DNA from: Clostridiales bacterium UBA5448
GTDB lineage: Bacteria > Bacillota > Clostridia > Oscillospirales > SIG627
Reading direction: 5' to 3'
Length of the DNA stretch: 64,000 nt
Assembly (NCBI GenBank): GCA_002427425.1
Contig: DIRA01000014.1
Location: forward strand, 363,540-427,539
In this document: positions 1-64,000 of the stretch, in pieces
Position numbering within the stretch: position 1 is the first letter of the stretch
Layout of the letters: every line of letters begins with the position of its first letter
Notes under the pieces: generated by a model
Databases searched by the model: none
What the model saw: the letters and a program-made list of their open reading frames with translations, nothing else
Told to the model about the DNA's origin: nothing
Program-made: the position numbers and the translations under genes

Positions 1-119
1 TGATTTTGGAAATCAAATTCAACCATATTATGCCGGAACATATCGATCAGGTTCTGCGCAACGTTCCCCGGGAACGGATGGCCATATCCAAATTTGTATT
101 ATGCAGTGAAATGTTATAA
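1..119 (+). CDS. C-terminal fragment of a VTC-domain (polyphosphate-polymerase-like) protein; the 5' end lies outside the window
   Basis: The open frame from nt 3 reads ILEIKFNHIMPEHIDQVLRNVPRERMAISKFVLCSEML, with stop TAA at 117-119. This ending, plus a DUF4956 gene immediately downstream, matches the usual VTC/DUF4956 gene pair. Confidence 0.45.
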   Translation, partial: ILEIKFNHIMPEHIDQVLRNVPRERMAISKFVLCSEML

Positions 120-139
120 GAACGAAAAGGAGTATACGC

Positions 140-817
140 ATGAATAAAATTGCCCATGCCATAAAAGATCAGTTTGGAACCGAACTGGTAAAAAATCTTT
201 CTATGTCCCGCATTGTCCTGTCTTTGGTCATTGCCTTTGGGTTGGGATTATTTATCTTTTTTATCTATCGTGTTACGTATTCCGGCGTATTGTATCATCG
301 TACCTTTGCTTTTTCTCTGGTCATGCTGTCTATGATCACCGCGGTTGTCATCATGACCATCTCCTCCAACCTGGCGTTGTCGCTGGGTATGGTGGGCGCC
401 TTGTCCATCGTCCGTTTTCGTACCGCCGTCAAGGATGTCAATGACACCGTATTTATGTTCTGGGCCATTACAGCCGGAATCATGACCGGAACGGGGTATT
501 ACTTTATTTCATCCCTATCCACGTTGACGTTGGGATTGTTGTATTATTTGCTGGTTTTCTTTGGGTTCAAATCTCAAAAAAGCCTGTACTTATTGGTTAT
601 CCGCTATGATAAATCGGCGGCAAACAAAATCAATGGGCTCATTCATACCCTGCCCCGCAACAAAGTCAAATCCAAAACTGCCTCCTCCGGGGGGATTGAA
701 TTGGCTTTGGAAATCAAACTCAGTGATGAATCCCTCTCTTTGGTGGATAAAATGGAAGAGCAAGAGGGCATTCGCAGTGTGAGTTTATTAAGTTACACAG
801 GAGAAACGACAAGATAA
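140..817 (+). CDS. DUF4956 domain-containing membrane protein
   Basis: 225-aa ORF with several TM segments. It carries the hallmark stretch LSLGMVGALSIVRFRTAVKDVNDTVFMFWAI. GGAG RBS upstream. Confidence 0.7.
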   Translation: MNKIAHAIKDQFGTELVKNLSMSRIVLSLVIAFGLGLFIFFIYRVTYSGVLYHRTFAFSLVMLSMITAVVIMTISSNLALSLGMVGALSIVRFRTAVKDVNDTVFMFWAITAGIMTGTGYYFISSLSTLTLGLLYYLLVFFGFKSQKSLYLLVIRYDKSAANKINGLIHTLPRNKVKSKTASSGGIELALEIKLSDESLSLVDKMEEQEGIRSVSLLSYTGETTR

Positions 818-865
818 TCCGTCACGCTGTGTTATATTGCATGGTATCAATCTTGGGAGAATTTT

Positions 866-1339
866 ATGGCAGAAAAAAAAGAAAATCGTATCATTGCCAC
901 CAATAAAAAAGCATTTCACGATTATTTTGTGGAGGATTCCATTGAGGCGGGCATTTCTCTGGCAGGAACGGAAGTCAAATCCATTCGTCAGGGAGGCGTT
1001 AACCTCAAAGATTCCTTTTGCTTGGCGGAAGATGGCGAAATGTATGTAAGAAATTTACGAATCAGTCCCTATGAAAAGGGAAATATATTTAACAGGGATC
1101 CCATGCGGCCTAAAAAATTGCTGATGCATAAAAAAGAAATCATGCGTATGATGGGACTCGCTACCCGACAGGGATACAGCATGATTCCCTTATCCCTGTA
1201 TTGGAAAGGGTCAAAAGTCAAGGTGCAGGTAGGTTTATGCAAAGGCAAAAAACTCTACGATAAGCGAGAAACTGAAGCGGAAAAACAGCGTGAAATGGAT
1301 AACCGTCGTTATATTAAAAACATAGATAGAAATGATTGA
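866..1339 (+). CDS. smpB: SsrA-binding protein SmpB
   Basis: 157 aa. The N-terminal [29 protein letters not shown] and the basic C-terminal tail are typical of SmpB. Confidence 0.92.
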
Positions 1340-1359
1340 AAAGGAAATTGAAACAATTT

Positions 1360-3165
1360 ATGAGCAAACAAGAGAATATCCGTAATTTTTGCATTGTTGC
1401 CCATATTGACCATGGAAAATCCACTTTGGCGGACCGTCTGCTGGAAATGACCCATACTGTATCCGGTCGTGAAATGGAAGAACAGGTTTTGGATAACATG
1501 GACTTGGAAAGGGAACGAGGCATTACCATCAAAGCCAGAGCGGTCCGACTGGAGTATATCGATAAAGAGGGCCAAAAATATGCGTTTAATTTAATTGACA
1601 CACCGGGGCACGTAGACTTCAATTATGAGGTATCCCGTTCCCTGTCTGCCTGTGAAGGTGCTTTGCTGGTGGTGGATGCTACCCAGGGCATTCAGGCGCA
1701 AACCCTTGCCAATGGATATTTGGCATTCGATGCGGGGCTGGAGATCATTCCCGTGATCAACAAAGTGGACCTTCCCGCTGCCGATGTGGATGAAACACGG
1801 CATGAAATAGAAGAAATTGTGGGTATTCCCGCCGATGAAGCTCCCTGCATTTCCGCCAAAACCGGATTGAATATCGAGGCGGTGTTGGATGCGGTCATTC
1901 GTAGTGTGCCGGCACCCAAAGGCGATCCTTTTTCTCCTGCCCAAGCGTTGATTTTCGATGCGGTGTATGATTCCTACAAAGGGGTCATTGTGTATGTCCG
2001 CATGAAGGAAGGCACCTTGAAAAAAGGGCAGACCATTCGTATGATGGCCACCGGGGCAGAGTACGAAATCGTGGAAATCGGCTATTTGCGCCCTTTGGGA
2101 TTGGAACAGAAAGAATCGCTGGAAGCGGGAGAAGTGGGATTCTTGACCGCTGCCATCAAAACTTTGTCGGATGCCCAGGTAGGGGACACCATCACCACGG
2201 CGGAACATCCGGCATCTCAGCCCCTGCCCGGTTATAAAAAAGCACTACCTATGGTATATTCCGGTGTGTATCCGGCGGACGGTTCGCATTACGGCGATTT
2301 GCGGGATGCTTTAGATAAACTGATACTCAATGATGCCTCCTTGGTATTTGAACCGGATACGTCCGTAGCCTTGGGTTTTGGATTCCGCTGCGGATACTTG
2401 GGACTTTTGCATATGGAAATTGTGCTGGAGCGGCTGGAACGGGAATTCAATTTGGACTTGATTACCACCGCACCCAGTGTTATCTATCAATTGCAGATGA
2501 CCAACGGGCAAACCGTCATGATCGACAACCCGACCAATTATCCGCCGTCAGAGCAGATCACGGCGGCTTTGGAGCCGATGGTGAAAGCCAGCATTATTCT
2601 GCCCACCGAGTTTGTAGGCAGCATTATGGATTTGTGTCAGGACAGACGGGGAGTCTTGATCGATTTGAAATACTTAGGTCCCGATCGGGTGGAGCTGCAC
2701 TATCACTTACCTTTGAATGAAATTATTTATGATTTTTTTGATGCCTTGAAATCCCGCAGCAAAGGGTATGCATCTCTAGATTATGAATTGCTGGGATATG
2801 AAAAATCCACTTTGGTGAAGCTGGATATTCTGTTAAACGGAGAAGTGGTGGATGCCTTGTCTTTCATTGTTCATGCGGAAAAAGCGTATCCCCGCGCCAG
2901 AAGAATTGTGGAAAAATTGAAAGATAACATTCCGCGCCAGTTGTTTGAAATCCCCGTTCAGGCTGCCATCGGCGGGAAAATCATCGCCCGGGAAACCGTA
3001 AAAGCCATGCGCAAGGACGTTTTGGCAAAATGTTACGGCGGCGACATTTCCCGCAAGAAAAAACTGCTTGAAAAACAAAAAGAAGGTAAAAAGAAAATGC
3101 GCCAGTTAGGTTCTGTGGAAGTGTCCAAGGAAGCCTTCATGGCGGTGCTGAAATTAGATGAATAA
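1360..3165 (+). CDS. lepA: Translation elongation factor 4 (LepA)
   Basis: [23 protein letters not shown]1 motif, [12 protein letters not shown], and the LepA-specific C-terminus. The ATG at 1360 is preferred over the TTG at 1336, which overlaps the end of smpB. Confidence 0.95.
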
Positions 3166-4255
3166 ACTGGGTTTATATATTCACATCCCCTTTTGTCGGC
3201 AAAAATGCCGGTACTGTGCCTTTTATTCGTCTCGACCCCGACCGCAAGACATATCCCGCTATGTCAAAGCCGTGGTGCGCCAGCTTGATTCCTATGATGA
3301 GGATTTACAGGATTATCACATAGACACCGTATATTTTGGGGGCGGGACGCCGTCCTTGTTAAGCGAAGGGGATATGGCGCAACTGATGGATGCCATTCGT
3401 AGGTATCCCCTGTCGGAACATGCCGAAATCACCTGCGAGTGCAATCCCGACAGTGCCACGGAAAACAAACTTTTGTCCTATGCTTCTTTGGGCATCAATC
3501 GTATCAGCATCGGTATGCAGTCGGGACAACAGGACGAACTCCGGGCTTTGGGCAGATTGCATACCCATGAAAAGACAGCCGCTTGCGTAGCGGCCTGTAA
3601 ACAAGCCGGCATCGAGAACATCTCTTTGGATCTGTTGTTGAGCATTCCCCATCAAACTCCGGACAGCTTGATGGATTCCCTGCAAAAAGCCGTGGATCTA
3701 CATCCCGCCCACCTATCGGTTTACGGGCTGAAAATCGAGGAAAAAACGCCTTTTTTCTTAGACCCTCCCCCCATGCCGGACGAGGACACAGAGTGGGAAG
3801 CCTATCAAAATACCTTTGCTTTTTTAGAATCAATGGGGTATAATCAATATGAGATTTCCAATGCGGCAAAGCCGGGTTTTGAAAGCCGGCATAACAACAA
3901 GTACTGGAAACGGGATGAAACCTTGGGGTTAGGTCCTGCTGCCCATTCCTTTTTCAAGGGCAGGCGGTTTTATCAGGAAGCGGATACGGCAGCGTTTATG
4001 CAAGGAAACAAAAACATCGTGCAGGAGCCTCCGCTGACAGCTCGGGATATATTGGAAGAAACCGTGATGCTGGGGCTGCGATTAAAAGAGGGCGTGGATG
4101 TAACACCCCTATCCCCTTCTCCTCAAACCATATCCTTTCTTGAACAGTTGGAAAAAGAAGCATACTGTACCTATCACAAGGGTGTTTTGTCTTTAACACG
4201 GAAAGGATTTTTTCTTTCCAACACCATCATTACATCGTTGTTGAATCTCATATAA
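3158..4255 (+). CDS. hemW: Radical SAM heme chaperone HemW (coproporphyrinogen III oxidase-like)
   Basis: [10 protein letters not shown] radical-SAM CxxxCxxC motif near the N-terminus, a GGGTPS motif, 365 aa, and the conserved lepA-hemW gene order. The start overlaps the lepA stop. Confidence 0.85.
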
Positions 4256-4267
4256 GGAGTTAAATTC

Positions 4268-5305
4268 ATGCGAAAATTTGGGGGCGTTCTCTTGGCGCTT
4301 TGTTTGCTGTTGCCGGTGTTGTTTTCCTGTGGAGAAGAAATGGGCGTACAAGGGGAAAGCAATCCCTTGGGGATACATTTTACCTATCCTCAGGGGTGGA
4401 TTGTTACGCGAAACGATGCCAATTTGTTTCAAATCGCGTATCAGGAAAAGAATACGGATTCCTTGGTATTATCCAGTTTTTCCGTGTCTATTTTATCTTC
4501 TCTTGCTGAAGGGGTTTTGTTGCGAGAGTATGTGAACGGCGATTATAAAAAGACCTTTGAAGACGTTTATTCCGATGTAAGCGAAATCAAAGTGGCTCAA
4601 ATAAAAGTAGATGGGTACATGGCGCTCAGTTGTGTTTTTACCTGTACGGGGGGCGGCAGAAAACTGCGTATTCGCCAAGTTCTTTGTCCGGTGGAAACCT
4701 CTTTCTATGCCCTGACCTATGTGGCAGGCGCTGACGATTATGATAATCATGTCAATGAAATCAATGATATTCTCAAATCGGTGGTTTTTACGGAAAAAAC
4801 AAGTGTGAACAACACCCTGGAAGGAACCACACAAGGGGCTGCCCTGGGGATGCTGCTTGCCACCAACGATGCCTTGTATTTTGCCGTGAATTATCCCCAA
4901 AATTGGGACTTGTTGCAAAATGACGGCTTGATTTTGGTGAAAGCCAAGGATGCCAATGTGACGGTGAGCGCGACGGCGATTTCCACTTTATCCGGTGTCA
5001 AGGTTTTATCCGAAGATGTGGGGGATTTCTTTGATCAGCTTACAAAAACCTTTATCCGGCTGTCCTTTGAGCAGGTCAATGAAGACGGATCTCCCCGGGG
5101 AACCGAAATACGGGTGGCGGGAAGAGAAGCTGCCTCATATGTATACGCGTATACTTTTTCAGAGGTGGAATTCAAATGCCGTTTGACCGCGTTTTATGAT
5201 GAGGAAGGGTATTTCCACACCATATTGTATACCGCATCGGCGCAGGATTATGAGGTGTATTTACCCCAAGCCAATGCCATTTTAAATCACTTTGTTTTAA
5301 AATAA
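4268..5305 (+). CDS. Putative lipoprotein with two tandem related domains
   Basis: Signal peptide plus lipobox (LLPVLFSCG). There is an internal duplication: YPQGWIVTRNDANLFQIAY in the first half and YPQNWDLLQNDGLILVKAK in the second. No catalytic motif was recognised. Confidence 0.6.
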   Translation: MRKFGGVLLALCLLLPVLFSCGEEMGVQGESNPLGIHFTYPQGWIVTRNDANLFQIAYQEKNTDSLVLSSFSVSILSSLAEGVLLREYVNGDYKKTFEDVYSDVSEIKVAQIKVDGYMALSCVFTCTGGGRKLRIRQVLCPVETSFYALTYVAGADDYDNHVNEINDILKSVVFTEKTSVNNTLEGTTQGAALGMLLATNDALYFAVNYPQNWDLLQNDGLILVKAKDANVTVSATAISTLSGVKVLSEDVGDFFDQLTKTFIRLSFEQVNEDGSPRGTEIRVAGREAASYVYAYTFSEVEFKCRLTAFYDEEGYFHTILYTASAQDYEVYLPQANAILNHFVLK

Positions 5306-5344
5306 CAATAACAGCGATGAGTGCTAACTCATCGCTGTTATTGT
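5305..5344. terminator. Bidirectional hairpin between convergent genes
   Basis: Perfect 17-bp inverted repeat: ACAATAACAGCGATGAG, loop TGCTAA, CTCATCGCTGTTATTGT. It starts at the + gene stop and covers the stop of the minus-strand gene. T-rich flanks are weak. Confidence 0.6.
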
Positions 5345-5772
5345 GTTACCGTTTCTTTGCCCCGGGTTTCGGGAAATTCCACGGAGGTCGTACTGACGGT
5401 CAAAGTGAGATTGTTTTGGTACATATATCCTTTGAGCGTACCGGTCACCGATATCCAGTCGTTTGCCTGCGGGGCTTTGCCTGCGGTGAAGGTGAATTCC
5501 AGTCCCGCCATGGCATCGTTGTTGCAGCAGCCCGGTCCGTTTCGATATACAAAATAGTACGTGACTTTTTCTTCCTCGTCGTAGTAGGTGGCACACAGTC
5601 CTTCCAAATGCACGGTTTTTCCTAAGTAACTGTTGGGATTGGTATACAGTTCGTTGATGTAGGAAATATAAAAATCTTCCGTAATATCCAGATCCACGTT
5701 CGTGTTCTTTTCCTGACATCCGTTCAAGAGAAAACAAGCGCACAAAGCAAGCAATACAATATGCCTTTTCAT
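5338..5772 (-). CDS. Lipoprotein with a CCxxDA motif; last gene of the zur-znu operon
   Basis: Lipobox FLLNGCQ, 144 aa, motif GPGCCNNDAMAGLEF. The gap to the znuB stop is only 3 nt. Confidence 0.6.
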   Translation of the reverse strand: MKRHIVLLALCACFLLNGCQEKNTNVDLDITEDFYISYINELYTNPNSYLGKTVHLEGLCATYYDEEEKVTYYFVYRNGPGCCNNDAMAGLEFTFTAGKAPQANDWISVTGTLKGYMYQNNLTLTVSTTSVEFPETRGKETVTQ

Positions 5773-5775
5773 ACA

Positions 5776-6621
5776 TTATCCCTTTCCGGTTAACCTACCC
5801 GCCACGGAAAAAAGAAGAAATGCCATCAAATCGACGGTGATGACGGTAGGACCTGTCCGCAACCCAAGGAGAGAGGCGGTGAAAAAACCAAAGACAAAGC
5901 AGATCACCGAAACCACGGCGGAGCAAAGAATTACCGCGCGAAAACTTTTGCACACCCGCATGGAGGTGAGGGCAGGGAAAATAATCATCCCTGAGATCAT
6001 CACCGTACCCAGCATCCGCATGCCCAATACAATGGTGATGGCGGTGAGAATGGCGATGAGCATTTTATAGGTACCCACCCGGATACCGGTGGCTTGCCCG
6101 AAGTTTTCGTCAAAAGTAATGGAGAAAATTCGGTTATAAAAAGCACCGAACAAGACAAGTACGACAACCGAAAGAGCCAAAGACAACAATAAATCTTTGT
6201 TGGTGATGTTTAGAATCGAGGTATTACCGAATAAACTGCTGCACATATCCCCTGAAGAGCCAGTGCCGGCTTTTTCGTAAATGAGAGAACCCACGGCAAT
6301 GGCAGAAGTGGAAAGGAGAGCAATGGCGGCATCCCCTTTGATTTTACTATGTTCGCTTAGACGCAAAATACAAAAAGCGGCAACCACTACAATGGGTACC
6401 GAAATTTCCAGGGTGTATTCCTGTTGCAGATTCAAGGCGGTGGCAATGGCAATGGCACCGAACCCCACATGGGACAGCCCATCCCCGATCATGGAATACC
6501 GTTTCAGCACTAAACTTACCCCCAACAGGGAGGCGCAAAGAGAAACAAACACGCCAACCACAAGGGCTTTGACGACAATGCTTGTGATGACGGGGTTGGA
6601 AAACATGGCGGCAATACTCAT
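5776..6621 (-). CDS. znuB: Metal (zinc-type) ABC transporter permease
   Basis: 281 aa and polytopic, with the ABC-3 family look (GDAAIALLSTSAIAVG; ISGMIIFPALT). It overlaps the upstream ATPase gene by 4 nt. Confidence 0.75.
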   Translation of the reverse strand: MSIAAMFSNPVITSIVVKALVVGVFVSLCASLLGVSLVLKRYSMIGDGLSHVGFGAIAIATALNLQQEYTLEISVPIVVVAAFCILRLSEHSKIKGDAAIALLSTSAIAVGSLIYEKAGTGSSGDMCSSLFGNTSILNITNKDLLLSLALSVVVLVLFGAFYNRIFSITFDENFGQATGIRVGTYKMLIAILTAITIVLGMRMLGTVMISGMIIFPALTSMRVCKSFRAVILCSAVVSVICFVFGFFTASLLGLRTGPTVITVDLMAFLLFSVAGRLTGKG

Positions 6622-7322
6622 GCGATGCCTCCTTCCGTGAACAGCTTGCCCACGCTGGAGGAAACATAGTCCTCTTTCGTACCGTAAAACAAAGGCTTAT
6701 AATGCATATGGAGAATATGCTTGGCATAGGTGACTGCGGCGCTCATGTCATGGGATACCATGATGACGGTAATGCCTTCCCGATTGATTTCATCGATGAC
6801 CCGGTATAAATCCACGGTTGCCAACGGATCAAGACCTGCGGTGGGTTCATCCAACAACAGCAGTTTTTCCGTGGCGCACAAGGCTCTCGCCAATAATACC
6901 CTTTGCTTCTGTCCCTCGGATAATTCCCGAAAACAATGTTTCGCCAGATAATCAATATGAAGTTTTTTCATGGTAAACATGGCGGTTTTTTTGTTTTTTG
7001 CCGTATAAAAGGGGCGGAATTCCTTGTCACTTAGACAACCGGACAAAACCACTTCCTGTACCGAAGCAGGAAAATCCCGCTGAATGACGGTCTGCTGGGG
7101 CAAATATCCGATTTCCCGCTGTTGTAGACCGCCGCCGAAGATGATCTCTCCGGAAAAAGGTTTTTTGATACCCAAAATCCCTTTCATCAAGGTGGATTTC
7201 CCCGAACCGTTTTCCCCGACAATACACAGGTAATCCCCTGTGTCCACTTGAAAATCGAGTCCTTGTGCCACACATCTTCCGTCATAGGCAAAAGACGCTT
7301 GATTGACTGTAATCAATGCCAT
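6618..7322 (-). CDS. znuC: Metal ABC transporter ATP-binding protein
   Basis: Walker A GENGSGKST, signature LSEGQKQR, Walker B LLLLDEP. 234 aa. Confidence 0.85.
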   Translation of the reverse strand: MALITVNQASFAYDGRCVAQGLDFQVDTGDYLCIVGENGSGKSTLMKGILGIKKPFSGEIIFGGGLQQREIGYLPQQTVIQRDFPASVQEVVLSGCLSDKEFRPFYTAKNKKTAMFTMKKLHIDYLAKHCFRELSEGQKQRVLLARALCATEKLLLLDEPTAGLDPLATVDLYRVIDEINREGITVIMVSHDMSAAVTYAKHILHMHYKPLFYGTKEDYVSSSVGKLFTEGGIA

Positions 7323-8293
7323 CAGTTGAGAGCCTCCGCTAAATAATCTGCGTTTTGATACATCAGTTCCAAATAAGTCACGCCTTTGTCAAAGTCTGCT
7401 TTAGATACATTGTGGCAGGAGTGCAGCAAACGTTTTTGCGCTCTCGTACTTTGGCACAAGGTGTCGGCTGTTTTTTCGCTGGAAAATTCAATAAAAAAAA
7501 CAATGGGAATGTGTTTAGACTCTATTTTTTCGATTAAAAAGTTGATGGTGGCAAGAGAGGGATCGTTTTGGGTGGAACAGCCCGCAAAGGCGGCGTAATA
7601 GGTCAAGCCGTAATCCTTAGCCAGGTAAATAAAAGGAAAACGTTCTGCCAGAACAATGGTTTTGCGCTTCCCCCCATCCACCACGCTTTGGAATTGATCA
7701 TCCAGTTTGTCCAGTTCCTTGAGATAGGCGGCGGTGTTTTCCTGATAATACGTTGCGTTTTCTTCATCGATGGCGCACAATGAATCACAAATGGCCTGCA
7801 CGATCTTTTTCGCATTTTTGGGAGAGGTCCAAATATGCTCGTCCGGTTCGGCCTCTTCGTGGTCATGATGATCCTCGTCCCTCTGTTCGGCTTCTTCATG
7901 ATGGTCGTCATGTTTGTGTTCCATGCCTTCCACCGTTTCTTCATTGACGGTGTTCACTTTATCCATGAGGGTCAGGCGGGTCAGGTTGCCGCTGTCCAAG
8001 ATTTCCAGAGAATCATTGACCCACGTATCGGATTCTCCGCCCACATATATGAACAAATCAGCCGCCTGTATATTCATCAGTTCTGAGAGGGTGGCTTCAT
8101 AGTAATGGCTTTCGCATCCCGGAGATAGGAGCATGGTCACTTCTACCTTGCCCTTACCGATTTGTTTGACAAAATCATAGGGCGGATAGTTGGTGACGTA
8201 GACCTTCACTTTTTCGGTATTCTCTTCTTGGCAGGACATGGTTAATGGCAGGAGTAACAACATGATCAGCAACAGACAAAGTGATTTTTTCAT
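7322..8293 (-). CDS. znuA: Metal ABC transporter substrate-binding lipoprotein with a His/acidic-rich loop (ZnuA/AdcA-like)
   Basis: The start was moved to MKKSLCLLLIMLLLL (signal peptide, lipobox MSCQ). The longer ORF to 8446 overlaps zur in another frame. The His-rich loop EHKHDDHHEEAEQRDEDHHDHEEAEPDEH is typical of zinc-specific cluster-9 binding proteins. Confidence 0.8.
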   Translation of the reverse strand: MKKSLCLLLIMLLLLPLTMSCQEENTEKVKVYVTNYPPYDFVKQIGKGKVEVTMLLSPGCESHYYEATLSELMNIQAADLFIYVGGESDTWVNDSLEILDSGNLTRLTLMDKVNTVNEETVEGMEHKHDDHHEEAEQRDEDHHDHEEAEPDEHIWTSPKNAKKIVQAICDSLCAIDEENATYYQENTAAYLKELDKLDDQFQSVVDGGKRKTIVLAERFPFIYLAKDYGLTYYAAFAGCSTQNDPSLATINFLIEKIESKHIPIVFFIEFSSEKTADTLCQSTRAQKRLLHSCHNVSKADFDKGVTYLELMYQNADYLAEALN

Positions 8294-8712
8294 GGTTGAA
8301 TGTTTCCTTTCCCGCAATGGGTACATGCGCCGTAAATCACGGAGCGGTCGCTGCCGATGATAAAGGCGTGGCTTTCGATGACATGGTGCTGCACATGTTT
8401 CAGTTCCCGGCAATCCATATGGATCAGCAAACCGCATTTCACACATTTTAAATGGAAATGATGGTCACAGTCGTCGCTGCCCGAAACGTATTGATATACA
8501 AAACGATTACGCTTGGCAGTCTCAAATCTGCGGACGATGCCTTGCTGCAGCAATTGACTCACTTGTCTGTACACCGTGCTTTTGGGTACCGGTTCCCCGC
8601 TGCCGGAGAGCCCGGCGGTAATTTCGTCGATGGAAAAATGGTTGTCTTCATGTTGAGACAGAAAATCTAAAATCCGCTTTTTATGCGCCGTCATGTAATA
8701 TTCTCGTTCCAT
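8290..8712 (-). CDS. zur: Fur-family metalloregulator, probably Zur
   Basis: 140 aa with a winged-helix region (STVYRQVSQLLQQGIVRR), HHFHLKCVKCG and a C-terminal CTHCG Cys pair. It is the first gene of the zinc-transport operon. AAGGAGA RBS. Confidence 0.75.
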   Translation of the reverse strand: MEREYYMTAHKKRILDFLSQHEDNHFSIDEITAGLSGSGEPVPKSTVYRQVSQLLQQGIVRRFETAKRNRFVYQYVSGSDDCDHHFHLKCVKCGLLIHMDCRELKHVQHHVIESHAFIIGSDRSVIYGACTHCGKGNIQP

Positions 8713-8790
8713 ACCGTTCTCCTTAAAATGAGAAAGATTCCCATATTCAGAGTATATACCGACCTATTCCCTTTGTCAAGAGCTTTCATC

Positions 8791-8819
8791 AAAAAAACAC
8801 AGCCGACGCTGTGTTTTTT
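8791..8819. terminator. Intrinsic terminator between tandem minus-strand genes
   Basis: AAAAAAACACAGC-CGAC-GCTGTGTTTTTT, a hairpin flanked by A and T tracts. It lies between the start of the zur operon and the end of the WG-repeat gene. Confidence 0.75.
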
Positions 8820-8828
8820 GAAGTGAAT

Positions 8829-10208
8829 TTATGAGAGCTTGGTTTTTTGGAGAACCGACCATCCCGTATCATGGGAATACCCGCACAAAATTCCCCCGGA
8901 ACAAGAAGTGATTTCATCAAAATACAAGGGAATTTGAAAGGTGCCGTCGGTATCGATGACGCATTTTTTTCCGTTTCGGTAGCCGCAGACCGCCAATCCT
9001 TCATGAAAAGGTTTGGCATAGGTGTACACAGGGGCTGTTATCCAGTTGCCGGTATGGGAATAATATCCATACAAGCCGTCTTTCTCCAACAAAAAGACGC
9101 CATCTGAATATGAAAGAACTGTATATCCGGCAGGCAGAAAAAAAATAGCACCTTTATCGGTAAGAATAATTTCTTCATCGCTGGTGGTTTTATTATTATG
9201 AATCACCTTCAAACGGCAACGCATGAGACCGGAGTCAAAATAAAAATACCCCATACTTTCCGCGCCGTTGGTTGCAGGGAGATACAGTGAATAGGAAGTG
9301 AAAAGAGGGACATGGAGTTTTTCAACCGATCGTATGGAAAGACGCCCGTTTTTTCCTGCCAAAAGAACGAATCCTTCATGAGGTGCATAGGCTTTTTGGT
9401 AGCCGGACGCGATGAGTTTGATTGGGTTGGAGGCATACGCATACCCCACGGTGCCGTCGGTATATACCTTAACGATATGGTCGGTGTCGGACTTGCCGAA
9501 ATAGGAAGGATAATCATAGACCAGCCCTCGGTCGTCTTTGCTTGGATCATAGGAAGAGGGCTGAAAGGCGCGGGCGGCTTCGTTAAAATATAAATATTTA
9601 TTATCCTGCATAAACACAGGGTGATCATGTTTATCTCTGGCTGCCAGCAGTACCAAATTGCCCGGCATGGTTTCGTAAATCACCTGTCCGTACTTGTCAA
9701 ACAATGACAGAGTGCCGTCTTCATTCTGACGGAAAAGAAAACCCATGCGTGCATACAAAAGGGGAGAATATTCTACATATTGTACTTCTTCGCCGTCGTC
9801 GTCTTCTTCAAACACTTCGTCCTCATCATAGGAGTAGAGATGTTCTATGTTGGGAAGGGCAGAAAGCAACGTGAAGCCATGGTGAGCCGGGTCGAACTTT
9901 TCATCGGTGACAATGCCCGTATTGCTTGTAGCAAACAGGGCGAAAAACCGCTTTGCGTTCAGGAGAGTCATTTTCTCCGCCTGTGAACCGGTGATACCCT
10001 GAGAAGTAGGGTTATCCGCCCCGGTTTTAATCGGTCTTTCAAGGGGTTCGGAAGGCTTGAGGATTGACAAAGACGGATGGGGCAAACCAGGGAGAAGCAA
10101 ATCACCGCGTAGGTAAAACACGGTGATATATCCCAATGCCACGGCACAAAGAGCATACAGCGCTTGTTTGATATATTCTTTCATACGGCTTTGTTTTCCG
10201 TAAGGCAT
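8829..10208 (-). CDS. WG-repeat (KWG-type) containing membrane-anchored protein
   Basis: N-terminal TM segment, then repeated xYGYxxxxGxxxIxPxYxxAxxFxEGLA-type units (for example YGYYSHTGNWITAPVYTYAKPFHEGLAV). Confidence 0.65.
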   Translation of the reverse strand: MPYGKQSRMKEYIKQALYALCAVALGYITVFYLRGDLLLPGLPHPSLSILKPSEPLERPIKTGADNPTSQGITGSQAEKMTLLNAKRFFALFATSNTGIVTDEKFDPAHHGFTLLSALPNIEHLYSYDEDEVFEEDDDGEEVQYVEYSPLLYARMGFLFRQNEDGTLSLFDKYGQVIYETMPGNLVLLAARDKHDHPVFMQDNKYLYFNEAARAFQPSSYDPSKDDRGLVYDYPSYFGKSDTDHIVKVYTDGTVGYAYASNPIKLIASGYQKAYAPHEGFVLLAGKNGRLSIRSVEKLHVPLFTSYSLYLPATNGAESMGYFYFDSGLMRCRLKVIHNNKTTSDEEIILTDKGAIFFLPAGYTVLSYSDGVFLLEKDGLYGYYSHTGNWITAPVYTYAKPFHEGLAVCGYRNGKKCVIDTDGTFQIPLYFDEITSCSGGILCGYSHDTGWSVLQKTKLS

Positions 10209-10418
10209 GGCTGTACTCCTCCTTGTGTTTTTAGTTCATTTTACCATATTCCCTCAAAATTGCAAGGGGAAAGATGTAAAGAAAAAACGAAATGCCGATT
10301 CTTGTTGAAAATGTTTGCAAAAGGATTGATTTTCGCCGGGATTTTTGTTATACTTAGCGTGTGGATTTATTTGTAAATTTATTTTACGCTATTCTGGTTA
10401 CATCATACATAAGAAAGG

Positions 10419-11597
10419 ATGAACTCCATGGAAAAGAGACTGGTTGGCACGGTTATCACCCCTTACCGTATGATAAAACAGGGTGAAGTTGCTTACGAAA
10501 ACGGTAAATTTACCTATGTAGGACCCTTCAGAAGCAACATACATGAAAAAACAGAAGATATGGGAGATGCGTATGTAGCTCCCGGTTTTATTGATATTCA
10601 CGTTCATGGCGGCGGCGGCAGAGATTTTGCGGAAGGTACCCCGGAAGCGATGCTGGTTGCTGCCAAATATCATGCCCAAAACGGTACGGCAGTGTTGCTT
10701 CCCACAGCATCCACTTCTCCTGACGCAGTTTATTTCAAGTTCTTTGAAGCCTATAAGCAAGCGGTGAAAGAAAATACCGAGGGAGCTGAAATGCCCGGCC
10801 TTCATATGGAAGGTCCCAACTTCGCTTTGGCACAGGTGGGCGCGCAGGATCCCCGCTATGTGATTCCTCCTCAAAAGGAATGGTATGAGAACATATACAG
10901 CAAGTGCAATGATATTCTCCGGTGGGATGTTGCAGCCGAACGGGATGAAAACATGGAATTCGGCCGCTGGCTCAATGACCGCGGTATTTTGGCATCCATC
11001 GGTCACTCCGATGCCACGTTGGAAGAAGCCATTCTGGCTTACGAAAGCGGATATACCCACTTGACCCACTTTTACAGCGGCATGAGCGCTTTGGTGAGAA
11101 GAAAATCTTATCGTTTCCCCGGTTTGATTGAAGCCGGTTATATGCACAATGATTTCACCGTTGAAATCATTGCCGACGGCAGCCATTTGCCTCCCTCTCT
11201 GTTGAAACACATTTACAAAGCAAAAGGCTCCGACAAGATTGCGCTCATTACCGATGCTTTGGCAGAAGCCGGTTTGCCCGAAGGAACCATTTCCCCCCCA
11301 GATGCGCCCCTCGACAGACAGCATATCATTGAAGACGGCGTCTGTAAGATGCTGGACAGACAGTGTTTCGCCGGCAGCATTGCCACCACCATCCGGTTGG
11401 TGAAAAATATGGTCAATGATGCCGACTGCGGCATTTTGGAGGCTGTCAAGATGATGACCGCCACCCCTGCTAAAATCATGGGCTTCAAGAAAAAGGGTAT
11501 CCTGATTCCTGACAATGATGCGGATATCACCGTGTTTTCCACAGAATTTGCGCCCTGCGCCACCATCGTAGGCGGCAACACTGTATTTTCAAAATAA
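10419..11597 (+). CDS. nagA: N-acetylglucosamine-6-phosphate deacetylase
   Basis: FIDIHVHGGGGRDF metal-binding motif, 392 aa, followed directly by nagB. Confidence 0.88.
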   Translation: MNSMEKRLVGTVITPYRMIKQGEVAYENGKFTYVGPFRSNIHEKTEDMGDAYVAPGFIDIHVHGGGGRDFAEGTPEAMLVAAKYHAQNGTAVLLPTASTSPDAVYFKFFEAYKQAVKENTEGAEMPGLHMEGPNFALAQVGAQDPRYVIPPQKEWYENIYSKCNDILRWDVAAERDENMEFGRWLNDRGILASIGHSDATLEEAILAYESGYTHLTHFYSGMSALVRRKSYRFPGLIEAGYMHNDFTVEIIADGSHLPPSLLKHIYKAKGSDKIALITDALAEAGLPEGTISPPDAPLDRQHIIEDGVCKMLDRQCFAGSIATTIRLVKNMVNDADCGILEAVKMMTATPAKIMGFKKKGILIPDNDADITVFSTEFAPCATIVGGNTVFSK

Positions 11598-11626
11598 AAA
11601 AATAATCACGATAAAGGAGTATTGCA

Positions 11627-12397
11627 ATGGCATTGGTAAAAGAATTTAAAAAAGATAAGATGACGGTTAAGGTTTTTGACACCCGAGATGCGATGGGTGC
11701 AGTGGCTGCTGCGGAATGTGCAGCCAAAATGAAGGAATTGCTGGCGAAAAAAGATCAGATCAGCATGATTTTTGCCGCCGCCCCTTCCCAGAACGAATTC
11801 CTGAAATCCTTGTACACCGATCCCGAGATTGATTTTACCCGTATCAATGCCTTCCATATGGATGAGTATGTGGGATTGCCCGCAGATGCTCCCCAGGGTT
11901 TCGGCAACTTTTTAAAGGAACGGATTTTCTCCAAAGCCCCTTTTAAATCCGTTCACTATCTCAACGGAATGGCTTCCGATATCCAGGCAGAATGTACCCG
12001 TTACTCTCAACTGTTGGCTGACAACCCCATTGACATTATTTGCATGGGCATCGGTGAAAACGGTCATATCGCTTTCAACGATCCCCACGTGGCTTTCTTT
12101 GACGATCCTTATGCGGTGAAAGTGGTGGAATTGGATGAAGTTTGCCGTCAGCAGCAGGTCAACGACGGTTGTTTCAAAACTATACAGGATGTTCCTACCC
12201 ATGCTATGACCCTGACCATACCCACCCTGTTCAGCGGTGACTTCTTGTTCTGTATGGTTCCCGCTCCCACAAAAGCCAATGCGGTTAAAGCCACCGTTTT
12301 AGGCGAAGTGGAAGAAAAATGCCCCGCTTCCATCCTCCGCCGTCATGGAAATGCCATTTTGTATGTGGACAGTGACAGCGGTAAATATGTTCTTTAA
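11627..12397 (+). CDS. nagB: Glucosamine-6-phosphate deaminase/isomerase
   Basis: MGIGENGHIAFNDP motif, 256 aa. Confidence 0.88.
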   Translation: MALVKEFKKDKMTVKVFDTRDAMGAVAAAECAAKMKELLAKKDQISMIFAAAPSQNEFLKSLYTDPEIDFTRINAFHMDEYVGLPADAPQGFGNFLKERIFSKAPFKSVHYLNGMASDIQAECTRYSQLLADNPIDIICMGIGENGHIAFNDPHVAFFDDPYAVKVVELDEVCRQQQVNDGCFKTIQDVPTHAMTLTIPTLFSGDFLFCMVPAPTKANAVKATVLGEVEEKCPASILRRHGNAILYVDSDSGKYVL

Positions 12398-12422
12398 GCA
12401 AAAGAATTAAGGTTGAAATACT

Positions 12423-13799
12423 ATGAACAACATTGAAAAATCCATGGATAAAATCGTTTCCCTTTGCAAGGGCCGCGGTTTTGTATACAGTGGCAGTGAA
12501 ATTTATGGCGGACTTGCCAACACCTGGGACTATGGTCCCATCGGTGTTGAATTGAAAAACAACGTGAAAAAAGCCTGGTGGAAAAAATTTGTCCAGGAAT
12601 CCCGATACAATATCGGATTGGACTGCGCTTTGTTGATGAACCCTCAGGTTTGGGTGGCTTCCGGTCACGTGGGCGGATTTTCCGATCCCTTGATGGATTG
12701 CCGTGCCTGTAAAACCCGTCACAGAGCGGACAAACTCATCGAAGACGCTTCCGGCGAGAACACCGGCGGCTGGTCCAATGATCAATTGGCTGCCTATATC
12801 AAGGAAAAAGGTATAGTTTGTCCCCATTGCGGCGCAAAAGATTTTACTGAAATCCGTAAATTTAACTTGATGTTCAAAACATTTCAGGGCGTGACCGAAG
12901 ACGCAAAAAATGAAATATATCTGCGTCCCGAAACCGCCCAAGGTATTTTTGTGAATTTCAAGAACGTTGCCCGAACCACCCGCAAAAAACTACCCTTTGG
13001 TATTTGTCAGACAGGTAAATCCTTCCGCAATGAAATCACGCCCGGAAACTTCATTTTTCGGACGCGTGAATTTGAGCAGATGGAGTTGGAGTTTTTCTGC
13101 AAACCCGGCACGGATTTAGAATGGTTTTTATACTGGAAAGAGTACTGTGCCGCCTTCTTGTATTCTCTGGGCATGAAGAAAGAAAACCTCAAGCTCCGTG
13201 ATCACGGCGCGGAAGAATTGTCCTTCTATTCCAATGCTACCACCGACTTTGAATATCTTTTCCCCTTCGGCTGGGGCGAGTTGTGGGGCATTGCGGACAG
13301 AACCGACTATGATTTGAAACAACACATCAAGCACAGCGGTGAAAATTTAGAATATTTTGATCCCGAGACCAACGAGCATTATGTTCCCTACGTCATCGAA
13401 CCTTCTTTGGGTGTGGATCGTGCTGTTCTAGCGTTCCTGGTAGAGGCCTATGATGAAGAAACCGTGGGCGAAGGGGATACACGCACTGTTCTTCACTTCC
13501 ATCCGTTCCTGGCACCTTACAAGGCAGCGGTTCTGCCGTTGTCCAAGAAGCTGTCCGAAAAAGCCAGTCAATTGTACGATGCACTGAGAAAGAGTTGTAT
13601 GGTCGACTTCGACGATACGGGTTCTATCGGCAAACGTTATCGCCGTCAGGACGAAATCGGTACTCCTTTCTGCATTACATACGACTTTGAGAGCGAGATC
13701 GACGGTGCCGTCACCATTCGTGACCGCGATACCATGGAACAGATTCGCCTGCCCATCAATCAAGTTGTTTCGTATATAGAAGAGAGATGCAAATTTTAA
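12423..13799 (+). CDS. glyQS: Glycine--tRNA ligase (homodimeric class II type)
   Basis: 458 aa. N-terminus [30 protein letters not shown], class II motifs ([21 protein letters not shown]), C-terminal anticodon-binding domain. Confidence 0.93.
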
Positions 13800-13824
13800 A
13801 GTATCGGACAAAAATAGCTAAGGA

Positions 13825-14967
13825 GTGACCAAATTGATAAGCTGCGAATCTATTTTTACCCATCAGGAACGTGTAGCACCCCTTCAAATCATTGCATTAA
13901 ACGGTGCTGAGAAATTGGCGGCTAAAATTGATAAGCATCTGGTTGGCTGGGCAAAAAACGCGGGATTGAACCATGATACTTTTCTGACCCCGGTTAAATG
14001 TCCCCGTTTCCAATCCGGCGATGCGAAAGGCATGATCCTTTCCAGTGTCCGGGGCGGCGATTTGTTTATCCTGGTGGATGTTGGAAACTACAGCTGTACC
14101 TACAATTTATTTGGCTATGAAAATCATATGTCTGCCGATGATCATTTTCAGGATTTGAAGAGAATCATCCAAGCTGCGGGCGGCAAGGCTGACCGCATCA
14201 ATGTCATTATGCCTTTGCTGTACGGCGGTCGTCAACATCGCCGCAGCTATAGAGAATCCTTAGACTGTGCCTGTGCATTGCAGGAACTTCAGAGTATGGG
14301 TGTATCCAACATTGTGACCTTCGATGCCCATGATTCGAGGGTGCAGAATGCGGTGCCTTTGATGGGGTTTGACAATGTGATGCCCTACTATCAGGTGCTG
14401 AAAGCATTGTTCAACAATTTTCCCGACTTAAAACCCGATCGGGATCATCTGACCATTGTATCTCCCGACGAAGGCGCCATCAACCGCAACATGTATTATG
14501 CGGAAGCATTGGGCGTCTCCTTGGGGATGTTCTACAAACGCCGTGACTATTCGGTGGTTGTCAACGGTCGAAATCCCATCGTAGCCCATGAATTTCTGGG
14601 AAATGAAGTGGAAGGTCTGGATGTGTTCATTGCGGATGATATCATTTCTTCTGGTGAATCCATGCTGGATATTGCCACAGAATTAAAAAAACGCAAAGCA
14701 GGCAGAATTTTTGCCTATGCCACTTACCCCACCTTCACCAACGGGCTTGCAGCCTTTGACAAGGCCTATGAAGATGGTCTGATTACAGCCGTTTTCGGCA
14801 CCAACCTGACGTATCGCACGGAAGAGCTGAAAAGCCGTTCCTGGTTCTACGAAGTGGACGTTGCCAAGTACATCGCCTACTTTGTCGCTTCCATGAATCA
14901 TGATATTTCCATTGCGAACATCATCGATCCCCATGAGAAAATCAAAGCATTGCTGGCAAACCGATAA
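13825..14967 (+). CDS. prs: Ribose-phosphate pyrophosphokinase family protein (long form)
   Basis: GTG start after AAGGAG. PRPP-binding loop VFIADDIISSGESMLD. 380 aa. Confidence 0.75.
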   Translation: MTKLISCESIFTHQERVAPLQIIALNGAEKLAAKIDKHLVGWAKNAGLNHDTFLTPVKCPRFQSGDAKGMILSSVRGGDLFILVDVGNYSCTYNLFGYENHMSADDHFQDLKRIIQAAGGKADRINVIMPLLYGGRQHRRSYRESLDCACALQELQSMGVSNIVTFDAHDSRVQNAVPLMGFDNVMPYYQVLKALFNNFPDLKPDRDHLTIVSPDEGAINRNMYYAEALGVSLGMFYKRRDYSVVVNGRNPIVAHEFLGNEVEGLDVFIADDIISSGESMLDIATELKKRKAGRIFAYATYPTFTNGLAAFDKAYEDGLITAVFGTNLTYRTEELKSRSWFYEVDVAKYIAYFVASMNHDISIANIIDPHEKIKALLANR

Positions 14968-14974
14968 AAAGTAT

Positions 14975-15000
14975 ACGGCAGACACCGCGGTGTCTGCCGT
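14975..15000. terminator. Bidirectional terminator between convergent prs and rubrerythrin genes
   Basis: ACGGCAGACAC-CGCG-GTGTCTGCCGT, an 11-bp perfect stem followed by ATTCATTTTT. Confidence 0.8.
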
Positions 15001-15031
15001 ATTCATTTTTGGCTGATTATTGTATGACAAA

Positions 15032-15571
15032 TTAATAATTCTCGGCTTTGATTTCAAAGTAAGAAAGGGGATGGGAGCAAACGGGGCACATGGCGGGCGC
15101 CTTGGTTCCCACATGAATGTGACCGCAATTATAGCATTTCCAAACCTGTTCGCTGCTTCGTTCAAATACCAGTTTGTTTTCCACGTTGGTTAAAAGTGTA
15201 CGATACCGTTCCTCGTGTTCTTTTTCTATTTTCCCCACAGCTCTGAATAAAGCGGCGATGTGATTAAATCCTTCTTCAGCGGCCTCTTTTGCAAAAGCGG
15301 CGTACATATCTGTCCATTCGTACTTTTCGCCTTCGGCAGCGTCGAGCAGATTAGCTGCGGTATCGGGAATGGAACCGCCATGGAGCAATTTGAACCAGAT
15401 TTTTGCATGCTCTTTTTCATTGTTGGCGGTTTCTTCAAAAAGGTTGGAAATTTGAACATACCCTTCTTTTTTAGCTTGAGAAGCATAATAGGTATATTTC
15501 GTTCTTGCTTGGGATTCTCCGGCAAAAGCTGCCATCAAATTGGCTTCTGTTTTGGTTCCTTTCAAATTCAT
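15032..15571 (-). CDS. rbr: Rubrerythrin
   Basis: 179 aa with ferritin-like diiron E..EE..H motifs ([12 protein letters not shown]; EKEHAKIW) and a C-terminal rubredoxin-like CxxC...CPVC. Confidence 0.92.
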
Positions 15572-15823
15572 ACGTTCATCTCCTTAATAGTATTGATATC
15601 GGCATGAGCATTGATCCGAAAATGAGGAAGCACCTGTATGCTTACGGGGATAATGCAATCATGGTTTCCGCGTTCCTCCTACCTTGATTATGATTCAAGT
15701 ATACAGGAAATGAGATTTCCTGTCAATATAAAAGGTAAAAAATAGAATCGCAAAAGGTAACGAGATAGAATTGCAATTGCGTGGTAGTATGAAATGGCAC
15801 TTGCTTGTTATTACCCAAACGCC

Positions 15824-15852
15824 TTGACAAACCATGTAATCTTTCATATAAT
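15824..15852 (+). promoter_or_regulatory. Sigma-A type promoter for the Ldh_2/malic enzyme genes
   Basis: TTGACA (15824-15829), 17-nt spacer, TATAAT (15847-15852). Confidence 0.6.
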
Positions 15853-15924
15853 GTTTCAAGCAAAGGAAAGGGGTATGCGAAGGATTGCATATTCTCTTTT
15901 TCCTATTCAGCAAGGAGGGTGTAT

Positions 15925-17037
15925 ATGGGAAAAACGCATATTGTGGATTGGAAGACGATCACGGCGTTTGTGACGGATGTTTTTTGCGAATATGGTGTTC
16001 CCCGGGAAGATGCCATCATTTGTGCGGATGTTTTACTGGAATCTGATAAGCGGGGCATCGAATCTCACGGGGTCAACCGTTTCAAACCCATTTATCTGGA
16101 TCGAATCAAAGCCGGTATCCAGAATCCGGTGACCCATTTTGAAGTGATCCGTGAAACAGCCACCACTGCCGTGGCGGACGGTCATGATGGCATGGGACAA
16201 GTCATCGGATACAAAGCCATGCATATGGCCATCGAAAAAGCCAAAATATACGGCATGGGTATGGTGGCGGTGAGAAATTCCTGCCATTACGGCATTGCGG
16301 GATATTATGCTACCATGGCGACTCAAGCCGGGTGCATCGGCATCACGGGAACCAATGCGCGCCCCTCCATCGCCCCGACTTTCGGAGTGGAAAATATGTT
16401 GGGAACCAATCCTCTCACCGTGGGTTTGCCCACCGATGAAGAATTTCCCTTTGTTCTGGATTGCGCAACCTCTATCACCCAGAGAGGAAAAATTGAGTAT
16501 TTTGCCAGAATGGATGAAGACACGCCTGCCGGCATGGTCATCGGGCGAGACGGTTCGACTCTGACGGATTCCAAAGCCATTTTGTCTGATTTGACAACCG
16601 GAAAAGCAGCCCTGGCACCGTTGGGTGGTATCGGAGAAGAATTGGCGGGATATAAGGGATACGGATATGCTACTGTGGTGGAGATTTTATCTGCTGCCCT
16701 CCAACAGGGACAATTTTTACGGGCATTGAATGGAATCGGTTTCCAGGGTGAAAAAGTGCCTTATCATTTGGGTCATTTCTTCATCGCCATTGACACCGAA
16801 GCTTTTATGGGATTGGAAGCCTTTCAAAAGACGGCGGGGGATATTTTGCGGGATTTGCGATCCAGTGAAAAAGCACCCGGATATGACCGTATTTATACGG
16901 CGGGCGAAAAAGAATATAGGGTTTGGATGGAACGGAAAGACAGCGGTGTTCCCGTCAATGCTGCCGTTCAAACAGAATTGATCGCTGTTCGGGATGAATT
17001 GGGCTTGACACAGTATCATTTCCCTTTTGAGGAGTAA
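15925..17037 (+). CDS. Ldh_2 family oxidoreductase (malate / L-lactate / sulfolactate dehydrogenase-like)
   Basis: The start was moved to the ATG at 15925, behind AAGGAGGG. ESHGVNRF and HYGIAGYY motifs are typical of family-2 malate/L-lactate dehydrogenases. Confidence 0.8.
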   Translation: MGKTHIVDWKTITAFVTDVFCEYGVPREDAIICADVLLESDKRGIESHGVNRFKPIYLDRIKAGIQNPVTHFEVIRETATTAVADGHDGMGQVIGYKAMHMAIEKAKIYGMGMVAVRNSCHYGIAGYYATMATQAGCIGITGTNARPSIAPTFGVENMLGTNPLTVGLPTDEEFPFVLDCATSITQRGKIEYFARMDEDTPAGMVIGRDGSTLTDSKAILSDLTTGKAALAPLGGIGEELAGYKGYGYATVVEILSAALQQGQFLRALNGIGFQGEKVPYHLGHFFIAIDTEAFMGLEAFQKTAGDILRDLRSSEKAPGYDRIYTAGEKEYRVWMERKDSGVPVNAAVQTELIAVRDELGLTQYHFPFEE

Positions 17038-17039
17038 CC

Positions 17040-18212
17040 ATGGATTATAAACAAGAATCATTGCACAGACACTATGAATGGGGCGGGAAAATCGAAGTGA
17101 CTTCCCGTATTCCCGTACGGGATGAAACCGATTTGTCCCTGGCTTATACGCCGGGTGTGGCGGAGCCCTGCCTCGCCATCCAGCAAGACCCGACTCTTTC
17201 CTTTTCACTGACTCGCCGTCATAATCTGGTCGCCGTGGTCACCGACGGAACGGCTGTGCTGGGGCTGGGAGATATTGGTCCCGAAGCCGGTATGCCGGTG
17301 ATGGAAGGAAAATGTTTGCTGTTCAAAGAATTTGCTGGGGTGGATGCGTTTCCGCTCTGCATCCGCAGTCACGATGTGGAGGAAATCGTCAGAACCATTT
17401 CCTTGCTTGCAGGGAGTTTTGGCGGCATCAATCTGGAGGACATTGCTGCACCAAAATGTTTTGAAATTGAAAAAAGACTCAAAGAAGTATGTGATATTCC
17501 CGTGTTTCACGATGATCAGCACGGAACCGCCATTGTGGTAGGCGCCGCATTGCTCAACGCGGTGAAGGTGGTGGGAAAAGAGATGGCATCGGTATCCTGT
17601 GTCATCAACGGAGCGGGAGCCGCCGGCATTTCCATTGCCCGCCATTTGATGAACATGGGTGTGAAACGGCTTATTCTGTGTGATCGCTTTGGGGTCATCT
17701 GCGAAGGTATGTCCGAATTGAATCCGACACAGGCGGAAATGAGCCGAATTACCAACCGCGGTAAGATACGAGGAACGCTGGCCGATGCCTTGAAAAGCGC
17801 CGATGTTTTCATCGGTGTATCCGCCCCCGGTTGTTTGACGCAAGAGATGATAAAAACCATGGGGAAAGACGCCATTGTCTTTGCCATGGCGAATCCTACC
17901 CCAGAGATCATGCCCGAACTTGCCAAACAAGCCGGCGCTGCCGTGGTGGGAACGGGAAGAAGCGATTTTCCAAACCAGATTAACAATCTGCTGGCATTTC
18001 CCGGTATTTTCCGGGGCGCGCTGGATTGCCGCGCCAAGGATATCAACGAAGCCATGAAACTGGCGGCATCCAAAGCCATTGCTTCCTGCGTGGAAGAAGA
18101 TCGGTTGGCTGCGGACTATATCATTCCCAGTCCTTTGGATCGGTCGGTGGCGGCAAAAGTGGCCGAAGCTGTACAACAGGCAGCCCGGGAATCCGGGCTG
18201 GCAAGAATGTAA
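17040..18212 (+). CDS. NAD(P)-dependent malic enzyme (short, non-PTA-fused form)
   Basis: [48 protein letters not shown] Rossmann motif. 390 aa. Confidence 0.9.
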
Positions 18213-18248
18213 CCGTTTGCCGCAAAAACAAAGAAAGCAGGATTCAAT

Positions 18249-19067
18249 ATGAAAATATCTATCTTTTTCTCTTTTTTGCAAAAAATGGCGTCGGAAGAAA
18301 ACATTTCTTTGGACGAAGCACTGGCCTATGCCAACAAACAGGGGATTACCGGTGTGCAGATGGGTCACGGAGAAGTCATGAGTCGGGAGGCTGCAACCTA
18401 CGAAGCCGCGTTGAAAAAAACGGGAATTTCCATCATGTGTATTCACTGCGGCGCTCGTTTTGGAAGTGAAGATCAGGCTTTATTTCAGTCATCCCTGGAG
18501 TATGTAAAAGCTGTCTGTGACAAAGCCATAGAACTGGATGCGGAATTTATCATGATTTTGCCGGTGGCTTTGGAGGATGTCAACGGGGAAAGCGACCGTC
18601 AGCGTGCCCTTCTTCGTTCTATAGAAGGGTTGAAGATAGTGGCGGCGTACATACAGGATAAACCTTTGACAATGGTCATTGAAAATATCTCCCGCTATAT
18701 TTTGCCGTATTCTACCAAAGGGGATCTCAAAACCTTGGTAGAACAGGTGCCGGGATTGACACTGGCTCTGGATATGGGGAATTTTCGCTGGGCCTGCGAA
18801 GACCCTTTGGAAGCGTATGACCATTTGTCCCGGTGGTATACTTTGGTCCATGCAAAAGATATGGGCCCCACGGCAGAAAGCAACTTGAAAACAAGACGCG
18901 GCGAATGCATGATCAATGTGCCCTTCGGGCAGGGGGAAGTGCCTGTGTCTACCCTGATGGAACGGTTGAAAGAAGACGGGTATCGGGGATGGTATGTCAT
19001 TGAATACAGCGAAGACAGAGTAAAAACCATCATACCTGAGGCAATCAAGTACTTGCGTCAATTTTAA
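18249..19067 (+). CDS. Sugar phosphate isomerase/epimerase (xylose isomerase-like TIM barrel)
   Basis: 272 aa with the alternating pattern of the AP-endonuclease-2/TIM family (VIENI...; HAKD; IEY). Confidence 0.6.
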   Translation: MKISIFFSFLQKMASEENISLDEALAYANKQGITGVQMGHGEVMSREAATYEAALKKTGISIMCIHCGARFGSEDQALFQSSLEYVKAVCDKAIELDAEFIMILPVALEDVNGESDRQRALLRSIEGLKIVAAYIQDKPLTMVIENISRYILPYSTKGDLKTLVEQVPGLTLALDMGNFRWACEDPLEAYDHLSRWYTLVHAKDMGPTAESNLKTRRGECMINVPFGQGEVPVSTLMERLKEDGYRGWYVIEYSEDRVKTIIPEAIKYLRQF

Positions 19068-19071
19068 ATGA

Positions 19072-19097
19072 AACGCACCCAATCGGGTGCGTTTTTT
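19072..19097. terminator. Terminator shared by convergent genes
   Basis: AACGCACCC-AATC-GGGTGCGTT followed by TTTT. It overlaps the stop of the minus-strand small gene. Confidence 0.75.
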
Positions 19098-19284
19098 ACA
19101 TCGTAATCAGTGAATTGACATAGTCACGCATTTCTGCTTTGGAATTCACTTTTTTGGTGTTGTCAATGACTTTTTTTTGTTCTTCGGGGGAGAGGGCGGT
19201 AAAACACATCAAGGCTTTTGTGTTTTGTGCCAACGCCAATCCGAACCCCAGAGGTAGTTCCTCGTTCAGGAGATTGTTTGACAT
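19096..19284 (-). CDS. Small conserved hypothetical protein (62 aa)
   Basis: MSNNLLNEELPLGFGLALAQNTKALMCFTALSPEEQKKVIDNTKKVNSKAEMRDYVNSLITM. A GAGGTGAGGA RBS precedes this ATG, whereas the longer ORF start at 19302 has none. Confidence 0.55.
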   Translation of the reverse strand: MSNNLLNEELPLGFGLALAQNTKALMCFTALSPEEQKKVIDNTKKVNSKAEMRDYVNSLITM

Positions 19285-19357
19285 GTTCCTCACCTCGATC
19301 ATAGTATTTCCCGCTTGTATCTTTTTTACGCATTTTACTAAAATCCATAAAAATCAA

Positions 19358-19386
19358 TTGACAATATTACGAACTTTGGTTACAAT
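19358..19386 (+). promoter_or_regulatory. dinB promoter with an embedded LexA (Cheo/SOS) box-like site
   Basis: TTGACA (19358-19363), 17 nt, TACAAT (19381-19386). CGAACTTTGGTTAC at 19370-19383 resembles the Gram-positive GAAC-N4-GTTC box, with an imperfect right arm (GTTA). Confidence 0.45.
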
Positions 19387-19420
19387 AAGGGTGAAACGCT
19401 ACGAAAAGGGGATATAAGCA

Positions 19421-20665
19421 GTGGAGAGAGTCATACTACACAGCGACTTAAATAATTTTTATGCGTCGGTAGAATGTTTACACAATCCGTCTTTGCAGAA
19501 CCGACCTGTGGTTGTTGCGGGAAATCCCGCTTTCCGCCATGGCATTGTGTTGGCAAAAAACGAATGGGCAAAAAAGTATGGGGTCAGTACGGGAGAACCC
19601 TTGTGGTCCGCCCGGCAAAAATGTCCCGATATTGTATGCATAGAACCCCGGCATCCTGTATACAAAGAATATTCCCGTATGGCCAAAGAGCTTTACGGAG
19701 AGTATACAGACCGTGTAGAGCCATATGGTCCCGATGAATGTTGGCTGGATGTCACGGGATGTATCCGTTTATTCGGCGATGGCAAATGTATAGCCGATGA
19801 AATTCGAGCCCGTATGAAAAAAGAGATTGGTCTGAGTGTTTCCGTGGGGGTGAGTTTCAATAAAGTGTTTGCCAAACTGGGCAGCGACATGAAAAAGCCC
19901 GACGGCACCACGGTGATTACCAAAGAGGAGTATCCCTGTATAATCTGGCCTTTGAGCGTGGACAAGCTGTTGTATGTGGGAAATGCCTCCAAAGAAAAAT
20001 TGAAGCGGTACGGTCTATACACCGTGGGGGATATCGCCACCGCATCTCCGGAGGTTTTAGGCGGGATTTTGGGAAAAAACGGTATTACCCTTTGGAAGTT
20101 CGCCAATGGGTTGGACACTTCCCCCGTCAGTGTATATGGAGAGAAAAATCTCATTCAATCGGTGGGGAACAGTACCACCACCGTTCGGGATCTGGTAACC
20201 GATGAGGATGTGAAAACTGTTTTGCTTGTTTTGTGCCAAATGGTTTCCGCCCGCTTACGTTCCTACGGGCTTCTCTGCAAAACGGTACAGCTAAGCATGC
20301 GGGATAAAAATTTGCTTTGCTACCAACGGCAGGATAAGCTCATCCGCCCTAATCGAACTGTCCATGCGCTGTTTGAAACCGGCTTTTCTTTGTATCAGAA
20401 ACATCACATAGCGGGGATACCTTTGCGGAGCATCGGTGTCCGTGCCTGTGATTTGGTGGACGGGGAGTATGAGCAGTTGTCTTTGTTGGAAGAGGTGGCA
20501 ACCTTGCAGAAAAAAGAAACCCTGGATGCCGTTGCCGATAAAATTCGCACAAAATTCGGGAAACATGCTTTGCTGCTGGGACGGGTATTGGCGGGCGGTG
20601 GATGGGGAAAGTTAAATCTGGAAGATATGACGGATATACCGGGAGGTCATTGTTTGGGGGGATAA
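19421..20665 (+). CDS. dinB: Y-family DNA polymerase IV
   Basis: GTG start. ILHSDLNNFYASVE, GPDECWLDVTG and SVGVSFNKVFAKLGSD motifs. 414 aa. Confidence 0.9.
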   Translation: MERVILHSDLNNFYASVECLHNPSLQNRPVVVAGNPAFRHGIVLAKNEWAKKYGVSTGEPLWSARQKCPDIVCIEPRHPVYKEYSRMAKELYGEYTDRVEPYGPDECWLDVTGCIRLFGDGKCIADEIRARMKKEIGLSVSVGVSFNKVFAKLGSDMKKPDGTTVITKEEYPCIIWPLSVDKLLYVGNASKEKLKRYGLYTVGDIATASPEVLGGILGKNGITLWKFANGLDTSPVSVYGEKNLIQSVGNSTTTVRDLVTDEDVKTVLLVLCQMVSARLRSYGLLCKTVQLSMRDKNLLCYQRQDKLIRPNRTVHALFETGFSLYQKHHIAGIPLRSIGVRACDLVDGEYEQLSLLEEVATLQKKETLDAVADKIRTKFGKHALLLGRVLAGGGWGKLNLEDMTDIPGGHCLGG

Positions 20666-20667
20666 CC

Positions 20668-20859
20668 ATGTACTATAATTATCACGGGCAAGCTAAAAAA
20701 AGAATCCGCGAAGGTAAATTGATTGAATTTTATTTTACTTCCGACTATAAAGGCATTCGTCCCGCGTTGGTATTGGTATTCCCGGATAAAGTGATGCCCA
20801 TACGGCAGTACCGCTGGGAAGAATATTTTCCTTTGCTTGAAACGCAGGAAAAAGCGTGA
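20668..20859 (+). CDS. Small hypothetical protein (63 aa) immediately downstream of dinB
   Basis: The ATG lies 3 nt after the dinB stop. MYYNYHGQAKKRIREGKLIEFYF... No motif was recognised. Confidence 0.45.
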   Translation: MYYNYHGQAKKRIREGKLIEFYFTSDYKGIRPALVLVFPDKVMPIRQYRWEEYFPLLETQEKA

Positions 20860-20914
20860 TATAATAGGCTCGGTTTTGAGCCTATAAATGGATGATCTGA
20901 AGGGAGCGGACACG

Positions 20915-21904
20915 ATGAAACGAGAAGAACTGTTATATATGGGACATCCCAGCCAAAAATATTATGCGGAAGAACATAGATTAAAAGGCGGCAAGGGAGA
21001 GGGCATGCGCCTGTTGGAAATACACAACGGAAAAGGAATGTTAATTACCCTGTGTCCTGACCGGTGTCTGGATATCACCCGACTGCATTTCAAAGGGGAT
21101 AATATGGGATATTTTTCCCCTTGCGGCTATGTGGCACCTCCCTATTATGATGATGCTGGTGTGGGATTTTTGCGGAGTTTTACGGGTGGGTTTTTAACCA
21201 CCTGCGGATTGCGGAATGCTGGAAATCCATCCGAGGATGACGGCGAAGCTTTGGGGCTTCACGGCAGAATCGGCAACACTCCCGCGGATGTTTGCTCCCA
21301 TTGGATAGAAGAACAAGCAGGCGAAGATGTAATCCGGATACAAGCCACGATGAGCGAAGCCAGAGTGGGCGGGGAAAAACTAACTTTACATCGCTCCATG
21401 GCAGTGTATACCCATCAAAATAAAATACGAATACAAGATACGGTGAAAAACGAAGGCACGGCGGTGGAATCGCTGATGCTGCTGTACCATTTCAATATGG
21501 GATATCCTCTTCTCACCGAACGTGCCATTTTGACCATTCCGGCAGAAAAGATTATCCCCCGAAATGAGCATGCAGCAACAGGGTTGCAGGATTGGATGAA
21601 AATGGAAAAACCCACCCGGGACTATGAAGAAATGTGTTTCTATCATACCGTAAAGAAAAACGAACGGGGGATGAGAGAAGTTTCTTTGTACAATCCGAAT
21701 TTGCATAAAGGGGTGAAGCTGTCTTTTGATTTACCTCGGTTTATGCAGTGGAAAATGATGGGGCAAAGAGAGTACGTTCTGGGTTTGGAACCCGGCAATT
21801 GTACCATTGATGGCAGAAAAAACGCCCGGGAAAAAGGGGAATTGGATCGATTGCCGGGCGGAGAGCAAATCACCTATACCATCGAAATAGAACTCTATGA
21901 ATAA
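20915..21904 (+). CDS. Aldose 1-epimerase family protein (DUF4432-like)
   Basis: FLTTCGLRNAGNPSEDDGEALGLHGRIGNTPA and LGLEPGNC motifs. Start at MKREELL, behind a GGGAG RBS. Confidence 0.7.
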   Translation: MKREELLYMGHPSQKYYAEEHRLKGGKGEGMRLLEIHNGKGMLITLCPDRCLDITRLHFKGDNMGYFSPCGYVAPPYYDDAGVGFLRSFTGGFLTTCGLRNAGNPSEDDGEALGLHGRIGNTPADVCSHWIEEQAGEDVIRIQATMSEARVGGEKLTLHRSMAVYTHQNKIRIQDTVKNEGTAVESLMLLYHFNMGYPLLTERAILTIPAEKIIPRNEHAATGLQDWMKMEKPTRDYEEMCFYHTVKKNERGMREVSLYNPNLHKGVKLSFDLPRFMQWKMMGQREYVLGLEPGNCTIDGRKNAREKGELDRLPGGEQITYTIEIELYE

Positions 21905-21918
21905 TATTCCAAAAAGAT

Positions 21919-21969
21919 GTTGACAAGTCAACATTTGTGTGATACAATCCAACTCGTTGACATGTCAAC
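21919..21969 (+). promoter_or_regulatory. marR promoter flanked by two identical-arm palindromic operators
   Basis: GTTGACAAGTCAAC (21919-21932) contains the -35 TTGACA. TACAAT lies at 21943-21948 after a 17-nt spacer. A second palindrome, GTTGACATGTCAAC, lies at 21956-21969. Confidence 0.6.
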
Positions 21970-21988
21970 AAGGTAGGAGGCATAAAAT

Positions 21989-22462
21989 ATGACGGAGAGA
22001 TTCGATATGTTTTCCGCCGCCATTGCCCAGATATCCAAGTGCATGCAAAAGCTGAAAACCAGAGAAATGCATCAATTCGGGCTGCGGGGAACCCACGCTA
22101 TGTGTTTGTATCATCTGCAGAAAAATGAATTAGGATTGACAGCCTCCCAATTGACCGATCTCTGCGATGTGGACAAAGGGGCCATTTCCCGCGCTGTGAC
22201 AGAGATGCAGCAGCTGGAAATTGTGACCTACCCCGAGGGAGACGGAAAACGAAAATACAGAGCGAAAATCAAATTAACGGACAAGGGGATTACTGTGACC
22301 GAAAAGCTCAACCGCAGCATTGGAGAGGCGGTGGAGAGGGCCGGAATCGGATTGACCTGGGAAGAACGGGAGAACTTTTATAAAGCTTTGAATATCATAT
22401 CCCAAAATATTCAAACGTTATGTTTAGATGAATGCATCTTGCAAAAAGGAGAATTATCATGA
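21989..22462 (+). CDS. MarR family transcriptional regulator
   Basis: 157 aa with a winged HTH (LTASQLTDLCDVDKGAISRAVTEMQQLEIV). Confidence 0.85.
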   Translation: MTERFDMFSAAIAQISKCMQKLKTREMHQFGLRGTHAMCLYHLQKNELGLTASQLTDLCDVDKGAISRAVTEMQQLEIVTYPEGDGKRKYRAKIKLTDKGITVTEKLNRSIGEAVERAGIGLTWEERENFYKALNIISQNIQTLCLDECILQKGELS

Positions 22463-24156
22463 AATATAATGCCAGATTTGTTTACAATGTGAGAAACGTT
22501 GTAACCATTCGCCAATTGCTTGAATCCAGCTTTGAACTGTTCCCAAACAACGCGGCATTTTTGTACCATGAACAATCCAATGTAGTAGAAAAAACCTATA
22601 AGGCAGTTTTGGCGGATGTAAAGGCCTTTTCCACCTATTTGAATCAAAAAGGGTTGGAAGGAAAAATCATTGCCGTCACCGGCAAAAATTGCTATGAATG
22701 GGCTCTGACTTATTTGGCGGTGGCTTGCGGGACCGGCATCATCATACCCGTGGACAAGGATTTGCGGGAGGATGAAATCGACTATCTGCTGCGGGATTCA
22801 GGCGCGGCTGCCATTGTATATTCCTCTGAAGTCGAGGAAAAGATTCTCAAAAATAAATCCGACTGCATCAAAATGTCCATGGACAACATGGGTGCTTATC
22901 TTGACGAAGGAAATGCGTTGCTCAAGCAGGGCGACTTGTCCTATTTGCACCATCGGATAGATCCATATGCGCTGGGAATACTGTTATACACATCGGGAAC
23001 CACCGGCGTGGCAAAAGGGGTCATGCTTTCCCAGAATAACATTTGTTCCAATATTGTCAACGTATGCCGCATGGTGCATGTGTCGTCGGAAGATCGGGTA
23101 TTGTCGGTGCTTCCGCTGCATCACACCTATGAATGCATGGCGGGATTTTTATCCATACTGTTTTTGGGCGGCAGTATTGCTTATAACCGCAGCTTGAAAA
23201 AATTGCAGGCGGATTTTCTTACCTTTCGTCCCACCATTTTCATCGCCGTTCCCCTAATTTTGGAAAGTCTGCGGAAGATGATTATTAAAAAATACTCCAA
23301 AATTTTTGGCGGAAATATGGTATTGAATGCCCAAAGAACGGTTTCCACCCTCGCCGGTCCCTTAATGAAGGCTAAAAAACTGGTGTTCAATTCGGTGAAC
23401 GCAGCATTTGGCGGGAGACTGCGGCTCATTTTATCCGGCGCGGCGCCATTGTCTCCGGAAACCTTCCGTGATTATGAACGATTCGGCATCAAGACATTGA
23501 TCGGGTACGGCTTGACGGAAACCTCCCCGGTGTGTATCATGCACAGCGATTTTTACAGAAGCGCCGATGACATCGGATATCCCATTGTGGGCGTACAGGC
23601 AAAAATCAGCGATCCCGGAGAAGACGGTGTGGGCGAATTGGCTGTAAAAGGCCCCAATGTCATGCTGGGATACTATAATAATCCGGAAGAAACCCAGAAA
23701 GTTATGAAGGACGGATGGTTTTATACCGGAGATTTGGCCAAACAAAAACAAAACGGTGCCTTTCAGATTACGGGGAGACTGAAGAGCATGATTGTGCTTC
23801 CCAGTGGAAAGAAGGTATTTCCCGAAGAATTTGAATATTATCTCATGCGTTATCCTTATGTGGGAGAATGCATGGTGTACGGTGTTGACGGCGAAAACGG
23901 CATCGAATTGACTGTGAGTATTTATCCCAATACGGAAGAAGTGGATAAACGATTGGTCAAGGACAATTTTGTGCCGGACAGCGCGGAATATAACTATGCC
24001 AAACGGAATCTGTTTGAAAACATTATCAGAGAAGTCAACGAAAAATTCCCCAAATACAAGCATATTCGCCGCGTGATTTTGCGGGATAAAGAGTTTGAGA
24101 AAACCACCACCCGCAAAATCAAAAGAACAGCCGCCGCCAACCTGAAACAGGATTAA
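22459..24156 (+). CDS. AMP-dependent synthetase/ligase (long-chain-fatty-acid--CoA ligase-like)
   Basis: ILLYTSGTTGVAKGVMLS AMP-binding motif, GYGLTETS, TGDL. The start overlaps the marR stop (ATGA). Confidence 0.88.
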   Translation: MKYNARFVYNVRNVVTIRQLLESSFELFPNNAAFLYHEQSNVVEKTYKAVLADVKAFSTYLNQKGLEGKIIAVTGKNCYEWALTYLAVACGTGIIIPVDKDLREDEIDYLLRDSGAAAIVYSSEVEEKILKNKSDCIKMSMDNMGAYLDEGNALLKQGDLSYLHHRIDPYALGILLYTSGTTGVAKGVMLSQNNICSNIVNVCRMVHVSSEDRVLSVLPLHHTYECMAGFLSILFLGGSIAYNRSLKKLQADFLTFRPTIFIAVPLILESLRKMIIKKYSKIFGGNMVLNAQRTVSTLAGPLMKAKKLVFNSVNAAFGGRLRLILSGAAPLSPETFRDYERFGIKTLIGYGLTETSPVCIMHSDFYRSADDIGYPIVGVQAKISDPGEDGVGELAVKGPNVMLGYYNNPEETQKVMKDGWFYTGDLAKQKQNGAFQITGRLKSMIVLPSGKKVFPEEFEYYLMRYPYVGECMVYGVDGENGIELTVSIYPNTEEVDKRLVKDNFVPDSAEYNYAKRNLFENIIREVNEKFPKYKHIRRVILRDKEFEKTTTRKIKRTAAANLKQD

Positions 24157-24166
24157 GGAGGCAATT

Positions 24167-24328
24167 ATGAAAAGAAGACGGATCAAGGTGTCGCAAAACA
24201 CCATCATTGCCGCCATGTTCGGTGTGGCATTTGTGAGTTTGATCGCAGTTTTAATGAATTATCATCGGATCATCAAGGCCTTGTTGCTCAACAAGGATGA
24301 GGATTTGACGGAAGATTGGGACTATTAA
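24167..24328 (+). CDS. Small membrane protein (53 aa); below the ORF-track length cutoff
   Basis: AAGGAGG at 24155-24161, ATG at 24167. MKRRRIKVSQNTIIAAMFGVAFVSLIAVLMNYHRIIKALLLNKDEDLTEDWDY has a basic N-terminus, one TM segment and an acidic tail. Confidence 0.45.
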   Translation: MKRRRIKVSQNTIIAAMFGVAFVSLIAVLMNYHRIIKALLLNKDEDLTEDWDY

Positions 24329-24356
24329 TTTATTTCTGTTTTTTCATCCATTCCCC

Positions 24357-24385
24357 TTGACACGGTTGATAAAATATGTTATAAG
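24357..24385 (+). promoter_or_regulatory. Promoter of the aro operon leader
   Basis: TTGACA (24357-24362), 17 nt, TATAAG (24380-24385). Confidence 0.55.
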
Positions 24386-24419
24386 TAGTGTAATCAGTTT
24401 CGAGAAAGGATGATTGACC

Positions 24420-24506
24420 ATGAAATCGATCGTTTCCATGGCAATTGGATACTTCTTTTATTGCTTTTACTTTACCTCTAAAGTAAAAGTGATTCGTGTT
24501 GCATAA
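24420..24506 (+). CDS. Candidate aromatic (Phe/Tyr-rich) leader peptide, 28 aa
   Basis: AAAGGA RBS 9 nt upstream. MKSIVSMAIGYFFYCFYFTSKVKVIRVA has 7 of 8 consecutive codons encoding Tyr or Phe. It lies between a promoter and an intrinsic terminator, directly upstream of aroF-tyrA-...-pheA. Confidence 0.5.
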   Translation: MKSIVSMAIGYFFYCFYFTSKVKVIRVA

Positions 24507-24562
24507 AAGCTTTCGATGAAACTGGGACGGGTGAAATAAACCTAAAACCGGAAGATTGAAGG

Positions 24563-24600
24563 GCCGCACAGAGTCACCTCTGTGTGGCTTTTGTTTTTTT
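24563..24600 (+). terminator. Intrinsic terminator (attenuator) in the aro leader
   Basis: GCCGCACAGAG-TCAC-CTCTGTGTGGC, an 11-bp stem with one G-U pair, followed by TTTTGTTTTTTT. It ends 14 nt before the aroF ATG. Confidence 0.8.
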
Positions 24601-24614
24601 AAGGAGTGTACAGT

Positions 24615-25616
24615 ATGATTGCTATTTTAAAGCAGGGAACAAGTGCAGAACAAAGAGATCATTTGTGTGAATGGTTTCGGAACATGGGACTGGATGTACA
24701 CATTTCCGAGGGGAAATATCACAGCATCATTGGATTGATCGGGGATACAAGCAAAGTGGATATCGGGCTTTTGGAGAGTTTGTCCATCATCCAATCGGTG
24801 AAACGGATCAGCGAACCCTTCAAAAACGCCAATCGTAAATTCCATACGGAAGATTCTGTCATGGATATTCTGGGAAACAAAATCGGCGGAGGACATTTTC
24901 AGATCATCGCCGGGCCCTGTTCCGTGGAATCCCGAGAACAGATTGTATCCGTTGCCAAAAGTGTGAAAGAAGCAGGGGCAACCATATTGCGGGGTGGCGC
25001 CTTCAAACCCCGCACTTCCCCATATGATTTTCAGGGGCTTCACGGAGAAGGCATTTCCTTGCTGTTGGATGCCAAGCGGGAAACAGGGATGCCTATCATC
25101 ACTGAGATTATGAATGCAAACGACTTGCCGTTGTTTGAAGATGTGGATATCATTCAGGTGGGCGCCCGGAATATGCAAAATTTTGACTTGCTCAAAGAAT
25201 TGGGGAAAACCCATAAGGTGATTCTTTTAAAACGAGGGCTGGCAAACACTTTAAAAGAACTTCTCATGAGCGCGGAATACATCATGGCAGGAGGAAATGA
25301 AACGGTCATACTCTGCGAACGGGGCATCCGTACCTTTGAAACCTATACCAGAAACACCCTGGATCTTTCCGCTGTCCCCCTGCTCCATGAATTGACCCAT
25401 CTTCCCGTGATCATCGACCCCAGCCATGCCACCGGATTGTCTCGCCTGGTGGAACCCATGGCATTGGCGGCTGCGGCGGCTGGGGCGGACGGTCTTATGA
25501 TCGAAGTGCACAACGATCCGGAACATGCCTTGTGTGACGGTGCCCAATCTCTAACCCCTGCCCAATTTGCAGCCGTGGTACAGAAAGTGAAGAAAATCCG
25601 GGAGGCTCTGTCATGA
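24615..25616 (+). CDS. aroF: 3-deoxy-7-phosphoheptulonate (DAHP) synthase, class I-beta, with an N-terminal regulatory domain
   Basis: AAGGAG RBS, ATG at 24615. About 75 aa of ferredoxin-like N-terminal domain, then IAGPCSVES, GAFKPRTSPYDFQG and IIDPSHA motifs. Confidence 0.9.
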   Translation: MIAILKQGTSAEQRDHLCEWFRNMGLDVHISEGKYHSIIGLIGDTSKVDIGLLESLSIIQSVKRISEPFKNANRKFHTEDSVMDILGNKIGGGHFQIIAGPCSVESREQIVSVAKSVKEAGATILRGGAFKPRTSPYDFQGLHGEGISLLLDAKRETGMPIITEIMNANDLPLFEDVDIIQVGARNMQNFDLLKELGKTHKVILLKRGLANTLKELLMSAEYIMAGGNETVILCERGIRTFETYTRNTLDLSAVPLLHELTHLPVIIDPSHATGLSRLVEPMALAAAAAGADGLMIEVHNDPEHALCDGAQSLTPAQFAAVVQKVKKIREALS

Positions 25617-26452
25617 TGACCATTGGCATTGCAGGTCTTGGTCTGATGGGTGGATCGCTGGCAAAAGCGTATCAAAGAAATCCGAAAATAACGGTATACG
25701 GCATGGATGCCAATGCTTCCATCACCGAATTTGCTAAACTCTCCGGTGTCATTGACAACGAATTGAACCGGGATACCATCGGGGAATGTGAGTGTGTGTT
25801 CATTGCCTTATATCCCAGGGCCGCCCGGGACTATCTGGAATCCATGGCACCCCATATCCCACCAAAAACGCTGGTCATGGATTGCTGCGGCACCAAACGG
25901 GAAATGTGCCAAATAGGCTTTCGTCTTGCCCGGGAATATGGATTCGAATTCGTGGGCGGACATCCCATGGCAGGAAACCATCATGCGGGCTTTCGGAGTA
26001 GCCGTGCCGACTTGTTTGAAAAGGCGTGTATGGTGGTTGTCCCCAAAACCTTTGATGATATTGTATTGTATGATCGCATCAAAAAGGTTTTGGAACCGGC
26101 GGGTTTCGGGAAAGTATCGGTGACCACAGCCGAAAAGCACGACGAATTGATTGCCTTTACCTCCCAGATGGCCCATGTGGTATCCAATGCGTTTATCAAA
26201 AGCCCTACCGCCGGCGAACATAAAGGGTTTTCTGCCGGAAGCTACAAGGATTTGACCCGTGTGGCATGGTTGAATCCGGACATGTGGACAGCCTTGTTTT
26301 TAGAAAACAAAGATAATTTGTTAAAGGAACTGGATATCTTTCTTCGGGAACTGCAAAAATATCGGGATGCCATTGTCGACGGGGATGAAAAAGAGCTTCA
26401 CCGTTTGCTGGAAGAAGGAAGCAGAAGAAAGGAAGAAGTGGACGGAGCATGA
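25613..26452 (+). CDS. tyrA: Prephenate dehydrogenase
   Basis: IGIAGLGLMGGSLAKA Rossmann motif, GGHPMAG motif. 279 aa, with overlapping start/stop codons. Confidence 0.88.
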   Translation: MMTIGIAGLGLMGGSLAKAYQRNPKITVYGMDANASITEFAKLSGVIDNELNRDTIGECECVFIALYPRAARDYLESMAPHIPPKTLVMDCCGTKREMCQIGFRLAREYGFEFVGGHPMAGNHHAGFRSSRADLFEKACMVVVPKTFDDIVLYDRIKKVLEPAGFGKVSVTTAEKHDELIAFTSQMAHVVSNAFIKSPTAGEHKGFSAGSYKDLTRVAWLNPDMWTALFLENKDNLLKELDIFLRELQKYRDAIVDGDEKELHRLLEEGSRRKEEVDGA

Positions 26453-27501
26453 AAAAGGTACACATCCGGACCCCAAGCAAACAGTATGATGTCTATATAG
26501 GAAGCAGTCTTTTGGAAAAAGCAGGAAGACTTTCTGCCAACATCATCGGCGTGGGAAAAGTGGCGATTGTGACCGACGACATCGTGGATCGGTTGTATGC
26601 TTCCCGCTTGCAGCAGGTATTGGAAAAAACAGGATATACTGTGGTAAAATTTGTGTTTTGTCACGGGGAGGCCTCAAAAAATGCCGCTACATATATACAG
26701 CTGTTACATTTTTTAGCTAAAAATCATTTGGTACGTACCGATGCCGTATTCGCTCTGGGCGGCGGTGTGGTGGGGGATATGGCAGGATTTGCGGCGGCGA
26801 CCTATTTGCGGGGTGTTCGCTTTGTGCAGCTACCCACCACCCTGCTGGCTGCGGTGGATTCCTCCGTGGGGGGGAAAACTGCCATTGATCTGGAGGGGGG
26901 CAAAAATCTGGCAGGGGCTTTTTATCAGCCGGATTTGGTACTGTGCGATTGTTCTTTGTTGGAAACGCTGGAACCCCGGCACATTTCCGACGGTCTTGCG
27001 GAAGTGATCAAATATGCCGTCGTTCGCGACGAGGGGCTTTTTACCAGGTTAAAAACCGTTGCAAAAAAAGAGTGGGCGCCCATCATTGCCCGCTGTGTGG
27101 AAATCAAAGGCGAGATTGTGGGAAAGGATGCAATGGATACGGGGGTACGGGAGCTGTTGAATTTCGGTCATACTTTCGGACATGCCATAGAAGCATCCGG
27201 CAGGTATACCCTTTCCCATGGCAGTGCGGTGGGCATTGGCATGGCCATCATCACCCGAGCCTGTGTCAAACAAGGACGTTGCGACCTGTCTTGTCAGCGG
27301 GAATTGGAAGATATGTTGACGCGCCATGGGCTTTCCACGCAAACCGATTTGTCTGAAGAGGTAATATTTCAAGCAGTTTTATCGGATAAAAAAAGAAAAC
27401 AAGACGGCATCACCCTCATCCTGCCCCGAAAAATCGGGCTGTGTGAAGGCGTGAAAGTATCTTTGGAAGAAGCAAAAGAATATTTGCACCTTGGACTATA
27501 A
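26449..27501 (+). CDS. aroB: 3-dehydroquinate synthase
   Basis: ALGGGVVGDMAGFAAATYLRGVRFVQLPTTLLA and LNFGHTFGHAIE motifs. Confidence 0.92.
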   Translation: MKKVHIRTPSKQYDVYIGSSLLEKAGRLSANIIGVGKVAIVTDDIVDRLYASRLQQVLEKTGYTVVKFVFCHGEASKNAATYIQLLHFLAKNHLVRTDAVFALGGGVVGDMAGFAAATYLRGVRFVQLPTTLLAAVDSSVGGKTAIDLEGGKNLAGAFYQPDLVLCDCSLLETLEPRHISDGLAEVIKYAVVRDEGLFTRLKTVAKKEWAPIIARCVEIKGEIVGKDAMDTGVRELLNFGHTFGHAIEASGRYTLSHGSAVGIGMAIITRACVKQGRCDLSCQRELEDMLTRHGLSTQTDLSEEVIFQAVLSDKKRKQDGITLILPRKIGLCEGVKVSLEEAKEYLHLGL

Positions 27502-27513
27502 AAGGGGAACGGT

Positions 27514-28785
27514 ATGCAGGTAACAATATATCCCTCCCGGTTGGAGGGTACCATGGAGGCCATTGCCTCCAAATCCCATATGCACAGATTGCTGGTGAGT
27601 GCTTCTTTGGCACGGGGAGAAACATGGATTCAGTGTAAAACAACCTCCGATGATATTGAAGCCACCCGGGATTGTCTGCAACAAATGGGGGCGGATATCC
27701 GCCGTACCGCGGATGGCTTTCATGTCATTCCACGTCAAGGAAAGGATAGCGTACCTGTCCGGGTCAACTGCAGGGAAAGCGGTTCTACCTACCGTTTTTT
27801 GTTACCTGTTGCCGGTGTTTTGGGGATGCAAACGGAGTTTATGTTGGCAGGCAGATTGCCCCAACGCCCTATGGAAGCCTTGTGGACAGAACTGGAGCAA
27901 AAAGGGATGGTTGTTTGTGGAAAAGGTACGCCTTTGGTTTCGGTCAGGGGACAACTGAGGGGCGGTGTGTATACCATGCCGGGGAATATATCATCCCAAT
28001 TCATCAGCGGACTGGTGATGGCACTGCCGCTGTTGGAGGAAGACAGCGAGATAATCATCACCGGTGATATCCAATCCAAAGGATATATTGCCGTTACGCT
28101 GGAAACGGTGAAGGGGTTTGGGATACAAGCCCATTGGGAAGGCGATCGGATGTACATTCCCGGCAAACAGACCTATATTTCTCCCGGTACGTTTAGGGCG
28201 GAAGGAGATTGGTCCAACGGTGCATTCATATTGTGTGGGGGTGCCCTGGGCGGGCGGGTTACATGCCGGGGATTGCAGCTTTCTTCCCCCCAGGGGGACA
28301 AAGCTATCTGTGAAATTTTGGGGCGGTTCGGGGCGGAAGTGACCCAAGAAACGGATGGTGTGACAGCAACGAAAAACGCCATGCAAGGCATTGACTTGGA
28401 CGGAGGTGATATTCCCGATTTGATTCCTGCCATCGCCGTGGTGGCAGCGGCGGCAGAAGGAAGAACCATTCTCCGTAACATCGGAAGGCTGAAATGGAAA
28501 GAAAGTGATCGGCTGCTTGCCATCGGTAAAACTTTGCAAACAGTAGGCGGACAGGTGGAGATTTTGGAGGATTCTTTGGTGATAGAGGGAAATGGCACCC
28601 TTCACGGCGGTACCATCCATTCCTTTGGGGATCATCGCATTGTGATGATGGGGGCGATCGCTTCCTTATTGTGTGAAAATTCTGTCATCATTCGGGATGC
28701 CCAGGCGGTACAAAAATCGTATCCCCGTTTTTTTGAAGATTTTCAAACTTTAGGAGCCAATATCCAAAAGGAGGAAGAAACATGA
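27514..28785 (+). CDS. aroA: 3-phosphoshikimate 1-carboxyvinyltransferase (EPSP synthase)
   Basis: ASKSHMHR, LRGGVYTMPGNISSQFISGL, DHRIVMM motifs. 423 aa. Confidence 0.92.
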   Translation: MQVTIYPSRLEGTMEAIASKSHMHRLLVSASLARGETWIQCKTTSDDIEATRDCLQQMGADIRRTADGFHVIPRQGKDSVPVRVNCRESGSTYRFLLPVAGVLGMQTEFMLAGRLPQRPMEALWTELEQKGMVVCGKGTPLVSVRGQLRGGVYTMPGNISSQFISGLVMALPLLEEDSEIIITGDIQSKGYIAVTLETVKGFGIQAHWEGDRMYIPGKQTYISPGTFRAEGDWSNGAFILCGGALGGRVTCRGLQLSSPQGDKAICEILGRFGAEVTQETDGVTATKNAMQGIDLDGGDIPDLIPAIAVVAAAAEGRTILRNIGRLKWKESDRLLAIGKTLQTVGGQVEILEDSLVIEGNGTLHGGTIHSFGDHRIVMMGAIASLLCENSVIIRDAQAVQKSYPRFFEDFQTLGANIQKEEET

Positions 28786-29873
28786 GTTCATGTTACGGAA
28801 AAAACATCCAAATATCCATATTCGGTCAATCCCATTCCCCTGCCATCGGTGTGGTCATAGACGGACTGCCGGCAGGATTTGCTCCGGATATGGAGAAGTT
28901 ATCCGCTTTTTTAGAAAGGCGAGCACCCGGAAGAAATGCTTTGTCCACCCCGCGTCAGGAAACAGACAAGGTGGAAATCGTGTCGGGCATGGCAGACGGC
29001 CGATTTTGCGGCGCGCCGTTCGCTGCTTTGATTTATAATCACAATGTTCATTCCTCCGATTATCATAACATAAAAGAAACCCCCAGACCCGGTCATGCAG
29101 ATTTTACCGCGTTTGTCAAATATCACGGAGCGCAGGATGTGGCGGGCGGCGGTCATTTTTCCGGTCGGCTCACGGCACCAATGTGTGTGGCAGGGGGTAT
29201 TTGTCTGCAGCTTCTGGAACAGGAAGGGATATATATCGGCGCTCACATTCAAAGCATCCATCAGGTGCCGGATATCCCCTTTGATCCGGTGAAGGTCTCA
29301 AAAGAGACGTTTTATTCCCTACGCACCCGCCTTTTGCCTGTCATGGACAGAAAAGCGGGAGAACACATGGAAAATCTCATCGAAAAGGTGCAACAAGAGG
29401 GAGATTCCGTAGGCGGCGTCATCGAATGTGCTGCCATCGGCTTGCCCGTGGGGTTGGGAGAACCGATTTTTGAAGGGATGGAAAACCGCCTTTCATCGGT
29501 CATATTCGGTATTCCCGGGGTGAAAGGCATTGAATTTGGCAATGGATTTGCTTGTTGTGATCGAATGGGTAGCGAAAACAACGATCCTTTTACCATGGAA
29601 GAAGGCCGCGTGAAAACCCGGACCAATCGCCACGGCGGGATATTGGGGGGGATCACATCGGGTATGCCATTGATTTTCCGTGTGGCGGTGAAACCCACTT
29701 CCTCCATATTCAAATCCCAAGAAACCGTATCATTGTCCCGATTGGAAAGTACCACGCTCCAAATACAGGGCAGGCATGATCCTTGCATCGTGCCGCGGGC
29801 GGTTCCCTGTATAGAAGCGGCGACAGCCATTGCCATCTATGATGCCTGGCTGGATTACAAAAAATATCAATAA
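28782..29873 (+). CDS. aroC: Chorismate synthase
   Basis: FGQSHSPAIGVVIDGLPAG, RPGHADF, GRHDPC motifs. Confidence 0.92.
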   Translation: MSSCYGKNIQISIFGQSHSPAIGVVIDGLPAGFAPDMEKLSAFLERRAPGRNALSTPRQETDKVEIVSGMADGRFCGAPFAALIYNHNVHSSDYHNIKETPRPGHADFTAFVKYHGAQDVAGGGHFSGRLTAPMCVAGGICLQLLEQEGIYIGAHIQSIHQVPDIPFDPVKVSKETFYSLRTRLLPVMDRKAGEHMENLIEKVQQEGDSVGGVIECAAIGLPVGLGEPIFEGMENRLSSVIFGIPGVKGIEFGNGFACCDRMGSENNDPFTMEEGRVKTRTNRHGGILGGITSGMPLIFRVAVKPTSSIFKSQETVSLSRLESTTLQIQGRHDPCIVPRAVPCIEAATAIAIYDAWLDYKKYQ

Positions 29874-29884
29874 GGAGAACAACG

Positions 29885-31027
29885 ATGGATATGCAGACAT
29901 ATCGGAGTCAAATGGATGAAGTGGACCAACAATTGGTGTCATTGTTTGTAAAACGGATGGAATTATCACAAACCATAGCCCAATATAAAGCCGACCATAA
30001 ACTACCCCTCTATGACCCCCAAAGAGAACGGGAAAAACTTTCACACATTGCTTCACAAGTGGGGCCTTCCATGGCCACGTATACCGATGCTTTGTATTCG
30101 TTTCTCTTTGAAATGAGTCGTTCCTGCCAGCGCAAGCAAATGGGACAAAACACTGCCCTCACAGGGGAGATTCTCAAAGCGTTGGAACAAACCGAGCCTC
30201 TTTTTCCCCCCCGTGCTTTGGTGGCGTGTCAAGGGGTGGAAGGGGCGTTTTCTCAACAAGCATGCGAAAAAATTTTTTCCTCCCCCCATATTTTGTATTT
30301 CAATTCCTTTGAAGGGGTATTTTCCGCCATTGACAAGGGATTGTGCCGCTATGGTATTTTGCCGTTGGAAAACAGCAGTGCCGGCTCGGTGAATAAAATT
30401 TATGATTTGATGATGAAATACAATTTTAGTATCGTCCGCAGCACCCGTTTGAAAGTGGATCATTGTCTGCTTGTAAATCCCGGGGTGAAGTTAAAAGATA
30501 TTAAGGAAATTTTGTCCCATGATCAGGCTTTTGCCCAGTGCCAAGATTTTCTCAAGACCATGGAAAACGTGAAAATCTCTTCCTGTGATAATACGGCTGC
30601 TGCTGCCAAATATCTATACGAATCGGGGCGTGCCGATGCCGCCGCATTGTCCTCCCGCAACTGTGCCGAACTGTATGGCTTAGACTGCTTACAAGAATCG
30701 GTACAGGACCAGGGAAGCAATTATACCCGGTTTATCTGCATTTCCAAGAAATTGGAAATCTTTCCAGGGGCAGATATAACCAGCATTATGATGGTATTAC
30801 CCCATAAACCCGGTTCCGTATACAAAGTGTTGGCACGGTTTTATGCATTGGGAATTAATTTAATCAAATTGGAAAGTAGGCCCTTGCCCAACAGCGATTT
30901 TGAATTTATGTTTTATTTTGATTTGGATGTTTCGGTATATTCCGATGCCTTCAAGCAAATTTTCGGGGATCTGGAAGAGCTGTGTGTCTCCATGAAATAC
31001 TTAGGAAGCTATACTGAAGCTGTATAA
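29885..31027 (+). CDS. pheA: Bifunctional chorismate mutase / prephenate dehydratase
   Basis: N-terminal CM_2 helix bundle (IDEVDQQLVSLFVKRMELS), then a PDT domain (YGILPLENSSAGSV) and a C-terminal ACT domain (ESRP). Confidence 0.9.
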   Translation: MDMQTYRSQMDEVDQQLVSLFVKRMELSQTIAQYKADHKLPLYDPQREREKLSHIASQVGPSMATYTDALYSFLFEMSRSCQRKQMGQNTALTGEILKALEQTEPLFPPRALVACQGVEGAFSQQACEKIFSSPHILYFNSFEGVFSAIDKGLCRYGILPLENSSAGSVNKIYDLMMKYNFSIVRSTRLKVDHCLLVNPGVKLKDIKEILSHDQAFAQCQDFLKTMENVKISSCDNTAAAAKYLYESGRADAAALSSRNCAELYGLDCLQESVQDQGSNYTRFICISKKLEIFPGADITSIMMVLPHKPGSVYKVLARFYALGINLIKLESRPLPNSDFEFMFYFDLDVSVYSDAFKQIFGDLEELCVSMKYLGSYTEAV

Positions 31028-31033
31028 AAAATG

Positions 31034-31064
31034 AAAGAGAATTGGAATTTCCAATTCTCTTTTT
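31034..31064. terminator. Bidirectional terminator between convergent pheA and the trpB-like gene
   Basis: AGAGAATTGG-AATTT-CCAATTCTCT flanked by AAA and TTTT. Confidence 0.75.
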
Positions 31065-31160
31065 AAAGTGTTTAGTGACAACGGCGTTTTTTGGCTTCTT
31101 CCCATTCTCATATATCTCCTGTGAATGCGCCATAGTCATACTTCCTATTGGGTATTTTTG

Positions 31161-32528
31161 TTATATCTTTGGTATACCCGCAAACCCTGCTGCCAATTCT
31201 TCATCCGTGGGAATATAGTCGCTCATTGTTCCATCGTGGAATTTTTCATACGCCATCATATCGAAGTAACCGGTACCGGTCAGCCCAAAGAGAATGGTTT
31301 TTTCTTCTCCTGTTTCTTTGCATTTCAAGGCTTCGTCAATGGCTGCTTTGATGGCGTGGCTGCTTTCGGGTGCGGGCAGGATGCCTTCCACCCGGGCAAA
31401 CGTTTCCGCCGCTTGGAAAACGGAGGTTTGCTCCACGGCAATCGCTTCCATCAATCCGTCGTGATATAGCTGAGACAAGATGCTGCTCATACCGTGATAC
31501 CGCAGACCGCCTGCATGGTTGGGAGCCGGTATAAAGCCACTGCCCAAGGTGTACATTTTAGAAAGTGGGCAAACCATGCCCGTATCGCAGAAGTCGTAGG
31601 CAAAAACGCCCCGGGTAAAGGAGGGACAGGAGGCGGGTTCCACGGCAATGATGCGGTAATCCGCTTCTCCTCGGAGTTTTTCTCCCATGAACGGTGCGAT
31701 CAAGCCACCCAGATTGGATCCGCCCCCAGCACATCCGATGATGATGTCGGGTTTCACGCCGTATTTATCCAGAGCGATTTTGGATTCCAGTCCGATGATG
31801 GACTGATGCAACAGCACCTGATTCAATACGCTGCCCAGCACATACCGATATCCTTCTGAGGTGACGGCGACTTCCACCGCTTCGGAAATGGCACATCCCA
31901 AGCTCCCTGTGGTACCGGGATGGTCCGCCAATATCTTTCTGCCCACGGCGGTTTCCATGGAGGGAGAAGGAGTGACCGAAGCGCCGTAGGTGCGCATCAC
32001 TTCCCGGCGGAAGGGTTTTTGTTCATACGATACTTTCACCATAAATACTTTACAGTCCAGTCCGAAATAAGAACATGCCATGGAAAGGGCGGTGCCCCAC
32101 TGGCCGGCACCCGTTTCGGTGGTAAGGCCTTTGAGACCCTGCTGATTGGCATAATAGGCTTGGGCAATGGCGGTATTTAATTTATGGCTTCCGCTGGTGT
32201 TGTTTCCTTCGAACTTATAATAAATGTTCGCAGGGGTTTGGAGTTTTTCTTCCAGGTAGTAGGCTCTCACCAGGGGAGCGGGACGATACATCGTATAGAA
32301 ATTCTGGATATCCGGGGGAATTTCAAAATAGGCGGTGTTGTCATCCAACTCTTGGCGAACAAGCTCTTTGCAAAACACGGCTTCCAGTTCTTCCGCTCTC
32401 ATGGGCTCCTTTGTCCCCGGATTGAGGAGGGGAGCCGGCTTGTTTTTCATATCTGCCCTGAGATTGTACCAGGCCTTGGGTATCTCGTCTTCTCTGAGGT
32501 AGATTTTGTAGGGGATGGGGTTTTTCAT
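31161..32528 (-). CDS. trpB: TrpB-like PLP-dependent enzyme (TrpB2-type tryptophan synthase beta chain)
   Basis: 455 aa (long TrpB2 form). NNTSGSHKLN lysine motif and GCAGGGSNLGG. Preceded by a Trp-specific T-box. No trpA is present in the window. Confidence 0.85.
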   Translation of the reverse strand: MKNPIPYKIYLREDEIPKAWYNLRADMKNKPAPLLNPGTKEPMRAEELEAVFCKELVRQELDDNTAYFEIPPDIQNFYTMYRPAPLVRAYYLEEKLQTPANIYYKFEGNNTSGSHKLNTAIAQAYYANQQGLKGLTTETGAGQWGTALSMACSYFGLDCKVFMVKVSYEQKPFRREVMRTYGASVTPSPSMETAVGRKILADHPGTTGSLGCAISEAVEVAVTSEGYRYVLGSVLNQVLLHQSIIGLESKIALDKYGVKPDIIIGCAGGGSNLGGLIAPFMGEKLRGEADYRIIAVEPASCPSFTRGVFAYDFCDTGMVCPLSKMYTLGSGFIPAPNHAGGLRYHGMSSILSQLYHDGLMEAIAVEQTSVFQAAETFARVEGILPAPESSHAIKAAIDEALKCKETGEEKTILFGLTGTGYFDMMAYEKFHDGTMSDYIPTDEELAAGFAGIPKI

Positions 32529-32566
32529 GTCTGTTTGCTCCTTTCAATCATGGTTGTCAGAGGCAA

Positions 32567-32838
32567 ATAAAAAATCTCTTGCCTCTGCAAATTCTTATGC
32601 AGGGACAAGAGAATACTCTCCTGCGGTGCCACCCGGCTTGACACAGATACTGTGCCCACTTTAACGTACCTCAATACGCTGACCCTTGATAACGGACAGT
32701 CACCCCCGTCGCACCTACTCGAAATTCTTTCGGATTGCCCTCCCAAGTCCATTCATCCCCATCTTTGGCACCGCCATTTCACCGCCGGCGGCTCTCTGTA
32801 TCCTCTGATACGCAGGATTACTTCTCTTGTTCATCGGT
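32567..32838 (-). promoter_or_regulatory. T-box riboswitch leader with a Trp (UGG) specifier
   Basis: The minus strand carries, in the canonical order:
- a GA motif and AGAGA-AGUA near the 5' end
- CAGAGAG...GGUGAAA
- the specifier context GAA-UGG-A (32754-32748)
- an AGUAGG box
- the T-box core CCGGGUGGCACCGCAGG (32636-32620)
- a 14-bp terminator stem (32611-32576) followed by AUUUUUUAU. Confidence 0.85.
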
Positions 32839-32845
32839 TTGTTGC

Positions 32846-32874
32846 AGTATATCACGCGACTTTGGGTTTGTCAA
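32846..32874 (-). promoter_or_regulatory. Promoter of the Trp T-box / trpB-like transcript
   Basis: The minus strand reads TTGACA (32874-32869), 17 nt, TATACT (32851-32846). Confidence 0.65.
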
Positions 32875-32939
32875 CACCTTTTTATAAATTTTTTATGAAA
32901 AAAGGTTAACCCCTATCCGTTCATGTCATATACTGCATC

Positions 32940-32985
32940 AAAACACATAAATTATTTTTCAGAAAAACACATAAATTATTTTTCA
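32940..32985 (+). repeat. Tandem direct repeat (2 x about 22 nt) just upstream of the leu promoter; includes a CodY-box-like sequence
   Basis: AAAACACATAAATTATTTTTCA occurs twice (32940-32961 and 32964-32985). ATTTTTCAGAAAAAC at 32954-32968 matches 12 of 15 positions of the AATTTTCWGAAAATT CodY consensus. Confidence 0.4.
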
Positions 32986-32993
32986 AGAAACTA

Positions 32994-33022
32994 TTGACAA
33001 GATGATAAATCTCTGCTATACT
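32994..33022 (+). promoter_or_regulatory. Promoter of the leu/ilv leader
   Basis: TTGACA (32994-32999), 17 nt, TATACT (33017-33022). Confidence 0.65.
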
Positions 33023-33057
33023 CACAACCAAACCAAGCGAAAGGAAACGAGAAGATT

Positions 33058-33159
33058 ATGATGAATCTGTTTGTACTTGTCAATATCGTAATTGCTGTTA
33101 TTGTCCTTCTCCTTATTGACAATGACAGAAATTGCTGTTGCCTACAAACAGAAGCTTAA
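33058..33159 (+). CDS. Candidate branched-chain amino acid leader peptide 1 (33 aa)
   Basis: MMNLFVLVNIVIAVIVLLLIDNDRNCCCLQTEA has 14 of the 17 residues 4-20 as Leu, Ile or Val. It lies between a promoter and a terminator upstream of leuA. The RBS is weak or distant (AAAGGAAA 13 nt upstream). Confidence 0.5.
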   Translation: MMNLFVLVNIVIAVIVLLLIDNDRNCCCLQTEA

Positions 33160-33187
33160 AGGGAATCATCGTATCATCGATTCATGA

Positions 33188-33226
33188 AAAGCCTTGTAGT
33201 GTAATAGCTACAGGGCTTTCTTTGTT
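33188..33226 (+). terminator. Intrinsic terminator after leader peptide 1
   Basis: AAAGCCTTGTAG-TGTAATAG-CTACAGGGCTTT, with one G-U pair. The distal TT of the 3' arm begins a TTCTTTGTT tract. Confidence 0.65.
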
Positions 33227-33254
33227 ATATATTTGTTCTCAGGAGGAAACTGGA

Positions 33255-33356
33255 ATGAACCATGCAGAAATCAAACGAATTCTTGTATATGGCATTCTTA
33301 GCATTGTCGTACTTATACGACAATGCAGATACGGTTTTGCCACAGGGGAACAATAG
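33255..33356 (+). CDS. Candidate branched-chain amino acid leader peptide 2 (33 aa)
   Basis: Strong AGGAGG RBS 8 nt upstream. MNHAEIKRILVYGILSIVVLIRQCRYGFATGEQ has 11 of the 16 residues 6-21 as Ile, Leu or Val. The 74-aa track ORF 33132-33356 is an unsupported upstream extension of this frame. Confidence 0.55.
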   Translation: MNHAEIKRILVYGILSIVVLIRQCRYGFATGEQ

Positions 33357-33383
33357 ACTCAGCATCAAAAGATGGGTCAATCT

Positions 33384-33408
33384 TCGGGGCAAACACCCCG
33401 ATTTTTTT
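33384..33408 (+). terminator. Intrinsic terminator after leader peptide 2
   Basis: TCGGGG-CAAACA-CCCCGA followed by TTTTTTT, 46 nt before the leuA ATG. Confidence 0.75.
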
Positions 33409-33454
33409 ATTTTTAAATATGAAAGGCTTACCACAAGCCAGAAGGAGGAAACGG

Positions 33455-34984
33455 ATGAAGAGCCGAATTAAAATCTTTGACACAACACTGCGGGACGGTG
33501 AGCAGGCCCCCGGATGCAGCATGAATCTGCATGAAAAAATTGAGGTGGCACGCAGACTCGAACTCCTTCGCGTGGATGTGATCGAAGCCGGCTTTGCCAT
33601 TTCTTCCCCGGGAGACTTTGAATCGGTAACGACGGTAGCCGAAACCATTCAAAATTGTACCGTCGCTTCCTTGGCACGGTGTGCCTACAAAGATATTGAT
33701 GCCGCCTACAACGCACTGCGCAAAGCGGTAGATCCCCGCATCCATGTCTTTCTCGCAACCTCTCCCGTACACATGGAGTATAAATTGAAAATGTCCCCCC
33801 AACAAGTGTTGGAAACCATTGAAACGATGGTCAAGTACGCCAAAAGCCGCTGTCATAACATTGAGTTTTCCGCTGAAGATGCCATGCGAAGCAATCCGGC
33901 GTTCTTGGCACAGGCAGTCAGATGTGCCATTGCTGCCGGTGCCACTGTGATCAACATTCCCGACACCGTGGGATACGCCACCCCCCTGGAAATGCAAAAC
34001 ACGCTGCAATATCTGCGAAAAGAAGTGCCGGAATGTGAAAGCATCGATTTATCCGTCCACTGCCACAATGATTTGGGTATGGCAACCGCCAATACCTTGG
34101 CAGGTATTATAGGAGGTGCCACCCAGGTGGAATGTACCGTCAACGGTTTGGGCGAACGGGCAGGCAATGCACCTTTGGAAGAAGTGGTCATGGCCATCCG
34201 CACCCGTCCTGATCTGTATGGATTGGAAACCAACGTGGATACGTCCCAAATTTATATGGCAAGTAAGACGGTTTATGGCATCATCGGGAGAACCGCTCCC
34301 ATCAACAAGCCGGTCGTGGGCGGAAACGCCTTTGCCCATGAAGCAGGCATTCACCAACACGGGGTATTGGCCAATCGAAGCACCTATGAGATTATGACTC
34401 CCGAATCCATCGGTATTACCACCCGTCAAATGGTTTTGGGCAAACATTCCGGCAGACATGCCTTTGAAGACAGACTGCGGGAATTGGGCTTTAGTTTGAG
34501 CCGAGATGATCTGGAAAGCTGCTTTACCCGCTTCAAAAATTTGTGCGATAAGAAAAAAGATGTCACCGATAAAGATATTCTGGCGCTGGTTCGCAACCTG
34601 GAAGTGACATCGGCAGCGGTTTATGTATTGAAACGTTTCTCGGTACACGCCGGAGGAACCGAATCGGCAACCGCCATTGTAACGCTGGAAAAGGACGGTG
34701 TGGTGACTGAGGAAGTGGCACTGGGCAACGGTCCCGTGGACGCGGCCTATCGGGCGGTGGACAAGATTATTTTACCGCCGGAATATAGTATTGAAAATTA
34801 TGTCATAAACTCTGTATCAGAGGGAAAAGACAGCTTGGGTGAAGTCGTCACCACCTTGAAATACGGCGATCGAATATTTACCGGCCGAGGACTTTCCACC
34901 GATATTATTGAAGCCAGTATTTTGGCATATATACACACACAAAACAAACTGATGGCATATTATCAAACAGAAAAGGGGGCATGA
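33455..34984 (+). CDS. leuA: 2-isopropylmalate synthase
   Basis: Start at [17 protein letters not shown], behind [24 protein letters not shown] motif and the C-terminal LeuA allosteric domain. Confidence 0.92.
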
Positions 34985-36252
34985 GTATGGGAATGACGTT
35001 GACGCAAAAAATCATCGCAGCCCATTGCGGACGAAAGCGCATCAAAGCGGGTGAAATCGTCATGGCCAATGTGGATATGGTCATGGGCAATGATATTACC
35101 TCGCCCATTGCCATTCGAGAATTTGAAAAAAACGGGTTTATTGATGTATTCAATCGAAATAAAGTTGCTCTGGTTATGGATCATTTTACCCCCAACAAAG
35201 ACATCAAAGCCGCCGAACAGTGCAAAACCGTTCGCTGTTTTGCCCGAGATTACCGCATCTTACATTTTTATGATGTAGGGAAAGTGGGTATTGAACACGC
35301 GTTGCTTCCGGAAAAAGGGTTGGTCGGAAGCGGGGATCTGGTCATTGGCGCCGATTCACACACCTGCACCTACGGAGCCATGGGGGCTTTTTCCACCGGT
35401 GCAGGCTCCACCGACATGGCCTATGCCATGGCAACGGGGCAGGTTTGGTTAAAAGTGCCTGTCGCCATCCGCTTTCTCTTGAAAAACAAACCCTCCAAAT
35501 GGGTATCGGGCAAAGATGTTATTCTCCATATCATCGGTATGATCGGCGTCAGCGGCGCCCGCTATCGTTCCATGGAATTTTGCGGAAACGGCGTATCTTC
35601 CCTTTCGATGGACGACCGCTTTTGTATCGCTAATATGGCGATTGAAGCGGGGGCGAAAAACGGGATATTTGAAGCGGACGAAAAAACGGAAGAATATGAA
35701 CAAGCCAAACGCAAACGAACCATGCGATACACGGCGGATGAGGATGCGGAATATGAAAAAACGTATGAAATTGATTTATCCAAAATCCGTCCTACCGTTG
35801 CCTGTCCCCATTCCCCCGACAATACCCGCGCCGTGGAGGAAGCAGGGGATATTCCCATCGATCAGGTAGTCATCGGTTCCTGTACCAACGGACGGCTGGA
35901 AGATCTTGCTAACGCCGCCATGGTGATGAACGGACGAAAAGTGAGCAAATACTGCCGAACCATCATCATTCCCGCCACCCAGAAAATTTATCTGGAAGCC
36001 TTGGAAATGGGATTCATCACCACCTTTATTGAAGCCGGATGCGCCGTATCCACCCCCACCTGCGGACCTTGTCTGGGAGGGCACATGGGCATATTGGCAA
36101 AGGGAGAACGGGCAGCCAGCACCACCAACCGAAATTTTGTAGGAAGAATGGGTCATCCCGAGAGCGAAGTGTATCTGGTAAGCCCAGCCGTTGCGGCGGC
36201 CACCGCCATTGCCGGGAAACTCGTTTCCCCTGAACAGTTAGGAGGGTTCTGA
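34981..36252 (+). CDS. leuC: 3-isopropylmalate dehydratase large subunit
   Basis: Aconitase-family motifs GADSHT and GSCTNGR, plus CGPCLG. 423 aa. Confidence 0.9.
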
Positions 36253-36253
36253 T

Positions 36254-36757
36254 ATGAGGATACAAGGGAAAATTATGTTATACGGTAACAATATCGATAC
36301 CGACGTAATCATTCCGGCTCGATATCTGAACACATCGGATCCCAAAGAACTGGCGGCCCATTGCATGGAAGATTTAGACAAAACCTTTGCCTCCAGGGTA
36401 AAACCGGGGGACATCTTAATGGCAGGAACCAATTTCGGCTGCGGCTCTTCCCGGGAACATGCCCCCATGGCCATCAAAGCCAGCGGCATTGCCTGTGTGG
36501 TTGCCATCGATTTTGCCCGTATTTTTTACCGCAACGCCATCAACATCGGGCTTCCCATTCTGGAATGCGCCGACGCGGTGAAAGAGTGTCGGGAAGGCGA
36601 TCAACTGGATATCGATTTCAACAAGGGAACCATTTACAATGTAACCCAAGGGAAAACCTATCAAACATTCCCTTTTCCTCCGTTTTTACAAAATATCATC
36701 CAAGCCGGAGGCTTGATGCAGGCGGCAAAAAAAACAAAACCGGAGGGGAGAGTATGA
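36254..36757 (+). CDS. leuD: 3-isopropylmalate dehydratase small subunit
   Basis: [15 protein letters not shown] and [14 protein letters not shown] motifs. 167 aa. Confidence 0.9.
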
Positions 36758-37833
36758 CAGGAAAAATTACCCTCATACCGGGAGATGGAATCGGCCCTGA
36801 GATCGTTTCCGCGGCGGTGTGTGTATTGAAAAAAGTGGAAGAACAGTTTGGTCATTCCTTTTCCTATACGAAGGTTCTTGCTGGTGGCTGTGCCATCGAT
36901 GAAACAGGGGAACCCCTCCCTGCCGAAACCGTTCGTATCTGTAAAGAAAGCGATGGGATTTTAATGGGGGCCGTGGGTGGCCCGAAATGGGAAGGATTAC
37001 CCGGTCATATGCGGCCGGAAAAGGCTTTGCTGGGGATTCGCAAGAAACTCGGGCTGTATGCCAACATTCGCCCCGCCAAACTCTTTCCCTCCCTGGCATC
37101 TTCTTCCCCCTTGCGCCCTGATCTGGTGGAACAGGGATTGGATTTTATCGTGGTGCGGGAACTGACCGGCGGCATCTATTACGGGGAACGAGGCAGACGA
37201 GAAAGCAACGGCATTCCCCAAGCCTTTGATACCAAACAGTATGGGATGGATGAAATTGAGCGGATCGGAACCGTGGCCTTTAATTTGGCTATGAAACGAC
37301 GCAAAAAATTGGTGAGCGTGGATAAGGCTAACGTGTTGGAAACCTCACGTTTATGGCGGGAAGGGATGCATCGGCTTTCAAAGGAATATCCCGAAGTGGA
37401 ATACAGTGACATGCTGGTGGATAATGCAGCCATGCAGTTGGTTCGCTTCCCCTCCCAATTTGATGTGATGGTCACGAGCAACCTGTTCGGAGATATTTTG
37501 TCCGACGAAGCGTCGGTACTGACGGGATCCATCGGGCTGTTGCCCTCCGCGTCTTTGGGAAACAGCCACATCGGGTTATACGAACCCATTCACGGATCTG
37601 CCCCCGATTTGGCAGGCACGGGGAAAGCCAATCCCATCGGCACCATTCTTTCAGCAGCTATGCTGCTACGCCACTCTTTTTCCTTGATAAAGGAAGCCGC
37701 TTGTATTGAAGTTGCCGTGGAAAACACGTTGAATAGCGGTGTGAGAACTGCCGACATTGCCGGGGAAGGTAAAAACAGGGTATCCACACAAGAAATGACC
37801 GAACAAATCGTCAAGCACATGGGAACACTTTGA
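36754..37833 (+). CDS. leuB: 3-isopropylmalate dehydrogenase
   Basis: Start at [18 protein letters not shown], overlapping the leuD stop. [12 protein letters not shown] motif. The 490-aa track ORF from 36361 is an out-of-frame overlap with leuD. Confidence 0.92.
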
Positions 37834-37871
37834 AATACACCTGAACTTATCAGAGAAAGAAGCGTTTTTCT

Positions 37872-38846
37872 ATGGTGAAATGGAATGAAATGAGTCTGCA
37901 AGAAACTCTGGAATATATGAGTAAACTTGACAGCGGCGCTCCCAACAGCCAAAATTATTTTGCCGATGTCGCCATGCATGATTCCCACCGCCCCCTGCAA
38001 ATGTTGGCGGTAACCAAACTGACGGATCAAGCCCTTTTGGCTAAGGTGGCATCCTACCATACCGACTATGAAATATATAGGATCGCACTCCAAAAAATCA
38101 GCGACCCTGCTTTGATTTCAGAGGTAGCCCGAAACGCTTGGGATATATATGCATGTCTTTTGGCTGTACGAAAGATGGACAATCCGGAAGAACTTCTGCA
38201 AATCGCACGGTATCATACCAAAGGGGAAGTCCGCAGGGAGGCGGTGAAAAAAATAAACCAGCCCAAACACTTGATGCAAATCATGCAAACCAACTCCGAT
38301 GACACCGTACGGGCTGCGGCGGTGAAAAAATTGACAGACCCGGATCTTCTGTTTCGGATTGCACGGGAGGAAACTGTGCCGGAGGTGTACCGGGAAGCGT
38401 TGGAAATTCTGGAAGAACAAACAAAAATTGCGGTTGTTTTTCAAGAAAATATATTACAACCCAAAGGAAAAATCGCGTTGCGCCGCCTGAAAGACCTGGC
38501 ACAAATTTACGGCATTGAGGAGGAAATCCTCCCTGTTCTGGCGAAGGGGATGGAGAAATCCGAACTGGTGATGATGGTCATGGATGTAATGGAAAGTAGC
38601 GGTCTGGCATGGTGGGCTTATTGCTGGGAGGTTACCGTGGAAGCCCTGTATGAAATATCCAAACGCCGTCAAAGCTGGGAAGAAACCAAATCGGTGGAAA
38701 GTGCCATCCAAACCATCTATCGTTATCGGGAAGATTTGAGACCAGCCATTGAATCCTATGCCTGGTTTGCACACCATCGATTGGATGACAGGGATGAATA
38801 TGTCATTCTTCCGATGCGATTTGATTACCCGGAAAAGAAAAAATAA
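37872..38846 (+). CDS. Hypothetical helical-repeat (HEAT-like) protein
   Basis: 324 aa with about five 30-aa repeats of the form A(V)xKLTDxxLLxxIAxxxxxxxVRxxA (for example AVTKLTDQALLAKVAS, ALQKISDPALISEVAR, AVKKLTDPDLLFRIAR). Confidence 0.55.
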   Translation: MVKWNEMSLQETLEYMSKLDSGAPNSQNYFADVAMHDSHRPLQMLAVTKLTDQALLAKVASYHTDYEIYRIALQKISDPALISEVARNAWDIYACLLAVRKMDNPEELLQIARYHTKGEVRREAVKKINQPKHLMQIMQTNSDDTVRAAAVKKLTDPDLLFRIAREETVPEVYREALEILEEQTKIAVVFQENILQPKGKIALRRLKDLAQIYGIEEEILPVLAKGMEKSELVMMVMDVMESSGLAWWAYCWEVTVEALYEISKRRQSWEETKSVESAIQTIYRYREDLRPAIESYAWFAHHRLDDRDEYVILPMRFDYPEKKK

Positions 38847-38870
38847 ATCCAAACGAAACCAAAGGAGTTT

Positions 38871-38969
38871 ATGATGTCTTATCTGTTTGTCAGCCTTATC
38901 GTCTTCCTTATTGGCATTATCGTCATAATTGATAATGCTTTTCGGCGCTGCGCTGGCAAAGAGGTGTGA
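38871..38969 (+). CDS. Candidate branched-chain amino acid leader peptide 3 (32 aa)
   Basis: AAAGGAG RBS. MMSYLFVSLIVFLIGIIVIIDNAFRRCAGKEV has 12 of the 16 residues 5-20 as Ile, Leu or Val. It shares MM..LFV...IV......IDN...C with leader 1. It is followed by a terminator and then ilvB. Confidence 0.5.
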   Translation: MMSYLFVSLIVFLIGIIVIIDNAFRRCAGKEV

Positions 38970-38993
38970 ATAGAGTGAAAATAAAACTCTTGA

Positions 38994-39027
38994 AAAGACC
39001 TTACAGCGAACGCTGTAAGGTTTTTTC
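38994..39027 (+). terminator. Intrinsic terminator after leader peptide 3
   Basis: ACCTTACAGC-GAAC-GCTGTAAGGT followed by TTTTTCTT, preceded by AAAAG. Confidence 0.8.
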
Positions 39028-39055
39028 TTATATATGAAAGGAGAATGAACGCACA

Positions 39056-40735
39056 ATGAACTGCAGCGGAGCACAAATATTGGTGGAAGAATTGATCAAA
39101 CACGGCGTCAAAACCGTCTTTGGTTATCCGGGCGGTGCCGTACTCGATATTTACGATGAGTTGTATCGGAATGCCCACCGGATCGAGCATATCATTTCCG
39201 CCCATGAGCAAGGGGCTGCTCATGCCGCCGACGGATATGCCAGAGTGACAGGAAAACCGGGGGTGGTGATTGCCACCAGCGGTCCCGGCGCCACCAACCT
39301 GGTCACCGGCATCGCCAATGCGTACCTGGATTCCATACCCATGGTGGCGATCACCGGCAACGTGGCCGTTTCCCTGTTGGGCAGGGACAGTTTTCAAGAA
39401 GTAGACATCATCGGCATCACCCAACCCATCGTCAAACATAGCTATATCGTGAGAAAAGTGGAGGAGCTGGAATTTGTATTGTCGGAAGCATTCTGGCTTG
39501 CTTCCACCGGACGAAAAGGGCCCGTTCTGGTGGATATCCCCAAAAGCGTCCAGAAAGAACTGTGTGAGTATCCCGGTTCTCGCCGTCATAGCTCCCCGCC
39601 TTCCTCCCAAGTGTCCGATTTGGATCTGACCGAAGCATTGAAATTCATTGCAAACAGCAAGCGGCCCTATATTTATTGCGGTGGGGGCGTATTGGCGGCG
39701 GAGGCAGAAGAAGAAATAGTATCCCTTTCTCAACGCCTGTCCGCTCCTGTCGGATTGAGTATGATGGGTTTGACCGCGATCCCGGCCTCCTATCCTTTGA
39801 ACCTGGGTATGAGCGGCATGCATGGAAAATATGCGGCTTCCATGGCTCAGTCCAAGGCAGATTTGATCCTTGCTGTAGGAGTACGGTTCAGCGACAGAGC
39901 CACGGGGAACGTGGCAGAGTATACCAAAAACTGTACCGTCATACACATCGATATTGATGAAGCGGAAATCGGCAAGAACATCACTTCCGTGGTGGAATTG
40001 TGCGGAGATGCCAAGGCTATTCTGCAAAAACTGTTGGAAAAGCTTCCCCTTGCCCGGCAGGAGGAATGGCTGGAAACCGTGGCGGCATACCGGAAAAAAG
40101 ATGAATGCAGGGAAAAAGAACTCTATTTTACCCCCGGCAATATCTTACGGTATATTGCCAACGCTGTTCCCCCTGAAACGGTGGTCGCCACCGACGTAGG
40201 GCAGCATCAAATGTGGACCATGCAGCATTACCGTTTTGAACGAACCAGAACTCTACTCACTTCCGGCGGTTTGGGGGCGATGGGATTTGGTTTGGGTGCA
40301 TCCATCGGGGGATGTGTGGGAAACGAAAAAAACCCCACCCTGCTCTTTACGGGGGACGGCAGTTTTGGCATGAATTTAAACGAACTCGCCACGGCGGTGT
40401 CTCAACAACTGCCCATTTTGATCGTGCTGTTTAACAACGGGGTACTGGGTATGGTGCGGCAATGGCAGTACATGTTCTATGAAGAAAGATATTCTTCCAC
40501 CACCTTAGGCAGAAAAACCGATTTTGTTCAGCTTGCCAAAGCTTTTGGAGCCGATGGAAAAACCATTCATTCCATGGACGAATTAAAACAGGCGTTTTCC
40601 CAGGGATTCCCCTCTGACGGACCCTTTTTGCTGGACTGTCGGATCGATGGGAATGAAAGAGTGTATCCCATGATTCCTCCCGGAGGATCGGTGAAAGATA
40701 TGATGATGCAGCAAGGAGGTGAAGCACATGAATGA
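39056..40735 (+). CDS. ilvB: Acetolactate synthase large subunit (biosynthetic type)
   Basis: TPP-enzyme motifs (GYPGGAVLDIYD; GLGAMGFGLGASIG; GDGSFGMN). 559 aa. Confidence 0.92.
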   Translation: MNCSGAQILVEELIKHGVKTVFGYPGGAVLDIYDELYRNAHRIEHIISAHEQGAAHAADGYARVTGKPGVVIATSGPGATNLVTGIANAYLDSIPMVAITGNVAVSLLGRDSFQEVDIIGITQPIVKHSYIVRKVEELEFVLSEAFWLASTGRKGPVLVDIPKSVQKELCEYPGSRRHSSPPSSQVSDLDLTEALKFIANSKRPYIYCGGGVLAAEAEEEIVSLSQRLSAPVGLSMMGLTAIPASYPLNLGMSGMHGKYAASMAQSKADLILAVGVRFSDRATGNVAEYTKNCTVIHIDIDEAEIGKNITSVVELCGDAKAILQKLLEKLPLARQEEWLETVAAYRKKDECREKELYFTPGNILRYIANAVPPETVVATDVGQHQMWTMQHYRFERTRTLLTSGGLGAMGFGLGASIGGCVGNEKNPTLLFTGDGSFGMNLNELATAVSQQLPILIVLFNNGVLGMVRQWQYMFYEERYSSTTLGRKTDFVQLAKAFGADGKTIHSMDELKQAFSQGFPSDGPFLLDCRIDGNERVYPMIPPGGSVKDMMMQQGGEAHE

Positions 40736-41249
40736 TCGTTTCATCGTGGGGCTGGTTGTGGCGAACCATCACGGCGTATTGAACCGCATTGCCGGTTTAT
40801 ACGGAAAGAGGGGATACAACATCGATAGTTTGGCAGTGGGAGAAACCGAAGACCCGCGGTTTTCCCGCATGACCATCGTATCCACCGGAAACCGGAATAT
40901 CCGCACCCAAGTGGTCAAACAGCTCAACAAACTCCATGATGTGGTGAGAGCCGAACTGTTGGATGCACCGGATACGATATCGGTAGAACACTTGCTCATC
41001 AAATTGAAAACCCAAGAAACAGGCAATGCCGAAGTGGTGTCCCTCATCAATCGATACGGGGGAAAAATATTGGATTTGGGAGAGCATTTTATCATTGCAG
41101 ATGTGACAGGCAGCACCCAACACATTCATGCATTTATCACCCAATGCATCCCCTTTGGGATATTAGAGCTTTGCCGTTCCGGCAGTCTGGCTCTTTCCGG
41201 GGGAACCGAAAAAATTTTAAGCGCACACCAAAAAAACAAATTTAATTGA
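40728..41249 (+). CDS. ilvN: Acetolactate synthase small (regulatory) subunit
   Basis: ACT domain VANHHGVLNRIAGLYGKRGYNIDSLAVG. The ATG at 40728 sits behind AAGGAGG and overlaps the end of ilvB by 8 nt. Confidence 0.88.
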   Translation: MNDRFIVGLVVANHHGVLNRIAGLYGKRGYNIDSLAVGETEDPRFSRMTIVSTGNRNIRTQVVKQLNKLHDVVRAELLDAPDTISVEHLLIKLKTQETGNAEVVSLINRYGGKILDLGEHFIIADVTGSTQHIHAFITQCIPFGILELCRSGSLALSGGTEKILSAHQKNKFN

Positions 41250-41267
41250 TAATAGGAGGTTACGGAT

Positions 41268-42266
41268 ATGGCAAATATGTATTACGAAAACGATTGTAAC
41301 AGCGCCCTGCTGGCAGGGAAAACGGTGGCGATCATCGGTTACGGCAGTCAGGGGCACGCCCATGCTCAAAATTTACGAGATAGCGGCGTCAACGTGGTGG
41401 TCGGTCTGTACGAAGGCTCTCAAAGCGCCCTGCAGGCAAAACAGGACGGGTTTGCGGTGTACAACACCGAAGACGCGGTGAAAGAGGCACATGTGGTTAT
41501 GCTTTTGGTGAACGATGAGAAAATGTCCGGTATCTACCATGACAACGTTGCGCCTTATTTAAAAGACGGGATGAGTCTTTGTTTTGCCCATGGGTTCAAT
41601 ATTCATTTCAAACAAATTGTTCCCCCCGCAGGCATCAATGTGATCATGATCGCCCCCAAAGGACCGGGCCATACGGTCAGAAGCCAGTATGTGGAAGGGA
41701 AAGGCGTTCCTTGTCTGATCGCTGTTTATCAAGATGCAAACGGACAAGCCAAAGAAATGGCTCTGGCCTACGCCAAAGGTATCGGCGGCGCCCGTGCCGG
41801 TATTTTGGAAACCACCTTCAAAGAAGAAACCGAAACCGATTTATTCGGGGAACAGGCTGTCTTGTGCGGCGGTGTGTCCGCTTTGATGAAAGCCGGGTTT
41901 GAAACTTTGGTGGAAGCAGGCTATCAGCCCGAAAGCGCCTATTTTGAATGTGTGCACGAAATGAAACTCATCATCGATTTGGTGGTGAAGGGCGGACTTT
42001 CCTTCATGCGGTATTCTATCAGCGATACGGCGGAATACGGGGATTATACCGTAGGCAATCGCATCATTACCGAAGAAACAAAAAAAGAAATGCGCAAAGT
42101 GCTCAGCGAAATTCAAAGTGGTGAATTTGCTGCCAACTGGATCAACGAGAACAAAACAGGCCGCCCCTACTTTACCGCAAAACGCAAGGAAGAAGCGAAT
42201 CATGCGGTAGAAAAAGTGGGCGCGGATTTGAGAAAGAAAATGAGCTGGCAGCATGAAAGTAAGTAA
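41268..42266 (+). CDS. ilvC: Ketol-acid reductoisomerase
   Basis: [19 protein letters not shown] and [11 protein letters not shown] motifs. 332 aa. Confidence 0.95.
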
Positions 42267-42279
42267 GGAGGAAACCGCC

Positions 42280-43926
42280 ATGGGAAACACACTGCAATTA
42301 GAGAAACTCTCCCACGCGCCTAAACGGGCGTTGATGAAAGCCATGGGATATACCGACGAACAGATGAGGAGACCGCTGATTGGCGTGGTCAATTCCTTCA
42401 ATGAAGTTGTACCGGGGCATATTCATCTGCAGAGTATTGCCCGTGCTGTGAAGGATGGGATTCTCATGAGCGGCGGCACACCCATGGAATTCAATACCAT
42501 CGGGGTTTGTGACGGGCTGGCCATGGGACATGAAGGGATGCAATATTCCCTTCCGACCCGAGAATTGATCGCCGATTCCATCGAATGTATGGTGCGGGGA
42601 CATCAGTTTGACGGGTTGGTGTTCATTCCTAACTGTGATAAAATCGTCCCCGGCATGCTGATGGCGGCGGCACGGCTGGATTTGCCCTGCATCTTTGTGT
42701 CCGGCGGTCCCATGCTGTCTATCGACGGCAGTGACTTGAACACGGTATTTGAAGGAGTGGGGGCATACCACGCTGGTCATATGAGCACCAAAGAGCTCAC
42801 ATGTCTGGAAAACAGGGCTTGCCCGGGCTGCGGTTCTTGTTCGGGAATGTTTACCGCCAACTCCATGAACTGCCTGTGCGAGGCATTGGGTATGGCATTA
42901 CCGGGTAACGGTACCATTCCAGCGGTATATTCCCAGCGGATGGTACTGGCTAAGCAGGCGGGCATGACCGCAATGCGTGCCTTGAAACAAAACATCCGCC
43001 CATCCAGGGTGTTGACCGAAACCGCTTTTCGGAATGCACTCACCGTAGACATGGCGTTGGGCTGTTCCACCAACTCAGTGCTCCATTTATTTGCTTTGGC
43101 AAACGAAGTGGGGGTGGAATTGAATTTGAATCTGGTCAATGCAATCAGCAGCCATACCCCCAACCTGTGTCGGTTGGCTCCGGCAGGAAAACACCACATG
43201 CAGGATTTATTTGCAGCCGGCGGGGTGTATGGAGTCATAAGTCAACTGATGGAAGCCGGGATATTTGACGGGGAAGCCAAAACAGTTTGGGGCGCTTTTT
43301 TCCGGGAAGCGTTGGAAGGACATAGGGTGAAAGATGATTCCGTTATTCGTCCTATGAATGCGCCTTATGCAAATTCCGGGGGCATTGCGGCTCTGTTTGG
43401 GAACCTAGCACCCCGAGGTGCCATTGTAAAGCGCAGTGCAGTGAAAGAATCCATGCTGATTTTTACGGGAAAAGCCCATGTGTTTGATTCCGAAGAAGAA
43501 GCGGTGGAAGCCATTTACGGCAAAAAAGTGAAGCCGGGGGATGTGGTGGTCATTCGGTACGAAGGGCCGGCAGGGGGGCCGGGTATGCGGGAAATGCTTT
43601 CTCCCACCTCTGCCATTGCGGGCATGGGATTGGATGAATCGGTGGCGTTGATTACCGACGGGCGTTTTTCCGGCGCCACCAGAGGGGCCGCCATTGGACA
43701 CGTTTCTCCCGAAGCCGCATCCGGTGGTACCATTGCCTATGTGAAAACCGGGGACGCTATTCTAATCAATATTCCTGAAAATACCCTGGAATTGTTGGTT
43801 TCGGAAGAAGAATTAGAAAAGAGAAAAGCCACCATGTCCTTGCAGGCAAAAACACCTAAACAAGGATATCTCAGACGCTATGCCGCCCATGTATCTTCTG
43901 CTGATCTCGGTGCCGTGGTACGGTAG
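42280..43926 (+). CDS. ilvD: Dihydroxy-acid dehydratase
   Basis: The ATG at 42280 sits behind [34 protein letters not shown] and ITDGRFSG motifs. Confidence 0.93.
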
Positions 43927-43939
43927 AAAGGACAAAAGT

Positions 43940-45136
43940 ATGCTTTCATTGGATCGAGTTTATCTTGCCGGAGGAAGACTGCAAAGCGTGGTGCGGAAAA
44001 CCGATATGCTGTTTGCGCCTGCTTTGTCCCGAAATTCTCAGGTGTATCTCAAAACGGAAAATTTACAAAAAACCGGATCCTTCAAGATCAGAGGATCGTA
44101 CTTTAAAATGTCAACCTTGAGCGAAGAAGAAAAAGCCAAAGGAGTGGTGGCGTGTTCGGCGGGCAATCATGCCCAAGGTGTGGCGCTGGCGGCCCAAAAG
44201 TTTGGTATGGAAGCCACCATTTTTCTACCCAGTACCGCACCCATTTCCAAGATAGAAGCCACCCGTCAGCAAGGAGCAAACATTCGTCTGGCGGACGGGG
44301 TTTATGACGATGCCTATCGAGAAGCGATTGCCTATCGGGAGGAAACGGGCGGGGTATTTCTCCATCCCTTTGACGATGAGGACGTCATAGCGGGGCAAGG
44401 CACCGTGGCTTTGGAAATCGTGGATCAGCTGCCCGAAGTGGAAGCGGTGGTGGTTCCCGTGGGGGGCGGCGGGTTGATTTCCGGTATTGCCTATACCATC
44501 AAATCCCTCCGCCCGGAGTGCAAAGTCTATGGCGTACAGGCATCGGGGGCAGACAGCATGAAACAATCCTTGCAGGAAAAACACTGCTGTCACCGGGATT
44601 CGGTGTCCACCTTTGCTGATGGAATTGCCGTGAAAAAGCCGGGGAACATTACGTTTGATATATGCAGTCGCTATGTGGACGGCATCGTTACGGTCTCGGA
44701 TGATGAAATCGCAACCGCCATTCTCACCTTGATGGAACAGCAAAAACTGGTGGCGGAAGGAGCGGGGGCTGTAGCCGTGGCGGCTGTGATGTTCAACAAA
44801 CTGCCACTCCATGGCAAAACCGTCTGCGCCGTGGTTTCCGGGGGGAACATCGATGTGAACATCCTGTCCAAAGTCATCAACCGCGGCTTGATGACCTCAG
44901 GACGGTTGACCCATCTGACCATTTCTTTGCTGGATAAACCGGGACAGCTGCAAGCCGTTTCCACCATCATTGCCCAAGAAGGCGCCAACGTCATCCGGGT
45001 GCAATACACCCCCGGCGGGGAAAACATGGATATCTGCGGCTGTTATTTGAAAATTTCCATGGAAACCAAAAATCACGAGCATTTGCAGAGCATCCGCCAA
45101 TCATTGACCCGGTCCGGATTTACCCTTTGTGATTGA
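43940..45136 (+). CDS. ilvA: Threonine ammonia-lyase (biosynthetic, single C-terminal ACT-like domain)
   Basis: ENLQKTGSFKIRG PLP-lysine motif, GNHAQGVA, GGGGLISG. Start at MLSLDRVY. Confidence 0.9.
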   Translation: MLSLDRVYLAGGRLQSVVRKTDMLFAPALSRNSQVYLKTENLQKTGSFKIRGSYFKMSTLSEEEKAKGVVACSAGNHAQGVALAAQKFGMEATIFLPSTAPISKIEATRQQGANIRLADGVYDDAYREAIAYREETGGVFLHPFDDEDVIAGQGTVALEIVDQLPEVEAVVVPVGGGGLISGIAYTIKSLRPECKVYGVQASGADSMKQSLQEKHCCHRDSVSTFADGIAVKKPGNITFDICSRYVDGIVTVSDDEIATAILTLMEQQKLVAEGAGAVAVAAVMFNKLPLHGKTVCAVVSGGNIDVNILSKVINRGLMTSGRLTHLTISLLDKPGQLQAVSTIIAQEGANVIRVQYTPGGENMDICGCYLKISMETKNHEHLQSIRQSLTRSGFTLCD

Positions 45137-45209
45137 TTGATAGCACTTTCAATTGGAACAGATTTTTAATACGAACATAAGCGAAGAAAAAACATAAGAA
45201 AGGATGGTC

Positions 45210-45584
45210 ATGATGGAAATCATCTATACCCCTCAGGCGCCCAATCCCATCGGCCCGTATTCCCAGGCAACAAAAATGCAAAACATGCTCTTTTGTTCGG
45301 GGCAAATTGCCATAGAGCCCGAAAACGGACAGTTTTTGCAGGAAAACATCAACCTCCAAACCGAACAGGTTTGCCGCAACATACAGGCGGTGTTACGTTC
45401 TGCCGGACTGGAATTAAAACACGTGGTGAAAACCACTTGTTTTCTGGTAGAATCCGAGGATTTTGTTCCCTTCAACGAAGTGTACGGACGCTTTTTTGCC
45501 CACAGTCCCGCCCGTTCCTGCGTGTTTGTGCAAGGTCTTCCCAAAGGAGCCAAGGTGGAAATCGAAGTGATCGCCGCTTTTTAA
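45210..45584 (+). CDS. ridA: RidA family reactive-enamine/imine deaminase
   Basis: APNPIGPYSQA and PARSCVFVQGLPKGAKVEIE motifs. The start is ambiguous among ATGs at 45204, 45210 and 45213. Confidence 0.88.
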   Translation: MMEIIYTPQAPNPIGPYSQATKMQNMLFCSGQIAIEPENGQFLQENINLQTEQVCRNIQAVLRSAGLELKHVVKTTCFLVESEDFVPFNEVYGRFFAHSPARSCVFVQGLPKGAKVEIEVIAAF

Positions 45585-45608
45585 TGGAAAAAAGCACCCA
45601 AAAATGGT

Positions 45609-45637
45609 AAAAAAACCGCCAAACGGCGGTTTTTTTA
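45609..45637. terminator. Bidirectional terminator between convergent ridA and the amidohydrolase gene
   Basis: AAAAAAACCGCC-AAAC-GGCGGTTTTTTT. Confidence 0.85.
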
Positions 45638-45651
45638 CTTGAAAATAAAGA

Positions 45652-46428
45652 TTATAATCCCAGTTTTGCGGCCAATTCACCAAAAAGAAGCCCTTCTTTT
45701 TCGTGCTCAGTGATCTCGGCATAATAGACACGGTTGAGAGCACATTCCACATAGGCGAAGGGGTTTAAGGAACCAAAGCAATACCGCTGCAGGGGAATAC
45801 CGTTAAGTTTGGACAGGAAAGGACCGGAGGTCATGAAAGAAATACGGCTGATATCGAAATACACATGGTCATGCTCCCCAAATAATGTACCCATATTCCG
45901 GATGGTGGCGGGAATGACCTGGGTAACGATGGTCAAAGTCTTTTTGCCGGTCAACAGCAGTTTGGGAATCTCGCTGGTGCATTCTAACGGATAATCATGC
46001 AAGTTTCGTTGCCGGGTATTTTCAAAGGAGTTGTTGATACGAACAGGAATGTTTCTTTCCCCGCAGTAGGCATAAAAAGAAACCAAGGTGGGATCGTCCC
46101 AGGCATAATGGTGGTAGTGGGGCATGATTTCCACGCCTTGAAAGCCGAATTGCTCCAGGCAGATATTGCAATCTTTTTCCCAGCCAATGTATGTAGGATT
46201 GATGACGGCAAAGGGAAGCACGTTTACCCCGCCTGCATAGGCTTTTACTTCTTCGTATAGTTCTTCGTTCGCTTTCTGGCAATCCTGATAGAAGGCACCA
46301 TGTAAATGGGAGGTGATGATATGGGTGACACCTGCATGTTCGGCAATGGCGGCAATCTGTTCCAAGGTGGTTGCGTGCAGAGGTCGAAAAGGCCAGTGAC
46401 CTACATAGGTAGATACATCTAAAATCAT
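45652..46428 (-). CDS. Amidohydrolase-fold (Amidohydro_2-like) protein lacking the obvious metal ligands
   Basis: 258 aa with a TIM-barrel hydrolase-like pattern. The N-terminal motif reads LDVSTYVGHWPF (no HxH). The C-terminal motif reads FGSLNPF in place of FGSD/FGTD. Confidence 0.5.
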   Translation of the reverse strand: MILDVSTYVGHWPFRPLHATTLEQIAAIAEHAGVTHIITSHLHGAFYQDCQKANEELYEEVKAYAGGVNVLPFAVINPTYIGWEKDCNICLEQFGFQGVEIMPHYHHYAWDDPTLVSFYAYCGERNIPVRINNSFENTRQRNLHDYPLECTSEIPKLLLTGKKTLTIVTQVIPATIRNMGTLFGEHDHVYFDISRISFMTSGPFLSKLNGIPLQRYCFGSLNPFAYVECALNRVYYAEITEHEKEGLLFGELAAKLGL

Positions 46429-47264
46429 TTTCTCGCCCTCCGATTCAAAAATCTTCTGTAAGCAGTTCCTTCCAGGATGGTTTTTTTATCTTCCTCGGAA
46501 ATATTGGCTCCGAGAATTTTACCCACGCCTGCTTCATAAGATCCGTCCGTACCAAAAAGAATACGCCGGGCTCCCAATCGTTTGATGGCGTCTTCGATCA
46601 TCGGAGCATCGACCACGCTACCGCTTATATCGGTGACGATGCTAGGGGAATCTGTGATGGCTTTGATTTGCCACTGCCAGTCGCCGCCGCCGCCGATATG
46701 GGCCATGATGATGTTGGCTTCGGGATACAGTCTGGCAATGTTGGCAAAATGGTGGCCTGCTGAGAGTTTGGGCTGGGTAGAACGCAGCTGAACCGATTTG
46801 CCCGCATGCACCAAAATGGGGATATCCAATTCTATGCATTTTTCAATGACGGCAAATTGCTGGGGATCGTCGATGAAATAGTGGTGATACAGTTTGATGC
46901 CTACAAACCCGTAATCATATACGCACTTTTCAATTTCATACAACGCTTCTTTGGTGTAGCCTACATGAATGAAGGCTAAGCCGTACAATTTGTCCCACCG
47001 TTGACAGGCCTCATATTGCAAGCGGTTAACACGGGAAAAATCATCCGGTATGCAGGGTTTGCTCAGGGGAATAGAACAGATCACCGCATCGGTGCAGGTC
47101 GCTTCTGCGCTCTTTCTCAGGCGATCCAGTGAGTTTTCCCGGAGTTTGCCGGATTGGGAATCTTCCCAGACGTGTTCATGCCAGTTGACTACAAAATTGT
47201 CTTTGAAAAGAGAAAGACGCTTTTCATAGTCTTGAGTAAATGTGGTTTCAGTCATATTTTTCAT
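46425..47264 (-). CDS. Amidohydrolase family (Amidohydro_2) metal-dependent hydrolase
   Basis: NWHEHVW (HxH), MAHIGGGGDW and FGTDGSY motifs. 279 aa. It overlaps both neighbouring genes by 4 nt. Confidence 0.65.
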   Translation of the reverse strand: MKNMTETTFTQDYEKRLSLFKDNFVVNWHEHVWEDSQSGKLRENSLDRLRKSAEATCTDAVICSIPLSKPCIPDDFSRVNRLQYEACQRWDKLYGLAFIHVGYTKEALYEIEKCVYDYGFVGIKLYHHYFIDDPQQFAVIEKCIELDIPILVHAGKSVQLRSTQPKLSAGHHFANIARLYPEANIIMAHIGGGGDWQWQIKAITDSPSIVTDISGSVVDAPMIEDAIKRLGARRILFGTDGSYEAGVGKILGANISEEDKKTILEGTAYRRFLNRRARK

Positions 47265-48496
47265 CCTTCCTTATGGTTGAACATATATTTTCCCAACAAT
47301 TCATGTCCTTTTTCGATGCAAATTCCGGTCTTTTTTGCCTCATCTTCCGTAAACCGCGCCACGAGAGAAGCCACCTCGTTTTGGTTGTCATACAAGAAGA
47401 AGGGAACGGGCGCTCTGGTGTGGGTACGGATACGCACCGGCGTGGGATGATCGGGACAGATCAGGATGCGGTATGCCTCCCCCATGCTGTCCAGATATGT
47501 TTTGATGGGTACAAGAACCTCTTGATCGATTCTCTCAATGGCAACGACTTTATGATCAGCTTCACCCTGATGACCGCATTCATCGGGGCCCTCCAGATGA
47601 ATATACACAAATTCATAGCCTTCTTGAAAGGCATCGATAGCGGCGTTGGCTTTGCCGGCATAATTCGTCAGATAATTACCCGTGGCGCCTTCCACGTGGA
47701 TAGGCTTCATTTTGGCGCAAATACCGATCCCTTTGATTAAATCCACCGCTGAAATTACAGCACCCTTAACCCCAAATTTTTCTTCATAAGAAGGAAGGGC
47801 GGGCTTTTTCCCGGCACTCCACAGCCAGATGCAGTTGGCGGGACGCTTGCCGGCGGCGATACGTGCCAAATTGACGGGATGAACGTTTAATATTTCATAG
47901 GAGCGAAGATATAAATCCCGATAGATATCGCCTACTTTGCCGTGGGGTAGTTTGTCTTTGATTTTTTGTCCTAAAAAATCATGGGGACGGGAAAAATCAT
48001 AAATAGCTTCGTTTTCGGCAGGGGGATTGGACCAGATCATGCAGTGGCGATAACTGATACCTGTATAAAAATGACGGGTATCGGTTCCTAAAGCCTGATC
48101 CAAAGCGCGGATTAACGCATCGGCTTCTTTTGTGGATATTTCGCCGGCACTGTGGTCGATCATGATTTTTTCTTCAAAGGGTTCATCCTCGGACAAGGTG
48201 ACCACGTTGCAGCGGAAAGCCACATCTTCCGGTGACATGTCCAAGCCCATGCTCATGGCTTCGAGAGGGGAACGACCTTTTGAAAAGATTTGGGGATCAT
48301 ATCCCATCACCGCCAAATTGGCGGTGGAGCTTTCAGGTACCAAATTGTCCGGAACGGTGATCATAGTACCGCAGAGAGATTTTTGCGCCAGTGCATCCAT
48401 GCAGGGCTTACAGGCACATTCCATGGGAGTTTTGTTATCTAACTTCGCAACGGGCTCATCCGACATCCCGTCGCAGAGAATTACCAGATATTTCAT
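47261..48496 (-). CDS. Cofactor-independent phosphoglycerate mutase family protein (ApgM-type alkaline-phosphatase superfamily)
   Basis: MKYLVILCDGMSDEP N-terminus, EGPDECGHQGE and CPDHPTP motifs. 411 aa. Confidence 0.8.
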   Translation of the reverse strand: MKYLVILCDGMSDEPVAKLDNKTPMECACKPCMDALAQKSLCGTMITVPDNLVPESSTANLAVMGYDPQIFSKGRSPLEAMSMGLDMSPEDVAFRCNVVTLSEDEPFEEKIMIDHSAGEISTKEADALIRALDQALGTDTRHFYTGISYRHCMIWSNPPAENEAIYDFSRPHDFLGQKIKDKLPHGKVGDIYRDLYLRSYEILNVHPVNLARIAAGKRPANCIWLWSAGKKPALPSYEEKFGVKGAVISAVDLIKGIGICAKMKPIHVEGATGNYLTNYAGKANAAIDAFQEGYEFVYIHLEGPDECGHQGEADHKVVAIERIDQEVLVPIKTYLDSMGEAYRILICPDHPTPVRIRTHTRAPVPFFLYDNQNEVASLVARFTEDEAKKTGICIEKGHELLGKYMFNHKEG

Positions 48497-48511
48497 GTTG
48501 TACGCATCCTT

Positions 48512-49171
48512 TTAAAAAATTTTTGATCTTGTAACCGAAACGATTTTCCATTGACCGTTCAGTTCCACAATGCTATAGATTTCTTCGATGGCAATAGCTT
48601 TAAACGTGCCGGTGGCATCGAATCTGCTTTGGGACAAATCGTTGCGAAAAGTCCCGTTGTTTTGAAAAATATTATAGGTGATGATAAAATTTTCGGCTGT
48701 ATAACCGACACCGTTGAGTTCAGTTTGGGTTGATGTGGTTTGGTTGATATCGATGTTGAGAACTTTCTGATGGGTAAAATCCTCTTTCACCGGAGGGGTT
48801 GCGTAAAAAGATTTGAAAACGATTACATCCCCTTCTACGATGGCATCAAAATAATCCCGGAAAAAACGGCAGTAAACATCCTGTTTGGAATAGTCTCCCG
48901 TTTGATCTTCCTTAAACAAAGTTTCCCCTTCATAGGTGATATACCCATAATCCCGGGTACGCAATTTGACATAAATCGCGTCCTTAAATACATCTTCATC
49001 CCGAATAACGGGGTACAAGTCAATTTCACTTTTCTTAACGGGGGAAGGGGTCCTTTGAGCGAACATAAAAACAGAGCTACCGGTCAACAGCGCAACGACC
49101 AGCAGTAGCAAACCACCTTTGATCAGGCGGGATTTTTTAAATTTTGTTTTTAGGGGTCGTTCTTTTTTCAT
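48512..49171 (-). CDS. Membrane-anchored hypothetical protein
   Basis: Basic N-terminus plus one TM segment (GGLLLLVVALLTGSSVFMF). 219 aa. No recognisable motif. Confidence 0.5.
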   Translation of the reverse strand: MKKERPLKTKFKKSRLIKGGLLLLVVALLTGSSVFMFAQRTPSPVKKSEIDLYPVIRDEDVFKDAIYVKLRTRDYGYITYEGETLFKEDQTGDYSKQDVYCRFFRDYFDAIVEGDVIVFKSFYATPPVKEDFTHQKVLNIDINQTTSTQTELNGVGYTAENFIITYNIFQNNGTFRNDLSQSRFDATGTFKAIAIEEIYSIVELNGQWKIVSVTRSKIF

Positions 49172-49175
49172 GTTC

Positions 49176-58354: not shown

Positions 58355-59689
58355 TTACCCCAGAATTTCATTCATACCAAAGGGATCGTCATCCGTTTCT
58401 TCTGTGTTTTCGCTACGAGAAAGGGTGACGGCATCACTGCCCAGCAAAGAGTCCAAGGTCACGGCAGGATTGTGCATTAGAATGCTCAACACATGGAGGA
58501 AATCCCGCAGTACTTCCCGGGGGGTGAGGAATTCATCGGTGCCCATTTTGTTTAGGCAAAACTGTAAAAAGTGAATCAACTCTTCTTCCGTCAGCCGGGG
58601 TTGAATGTTGTGGTAACGGGCAAACAAATTGCGCACACGAACCAACAGGGCAAACAAGGCACTGTCATCCAACCGTTCCAATCGAATGACCGGGGAAAGC
58701 CAATCGGTGTATTGCCCCGCAAAATGACCGCCGCACAAACGGCTTTTTAAGGCTTCATAACTGTAAAGTCCCCGGCGTTCATCTTCCAGAAACTTGGGGG
58801 TTCCGCCCAGGTAAATACCCAGTCCTTCGGCTTTTCCCTGCAGAGTATCATTGAACATGGACAGCACTTTTTCATAGTTGTTTCCGCGGGAAATCCGGTT
58901 GGGGATTTTATATAAGTTGACACATTCGTCAAAGAATACGATCAAGCCTTTGTATCCCACAGCCCGGAAAAAGGCTGCCTGGAGTTTGATATAGTCGTAC
59001 CAATTACTATCGTCGATGATGCTGCCCACGGATAAGGCCAGACGGGCTTCCGAGCGGGTGGCATATTCCCCCCGTAACCAACGCATGGCGTTGGAAGTCA
59101 GAGTGTCGTCCCCGTCGGTAATGCCACGGTAATATAAGGTGAGAACACGGGCAAAATCAAATCCGTTCACCAAACTATGAAGAGAAGAAGCTGTGGCGGC
59201 GATTCGTTTTTGTACCTCTTGGGAAAAGGCAGGGTGTTCAGGGGTTAAATTGGTTTCCGTAACCAAATCAATCTGCACTTTGGTGAACCAGCGAGCCAGA
59301 ATGGTGGGCAGACCTCCTCCGTCGGGCATAGATTTGACTGCTAGATTTTTCATCAGTTCCCGGTAGGTGGCAACGCCTTGTCCTTTGGTACCGGCAAAAC
59401 GACGTTCAGGGGACAGGTCTGCATCGGCGGTGACAAAATCCCGCTCCAAAGCGTTGCACCGCATCAAACCAATCAGAAAACTTTTTCCGCTGCCGTACCG
59501 GCCGATGAGAAAACGAAAAGCACCCATGCCCTCTGCCACGTTATCATAGTCGGATAAGATGGCGCGGACTTCTTCTTCCCTTCCGATGGCAATGTATTCA
59601 AGTCCTGTGCGGGGTACAACCCCCGCCGCCGTGGCGGTCAGAAGGGTACCCAGCGTTCTTCTGGGAATTACAATATCTTGGGATTTCAT
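58355..59689 (-). CDS. P-loop ATPase of the DUF2791 / BrxD-like type (SngB-like)
   Basis: N-terminal GVVPRTGLEYIAIGREEE, Walker A GRYGSGKS, Walker B LIVFFDE. 444 aa. There is a 4-nt overlap with the upstream gene and a 3-nt gap to the downstream one. Confidence 0.7.
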   Translation of the reverse strand: MKSQDIVIPRRTLGTLLTATAAGVVPRTGLEYIAIGREEEVRAILSDYDNVAEGMGAFRFLIGRYGSGKSFLIGLMRCNALERDFVTADADLSPERRFAGTKGQGVATYRELMKNLAVKSMPDGGGLPTILARWFTKVQIDLVTETNLTPEHPAFSQEVQKRIAATASSLHSLVNGFDFARVLTLYYRGITDGDDTLTSNAMRWLRGEYATRSEARLALSVGSIIDDSNWYDYIKLQAAFFRAVGYKGLIVFFDECVNLYKIPNRISRGNNYEKVLSMFNDTLQGKAEGLGIYLGGTPKFLEDERRGLYSYEALKSRLCGGHFAGQYTDWLSPVIRLERLDDSALFALLVRVRNLFARYHNIQPRLTEEELIHFLQFCLNKMGTDEFLTPREVLRDFLHVLSILMHNPAVTLDSLLGSDAVTLSRSENTEETDDDPFGMNEILG

Positions 59690-61245
59690 GACAGGTTCCT
59701 TTCCGAAGTCAAAGTTGCAAGAATTTCGTCGGCGTATTCTTCAAATACGCTATTTAAATCGCAAATCGGCTCTCCGTAAAAGGAGAGTGCTTTTTCATTA
59801 ATGGTATCTACCACGGATACTAAAAACAAATTTTGTTTTCGCGCCTCGTTTCCGGCAGTTTGGGTATCCTGTTTTGCCAAGGCATATAGGCAGATTCTTT
59901 CCGTTTCGGTGAGCAAACATACCCATCCGTCGGATTCTTGGGGTGCAATTGGTTCCGGTGGTGGTTGTGACGGGATATCGTCTTCGTTTTCTGTATCCTG
60001 ATACGCGGTGAGCAATCGGGTGGTTTCCCAGGCGATGGTTTCCATCAAGCGGGCTTTTTCCAAATCCACCTGCACCGGTGGTTTGGGAATGAATACTTTC
60101 TGTTCGATCTTCACGGGTTTTTCGTCCGCTGCCAAATGGGCAATAAGAGAGGCGATCGGTTCCGACAAATGAATGCCCGAAAGCCGCGACCGTATGCCGC
60201 AAACACCCCGCGTGGCGTTGTCAATGGCTTTCATGCAATCCCCCAAGATCGAGACAAAAATTTCTTCTCCCCAATTGGGGTAGCAATCCAGCTCGATGAT
60301 TCTTCTTTTCTCGGCAGAAACCACCGCACCGGAGAATGCCGGACGGGTGATTTTCATGGGCGAAGAGGATATGGTGGGGAATAAAACGCCGCTTTCCAGC
60401 AGTTTGGGAAACAGGCGCATGCGGGCTTCTTCCATGCGGCAGGCAAACTCCCCGTTTTCTTTATAATATCGGCTGTGACGATATCGATAGGTGCAAAATC
60501 GTTTGATCAAAAAATCTTCATGGGCATCGGTCATGGGCACTTTTCCTCCCAGCAACCCGTCAACCAGAGCGCAAATCCCCGACAAAGGCAAAACCCGCAG
60601 CTCTGAATCGCAGAAAATATCCAGAATTTCCCCCAGCGGAAGAGCCATCTTCCAGAGAATGCACAGATCCAAGATCCAGTCGGCCATTTGTCTGTCCATC
60701 ATGGGAAAATCCTTCCGATAGGCTTTCCAGACGGTCAATAAGTTGGCAAGGACTTGTTGAGGTTGAATCCATCCGGTCAAATTGATTTGCTCGTAAATGT
60801 ATAAATACAAATACCCAAAATCCACCCGGACATATTCACCCCTGCGAATGCCTTCCCGCCAGGAAAGATAAAACCGGAATTGATCTTTGGTCAAATTTTC
60901 ATAGCGGGGCATGACGGTGTAAAAAGAACGATAGGGAGCATCGGGCTCGCCGCTTTTTTGATGGGATGCCAATGCTTCATCATAAAAACCCCGGAATGCC
61001 GTGCGTTGACACCCTTGGAAAGAAACGGTGGCGGCAATGAGAATGCGGCTGTTGGAGGTTAAATCCTGCCGCTGATCGGGGGGGAGTTCCAAAGGATGGA
61101 AGATGCCTTCCTCCCAGGCAAGACAGGCAGGTGTCATGGGCAAGGAGTAATCGGGATGGGTGGATGAGATTTCGGAAGAGGTGAAATCCCGGTGGGTTTG
61201 CGATGGCAAGAGTTTATCGTTTGTCCAGAAGGAATCCCGGCTCAT
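59686..61245 (-). CDS. TerB-N / TerB-C domain protein (SngA-like)
   Basis: TerB-N-type motif LTKDQFRFYLSWREGIRRGEYVRVDFGYLYLYIYEQINL, then a helical middle region and a C-terminal domain after an acidic linker (ENEDDIPSQPPPEP). Start at MSRDSFW (61245), behind GGGGGTGGA. An alternative ATG lies at 61260. Confidence 0.65.
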   Translation of the reverse strand: MSRDSFWTNDKLLPSQTHRDFTSSEISSTHPDYSLPMTPACLAWEEGIFHPLELPPDQRQDLTSNSRILIAATVSFQGCQRTAFRGFYDEALASHQKSGEPDAPYRSFYTVMPRYENLTKDQFRFYLSWREGIRRGEYVRVDFGYLYLYIYEQINLTGWIQPQQVLANLLTVWKAYRKDFPMMDRQMADWILDLCILWKMALPLGEILDIFCDSELRVLPLSGICALVDGLLGGKVPMTDAHEDFLIKRFCTYRYRHSRYYKENGEFACRMEEARMRLFPKLLESGVLFPTISSSPMKITRPAFSGAVVSAEKRRIIELDCYPNWGEEIFVSILGDCMKAIDNATRGVCGIRSRLSGIHLSEPIASLIAHLAADEKPVKIEQKVFIPKPPVQVDLEKARLMETIAWETTRLLTAYQDTENEDDIPSQPPPEPIAPQESDGWVCLLTETERICLYALAKQDTQTAGNEARKQNLFLVSVVDTINEKALSFYGEPICDLNSVFEEYADEILATLTSERNLS

Positions 61246-61282
61246 GCAATCCACCCCCATTTTGCTAAAATCTTATTATAAT

Positions 61283-61311
61283 ATTCTATCATGTAATATG
61301 GATTGCGTCAA
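61283..61311 (-). promoter_or_regulatory. Promoter of the TerB/ATPase/helicase operon
   Basis: The minus strand reads TTGACG (61311-61306), 17 nt, TAGAAT (61288-61283). It lies between the upstream terminator and the first gene. Confidence 0.55.
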
Positions 61312-61339
61312 CCAAAATTTCCTTGCTTAAATACAAAGA

Positions 61340-61366
61340 AACACCCCGTGGTTTTCACAGGGTGTT
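61340..61366 (-). terminator. Intrinsic terminator of the Gfo/Idh/MocA gene
   Basis: The minus-strand RNA reads AACACCCUGUG-AAAAC-CACGGGGUGUU followed by UCUUUGUAUUU. On the minus strand the stem is perfect apart from a single G-U pair. On the plus strand that position is a C-A mismatch. Confidence 0.75.
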
Positions 61367-61381
61367 TTGGTTTGATTGAGA

Positions 61382-62464
61382 TTATTCCAATTCGTATTTT
61401 CTGGGTAGGGGATTGTCTTTGTAGATTTTTTCTTCAATGGCAACCTGCTGACGAATCTGGTAGGGTTGGATTTCAGGCTCGATCCCATTGAAAATGGCAT
61501 CGTAGCACATATTGTAGTAGGCACTCACTGCGGAAGTAAAAGCGTCCCCGGTACAGTTGATTTCTTCTTCTACCCAAGGCAGGGGAATGGGTTCTTTGCA
61601 GTATGCGGGCTTGCCGTTGACAATCAGAGGTTCTCTCTGGAGAGCCGGCAGGGGTACTGCTTTGGGATCGAAGTATTTGTATTTTACGGTAGACAGGGTA
61701 GCTCTCAATGTACCGCAGGAACCGTGGATTTTGTAGTTGTAGTCGGAATATGCGTCGCAAGTGGATATGGTCACCTGAATCCAGGGCTTGCCGGGAGCCT
61801 GGATAACCACCTTGCAGTAGTCTTCTGCATCGCCTGCAACGTTGACGCTGGCAAGACGGGAGTAAACATTGGGCATGATATCATATGCATCCATGAGATT
61901 CAGTACCTGATCCAGGGGGTGGGGTCCGGTGTTCACCAAGTTGCCTGCACAATAGCACTGTAGGGTCTGCCAGTCCCAACGGCGGGAGAAACCGCTCCAG
62001 TTGGCATCGATTTCCTGGATTTCACCCAGAACGCCGGATGCGAGAACTTTTTTGATTTCCTTGAAGTAAGGCGCCAAACGGGACTGCTGGAATATGTTAA
62101 AATATTTGCCCGTTCTCTTTTGGCATTCCATCACTTTGTCCATGTCAGCCAGATTGTTGGTAATGGGTTTTTCTGAGATCACATGAAAACCGTGTTCCAT
62201 CAAATCGATAGAAATAGATGCATGCATATGGCTGTAGGAGGCGTTGATGACCAGGTCGATATCGGTTCTGCCGAACAGCTTTCTATAATCATCATACACG
62301 TCACAGCCCCATTCTTGTTTTGCCAGGATGCGGCGGTCTTCACGCAGTTCGACAATGGCGACCACCTCAAATTTTTCCTTGGCAATGTTGGTTTGCAAAA
62401 ATCTGCCGTGAATATCGCGGCCGCTTCTGCCCTGGCCAATGATAGCCAGTCTCATTCTTTTCAT
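61382..62464 (-). CDS. Gfo/Idh/MocA family oxidoreductase
   Basis: Start at MKRMRLAIIGQGRSGRDIHG (Rossmann motif), behind AAGGGAGA. EKP motif (ISEKPIT). The longer ORF to 62539 has no RBS. Confidence 0.85.
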   Translation of the reverse strand: MKRMRLAIIGQGRSGRDIHGRFLQTNIAKEKFEVVAIVELREDRRILAKQEWGCDVYDDYRKLFGRTDIDLVINASYSHMHASISIDLMEHGFHVISEKPITNNLADMDKVMECQKRTGKYFNIFQQSRLAPYFKEIKKVLASGVLGEIQEIDANWSGFSRRWDWQTLQCYCAGNLVNTGPHPLDQVLNLMDAYDIMPNVYSRLASVNVAGDAEDYCKVVIQAPGKPWIQVTISTCDAYSDYNYKIHGSCGTLRATLSTVKYKYFDPKAVPLPALQREPLIVNGKPAYCKEPIPLPWVEEEINCTGDAFTSAVSAYYNMCYDAIFNGIEPEIQPYQIRQQVAIEEKIYKDNPLPRKYELE

Positions 62465-62621
62465 GCTATTTCTCCCTTCTTTGCTTTTCCTTAAAAAAAA
62501 GCTTACCAACAGTTTATCACCGTTTTTTTCCTCTGTCAAGCAATCATATTAAAAAATAAACAAAAGATGAATAAAAGTCGAATCACCTTTATATGAATGA
62601 TACAAACTCTCAACATGCCTC

Positions 62622-62650
62622 TTTACAAAACGACGAAAAAGGACTATAAT
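62622..62650 (+). promoter_or_regulatory. Putative pcrA promoter
   Basis: TTTACA (62622-62627), 17 nt, TATAAT (62645-62650). Confidence 0.45.
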
Positions 62651-62705
62651 ATCTTCTGAAGAAGGACTGGGAATATACTTGTATGAGAAAAAACGGAGGT
62701 CAGTT

Positions 62706-64000
62706 TTGAATAAACTGGATACGGTTAAGCACAAGCTGTTTGACGCTTATTACAGCCAATTGAATGCCATGCAGAGAAAAGCGGTTACAACGGTGAATGG
62801 GCCTCTGTTGGTGCTTGCAGGCGCAGGAAGCGGCAAGACTACGGTGCTGGTCAAACGGATAGCGCATATCATTCATTTCGGGGATGCTCTCCATGGTAAA
62901 AACTCTGCAGATTTAACCCCAGGGGAACTGAACAGCCTGGAACAACTCTCCCAAATTCACGGTTGCTCTCCGGATATGCTGCGTCCCGTGTTAAAAAAAC
63001 TGGCGGTGGATCCTTGCCCGCCCCGAAACGTGTTGTCCATCACGTTTACCAACAAAGCGGCGACTGAAATGAAAAACCGCCTGAAAAGTGAGCTGGGGGA
63101 CCTTGCCGATGAAATCTGGGCGGGCACCTTCCACTCGATTTGTGTCCGTTTGCTCCATCGATATATTCAACGCATCGGATTTGATTCGCAGTTTACGATT
63201 TATGATACCGAAGACAGCAAAAAGGTGATGGCGGACTGCATTGCGGATTTGGAATTGGATTCCAAGATGTTTATGCCTCGGTCGGTGTTGCAAATCATTT
63301 CGGGCTGCAAGAACCGCCTGGTAACTCAGGAGGAATTCGAAAATACCGCCGGCGATGATTTCAAAAAACAAACCTTTGCCCGGTTATTTAAACGGTATCA
63401 ACTCCGTTTAGCCAATGCCAACGCATTGGATTTTGACGACATCATTTTGATGACCATTCGCATCCTGCGGGAGTGCGAAGATGTGAGAAATACGTGTCAA
63501 AAACAATTTAAATACATACTCGTGGATGAATATCAGGACACCAATTATGCACAATATATCCTGATGCGCCTGTTGGCGGACAAATATCGCAATGTGATGG
63601 TGGTAGGAGACGACGATCAGAGTATTTACAAATTCCGCGGCGCCACGGTGGAAAACATCCTGAATTTTGACAAACAGTTTACGGATACCAAGACCATTTA
63701 TCTGGAACAGAATTACCGTTCCACCGGTACCATTTTGAAAGCCGCCAACGGTCTGATTGCCCATAACACCTGCAGAAAAGGAAAAAACCTCTGGACCGAA
63801 AGGGATGAAGGTAATAAAATTGTGCTGCGTGAGCTGGATAACCAGGAAATGGAAGCCCGATACCTGGCGGATACCATACAGAGAATGGTAAGGGATGAAG
63901 GGTATCATTACAATGATTTTGCGGTTTTATACCGATCCAATGCCCAGTCAAACACGCTGGAAAATGTGTTTACCCGGAGTGCCCTGCCCCATCGGCTGCT
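62706..64000 (+). CDS. pcrA: ATP-dependent DNA helicase PcrA/UvrD (5' part; runs off the window)
   Basis: It is absent from the ORF track because no stop falls within the window. TTG start behind GGAGGT. LNAMQRKAVTTVNGPLLVLAGAGSGKTTVLVKRIAHI, ITFTNKAATEMKNRL, ILVDEYQDTN, VVGDDDQSIYKFRGA, LEQNYRS. Confidence 0.88.
   Translation, partial: MNKLDTVKHKLFDAYYSQLNAMQRKAVTTVNGPLLVLAGAGSGKTTVLVKRIAHIIHFGDALHGKNSADLTPGELNSLEQLSQIHGCSPDMLRPVLKKLAVDPCPPRNVLSITFTNKAATEMKNRLKSELGDLADEIWAGTFHSICVRLLHRYIQRIGFDSQFTIYDTEDSKKVMADCIADLELDSKMFMPRSVLQIISGCKNRLVTQEEFENTAGDDFKKQTFARLFKRYQLRLANANALDFDDIILMTIRILRECEDVRNTCQKQFKYILVDEYQDTNYAQYILMRLLADKYRNVMVVGDDDQSIYKFRGATVENILNFDKQFTDTKTIYLEQNYRSTGTILKAANGLIAHNTCRKGKNLWTERDEGNKIVLRELDNQEMEARYLADTIQRMVRDEGYHYNDFAVLYRSNAQSNTLENVFTRSALPHRL

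Follow-up and report, generated by a model that had tools for sequence, protein, structure and literature searches.

A Tyr/Phe-rich leader peptide before a clostridial aroF operon, probably part of a ribosome-mediated transcription attenuator

Leader-peptide attenuation has long been seen as a mainly proteobacterial and actinobacterial mode of control, with pheL-pheA, pheM-pheST and trpL of Escherichia coli as its classical four-region examples. T-box leaders (RF00230) sense uncharged tRNA directly and need no upstream open reading frame (uORF). The pheL attenuator is reviewed elsewhere (PMC3082878), and in the Actinobacteria the F-Y-F leader peptide aroR of Corynebacterium glutamicum lies upstream of aroF, encoding DAHP synthase, and acts by attenuation (PMC11802643; also cited in the supplement of Stav et al. 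2019). For Firmicutes, Stav et al. (2019; BMC Microbiol 19:66, PMC6429828) predicted two "aromatic amino acid attenuators", uORF-12 and uORF-13, which are read there as trp-like attenuators (Fig. 6b, Additional files 1 and 3), have type examples in Clostridium novyi (NC_008593.1) and are stated to be distinct from aroR in both peptide and RNA structure. According to that article, the range of both motifs within Firmicutes takes in Clostridia, the genes behind them are aroF (for roughly half of uORF-13), tyrA, further genes of the shikimate pathway and transporters of amino acids, and the F-Y-F codons sit inside the P1 loop in uORF-13 and immediately before P1 in uORF-12. A further candidate, uORFC-13-1, is reported by Brewer et al. 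(2021; RNA Biol 18:2417) solely upstream of aroF, all 24 examples coming from Acholeplasma or environmental sequences. In the literature, we found no experimental validation of a Firmicute Tyr/Phe leader, the only related result being a premature-termination event in C. difficile, where it lies within the 5' UTR of aroF (PMC8237595). The element described below is thus less novel than was assumed when it was noticed, since Tyr/Phe uORF attenuators before Firmicute aroF had already been predicted; the accompanying view that Firmicutes usually control aromatic genes with T-boxes or TRAP holds for T-boxes, but as a claim of exclusivity it is out of date (Stav et al. 2019).

We posit, with a probability of about 0.85, that the region upstream of aroF in the window (the whole 64-kb stretch of DNA analysed) is a classical ribosome-mediated, or leader-peptide, transcription attenuator that would sense charged tRNA-Tyr and tRNA-Phe together. 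Its Tyr/Phe codon run, switchable hairpins and terminator very probably turn the aromatic operon on when Tyr or Phe is short. All support for this reading is comparative or in silico, comprising the parts themselves, their conservation and covariation, and the dependence of the predicted fold on ribosome position; that the uORF is translated, that uncharged tRNA stalls the ribosome and that starvation raises read-through are steps we infer. The coordinates of the parts are collected in Table 1.

Table 1. Features of the leader and operon (window coordinates; MFE, minimum free energy fold)
Feature	Position	Strand	Details and basis
Promoter	24357-24385	+	Read off the sequence: -35 TTGACA, 17-nt spacer, extended -10 TGtTATAAG
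P0, 5' strand	24395-24408	+	MFE pairing with 24510-24524; overlaps the uORF SD (24403-24409)
Leader peptide ORF MKSIVSMAIGYFFYCFYFTSKVKVIRVA	24420-24506	+	28 codons plus stop; ATG at 24420, TAA at 24504-24506
Regulatory codon run	24450-24473	+	TAC TTC TTT TAT TGC TTT TAC TTT, read as Y F F Y C F Y F
P1 hairpin (regions 1:2)	24460-24493	+	15 bp in MFE; predicted independently by RNAalifold
Region 2 GTGATTCGTGTTGC, antiterminator 5' strand	24489-24502	+	RNAduplex -14.8 kcal/mol with 24563-24577
P0, 3' strand, anti-SD segment CTTTCGATGAAACTG	24510-24524	+	MFE; cognate pairing in relatives
Intrinsic terminator (regions 3:4)	24559-24600	+	15-bp stem 24559-24592/3, T-run to 24600
Region 3 GCCGCACAGAGTCAC, antiterminator 3' strand (terminator 5' arm and loop)	24563-24577	+	Duplex energies
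Operon aroF, tyrA, aroB, aroA, aroC, pheA	24615-31027	+	aroF at 24615-25616

An earlier note, made from the letters of the sequence, had proposed a Phe/Tyr-sensing attenuator at this locus and listed a TTGACA-17-TATAAG promoter, an ORF with a plausible ribosome-binding site (RBS) and seven Tyr or Phe codons out of eight, a hairpin on the last of these codons, a long-range helix around the ORF and part of its RBS, a terminator ending 14 nt before aroF, and an operon containing tyrA and pheA in keeping with the Tyr and Phe codon mix. Every one of these features lies where the note had placed it, and the attenuator itself is supported by the conserved uORF and by covariation in P1, the terminator and the antiterminator. 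The -35 hexamer occupies 24357-24362 and TATAAG occupies 24380-24385, with a TG at 24377-24378 that makes this an extended -10 element; a consensus scanner missed the promoter because it demands a T at the last -10 base, which is a G here. Of 53 related leaders, 31 have a similar promoter-like element at a constant distance. Folding of the window leader gives a z-score of -4.9, and none of 200 shuffles folded equally well. NCBIfam matches above curated cut-offs identify aroF, aroB, aroA and aroC, and strong matches below the cut-off identify tyrA and pheA, the latter a chorismate mutase/prephenate dehydratase. The operon covers the common shikimate pathway and both the Tyr and Phe branches.

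The leader would follow the same general logic as the E. coli attenuators, with which it has no sequence similarity: regulatory codons in region 1, predicted alternative 1:2, 2:3 and 3:4 pairings, a stop codon placed to mask region 2 and a pairing that occludes the leader RBS. Unlike those systems, it would sense two amino acids at once through equal use of Tyr and Phe codons, it would control a whole common pathway together with both of its branches, and its antiterminator reaches into the terminator loop. Like uORF-12 and uORF-13, it has a short F/Y-rich uORF that fits an F-Y-F consensus and precedes a terminator, and its family shares the contexts aroF, tyrA and ABC transporter; the published account of those two motifs (Stav et al. 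2019), on which the comparison draws, includes no antiterminator, anti-SD helix or experiment. Likewise by description, uORFC-13-1 resembles the window leader in having a candidate uORF, a promoter, an RBS, Phe codons (there within a U-run), an extra base-paired element and a terminator before aroF; Phe is the only amino acid mentioned for it, whereas the window leader combines Tyr and Phe. T-boxes with Tyr, Phe or Trp specifiers serve the same purpose in the same phylum and have the same terminator/antiterminator output.

Across 80 loci with AroF relatives in Clostridia, mostly Oscillospirales, a short ORF with at least six F/Y among eight consecutive codons was found upstream of 64, compared with about 0.4 expected from shuffles and one such ORF on the reverse complement. 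The uORF is absent in approximately 10 of the 80. The alignment of orthologous aroF leaders proposed in the earlier note showed the ORF, the Shine-Dalgarno (SD) sequence, the ATG and the run to be retained, with the hairpin and terminator covarying. An ATG and SD-like sequence stand in the Tyr/Phe-reading frame in 51 of 53 aligned leaders, and in the window the SD, GAAAGGA, lies 10 nt upstream of the start codon. Residue totals in the related peptides are 210 F, 205 Y and a single W. The window peptide contains C-F-Y-F-T, and FYF recurs in 30 of 51 relatives. The F/Y stretches differ freely in length, residue order and spacing. The N-terminal half is partly conserved as F/A-A-A/E-Q ahead of the run, and the C-terminus is not conserved, the peptides being 17-37 aa long with variable stop positions. 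Measured from the start of region 2, the stop codon of every one of the 51 leaders falls either 5-13 nt upstream or 11-39 nt downstream, a placement which implies that a terminating ribosome would overlap region 2. An exact-match search with 38 nt of the leader among genome contigs returned no identical genome.

The hairpin formed by CTTTTACTTT and AAAGTAAAAG (24464-24489) grows to 15 bp in the MFE structure (24460-24474 with 24479-24493). P0/P1a encloses the run, whose last codons make up the 5' arm of P1b, and P1 reaches with its 3' arm into the first 5 nt of region 2. In the family, the core helix of P1 is 86% paired with double changes in 7 of 12 pairs, and the terminator helix is 88% paired with double changes in 12 of 13. 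Taken together, the two are 87% paired, as against 36-52% when the partners are slid, and double changes affect 19 of 25 pairs, values reached by none of 500 shuffles; RNAalifold also predicts both. The SD region and the segment just past region 2 pair better in cognate than in non-cognate combinations among relatives (z=-5.0; 0 of 20,000 permutations). P0 is conserved, and this covarying anti-SD pairing is predicted to sequester the SD of the uORF.

The antiterminator, which had escaped detection by eye, could be located as a pairing of region 2 with region 3 that covaries among relatives. Of 81 upstream regions, 54 contain a region 2 block when up to 3 mismatches are allowed, and the other 27 have no recognisable block. 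Depending on the frame, the 3' block GTGATTYGTGYTGC encodes VIR or SDS/SDL among relatives, or it comes after the stop codon, which indicates that it is kept as RNA and not as protein. Retention of this block as RNA alongside a 3' peptide end that is not kept as protein is expected of a leader-peptide attenuator. Mean antiterminator duplex energy is -13.0 kcal/mol for cognate and -10.15 kcal/mol for non-cognate pairs, and 0 of 20,000 permutations reach the observed mean. Covarying examples include GTAATTC with GAATTAC, GAAATT with AATTTC, and GCGAT with ATCGC. The conserved half of the antiterminator is 82% paired compared with 30-54% when its partners are slid. For the apical half only 54% of cells pair on the MAFFT alignment, where the loop region is out of register; register-free duplex energies were therefore used, and these separate cognate from non-cognate pairs with z=-10.9 (0 of 20,000 permutations). 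Relatives also show an anti-antiterminator, in which the uORF codons GCWGCACAG or GCAGCCGAA pair with the 3' half of region 2 (z=-5.6).

Further support for a ribosome-dependent switch comes from folding the nascent window transcript to 24578 with an assumed ribosome footprint of -18 to +11 around the A-site masked. The predicted probability of the antiterminator is 0.85 with the A-site on Y11, 0.98 on F12-T19 and 0.00 on V24 or the stop codon. Over 51 leaders of the family, the corresponding probabilities are 0.59 for a stalled ribosome, 0.14 for one at the stop codon and 0.24 without a ribosome (Wilcoxon p ~2e-7). The family median occupancy without a ribosome is 0.06, and P1a covaries; in the window leader, P1a pairing is weak (-7.3 kcal/mol) and the ribosome-free nascent transcript gives an antiterminator probability of 0.85-0.87, so that the fold of this member departs from the classical picture in which an untranslated leader terminates. 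The full-length leader at equilibrium folds into the terminator whatever is masked. Of the masked folding that had been suggested as a check, the full-length equilibrium version consequently shows no switch, whereas the nascent version does, and since the terminator always wins in the full-length fold the switch would have to be kinetic, as in known attenuators.

A working model can be assembled from these parts. Transcription would start a few nucleotides past the -10 element, and a ribosome would load on the SD and ATG (24403-24422) and translate the 28-codon leader. With Tyr and Phe plentiful, it would reach the stop codon and its footprint would hide region 2, leaving region 3 to pair with region 4; the terminator would form and transcription would halt 14 nt before the aroF ATG (24615). 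Were Tyr or Phe scarce, the ribosome would stall within the seven Tyr/Phe codons, melting P1 and baring region 2, which would pair with the terminator 5' arm and loop once these had emerged. No terminator would then form, and RNA polymerase would continue through aroF into the rest of the operon. Once RNA downstream of region 2 is available, P0 would hide the leader SD, probably limiting each leader to one round of translation.

Conservation of RNA segments could also point to a different effector. If the hairpin and the GTGATTYGTGYTGC block formed a protein or ligand site, such as a riboswitch or a TRAP/PyrR-like target, the uORF would be incidental or modulatory. This would fit the retention of region 2 and P1 at the nucleotide level independent of reading frame, and because the window antiterminator forms in the ribosome-free nascent fold, the off-signal could come from a factor blocking region 2. 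We consider it unlikely nonetheless, since two alternative, covarying pairings fully explain the conservation of region 2, and 51 of 53 leaders have their ATG and SD in exactly the frame in which the U/A/C-rich arm codes for Tyr/Phe. Moreover, Rfam gives no match, and the leader shows neither a complex conserved junction or pocket nor visible repeated triplets of the TRAP type. Rfam searches of the whole window at gathering scores and of 24250-24700 at E<=10 gave nothing relevant on the leader; in the latter interval and at that threshold the Phe, Trp, His, Thr, Leu and leu/phe leader families had no match. The weak matches at that threshold were due to chance or to the terminator; the one to the trpB motif, whose 18.6 bits fall well short of its gathering score of 59, was driven by the terminator only and was rejected.

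A further reading is a degenerate T-box, or another tRNA-binding leader, with a Tyr or Phe specifier; T-boxes are what Firmicutes usually employ for aromatic genes, and the window holds a bona fide T-box at 32598-32843. The Rfam model that scores 99.8 bits there has no match in 24250-24700 at E<=10, however, and the leader lacks a T-box sequence and an antiterminator bulge, its long helix being the covarying anti-SD pairing and not Stem I; we give this reading almost no credence. The same helix was considered as a K-turn and dismissed on these grounds. The partial conservation before the run raises another reading, in which the peptide (..A-A-x-F/Y-Y-F-x-Y-Y-F-F) is an arrest peptide that stalls on free Tyr/Phe or some other signal in the manner of TnaC, and a stall at the run would bring about the same structural outcome. 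Such a device would have the wrong logic, switching on a biosynthesis operon and an uptake transporter amid plentiful product, and it is very improbable given that RNA pairing with region 2 accounts for the conserved codons and that the free variation of the F/Y residues is unlike known arrest peptides. Finally, the hydrophobic peptide with its conserved aromatic core might be a functional micro-protein, with a constitutive, leaky terminator parting its ORF from aroF. It is hard to credit this for a peptide whose C-terminus and length are not kept, and it would leave the covarying antiterminator unaccounted for, as well as the strict tie of the element to aromatic amino acid genes among the matches listed.

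A leader-peptide attenuator remains the reading we favour, and it would place aromatic amino acid synthesis in many uncultured gut, rumen and digester Clostridia under textbook attenuation, with leucine and branched-chain synthesis in the same organisms probably under leader-peptide control too. What is added here is a complete and testable structural model, which takes in promoter, anti-SD helix, stop placement and the three pairings (1:2, 2:3 and 3:4), for a motif class that has so far been a prediction in supplementary text (Stav et al. 2019). The understanding of attenuation itself is unchanged. For annotation, these leaders are not in Rfam (uORF-12 and uORF-13 are absent from Rfam 15), and their small ORFs will probably be overlooked or annotated as hypothetical proteins. 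As a compact sensor of both Tyr and Phe, the leader could also be useful in engineering.

It is possible, and we suggest it only tentatively, that the Oscillospirales-type Tyr/Phe leader is a family distinct from uORF-12/13, as compared by description, and one part of a shift across the lineage from T-boxes to leader peptides. In such a family, the anti-SD helix would shut the leader once it had been translated a single time, and the antiterminator would invade the terminator loop; the proposed shift draws on the aro leader and the candidate leu and ilv leaders in one window and on the aro leader also preceding a PF04392 ABC transporter. If this is true, Clostridia that abound in gut and rumen would run a Tyr/Phe regulon wholly through stalled ribosomes.

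Regarding distribution, among the matches listed from 72 further genomes, leaders of this family stand before aroF in 56, before the gene of a PF04392 ABC substrate-binding protein in 12 and before tyrA in 2; the model predicts that the linked transporter imports Tyr and/or Phe. Among the matches listed, a degenerate pattern scan for a link to Clostridium sensu stricto gave mostly Oscillospirales together with some chance matches in unrelated phyla. Candidate leu and ilv leader peptides also occur in the same 64-kb window, as does the T-box recognised by Rfam.

The region upstream of the aroF operon reads as a leader-peptide attenuator responsive to Tyr and Phe, as the earlier note had proposed, a reading supported here by conservation of the uORF, covariation of its helices, identification of antiterminator and candidate anti-antiterminator pairings, and a proposed role for the long-range helix. 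The promoter, the ORF with its RBS, the Tyr/Phe codon run, the hairpin, the ORF-enclosing helix and the terminator 14 nt before aroF (ATG at 24615) described in that note are all found in the sequence or its MFE structure (see table), and the leader folds much more strongly than its shuffles (z=-4.9). The uORF has a GAAAGGA SD 10 nt 5' of its ATG, and a TG two bases 5' of the -10 makes this an extended -10; a consensus promoter scanner omitted the promoter only because it demands T at the last -10 position. NCBIfam identifies the operon as aroF, tyrA, aroB, aroA, aroC and chorismate mutase/prephenate dehydratase, bearing out the presence of both tyrA and pheA. An Rfam 15 search returned no family at the leader, either at gathering scores or at E<=10, and detected a T-box elsewhere in the window. 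Upstream of the aro promoter, following an acyl-CoA ligase-like gene (22432-24156), is a 53-codon ORF (24167-24328, plus strand; MKRRRIKVSQNTIIAAMFGVAFVSLIAVLMNYHRIIKALLLNKDEDLTEDWDY) with a strong SD (AGGAGG); it encodes one predicted hydrophobic segment and has no NCBIfam match.

Elements of the aro leader and other leader features, in window positions or as handles of loci in related genomes
Feature	Position or locus	Strand	Details
-35 TTGACA	24357-24362	+	read in sequence (24100-24800 inspected)
-10 TATAAG	24380-24385	+	17-nt spacer from -35
Long-range helix (P0)	24395-24408 with 24510-24524	+	part of MFE
uORF	ATG 24420 to TAA 24504-24506	+	product MKSIVSMAIGYFFYCFYFTSKVKVIRVA
Aromatic codons	24450-24473	+	eight codons, TAC TTC TTT TAT TGC TTT TAC TTT
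Hairpin	24464-24489	+	10 bp, lengthened to 15 bp in MFE
Terminator	24559-24592/3, T-run to 24600	+	15 pairs
aroF SD AAGGAG	24601-24606	+	read in sequence
T-box leader RF00230	32598-32843	-	99.8 bits
leu leader-peptide candidate	33059-33227	+	SD and ATG, ORF MMNLFVLVNIVIAVIVLLLIDNDRNCCCLQTEA, rich in Leu, Ile, Val
ilv leader-peptide candidate	38871-39032	+	SD and ATG, ORF MMSYLFVSLIVFLIGIIVIIDNAFRRCAGKEV, rich in Ile, Leu, Val
PF04392-linked leaders	L088, L093, L094, L096, L116, L141, L145, L154, L159, L165, L167, L180		matches to covariance model R1

The uORF was compared across 80 loci that encode relatives of AroF (67-82% identity), almost all from Clostridia MAGs of Oscillospiraceae/Ruminococcaceae/Acutalibacteraceae/Lachnospiraceae type, together with Sporobacter and Angelakisella. 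A short ORF with at least five F/Y in eight consecutive residues precedes aroF in 70 of these loci, and 64 retain at least six of eight, compared with 0.4 in mononucleotide shuffles and 1 on the reverse complement. Among 53 leaders aligned with MAFFT (A1), the Tyr/Phe frame of the U/A/C-rich stretch starts in 51 at an ATG that an SD-like sequence precedes by 5-16 nt. The family peptides, 17-37 aa long, total 210 Phe, 205 Tyr and one Trp, and judged by this composition the leader would sense Tyr and Phe, not Trp. Peptide sequence 3' of the aromatic run is not conserved, whereas the nucleotide block GTGATTYGTGYTGC there is, whether decoded as V-I-R, as S-D-S/L-C-C, or placed beyond the stop codon. 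Codons are thus kept where they would be sensed and RNA where it is paired, the pattern predicted by a leader-peptide attenuator and the opposite of the outcome that the earlier note had set against its own reading, in which relatives keep the RNA structure and lose the ORF or its aromatic run.

The hairpins also covary. P1 (regions 1:2), in which the last aromatic codons pair with an AAAGTAAWAG arm, and the terminator (regions 3:4) are 87% paired in A1, against 36-52% for slid partners, with both-sided changes in 19 of 25 pairs and observed values that no shuffle reached; RNAalifold independently predicted both helices. The antiterminator, which the earlier note could not find by eye, is formed by region 2 (24489-24502) with the terminator 5' arm and loop (24563-24577), in the window comprising 13 pairs, one bulge and one mismatch (-14.8 kcal/mol). 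Pairing in A1 reaches 82% for its conserved half (UGUGYUGC with GCRGCACA), vs 30-54% when slid, and its apical half is compensatory among genomes (GTGATT/AGTCAC or AATCAC, GCGAT/ATCGC, GAAATT/AATTTC, GTAATT/AATTAC, GCGGTT/AACCGC). Because MAFFT places the loops out of register, the apical half was tested alignment-free, each region 2 being paired with its own and with other loci's terminator arms. Whole duplexes averaged -13.0 kcal/mol for cognate and -10.15 kcal/mol for non-cognate arms, the apical half gave z=-10.9, and the observed mean was reached in 0 of 20000 permutations in each test, region 2 pairing better with the arm of its own locus. As the covarying nucleotides lie largely in the terminator loop, where the terminator does not constrain them, this covariation is specific to the antiterminator. 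The 3' half of region 2 has a further partner in the codons that precede the aromatic run, most often GCWGCACAG (Ala-Ala-Gln) or GCAGCCGAA (Ala-Ala-Glu); this pairing (z=-5.6 in the family; weak in the window itself, at -7.3 kcal/mol) lengthens P1 into a candidate anti-antiterminator of the classical 1:2 type. In one related locus (L003) the terminator arm CCGCACAGAATCACACTGTGCGGC is duplicated in tandem between leader and aroF, ~160-260 nt upstream of aroF, and the spacer to aroF is much longer (158 nt).

Folding the full-length leader with masked codons, as the earlier note suggested, revealed no alternative structure: the equilibrium fold was the terminator whichever segment was masked, as expected for a kinetically controlled switch. 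The nascent transcript was therefore folded as far as the terminator loop, with a 30-nt ribosome footprint. The mean pair probability of the window antiterminator was 0.98 with the A-site on F12-T19, 0.85 on Y11 and 0.67 at K21, falling to 0.00 when it reached V24 or the stop codon. The antiterminator still forms without a ribosome (0.85-0.87), so for the window's own leader these folds do not yield termination by default when translation is absent. Across the family (n=51), a ribosome placed on the median aromatic codon left a fraction of 0.59 of region 2 pairing with the terminator arm (median 0.78), whereas one on the stop codon left 0.14 (median 0.00; p about 2e-7); in the absence of a ribosome the fraction was 0.24 (median 0.06). 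Stop codons fall either 5-13 nt short of region 2 or 11-39 nt past its start, so that a terminating ribosome overlaps region 2 in every case.

P0 is conserved in kind, the segment directly 3' of region 2 pairing with the uORF SD region (z=-5.0), for example GGAGGC with GCUUCC or AAAGGAU with AUCCUUU in relatives. We posit that P0 may act as an anti-SD element, which would shut the leader to new ribosomes after RNA polymerase passes region 2. The P0 internal loop (24400-24404, 24514-24520) sets UUUCGAGAAAG opposite CUUUCGAUGAAA, with tandem G/A around a bulge of 3 nt, an arrangement resembling that of a kink-turn.

In Proteobacteria, leader-peptide attenuation is well established as a control of the trp, phe, his, leu, thr and ilv operons. 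Regular His leader peptides have been described in Bacilli (Naville and Gautheret 2010, PMC2965389), and C. glutamicum has an aroR leader. The closest prior work, starting from Clostridium novyi, reported two "aromatic amino acid attenuators" (Stav et al. 2019, Fig. 6b, Additional files 1 and 3; PMC6429828): uORF-12, with 1258 examples and transporters downstream in most, and uORF-13, with 336 examples in Bacillales, Clostridiales, Thermoanaerobacterales and Negativicutes, an F-Y-F peptide plus terminator, and aroF downstream in about half (tyrA next commonest). A uORFC-13-1 lies upstream of aroF in Acholeplasma (Brewer et al. 2021, RNA Biol 18:2417), and the C. difficile aroF 5' UTR contains a premature termination event (Fuchs et al. 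2021, PMC8237595). Rfam contains none of the uORF-12, uORF-13 or uORFC-13-1 alignments, and a search of the Firmicutes literature gave no experiment on whether Tyr/Phe leaders respond to amino acids. Compared by description rather than by sequence, the Oscillospirales-type leader shares the gene contexts, F-Y-F peptide and terminator of uORF-13; it may be a member of uORF-13 or uORF-12 or a sister family, and the element belongs to a kind already predicted. The present analysis adds a covariation-backed full pairing model, the predicted Tyr plus Phe specificity and a link to PF04392 transporters.

This link emerged when species-representative genomes were scanned with a degenerate pattern, giving at least 120 loci; of the first 100, 72 were confirmed by R1, a covariance model derived from A1. 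Of those confirmed, 56 precede aroF, 2 tyrA, and 12, in other genomes, a PF04392 lipoprotein (ABC transporter substrate-binding protein) instead of aroF, all 12 carrying a Y/F-rich uORF. These contexts suggest that the leader marks an aromatic (Tyr/Phe) regulon, and the linkage predicts Tyr and/or Phe import by the PF04392 transporter.

Two further leader candidates in the window share the build of the aro leader. One, with a promoter-like TTGACA at about 32995 and a terminator at about 33189-33222, precedes leuA (33323-34984), leuC and leuD (R1 37.8 bits, E 6e-6; no Rfam match); the other, with a terminator at about 38996-39030, precedes ilvB (39056-40735), ilvN, ilvC and ilvD (32.8 bits, E 8e-5). 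With the aro leader and two such candidates in one window, this lineage appears to make broad use of ribosome-mediated attenuation. The gene downstream of the T-box (31161-32528, minus strand) encodes a TrpB-like PLP enzyme, so the Trp branch seems to be under tRNA sensing, and Tyr and Phe under ribosome sensing. The TIGR01361 catalytic-domain model covers only residues 65-320 of AroF, so the enzyme extends N-terminally by about 65-70 aa (24615-24810). By analogy with Thermotoga-type DAHP synthases, the extension might serve as an allosteric domain that binds Tyr/Phe, which if true would add feedback inhibition to attenuation.

Follow-up and report, generated by a model that had tools for sequence, protein, structure and literature searches.

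A leuA leader with two probable ribosome-mediated attenuators in series in an uncultured Clostridiales bacterium

The leuA leader of Clostridiales bacterium UBA5448 most probably consists of two complete ribosome-mediated transcription attenuators in series, the second module having arisen by tandem duplication of the first. We analysed a stretch of 64,000 nucleotides of contig DIRA01000014.1 (hereafter, the window) and compared its leuA leader with those of 15 relatives whose LeuA is 70–77% identical, which gives 16 leaders. Genome and metagenome scans found no relative with LeuA identity above 77%. The leader has the parts by which an attenuator is recognized: a short 5' open reading frame (ORF) with a Shine-Dalgarno (SD) sequence, an enrichment in cognate codons, and an intrinsic terminator before the structural gene. 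As in other tandem regulators, sensor and terminator are separate for each unit, and a single transcript carries the two units.

Promoter and the two modules of the leuA leader

Upstream of leuA, a promoter is followed by two 33-codon ORFs with two intrinsic terminators, and the leader is about 425–436 nt long. All leader features given below are on the plus strand. An earlier note on this DNA, made from the sequence alone, had placed the promoter, the ORFs and the terminators correctly, and both modules recur in relatives. The promoter (32994–33022) is of the sigma-70 type with a TG-extended -10 element; TTGACA (32994–32999) and TATACT (33017–33022) are separated by a 17-nt spacer, and 11 of 12 consensus positions are matched. 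Transcription probably starts near 33029. In the relatives, the position of a TTGAC -35 element relative to leuA is in keeping with the number of modules: about -460 where there are two and about -280 to -330 where there is one. We looked for a promoter between modules 1 and 2 and found none. An exact 18-nt direct repeat is present 5' of the leader promoter. The best CodY operator site (32954–32968) has three mismatches, and the window contains four such matches against 6.2 expected. CodY control of the leader is therefore not supported, the number of boxes not being above chance. The fold of the 436-nt leader gives z = -6.7 against dinucleotide shuffles. At its 3' end, a small conserved hairpin (33425–33439) and the leuA SD sequence AGGAGG (33443–33448) precede the leuA ATG at 33455; the hairpin is located 1–4 nt 5' of the SD sequence in 12 of 16 relatives.

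In module 1, a weak SD sequence, AAAGGA (33040–33045), lies 12 nt before the ATG, and the alignment shows GAAAGGA 5' of the start in most relatives. ORF1 (33058–33159; MMNLFVLVNIVIAVIVLLLIDNDRNCCCLQTEA) is in frame in all 16 sequences, and the indels in its alignment are all multiples of 3. The putative regulatory Ile/Val/Leu codons are codons 10–20. The protector hairpin P1, the '1:2' pairing (33066–33152), is composed of an outer helix (33066–33075/33143–33152) and an inner helix (33090–33105/33118–33133). Both were recovered by RNAalifold with compensatory changes among the 16 sequences. The apical loop (33106–33117) reads CTT CTC CTT ATT, that is, Leu Leu Leu Ile, and a Leu codon comes first in it in 15 of the 16 sequences. 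Region 2 (GTTGCCTACAA, 33137–33147) spans the Cys-Leu-Gln codons close to the end of ORF1; it is the 5' strand of antiterminator 1 and forms 11 pairs with 33194–33205. A small hairpin, P2 (GAATC/GATTC, 33163–33184), lies just 3' of the ORF1 stop, inside the antiterminator loop, and its equivalent with another sequence (GATCGR...YCGATC type) folds in every relative. Intrinsic terminator 1 (33188–33226) has a 13-bp stem (33188–33200/33207–33219) followed by the U-rich tail CTTTGTT. Its 5' arm and loop (33194–33205) double as the 3' strand of antiterminator 1.

Terminator 1 covaries across the 16 sequences, most of its 11 pairs showing compensatory changes; for the protector and terminator 1 together, RNAalifold gave compensatory changes in 19 of 30 pairs. 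The pairing of GTTGCCTGCAA with TTGCAG-c-GTAAC in antiterminator 1 is formed in 94.3% of cells of the 16-sequence alignment, and with a slid partner in 24–53%. This pairing accounts for the near-invariance of GTTGCC and of the terminator-loop GTAAC among the 16 sequences. Only two pairs of antiterminator 1 are changed on both sides, and 42 of 500 shuffle-control trials attained the score observed; its backing is mostly conservation rather than covariation. We also considered the outward extension of a 6-bp CTACAA/TTGTAG helix as antiterminator 1 and rejected it, as the two outer pairs are formed in 0 of 16 sequences. The correct extension enters the terminator loop by way of a 1-nt bulge.

Module 2 (33241–33408) repeats this arrangement. 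Its SD sequence, AGGAGG (33241–33246), pairs with 33332–33341 in the untranslated fold, and ORF2 (33255–33356; 33 codons, MNHAEIKRILVYGILSIVVLIRQCRYGFATGEQ) has a counterpart with an SD sequence at the same place in seven relatives. The inner hairpin (GCATTGTCGTA-CTTA-TACGACAATGC, 33301–33326) is a perfect 11-bp stem. The loop carries the Leu codon CTT (33312–33314), and the codons on either side of it, GTA for Val and ATA for Ile, overlap the ends of the stem. This hairpin covaries in relatives, for example as GCGCTGCCGC/GCGGCAGCGC in the leader L170. The 5' strand of antiterminator 2 (33336–33346) starts within the conserved motif GGTTTTGCC (33333–33341), its partner is 33384–33393, and RNAalifold chose this helix as the consensus. 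After the ORF2 stop come a small hairpin, P2' (GACTCA/TGGGTC, 33356–33378), and intrinsic terminator 2 (33384–33408), formed by TCGGGG-CAAACA-CCCCGA (33384–33401) and seven T; positions 33384–33393 are also the 3' strand of antiterminator 2. The GGTTTTGCC motif is in frame 0 in the window and in frame 2 in 7 of 7 relatives. Since the frame differs between the window and all seven, it is the RNA that is conserved here and not the peptide.

The earlier note described both peptides as dominated by Leu, Ile and Val. This turned out to be true of ORF1, where these residues make up 15 of 33 (L6 I4 V5; binomial p = 0.002 with the 22% found in the Leu/Ilv enzymes of the window as background). In ORF2 they make up 11 of 33 (L3 I5 V3; p = 0.09 against the same 22% background), which is weak and not significant by itself. 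Both compositions are mixed, and the suggested division of labour between Leu and Ile/Val is not supported in the window. The length of exactly 33 residues is correct for both peptides and is a coincidence, as the leader peptides of relatives have 28 to 44 residues.

Folding of the leader and the proposed switch

The antiterminators exclude the terminators in the computed structures; the 5' strand of each is also held by the protector and lies within the ribosome footprint of the stop codon. Protector, antiterminator and terminator were found for both modules. Wherever the ribosome was placed in the simulation, equilibrium folding with a masked ribosome gave a terminator probability of 0.96 for module 1 and 0.5–0.95 for module 2. 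The terminators always win at equilibrium; therefore, the switch has to be kinetic. As this method does not discriminate between the states, we turned instead to folding transcripts that end short of the 3' arm of the terminator, with the ribosome absent, stalled on the Ile/Leu/Val codons, or at the stop codon. Both modules behaved in the same way. Without a ribosome, the protector formed and left the terminator arm free, which corresponds to the terminator; with a stalled ribosome, the antiterminator formed (-17.8 and -15.8 kcal/mol for the antiterminator states); with the ribosome at the stop, the result was again the terminator. The antiterminator duplexes of the window, -10.9 and -11.6 kcal/mol, are the weakest of the set; for antiterminator 2, the relatives have -13 to -19 kcal/mol.

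From the features, the conservation, the covariation and the alternative pairings we infer a response of the attenuators to amino-acid supply and its kinetics, as follows. In each module, the short ORF rich in Leu/Ile/Val would lie within the long protector hairpin, whose 3' arm (region 2) could alternatively form the antiterminator together with the terminator's 5' arm and loop. In a leader without a ribosome, region 2 would be kept by the protector, the terminator would form and transcription would stop. When charged tRNAs are plentiful, the ribosome would reach the stop codon and cover region 2, and the terminator would form as well. A ribosome that stalls within the series of Ile/Val/Leu codons at the hairpin apex would hold the protector open and leave region 2 free to capture the emerging 5' arm of the terminator, so that RNA polymerase would read through. 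With two terminators to pass, read-through would be the product of two decisions, and this should give a lower basal level and a sharper response.

Relatives, duplication and other copies

Module 1 (33058–33226) has homologues 5' of leuA in 15 of 15 relatives. The module-1 peptides contain 18.3% Leu and 37% Leu, Ile and Val together (8.0% and 22% in the Leu/Ilv enzymes of the window), and they have a common C-terminal C-L-Q/R-T-D motif. The frame of ORF1 is kept throughout, and the codon-position entropy is nearly flat (0.96, 0.91, 1.06). In uncultured gut and digester Clostridia, gene callers label these leader ORFs as hypothetical proteins. Of the 16 leaders, 8 have module 2, including its ORF and SD sequence, inner hairpin, GGTTTTGCC motif and terminator, and the ORF frame is kept in 8 of 8. 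The lineages that keep it are several, with LeuA 73–77% identical to that of the window. A covariance model of module 1 matches module 2 with 59.2 bits in L001 and 55.3 bits in L082, and the window's module 2 with just 23.3 bits. To judge from these matches, module 2 originated as a tandem duplicate of module 1 and has since diverged, and the suggestion that it represents a different kind of sensor was not upheld.

The same model found a paralogue before ilvBNCDA in the window (53.3 bits, E = 6e-8). The leader of the aro operon in the window is an analogue with the Phe/Tyr-rich peptide GYFFYCFYF (33.1 bits with the module-1 model); it has the same build as the leu and ilv leaders and may be related to them. 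The codon bias of the leaders follows the pathway, with Ile, Leu and Val before leu and ilv and Phe and Tyr before aro. The copy before ilvB and the Phe/Tyr version had been missed by the earlier note.

No match to the T-box (RF00230) was found in the plus-strand leuA leader of the window even at E <= 10, and at this threshold Rfam gave nothing else in that leader. At the gathering score, no Rfam family, T-box or riboswitch was detected in the leader of the window or in 20 related leaders. Within the window, the sole T-box occupies minus-strand positions 32598–32843 and serves the trpB-like gene. Five more distant Clostridia have a T-box immediately 5' of leuA. The expectation that Clostridia mostly use a T-box at this gene is thus correct for those five, whereas the window and its 15 relatives have a probable leader-peptide attenuator.

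Alternative explanations and known systems

We assessed whether only one module could be regulatory, the other being a decaying duplicate with a leaky or constitutive terminator, which would make the locus a single attenuator with a fixed damper. This agrees with the presence of module 1 alone in half of the close relatives and, in the window, with the low score of module 2 in the module-1 model, the weakness of antiterminator 2 and the absence of significant Ile/Leu/Val richness in the ORF2 peptide. However, terminator 2 is canonical and strong (GC-rich stem, seven T), and therefore leuA expression needs a way past it. The window's module 2 also keeps a strong SD sequence, in-frame Ile/Leu/Val codons at the hairpin loop and the GGTTTTGCC/GGCAAA pairing, and module 2 as such has been retained in several lineages. 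Its ORF2 stop is 13 nt beyond the GGTTTTGCC motif. A point against the attenuator mechanism itself comes from L164 and L171, where the module-2 stop is 32 nt beyond the antiterminator strand, which leaves a terminating ribosome too distant to mask this strand. Overall, we consider a single working module unlikely.

Two further explanations give the ORFs another role. Read-through at real terminators could be set by a factor acting in trans (a protein that binds RNA, a tRNA or a small molecule), and the ORFs would then be incidental. Antiterminators that are short and lose to the terminators at equilibrium would fit this, and the direct repeat 5' of the promoter hints at extra protein control. 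Nevertheless, the searches for Rfam families, T-boxes and riboswitches found none in these leaders, ORF1 is open, in frame and preceded by an SD sequence in 16 of 16 sequences with indels in multiples of 3, and the codon bias tracks the pathway, all of which makes a trans-acting factor quite improbable. It is still less probable, to the point of being hardly credible, that the products of the ORFs are small hydrophobic membrane peptides with a function of their own (for example, as type I toxins or regulatory micropeptides), each made from its own short terminated transcript. Both peptides do have a hydrophobic stretch followed by polar residues, the C-L-Q/R-T-D motif is shared by the module-1 peptides, and a consensus-like minus-strand promoter (33083–33055) could produce an antisense RNA. 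But the 9 nt engaged in pairing both in the protector and in the antiterminator are precisely the C-L-Q codons, and every copy lies directly 5' of an amino-acid biosynthesis operon. The flat codon-position entropy does not resemble that of a protein under purifying selection, the window reads the C-terminal half of ORF2 in another frame than the seven relatives do, and the sequence of the minus-strand promoter differs in the aligned relatives; on these three grounds the toxin/antisense reading was rejected. This promoter is a by-product of TTGTCAA in the hairpin arm.

Two ribosome-mediated attenuators in series can be compared with several known systems. Such attenuation is textbook knowledge in Proteobacteria and is thinly documented in Firmicutes. 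The enterobacterial ilvGMEDA (ilvL) and leu (leuL) leaders have a short ORF with cognate branched-chain codons, follow the 1:2, 2:3, 3:4 logic, and carry an intrinsic terminator before the first structural gene and a stop codon near region 2. The leuA leader shares the cognate-codon ORF, the protector/antiterminator/terminator logic, the terminator before the first gene and the stop near region 2. Unlike ilvL and leuL, it embeds the ORF wholly in a single long hairpin whose apex carries the regulatory codons, its antiterminator invades the terminator loop, and there are two units in series; it shows no similarity to them in sequence or to their Rfam models. In Staphylococcus aureus, the ilv-leu operon has an Ile/Leu-rich leader peptide and a downstream terminator; its antiterminator was proposed to sequester the poly-U tail, and CodY co-regulation was demonstrated (Kaiser et al. 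2018, PMC5794164). Predicted leaders of Lactococcus lactis and Streptococcus are cited in the same paper, and a study of Listeria monocytogenes (PMC5864092) belongs to the same group. The leuA leader has in common with S. aureus ilv-leu a Firmicutes branched-chain amino-acid operon, a leader peptide and a downstream terminator, and this precedent shows that the mechanism exists outside Proteobacteria. In contrast to the single attenuators of these Bacilli, located 5' of ilvD or ilvB, the one described here is in Clostridia and is duplicated, and CodY boxes at its leader do not exceed chance.

Tandem T-boxes (B. subtilis thrZ) and tandem TPP riboswitches (B. anthracis) are serial complete units with their own terminators and are credited with a response that is steeper and more digital. 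The leuA leader likewise repeats complete units with their own terminators; however, those systems sense tRNA or a metabolite directly via RNA, while the leuA units use a translating ribosome. The two short ORFs of the Salmonella mgtCBR leader have no sequence relationship to each other, and one responds to ATP, the other to proline-charged tRNA. According to Lee and Groisman (2012, PMC3641672), these ORFs, mgtM and mgtP, each govern their own alternative stem-loops. The leuA leader is similar in having two short ORFs in one leader, each with its own alternative stem-loops. Its units differ in being paralogous, in their overlapping codon bias and in the canonical intrinsic terminator of each. 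In the open-access literature, we found neither tandem leader-peptide attenuators in amino-acid operons nor this leuA-leader family in Clostridia, nor any report of ribosome-mediated attenuation in Clostridia. Neither Rfam nor the open-access papers searched contain the family.

A broader joint reading is possible, although we regard it as rather doubtful: an uncatalogued attenuator family, confined to one lineage of uncultured Clostridia, that occupies the place of the T-box found 5' of leuA in the five more distant Clostridia, spread by duplication to leu and ilv, and forms at leuA an AND gate of two stages that are tuned differently. In this gate, module 1 would sense Ile/Val/Leu in general and module 2 would be a Leu-biased filter, as in L164, L170 and L171, whose module-2 peptides contain 7–9 Leu and just 1–3 Ile plus Val. 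If this is true, the leu operon would be induced specifically and ultrasensitively by leucine shortage.

In one 64-kb window, ribosome-mediated attenuation would be used four times (twice for leu, and for ilv and aro) beside a T-box, and relatives differ at the same gene, leuA, in having a T-box or a leader peptide. The tandem paralogous attenuators are a ribosome-based counterpart of tandem riboswitches and tandem T-boxes, and provide a natural system for finding out if attenuators in series make a response sharper or gate it. The alignments would support the definition of a new RNA family and thus better annotation of many uncultured gut and digester Clostridia.

Organization of the leuA leader and its first module

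An earlier note had claimed two tandem leader-peptide attenuators before leuA, and every feature that it listed was found in the window. The promoter TTGACA-17-TATACT (32994-33022) matches at 11 of 12 positions and has a TG extension. It is followed by ORF1 (33058-33159, 33 codons), terminator 1 (33188-33219, a 13-bp hairpin, then a U-rich tail), the AGGAGG of ORF2 (33241-33246), ORF2 (33255-33356, 33 codons), terminator 2 (33384-33401, then T7), and the Shine-Dalgarno (SD) sequence (33443-33448) and ATG (33455) of leuA. The leader of 436 nt has a fold z of -6.7 against dinucleotide shuffles. Downstream genes are leuA-leuC-leuD-leuB, an extra ORF and ilvB-ilvN-ilvC-ilvD-ilvA. Both peptides had been described as dominated by Ile, Leu and Val. 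Against the window's own Leu/Ilv enzymes (22% Ile+Leu+Val), this holds for ORF1 (15/33 residues, p = 0.002), but the enrichment of ORF2 is modest (11/33, p = 0.09). The length of 33 aa common to both peptides turned out to be a coincidence.

Several other elements were seen around the leader. A small hairpin, GGCTT-ACCAC-AAGCC (33425-33439), lies 3 nt 5' of the leuA SD; a hairpin of varying sequence occupies the equivalent site in 12 of 16 relatives and could act as an mRNA 5' stabiliser or RBS insulator. The extra ORF (324 aa, 37872-38846) fills the gap between leuB and the ilvB leader, splitting an otherwise contiguous leu-ilv block; an NCBIfam search gave no match for it. Immediately 5' of the leuA -35, between this promoter and that of a divergent T-box, an exact 18-nt direct repeat, AAACACATAAATTATTTT, is present in two copies with a 24-nt period (32941-32982). 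Within it, TTTTTCAGAAAAA is CodY-box-like (12/15). A CodY box before leuA is not supported, since the consensus is not above chance (4 window matches versus 6.2 expected).

Reference genomes, metagenomes and contigs encoding close LeuA homologues supplied leuA loci for comparison; the LeuA identity of the nearest relatives is only 70-77%. Module 1 has a homologue in all 15 relatives compared, behind a TTGAC promoter at the matching distance. Across the alignment of these with the window (n = 16), the ORF1 frame is kept, and all indels are of 3, 9, 12 or 18 nt. RNAalifold recovered an outer helix pairing the first codons of ORF1 with the last, an inner helix with the conserved GTTATTG (Val-Ile) as its 5' arm, and terminator 1, with compensatory changes in 19 of 30 pairs. 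A Leu codon opens the apical loop of the inner helix in 15/16 sequences, and usually two or three Leu codons are found there. The pooled peptides contain 18.3% Leu, 9.6% Ile and 9.4% Val (background 8.0%, 6.6% and 7.4%).

The antiterminator of module 1 was located by folding each relative's transcript cut before the terminator 3' arm. In it, GTTGC-CTGCAA pairs with TTGCAG-(bulge)-GTAAC, which is the 5' arm and loop of the terminator (33137-33147 with 33194-33205 in the window). Of the alignment cells for its 11 pairs, 94.3% are paired, compared with 24-53% in slid controls. Two-sided changes occur at 2 pairs, and the observed score was reached by 42 of 500 shuffles; because most positions are invariant, the support comes from conservation more than from covariation. 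A candidate 6-bp helix with an outward extension was discarded because its outer pairs did not form. The terminator loop GTAAC is near-invariant because it pairs in the antiterminator. Likewise, the peptides appear to share a conserved end, C-L-Q/R-T-D, because the Cys-Leu-Gln codons are the exact nucleotides that pair in protector and antiterminator. Codon-position entropy is almost flat (0.96, 0.91, 1.06), and the constraint is therefore on the module-1 RNA and not on the peptide. In all sequences a small hairpin, differing in sequence, starts at or near the stop codon, inside the antiterminator loop.

The second module and the proposed mechanism

A second unit is present in 8 of 16 leaders (the window and the related leuA loci L081, L001, L082, L164, L165, L170 and L171). 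All eight have an SD and ATG, a covarying inner hairpin (GCATTGTCGTA/TACGACAATGC in the window, GCGCTGCCGC/GCGGCAGCGC in L170) with Leu codons in its loop, and the motif GGTTTTGCC; their module-2 terminator is GC-rich and contains GGGCAAA. The RNAalifold consensus is the antiterminator itself, GGTTTTGCC with GGCAAA-CC. The motif is read in frame 0 by the window and in frame 2 by 7/7 relatives, because the hairpin loop differs by 2 nt. Thus, the upstream regulatory codons keep the same frame, and it is the RNA motif, not the C-terminal peptide, that is conserved. The module-1 covariance model matches module 2 with 59.2 bits in L001, 55.3 bits in L082 and 23.3 bits in the window. Module 2 is therefore a tandem duplicate of module 1 that has diverged from it. 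In another relative, L163 (905-1200), about 330 nt separate terminator 1 from leuA, and no second module or terminator is recognisable there.

In both modules equilibrium folding always favours the terminators, the usual case for attenuators, and any switch would have to be kinetic. We folded three ribosome states on transcripts ending before the terminator 3' arm, and both modules gave the same outcome. Without a ribosome, the protector holds region 2 (its own 3' arm and the 5' strand of the antiterminator; in module 2 it is paired with the SD region of ORF2), the terminator 5' arm is free and the terminator forms. With the A site on Ile, Val or Leu codons, the antiterminator forms (-17.8 kcal/mol in module 1, -15.8 kcal/mol in module 2) and encloses the small post-stop hairpin. 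A ribosome at the stop codon masks region 2 and the 5' arm of the hairpin; the antiterminator is absent and the terminator forms. The three states reproduce the classical 1:2 / 2:3 / 3:4 attenuation logic, and we infer that both modules would respond to amino-acid supply. The module-2 stop codon of L164 and L171 falls 32 nt beyond the antiterminator strand, so masking of region 2 by a ribosome at the stop is not obviously applicable.

The proposal of two serial attenuators is supported by the folding of both modules and by conservation in relatives, and we consider it quite probable that both units act in series as ribosome-mediated attenuators. Our main residual doubt is whether the diverged module 2 of the window continues to sense amino acids or only damps transcription. 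As a duplex, antiterminator 2 is weaker in the window (-11.6 kcal/mol) than in relatives (-13 to -19); when folded, the window's module 2 gives the same three states as module 1. Membrane peptides or chance ORFs are hard to square with leader codon bias, which tracks the pathway, with Ile/Leu/Val codons in the leu and ilv leaders and Phe/Tyr codons in the aro leader. The suggestion that one module senses Leu and the other Ile/Val does not hold in the window (ORF1 L6 I4 V5, ORF2 L3 I5 V3). Module-2 peptides are nearly Leu-only in L164, L170 and L171 (7-9 Leu, 1-3 Ile plus Val), where differential tuning of the modules is possible.

Related leaders and known systems

The module-1 model located two more elements in the window. 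The ilvB leader (38863-39045; 53.3 bits, E = 6e-8), a predicted third ILV leader-peptide attenuator, lies directly 5' of ilvB (ATG 39056). It has the SD AAGGAG (38863-38868), an ORF (38871-38969) encoding MMSYLFVSLIVFLIGIIVIIDNAFRRCAGKEV and a 16-bp terminator (38992-39027). Its hairpin build is that of module 1, of which it is a paralogue. The aro leader (24357-24602; 33.1 bits, E = 2.7e-4), a predicted Phe/Tyr-rich leader-peptide attenuator, has a promoter-like TTGACA (about 24357), a Phe/Tyr-rich ORF (24420-24506) encoding MKSIVSMAIGYFFYCFYFTSKVKVIRVA and a terminator (about 24552-24585) with a T-rich tail. It precedes the aro operon (24606-31027: DAHP synthase, tyrA, aroB, aroA, aroC, pheA). 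Oscillospiraceae MAGs (L005-L009, L022, L085) show a further, single-leader subtype, which in L005, L006, L007, L009, L022 and L085 lies about 120-250 nt before leuA. It has a peptide such as MRLFVIGSLILFVIIVRLCRNGNSAKSHAVNAG, a conserved hairpin GTTATTATTGT...AATAGCG, and a conserved GAAAAGTCATGC complementary to the terminator apex TGACTTTTC.

Rfam gave no match to the window's leuA leader even at E <= 10, and no family matched the leaders of 20 relatives. The sole Rfam match in the window is a minus-strand T-box (32598-32843, 99.8 bits) with a consensus promoter (32874-32846, minus strand). It serves the gene of a TrpB-like PLP enzyme (31161-32528) on that strand, which is transcribed divergently from the leuA leader. 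A T-box stands immediately before leuA, about 80-330 nt upstream, in five more distant Clostridia (L034 Christensenellales, L038 Anaerovoracaceae, L040 Agathobaculum, L043 Oscillibacter, and L045). T-box and leader-peptide sensors therefore alternate at leuA, a distribution that shows an apparent exchange of the two within Clostridia.

Leader-peptide attenuation is a textbook mechanism class, known from enterobacterial ilvL and leuL. In Salmonella mgtCBR, two leader ORFs of unrelated sequence respond to different signals. The leuA leader resembles mgtCBR in having two leader ORFs and tandem attenuators (described for mgtCBR in PMC3641672). A few cases are known in Bacilli: the S. aureus attenuator peptide (PMC5794164) and the predicted leaders of Lactococcus and Streptococcus that this article cites. 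'Regular' leader peptides were noted to be rare in Firmicutes (Naville and Gautheret 2010, PMC2965389). In the searchable literature, neither the leuA-leader family nor any amino-acid leader attenuators that are both paralogous and in tandem were found to be described. We therefore regard the leuA leader as a new family within a known mechanism class; its clade is likewise new for that class, and its tandem layout is conserved.
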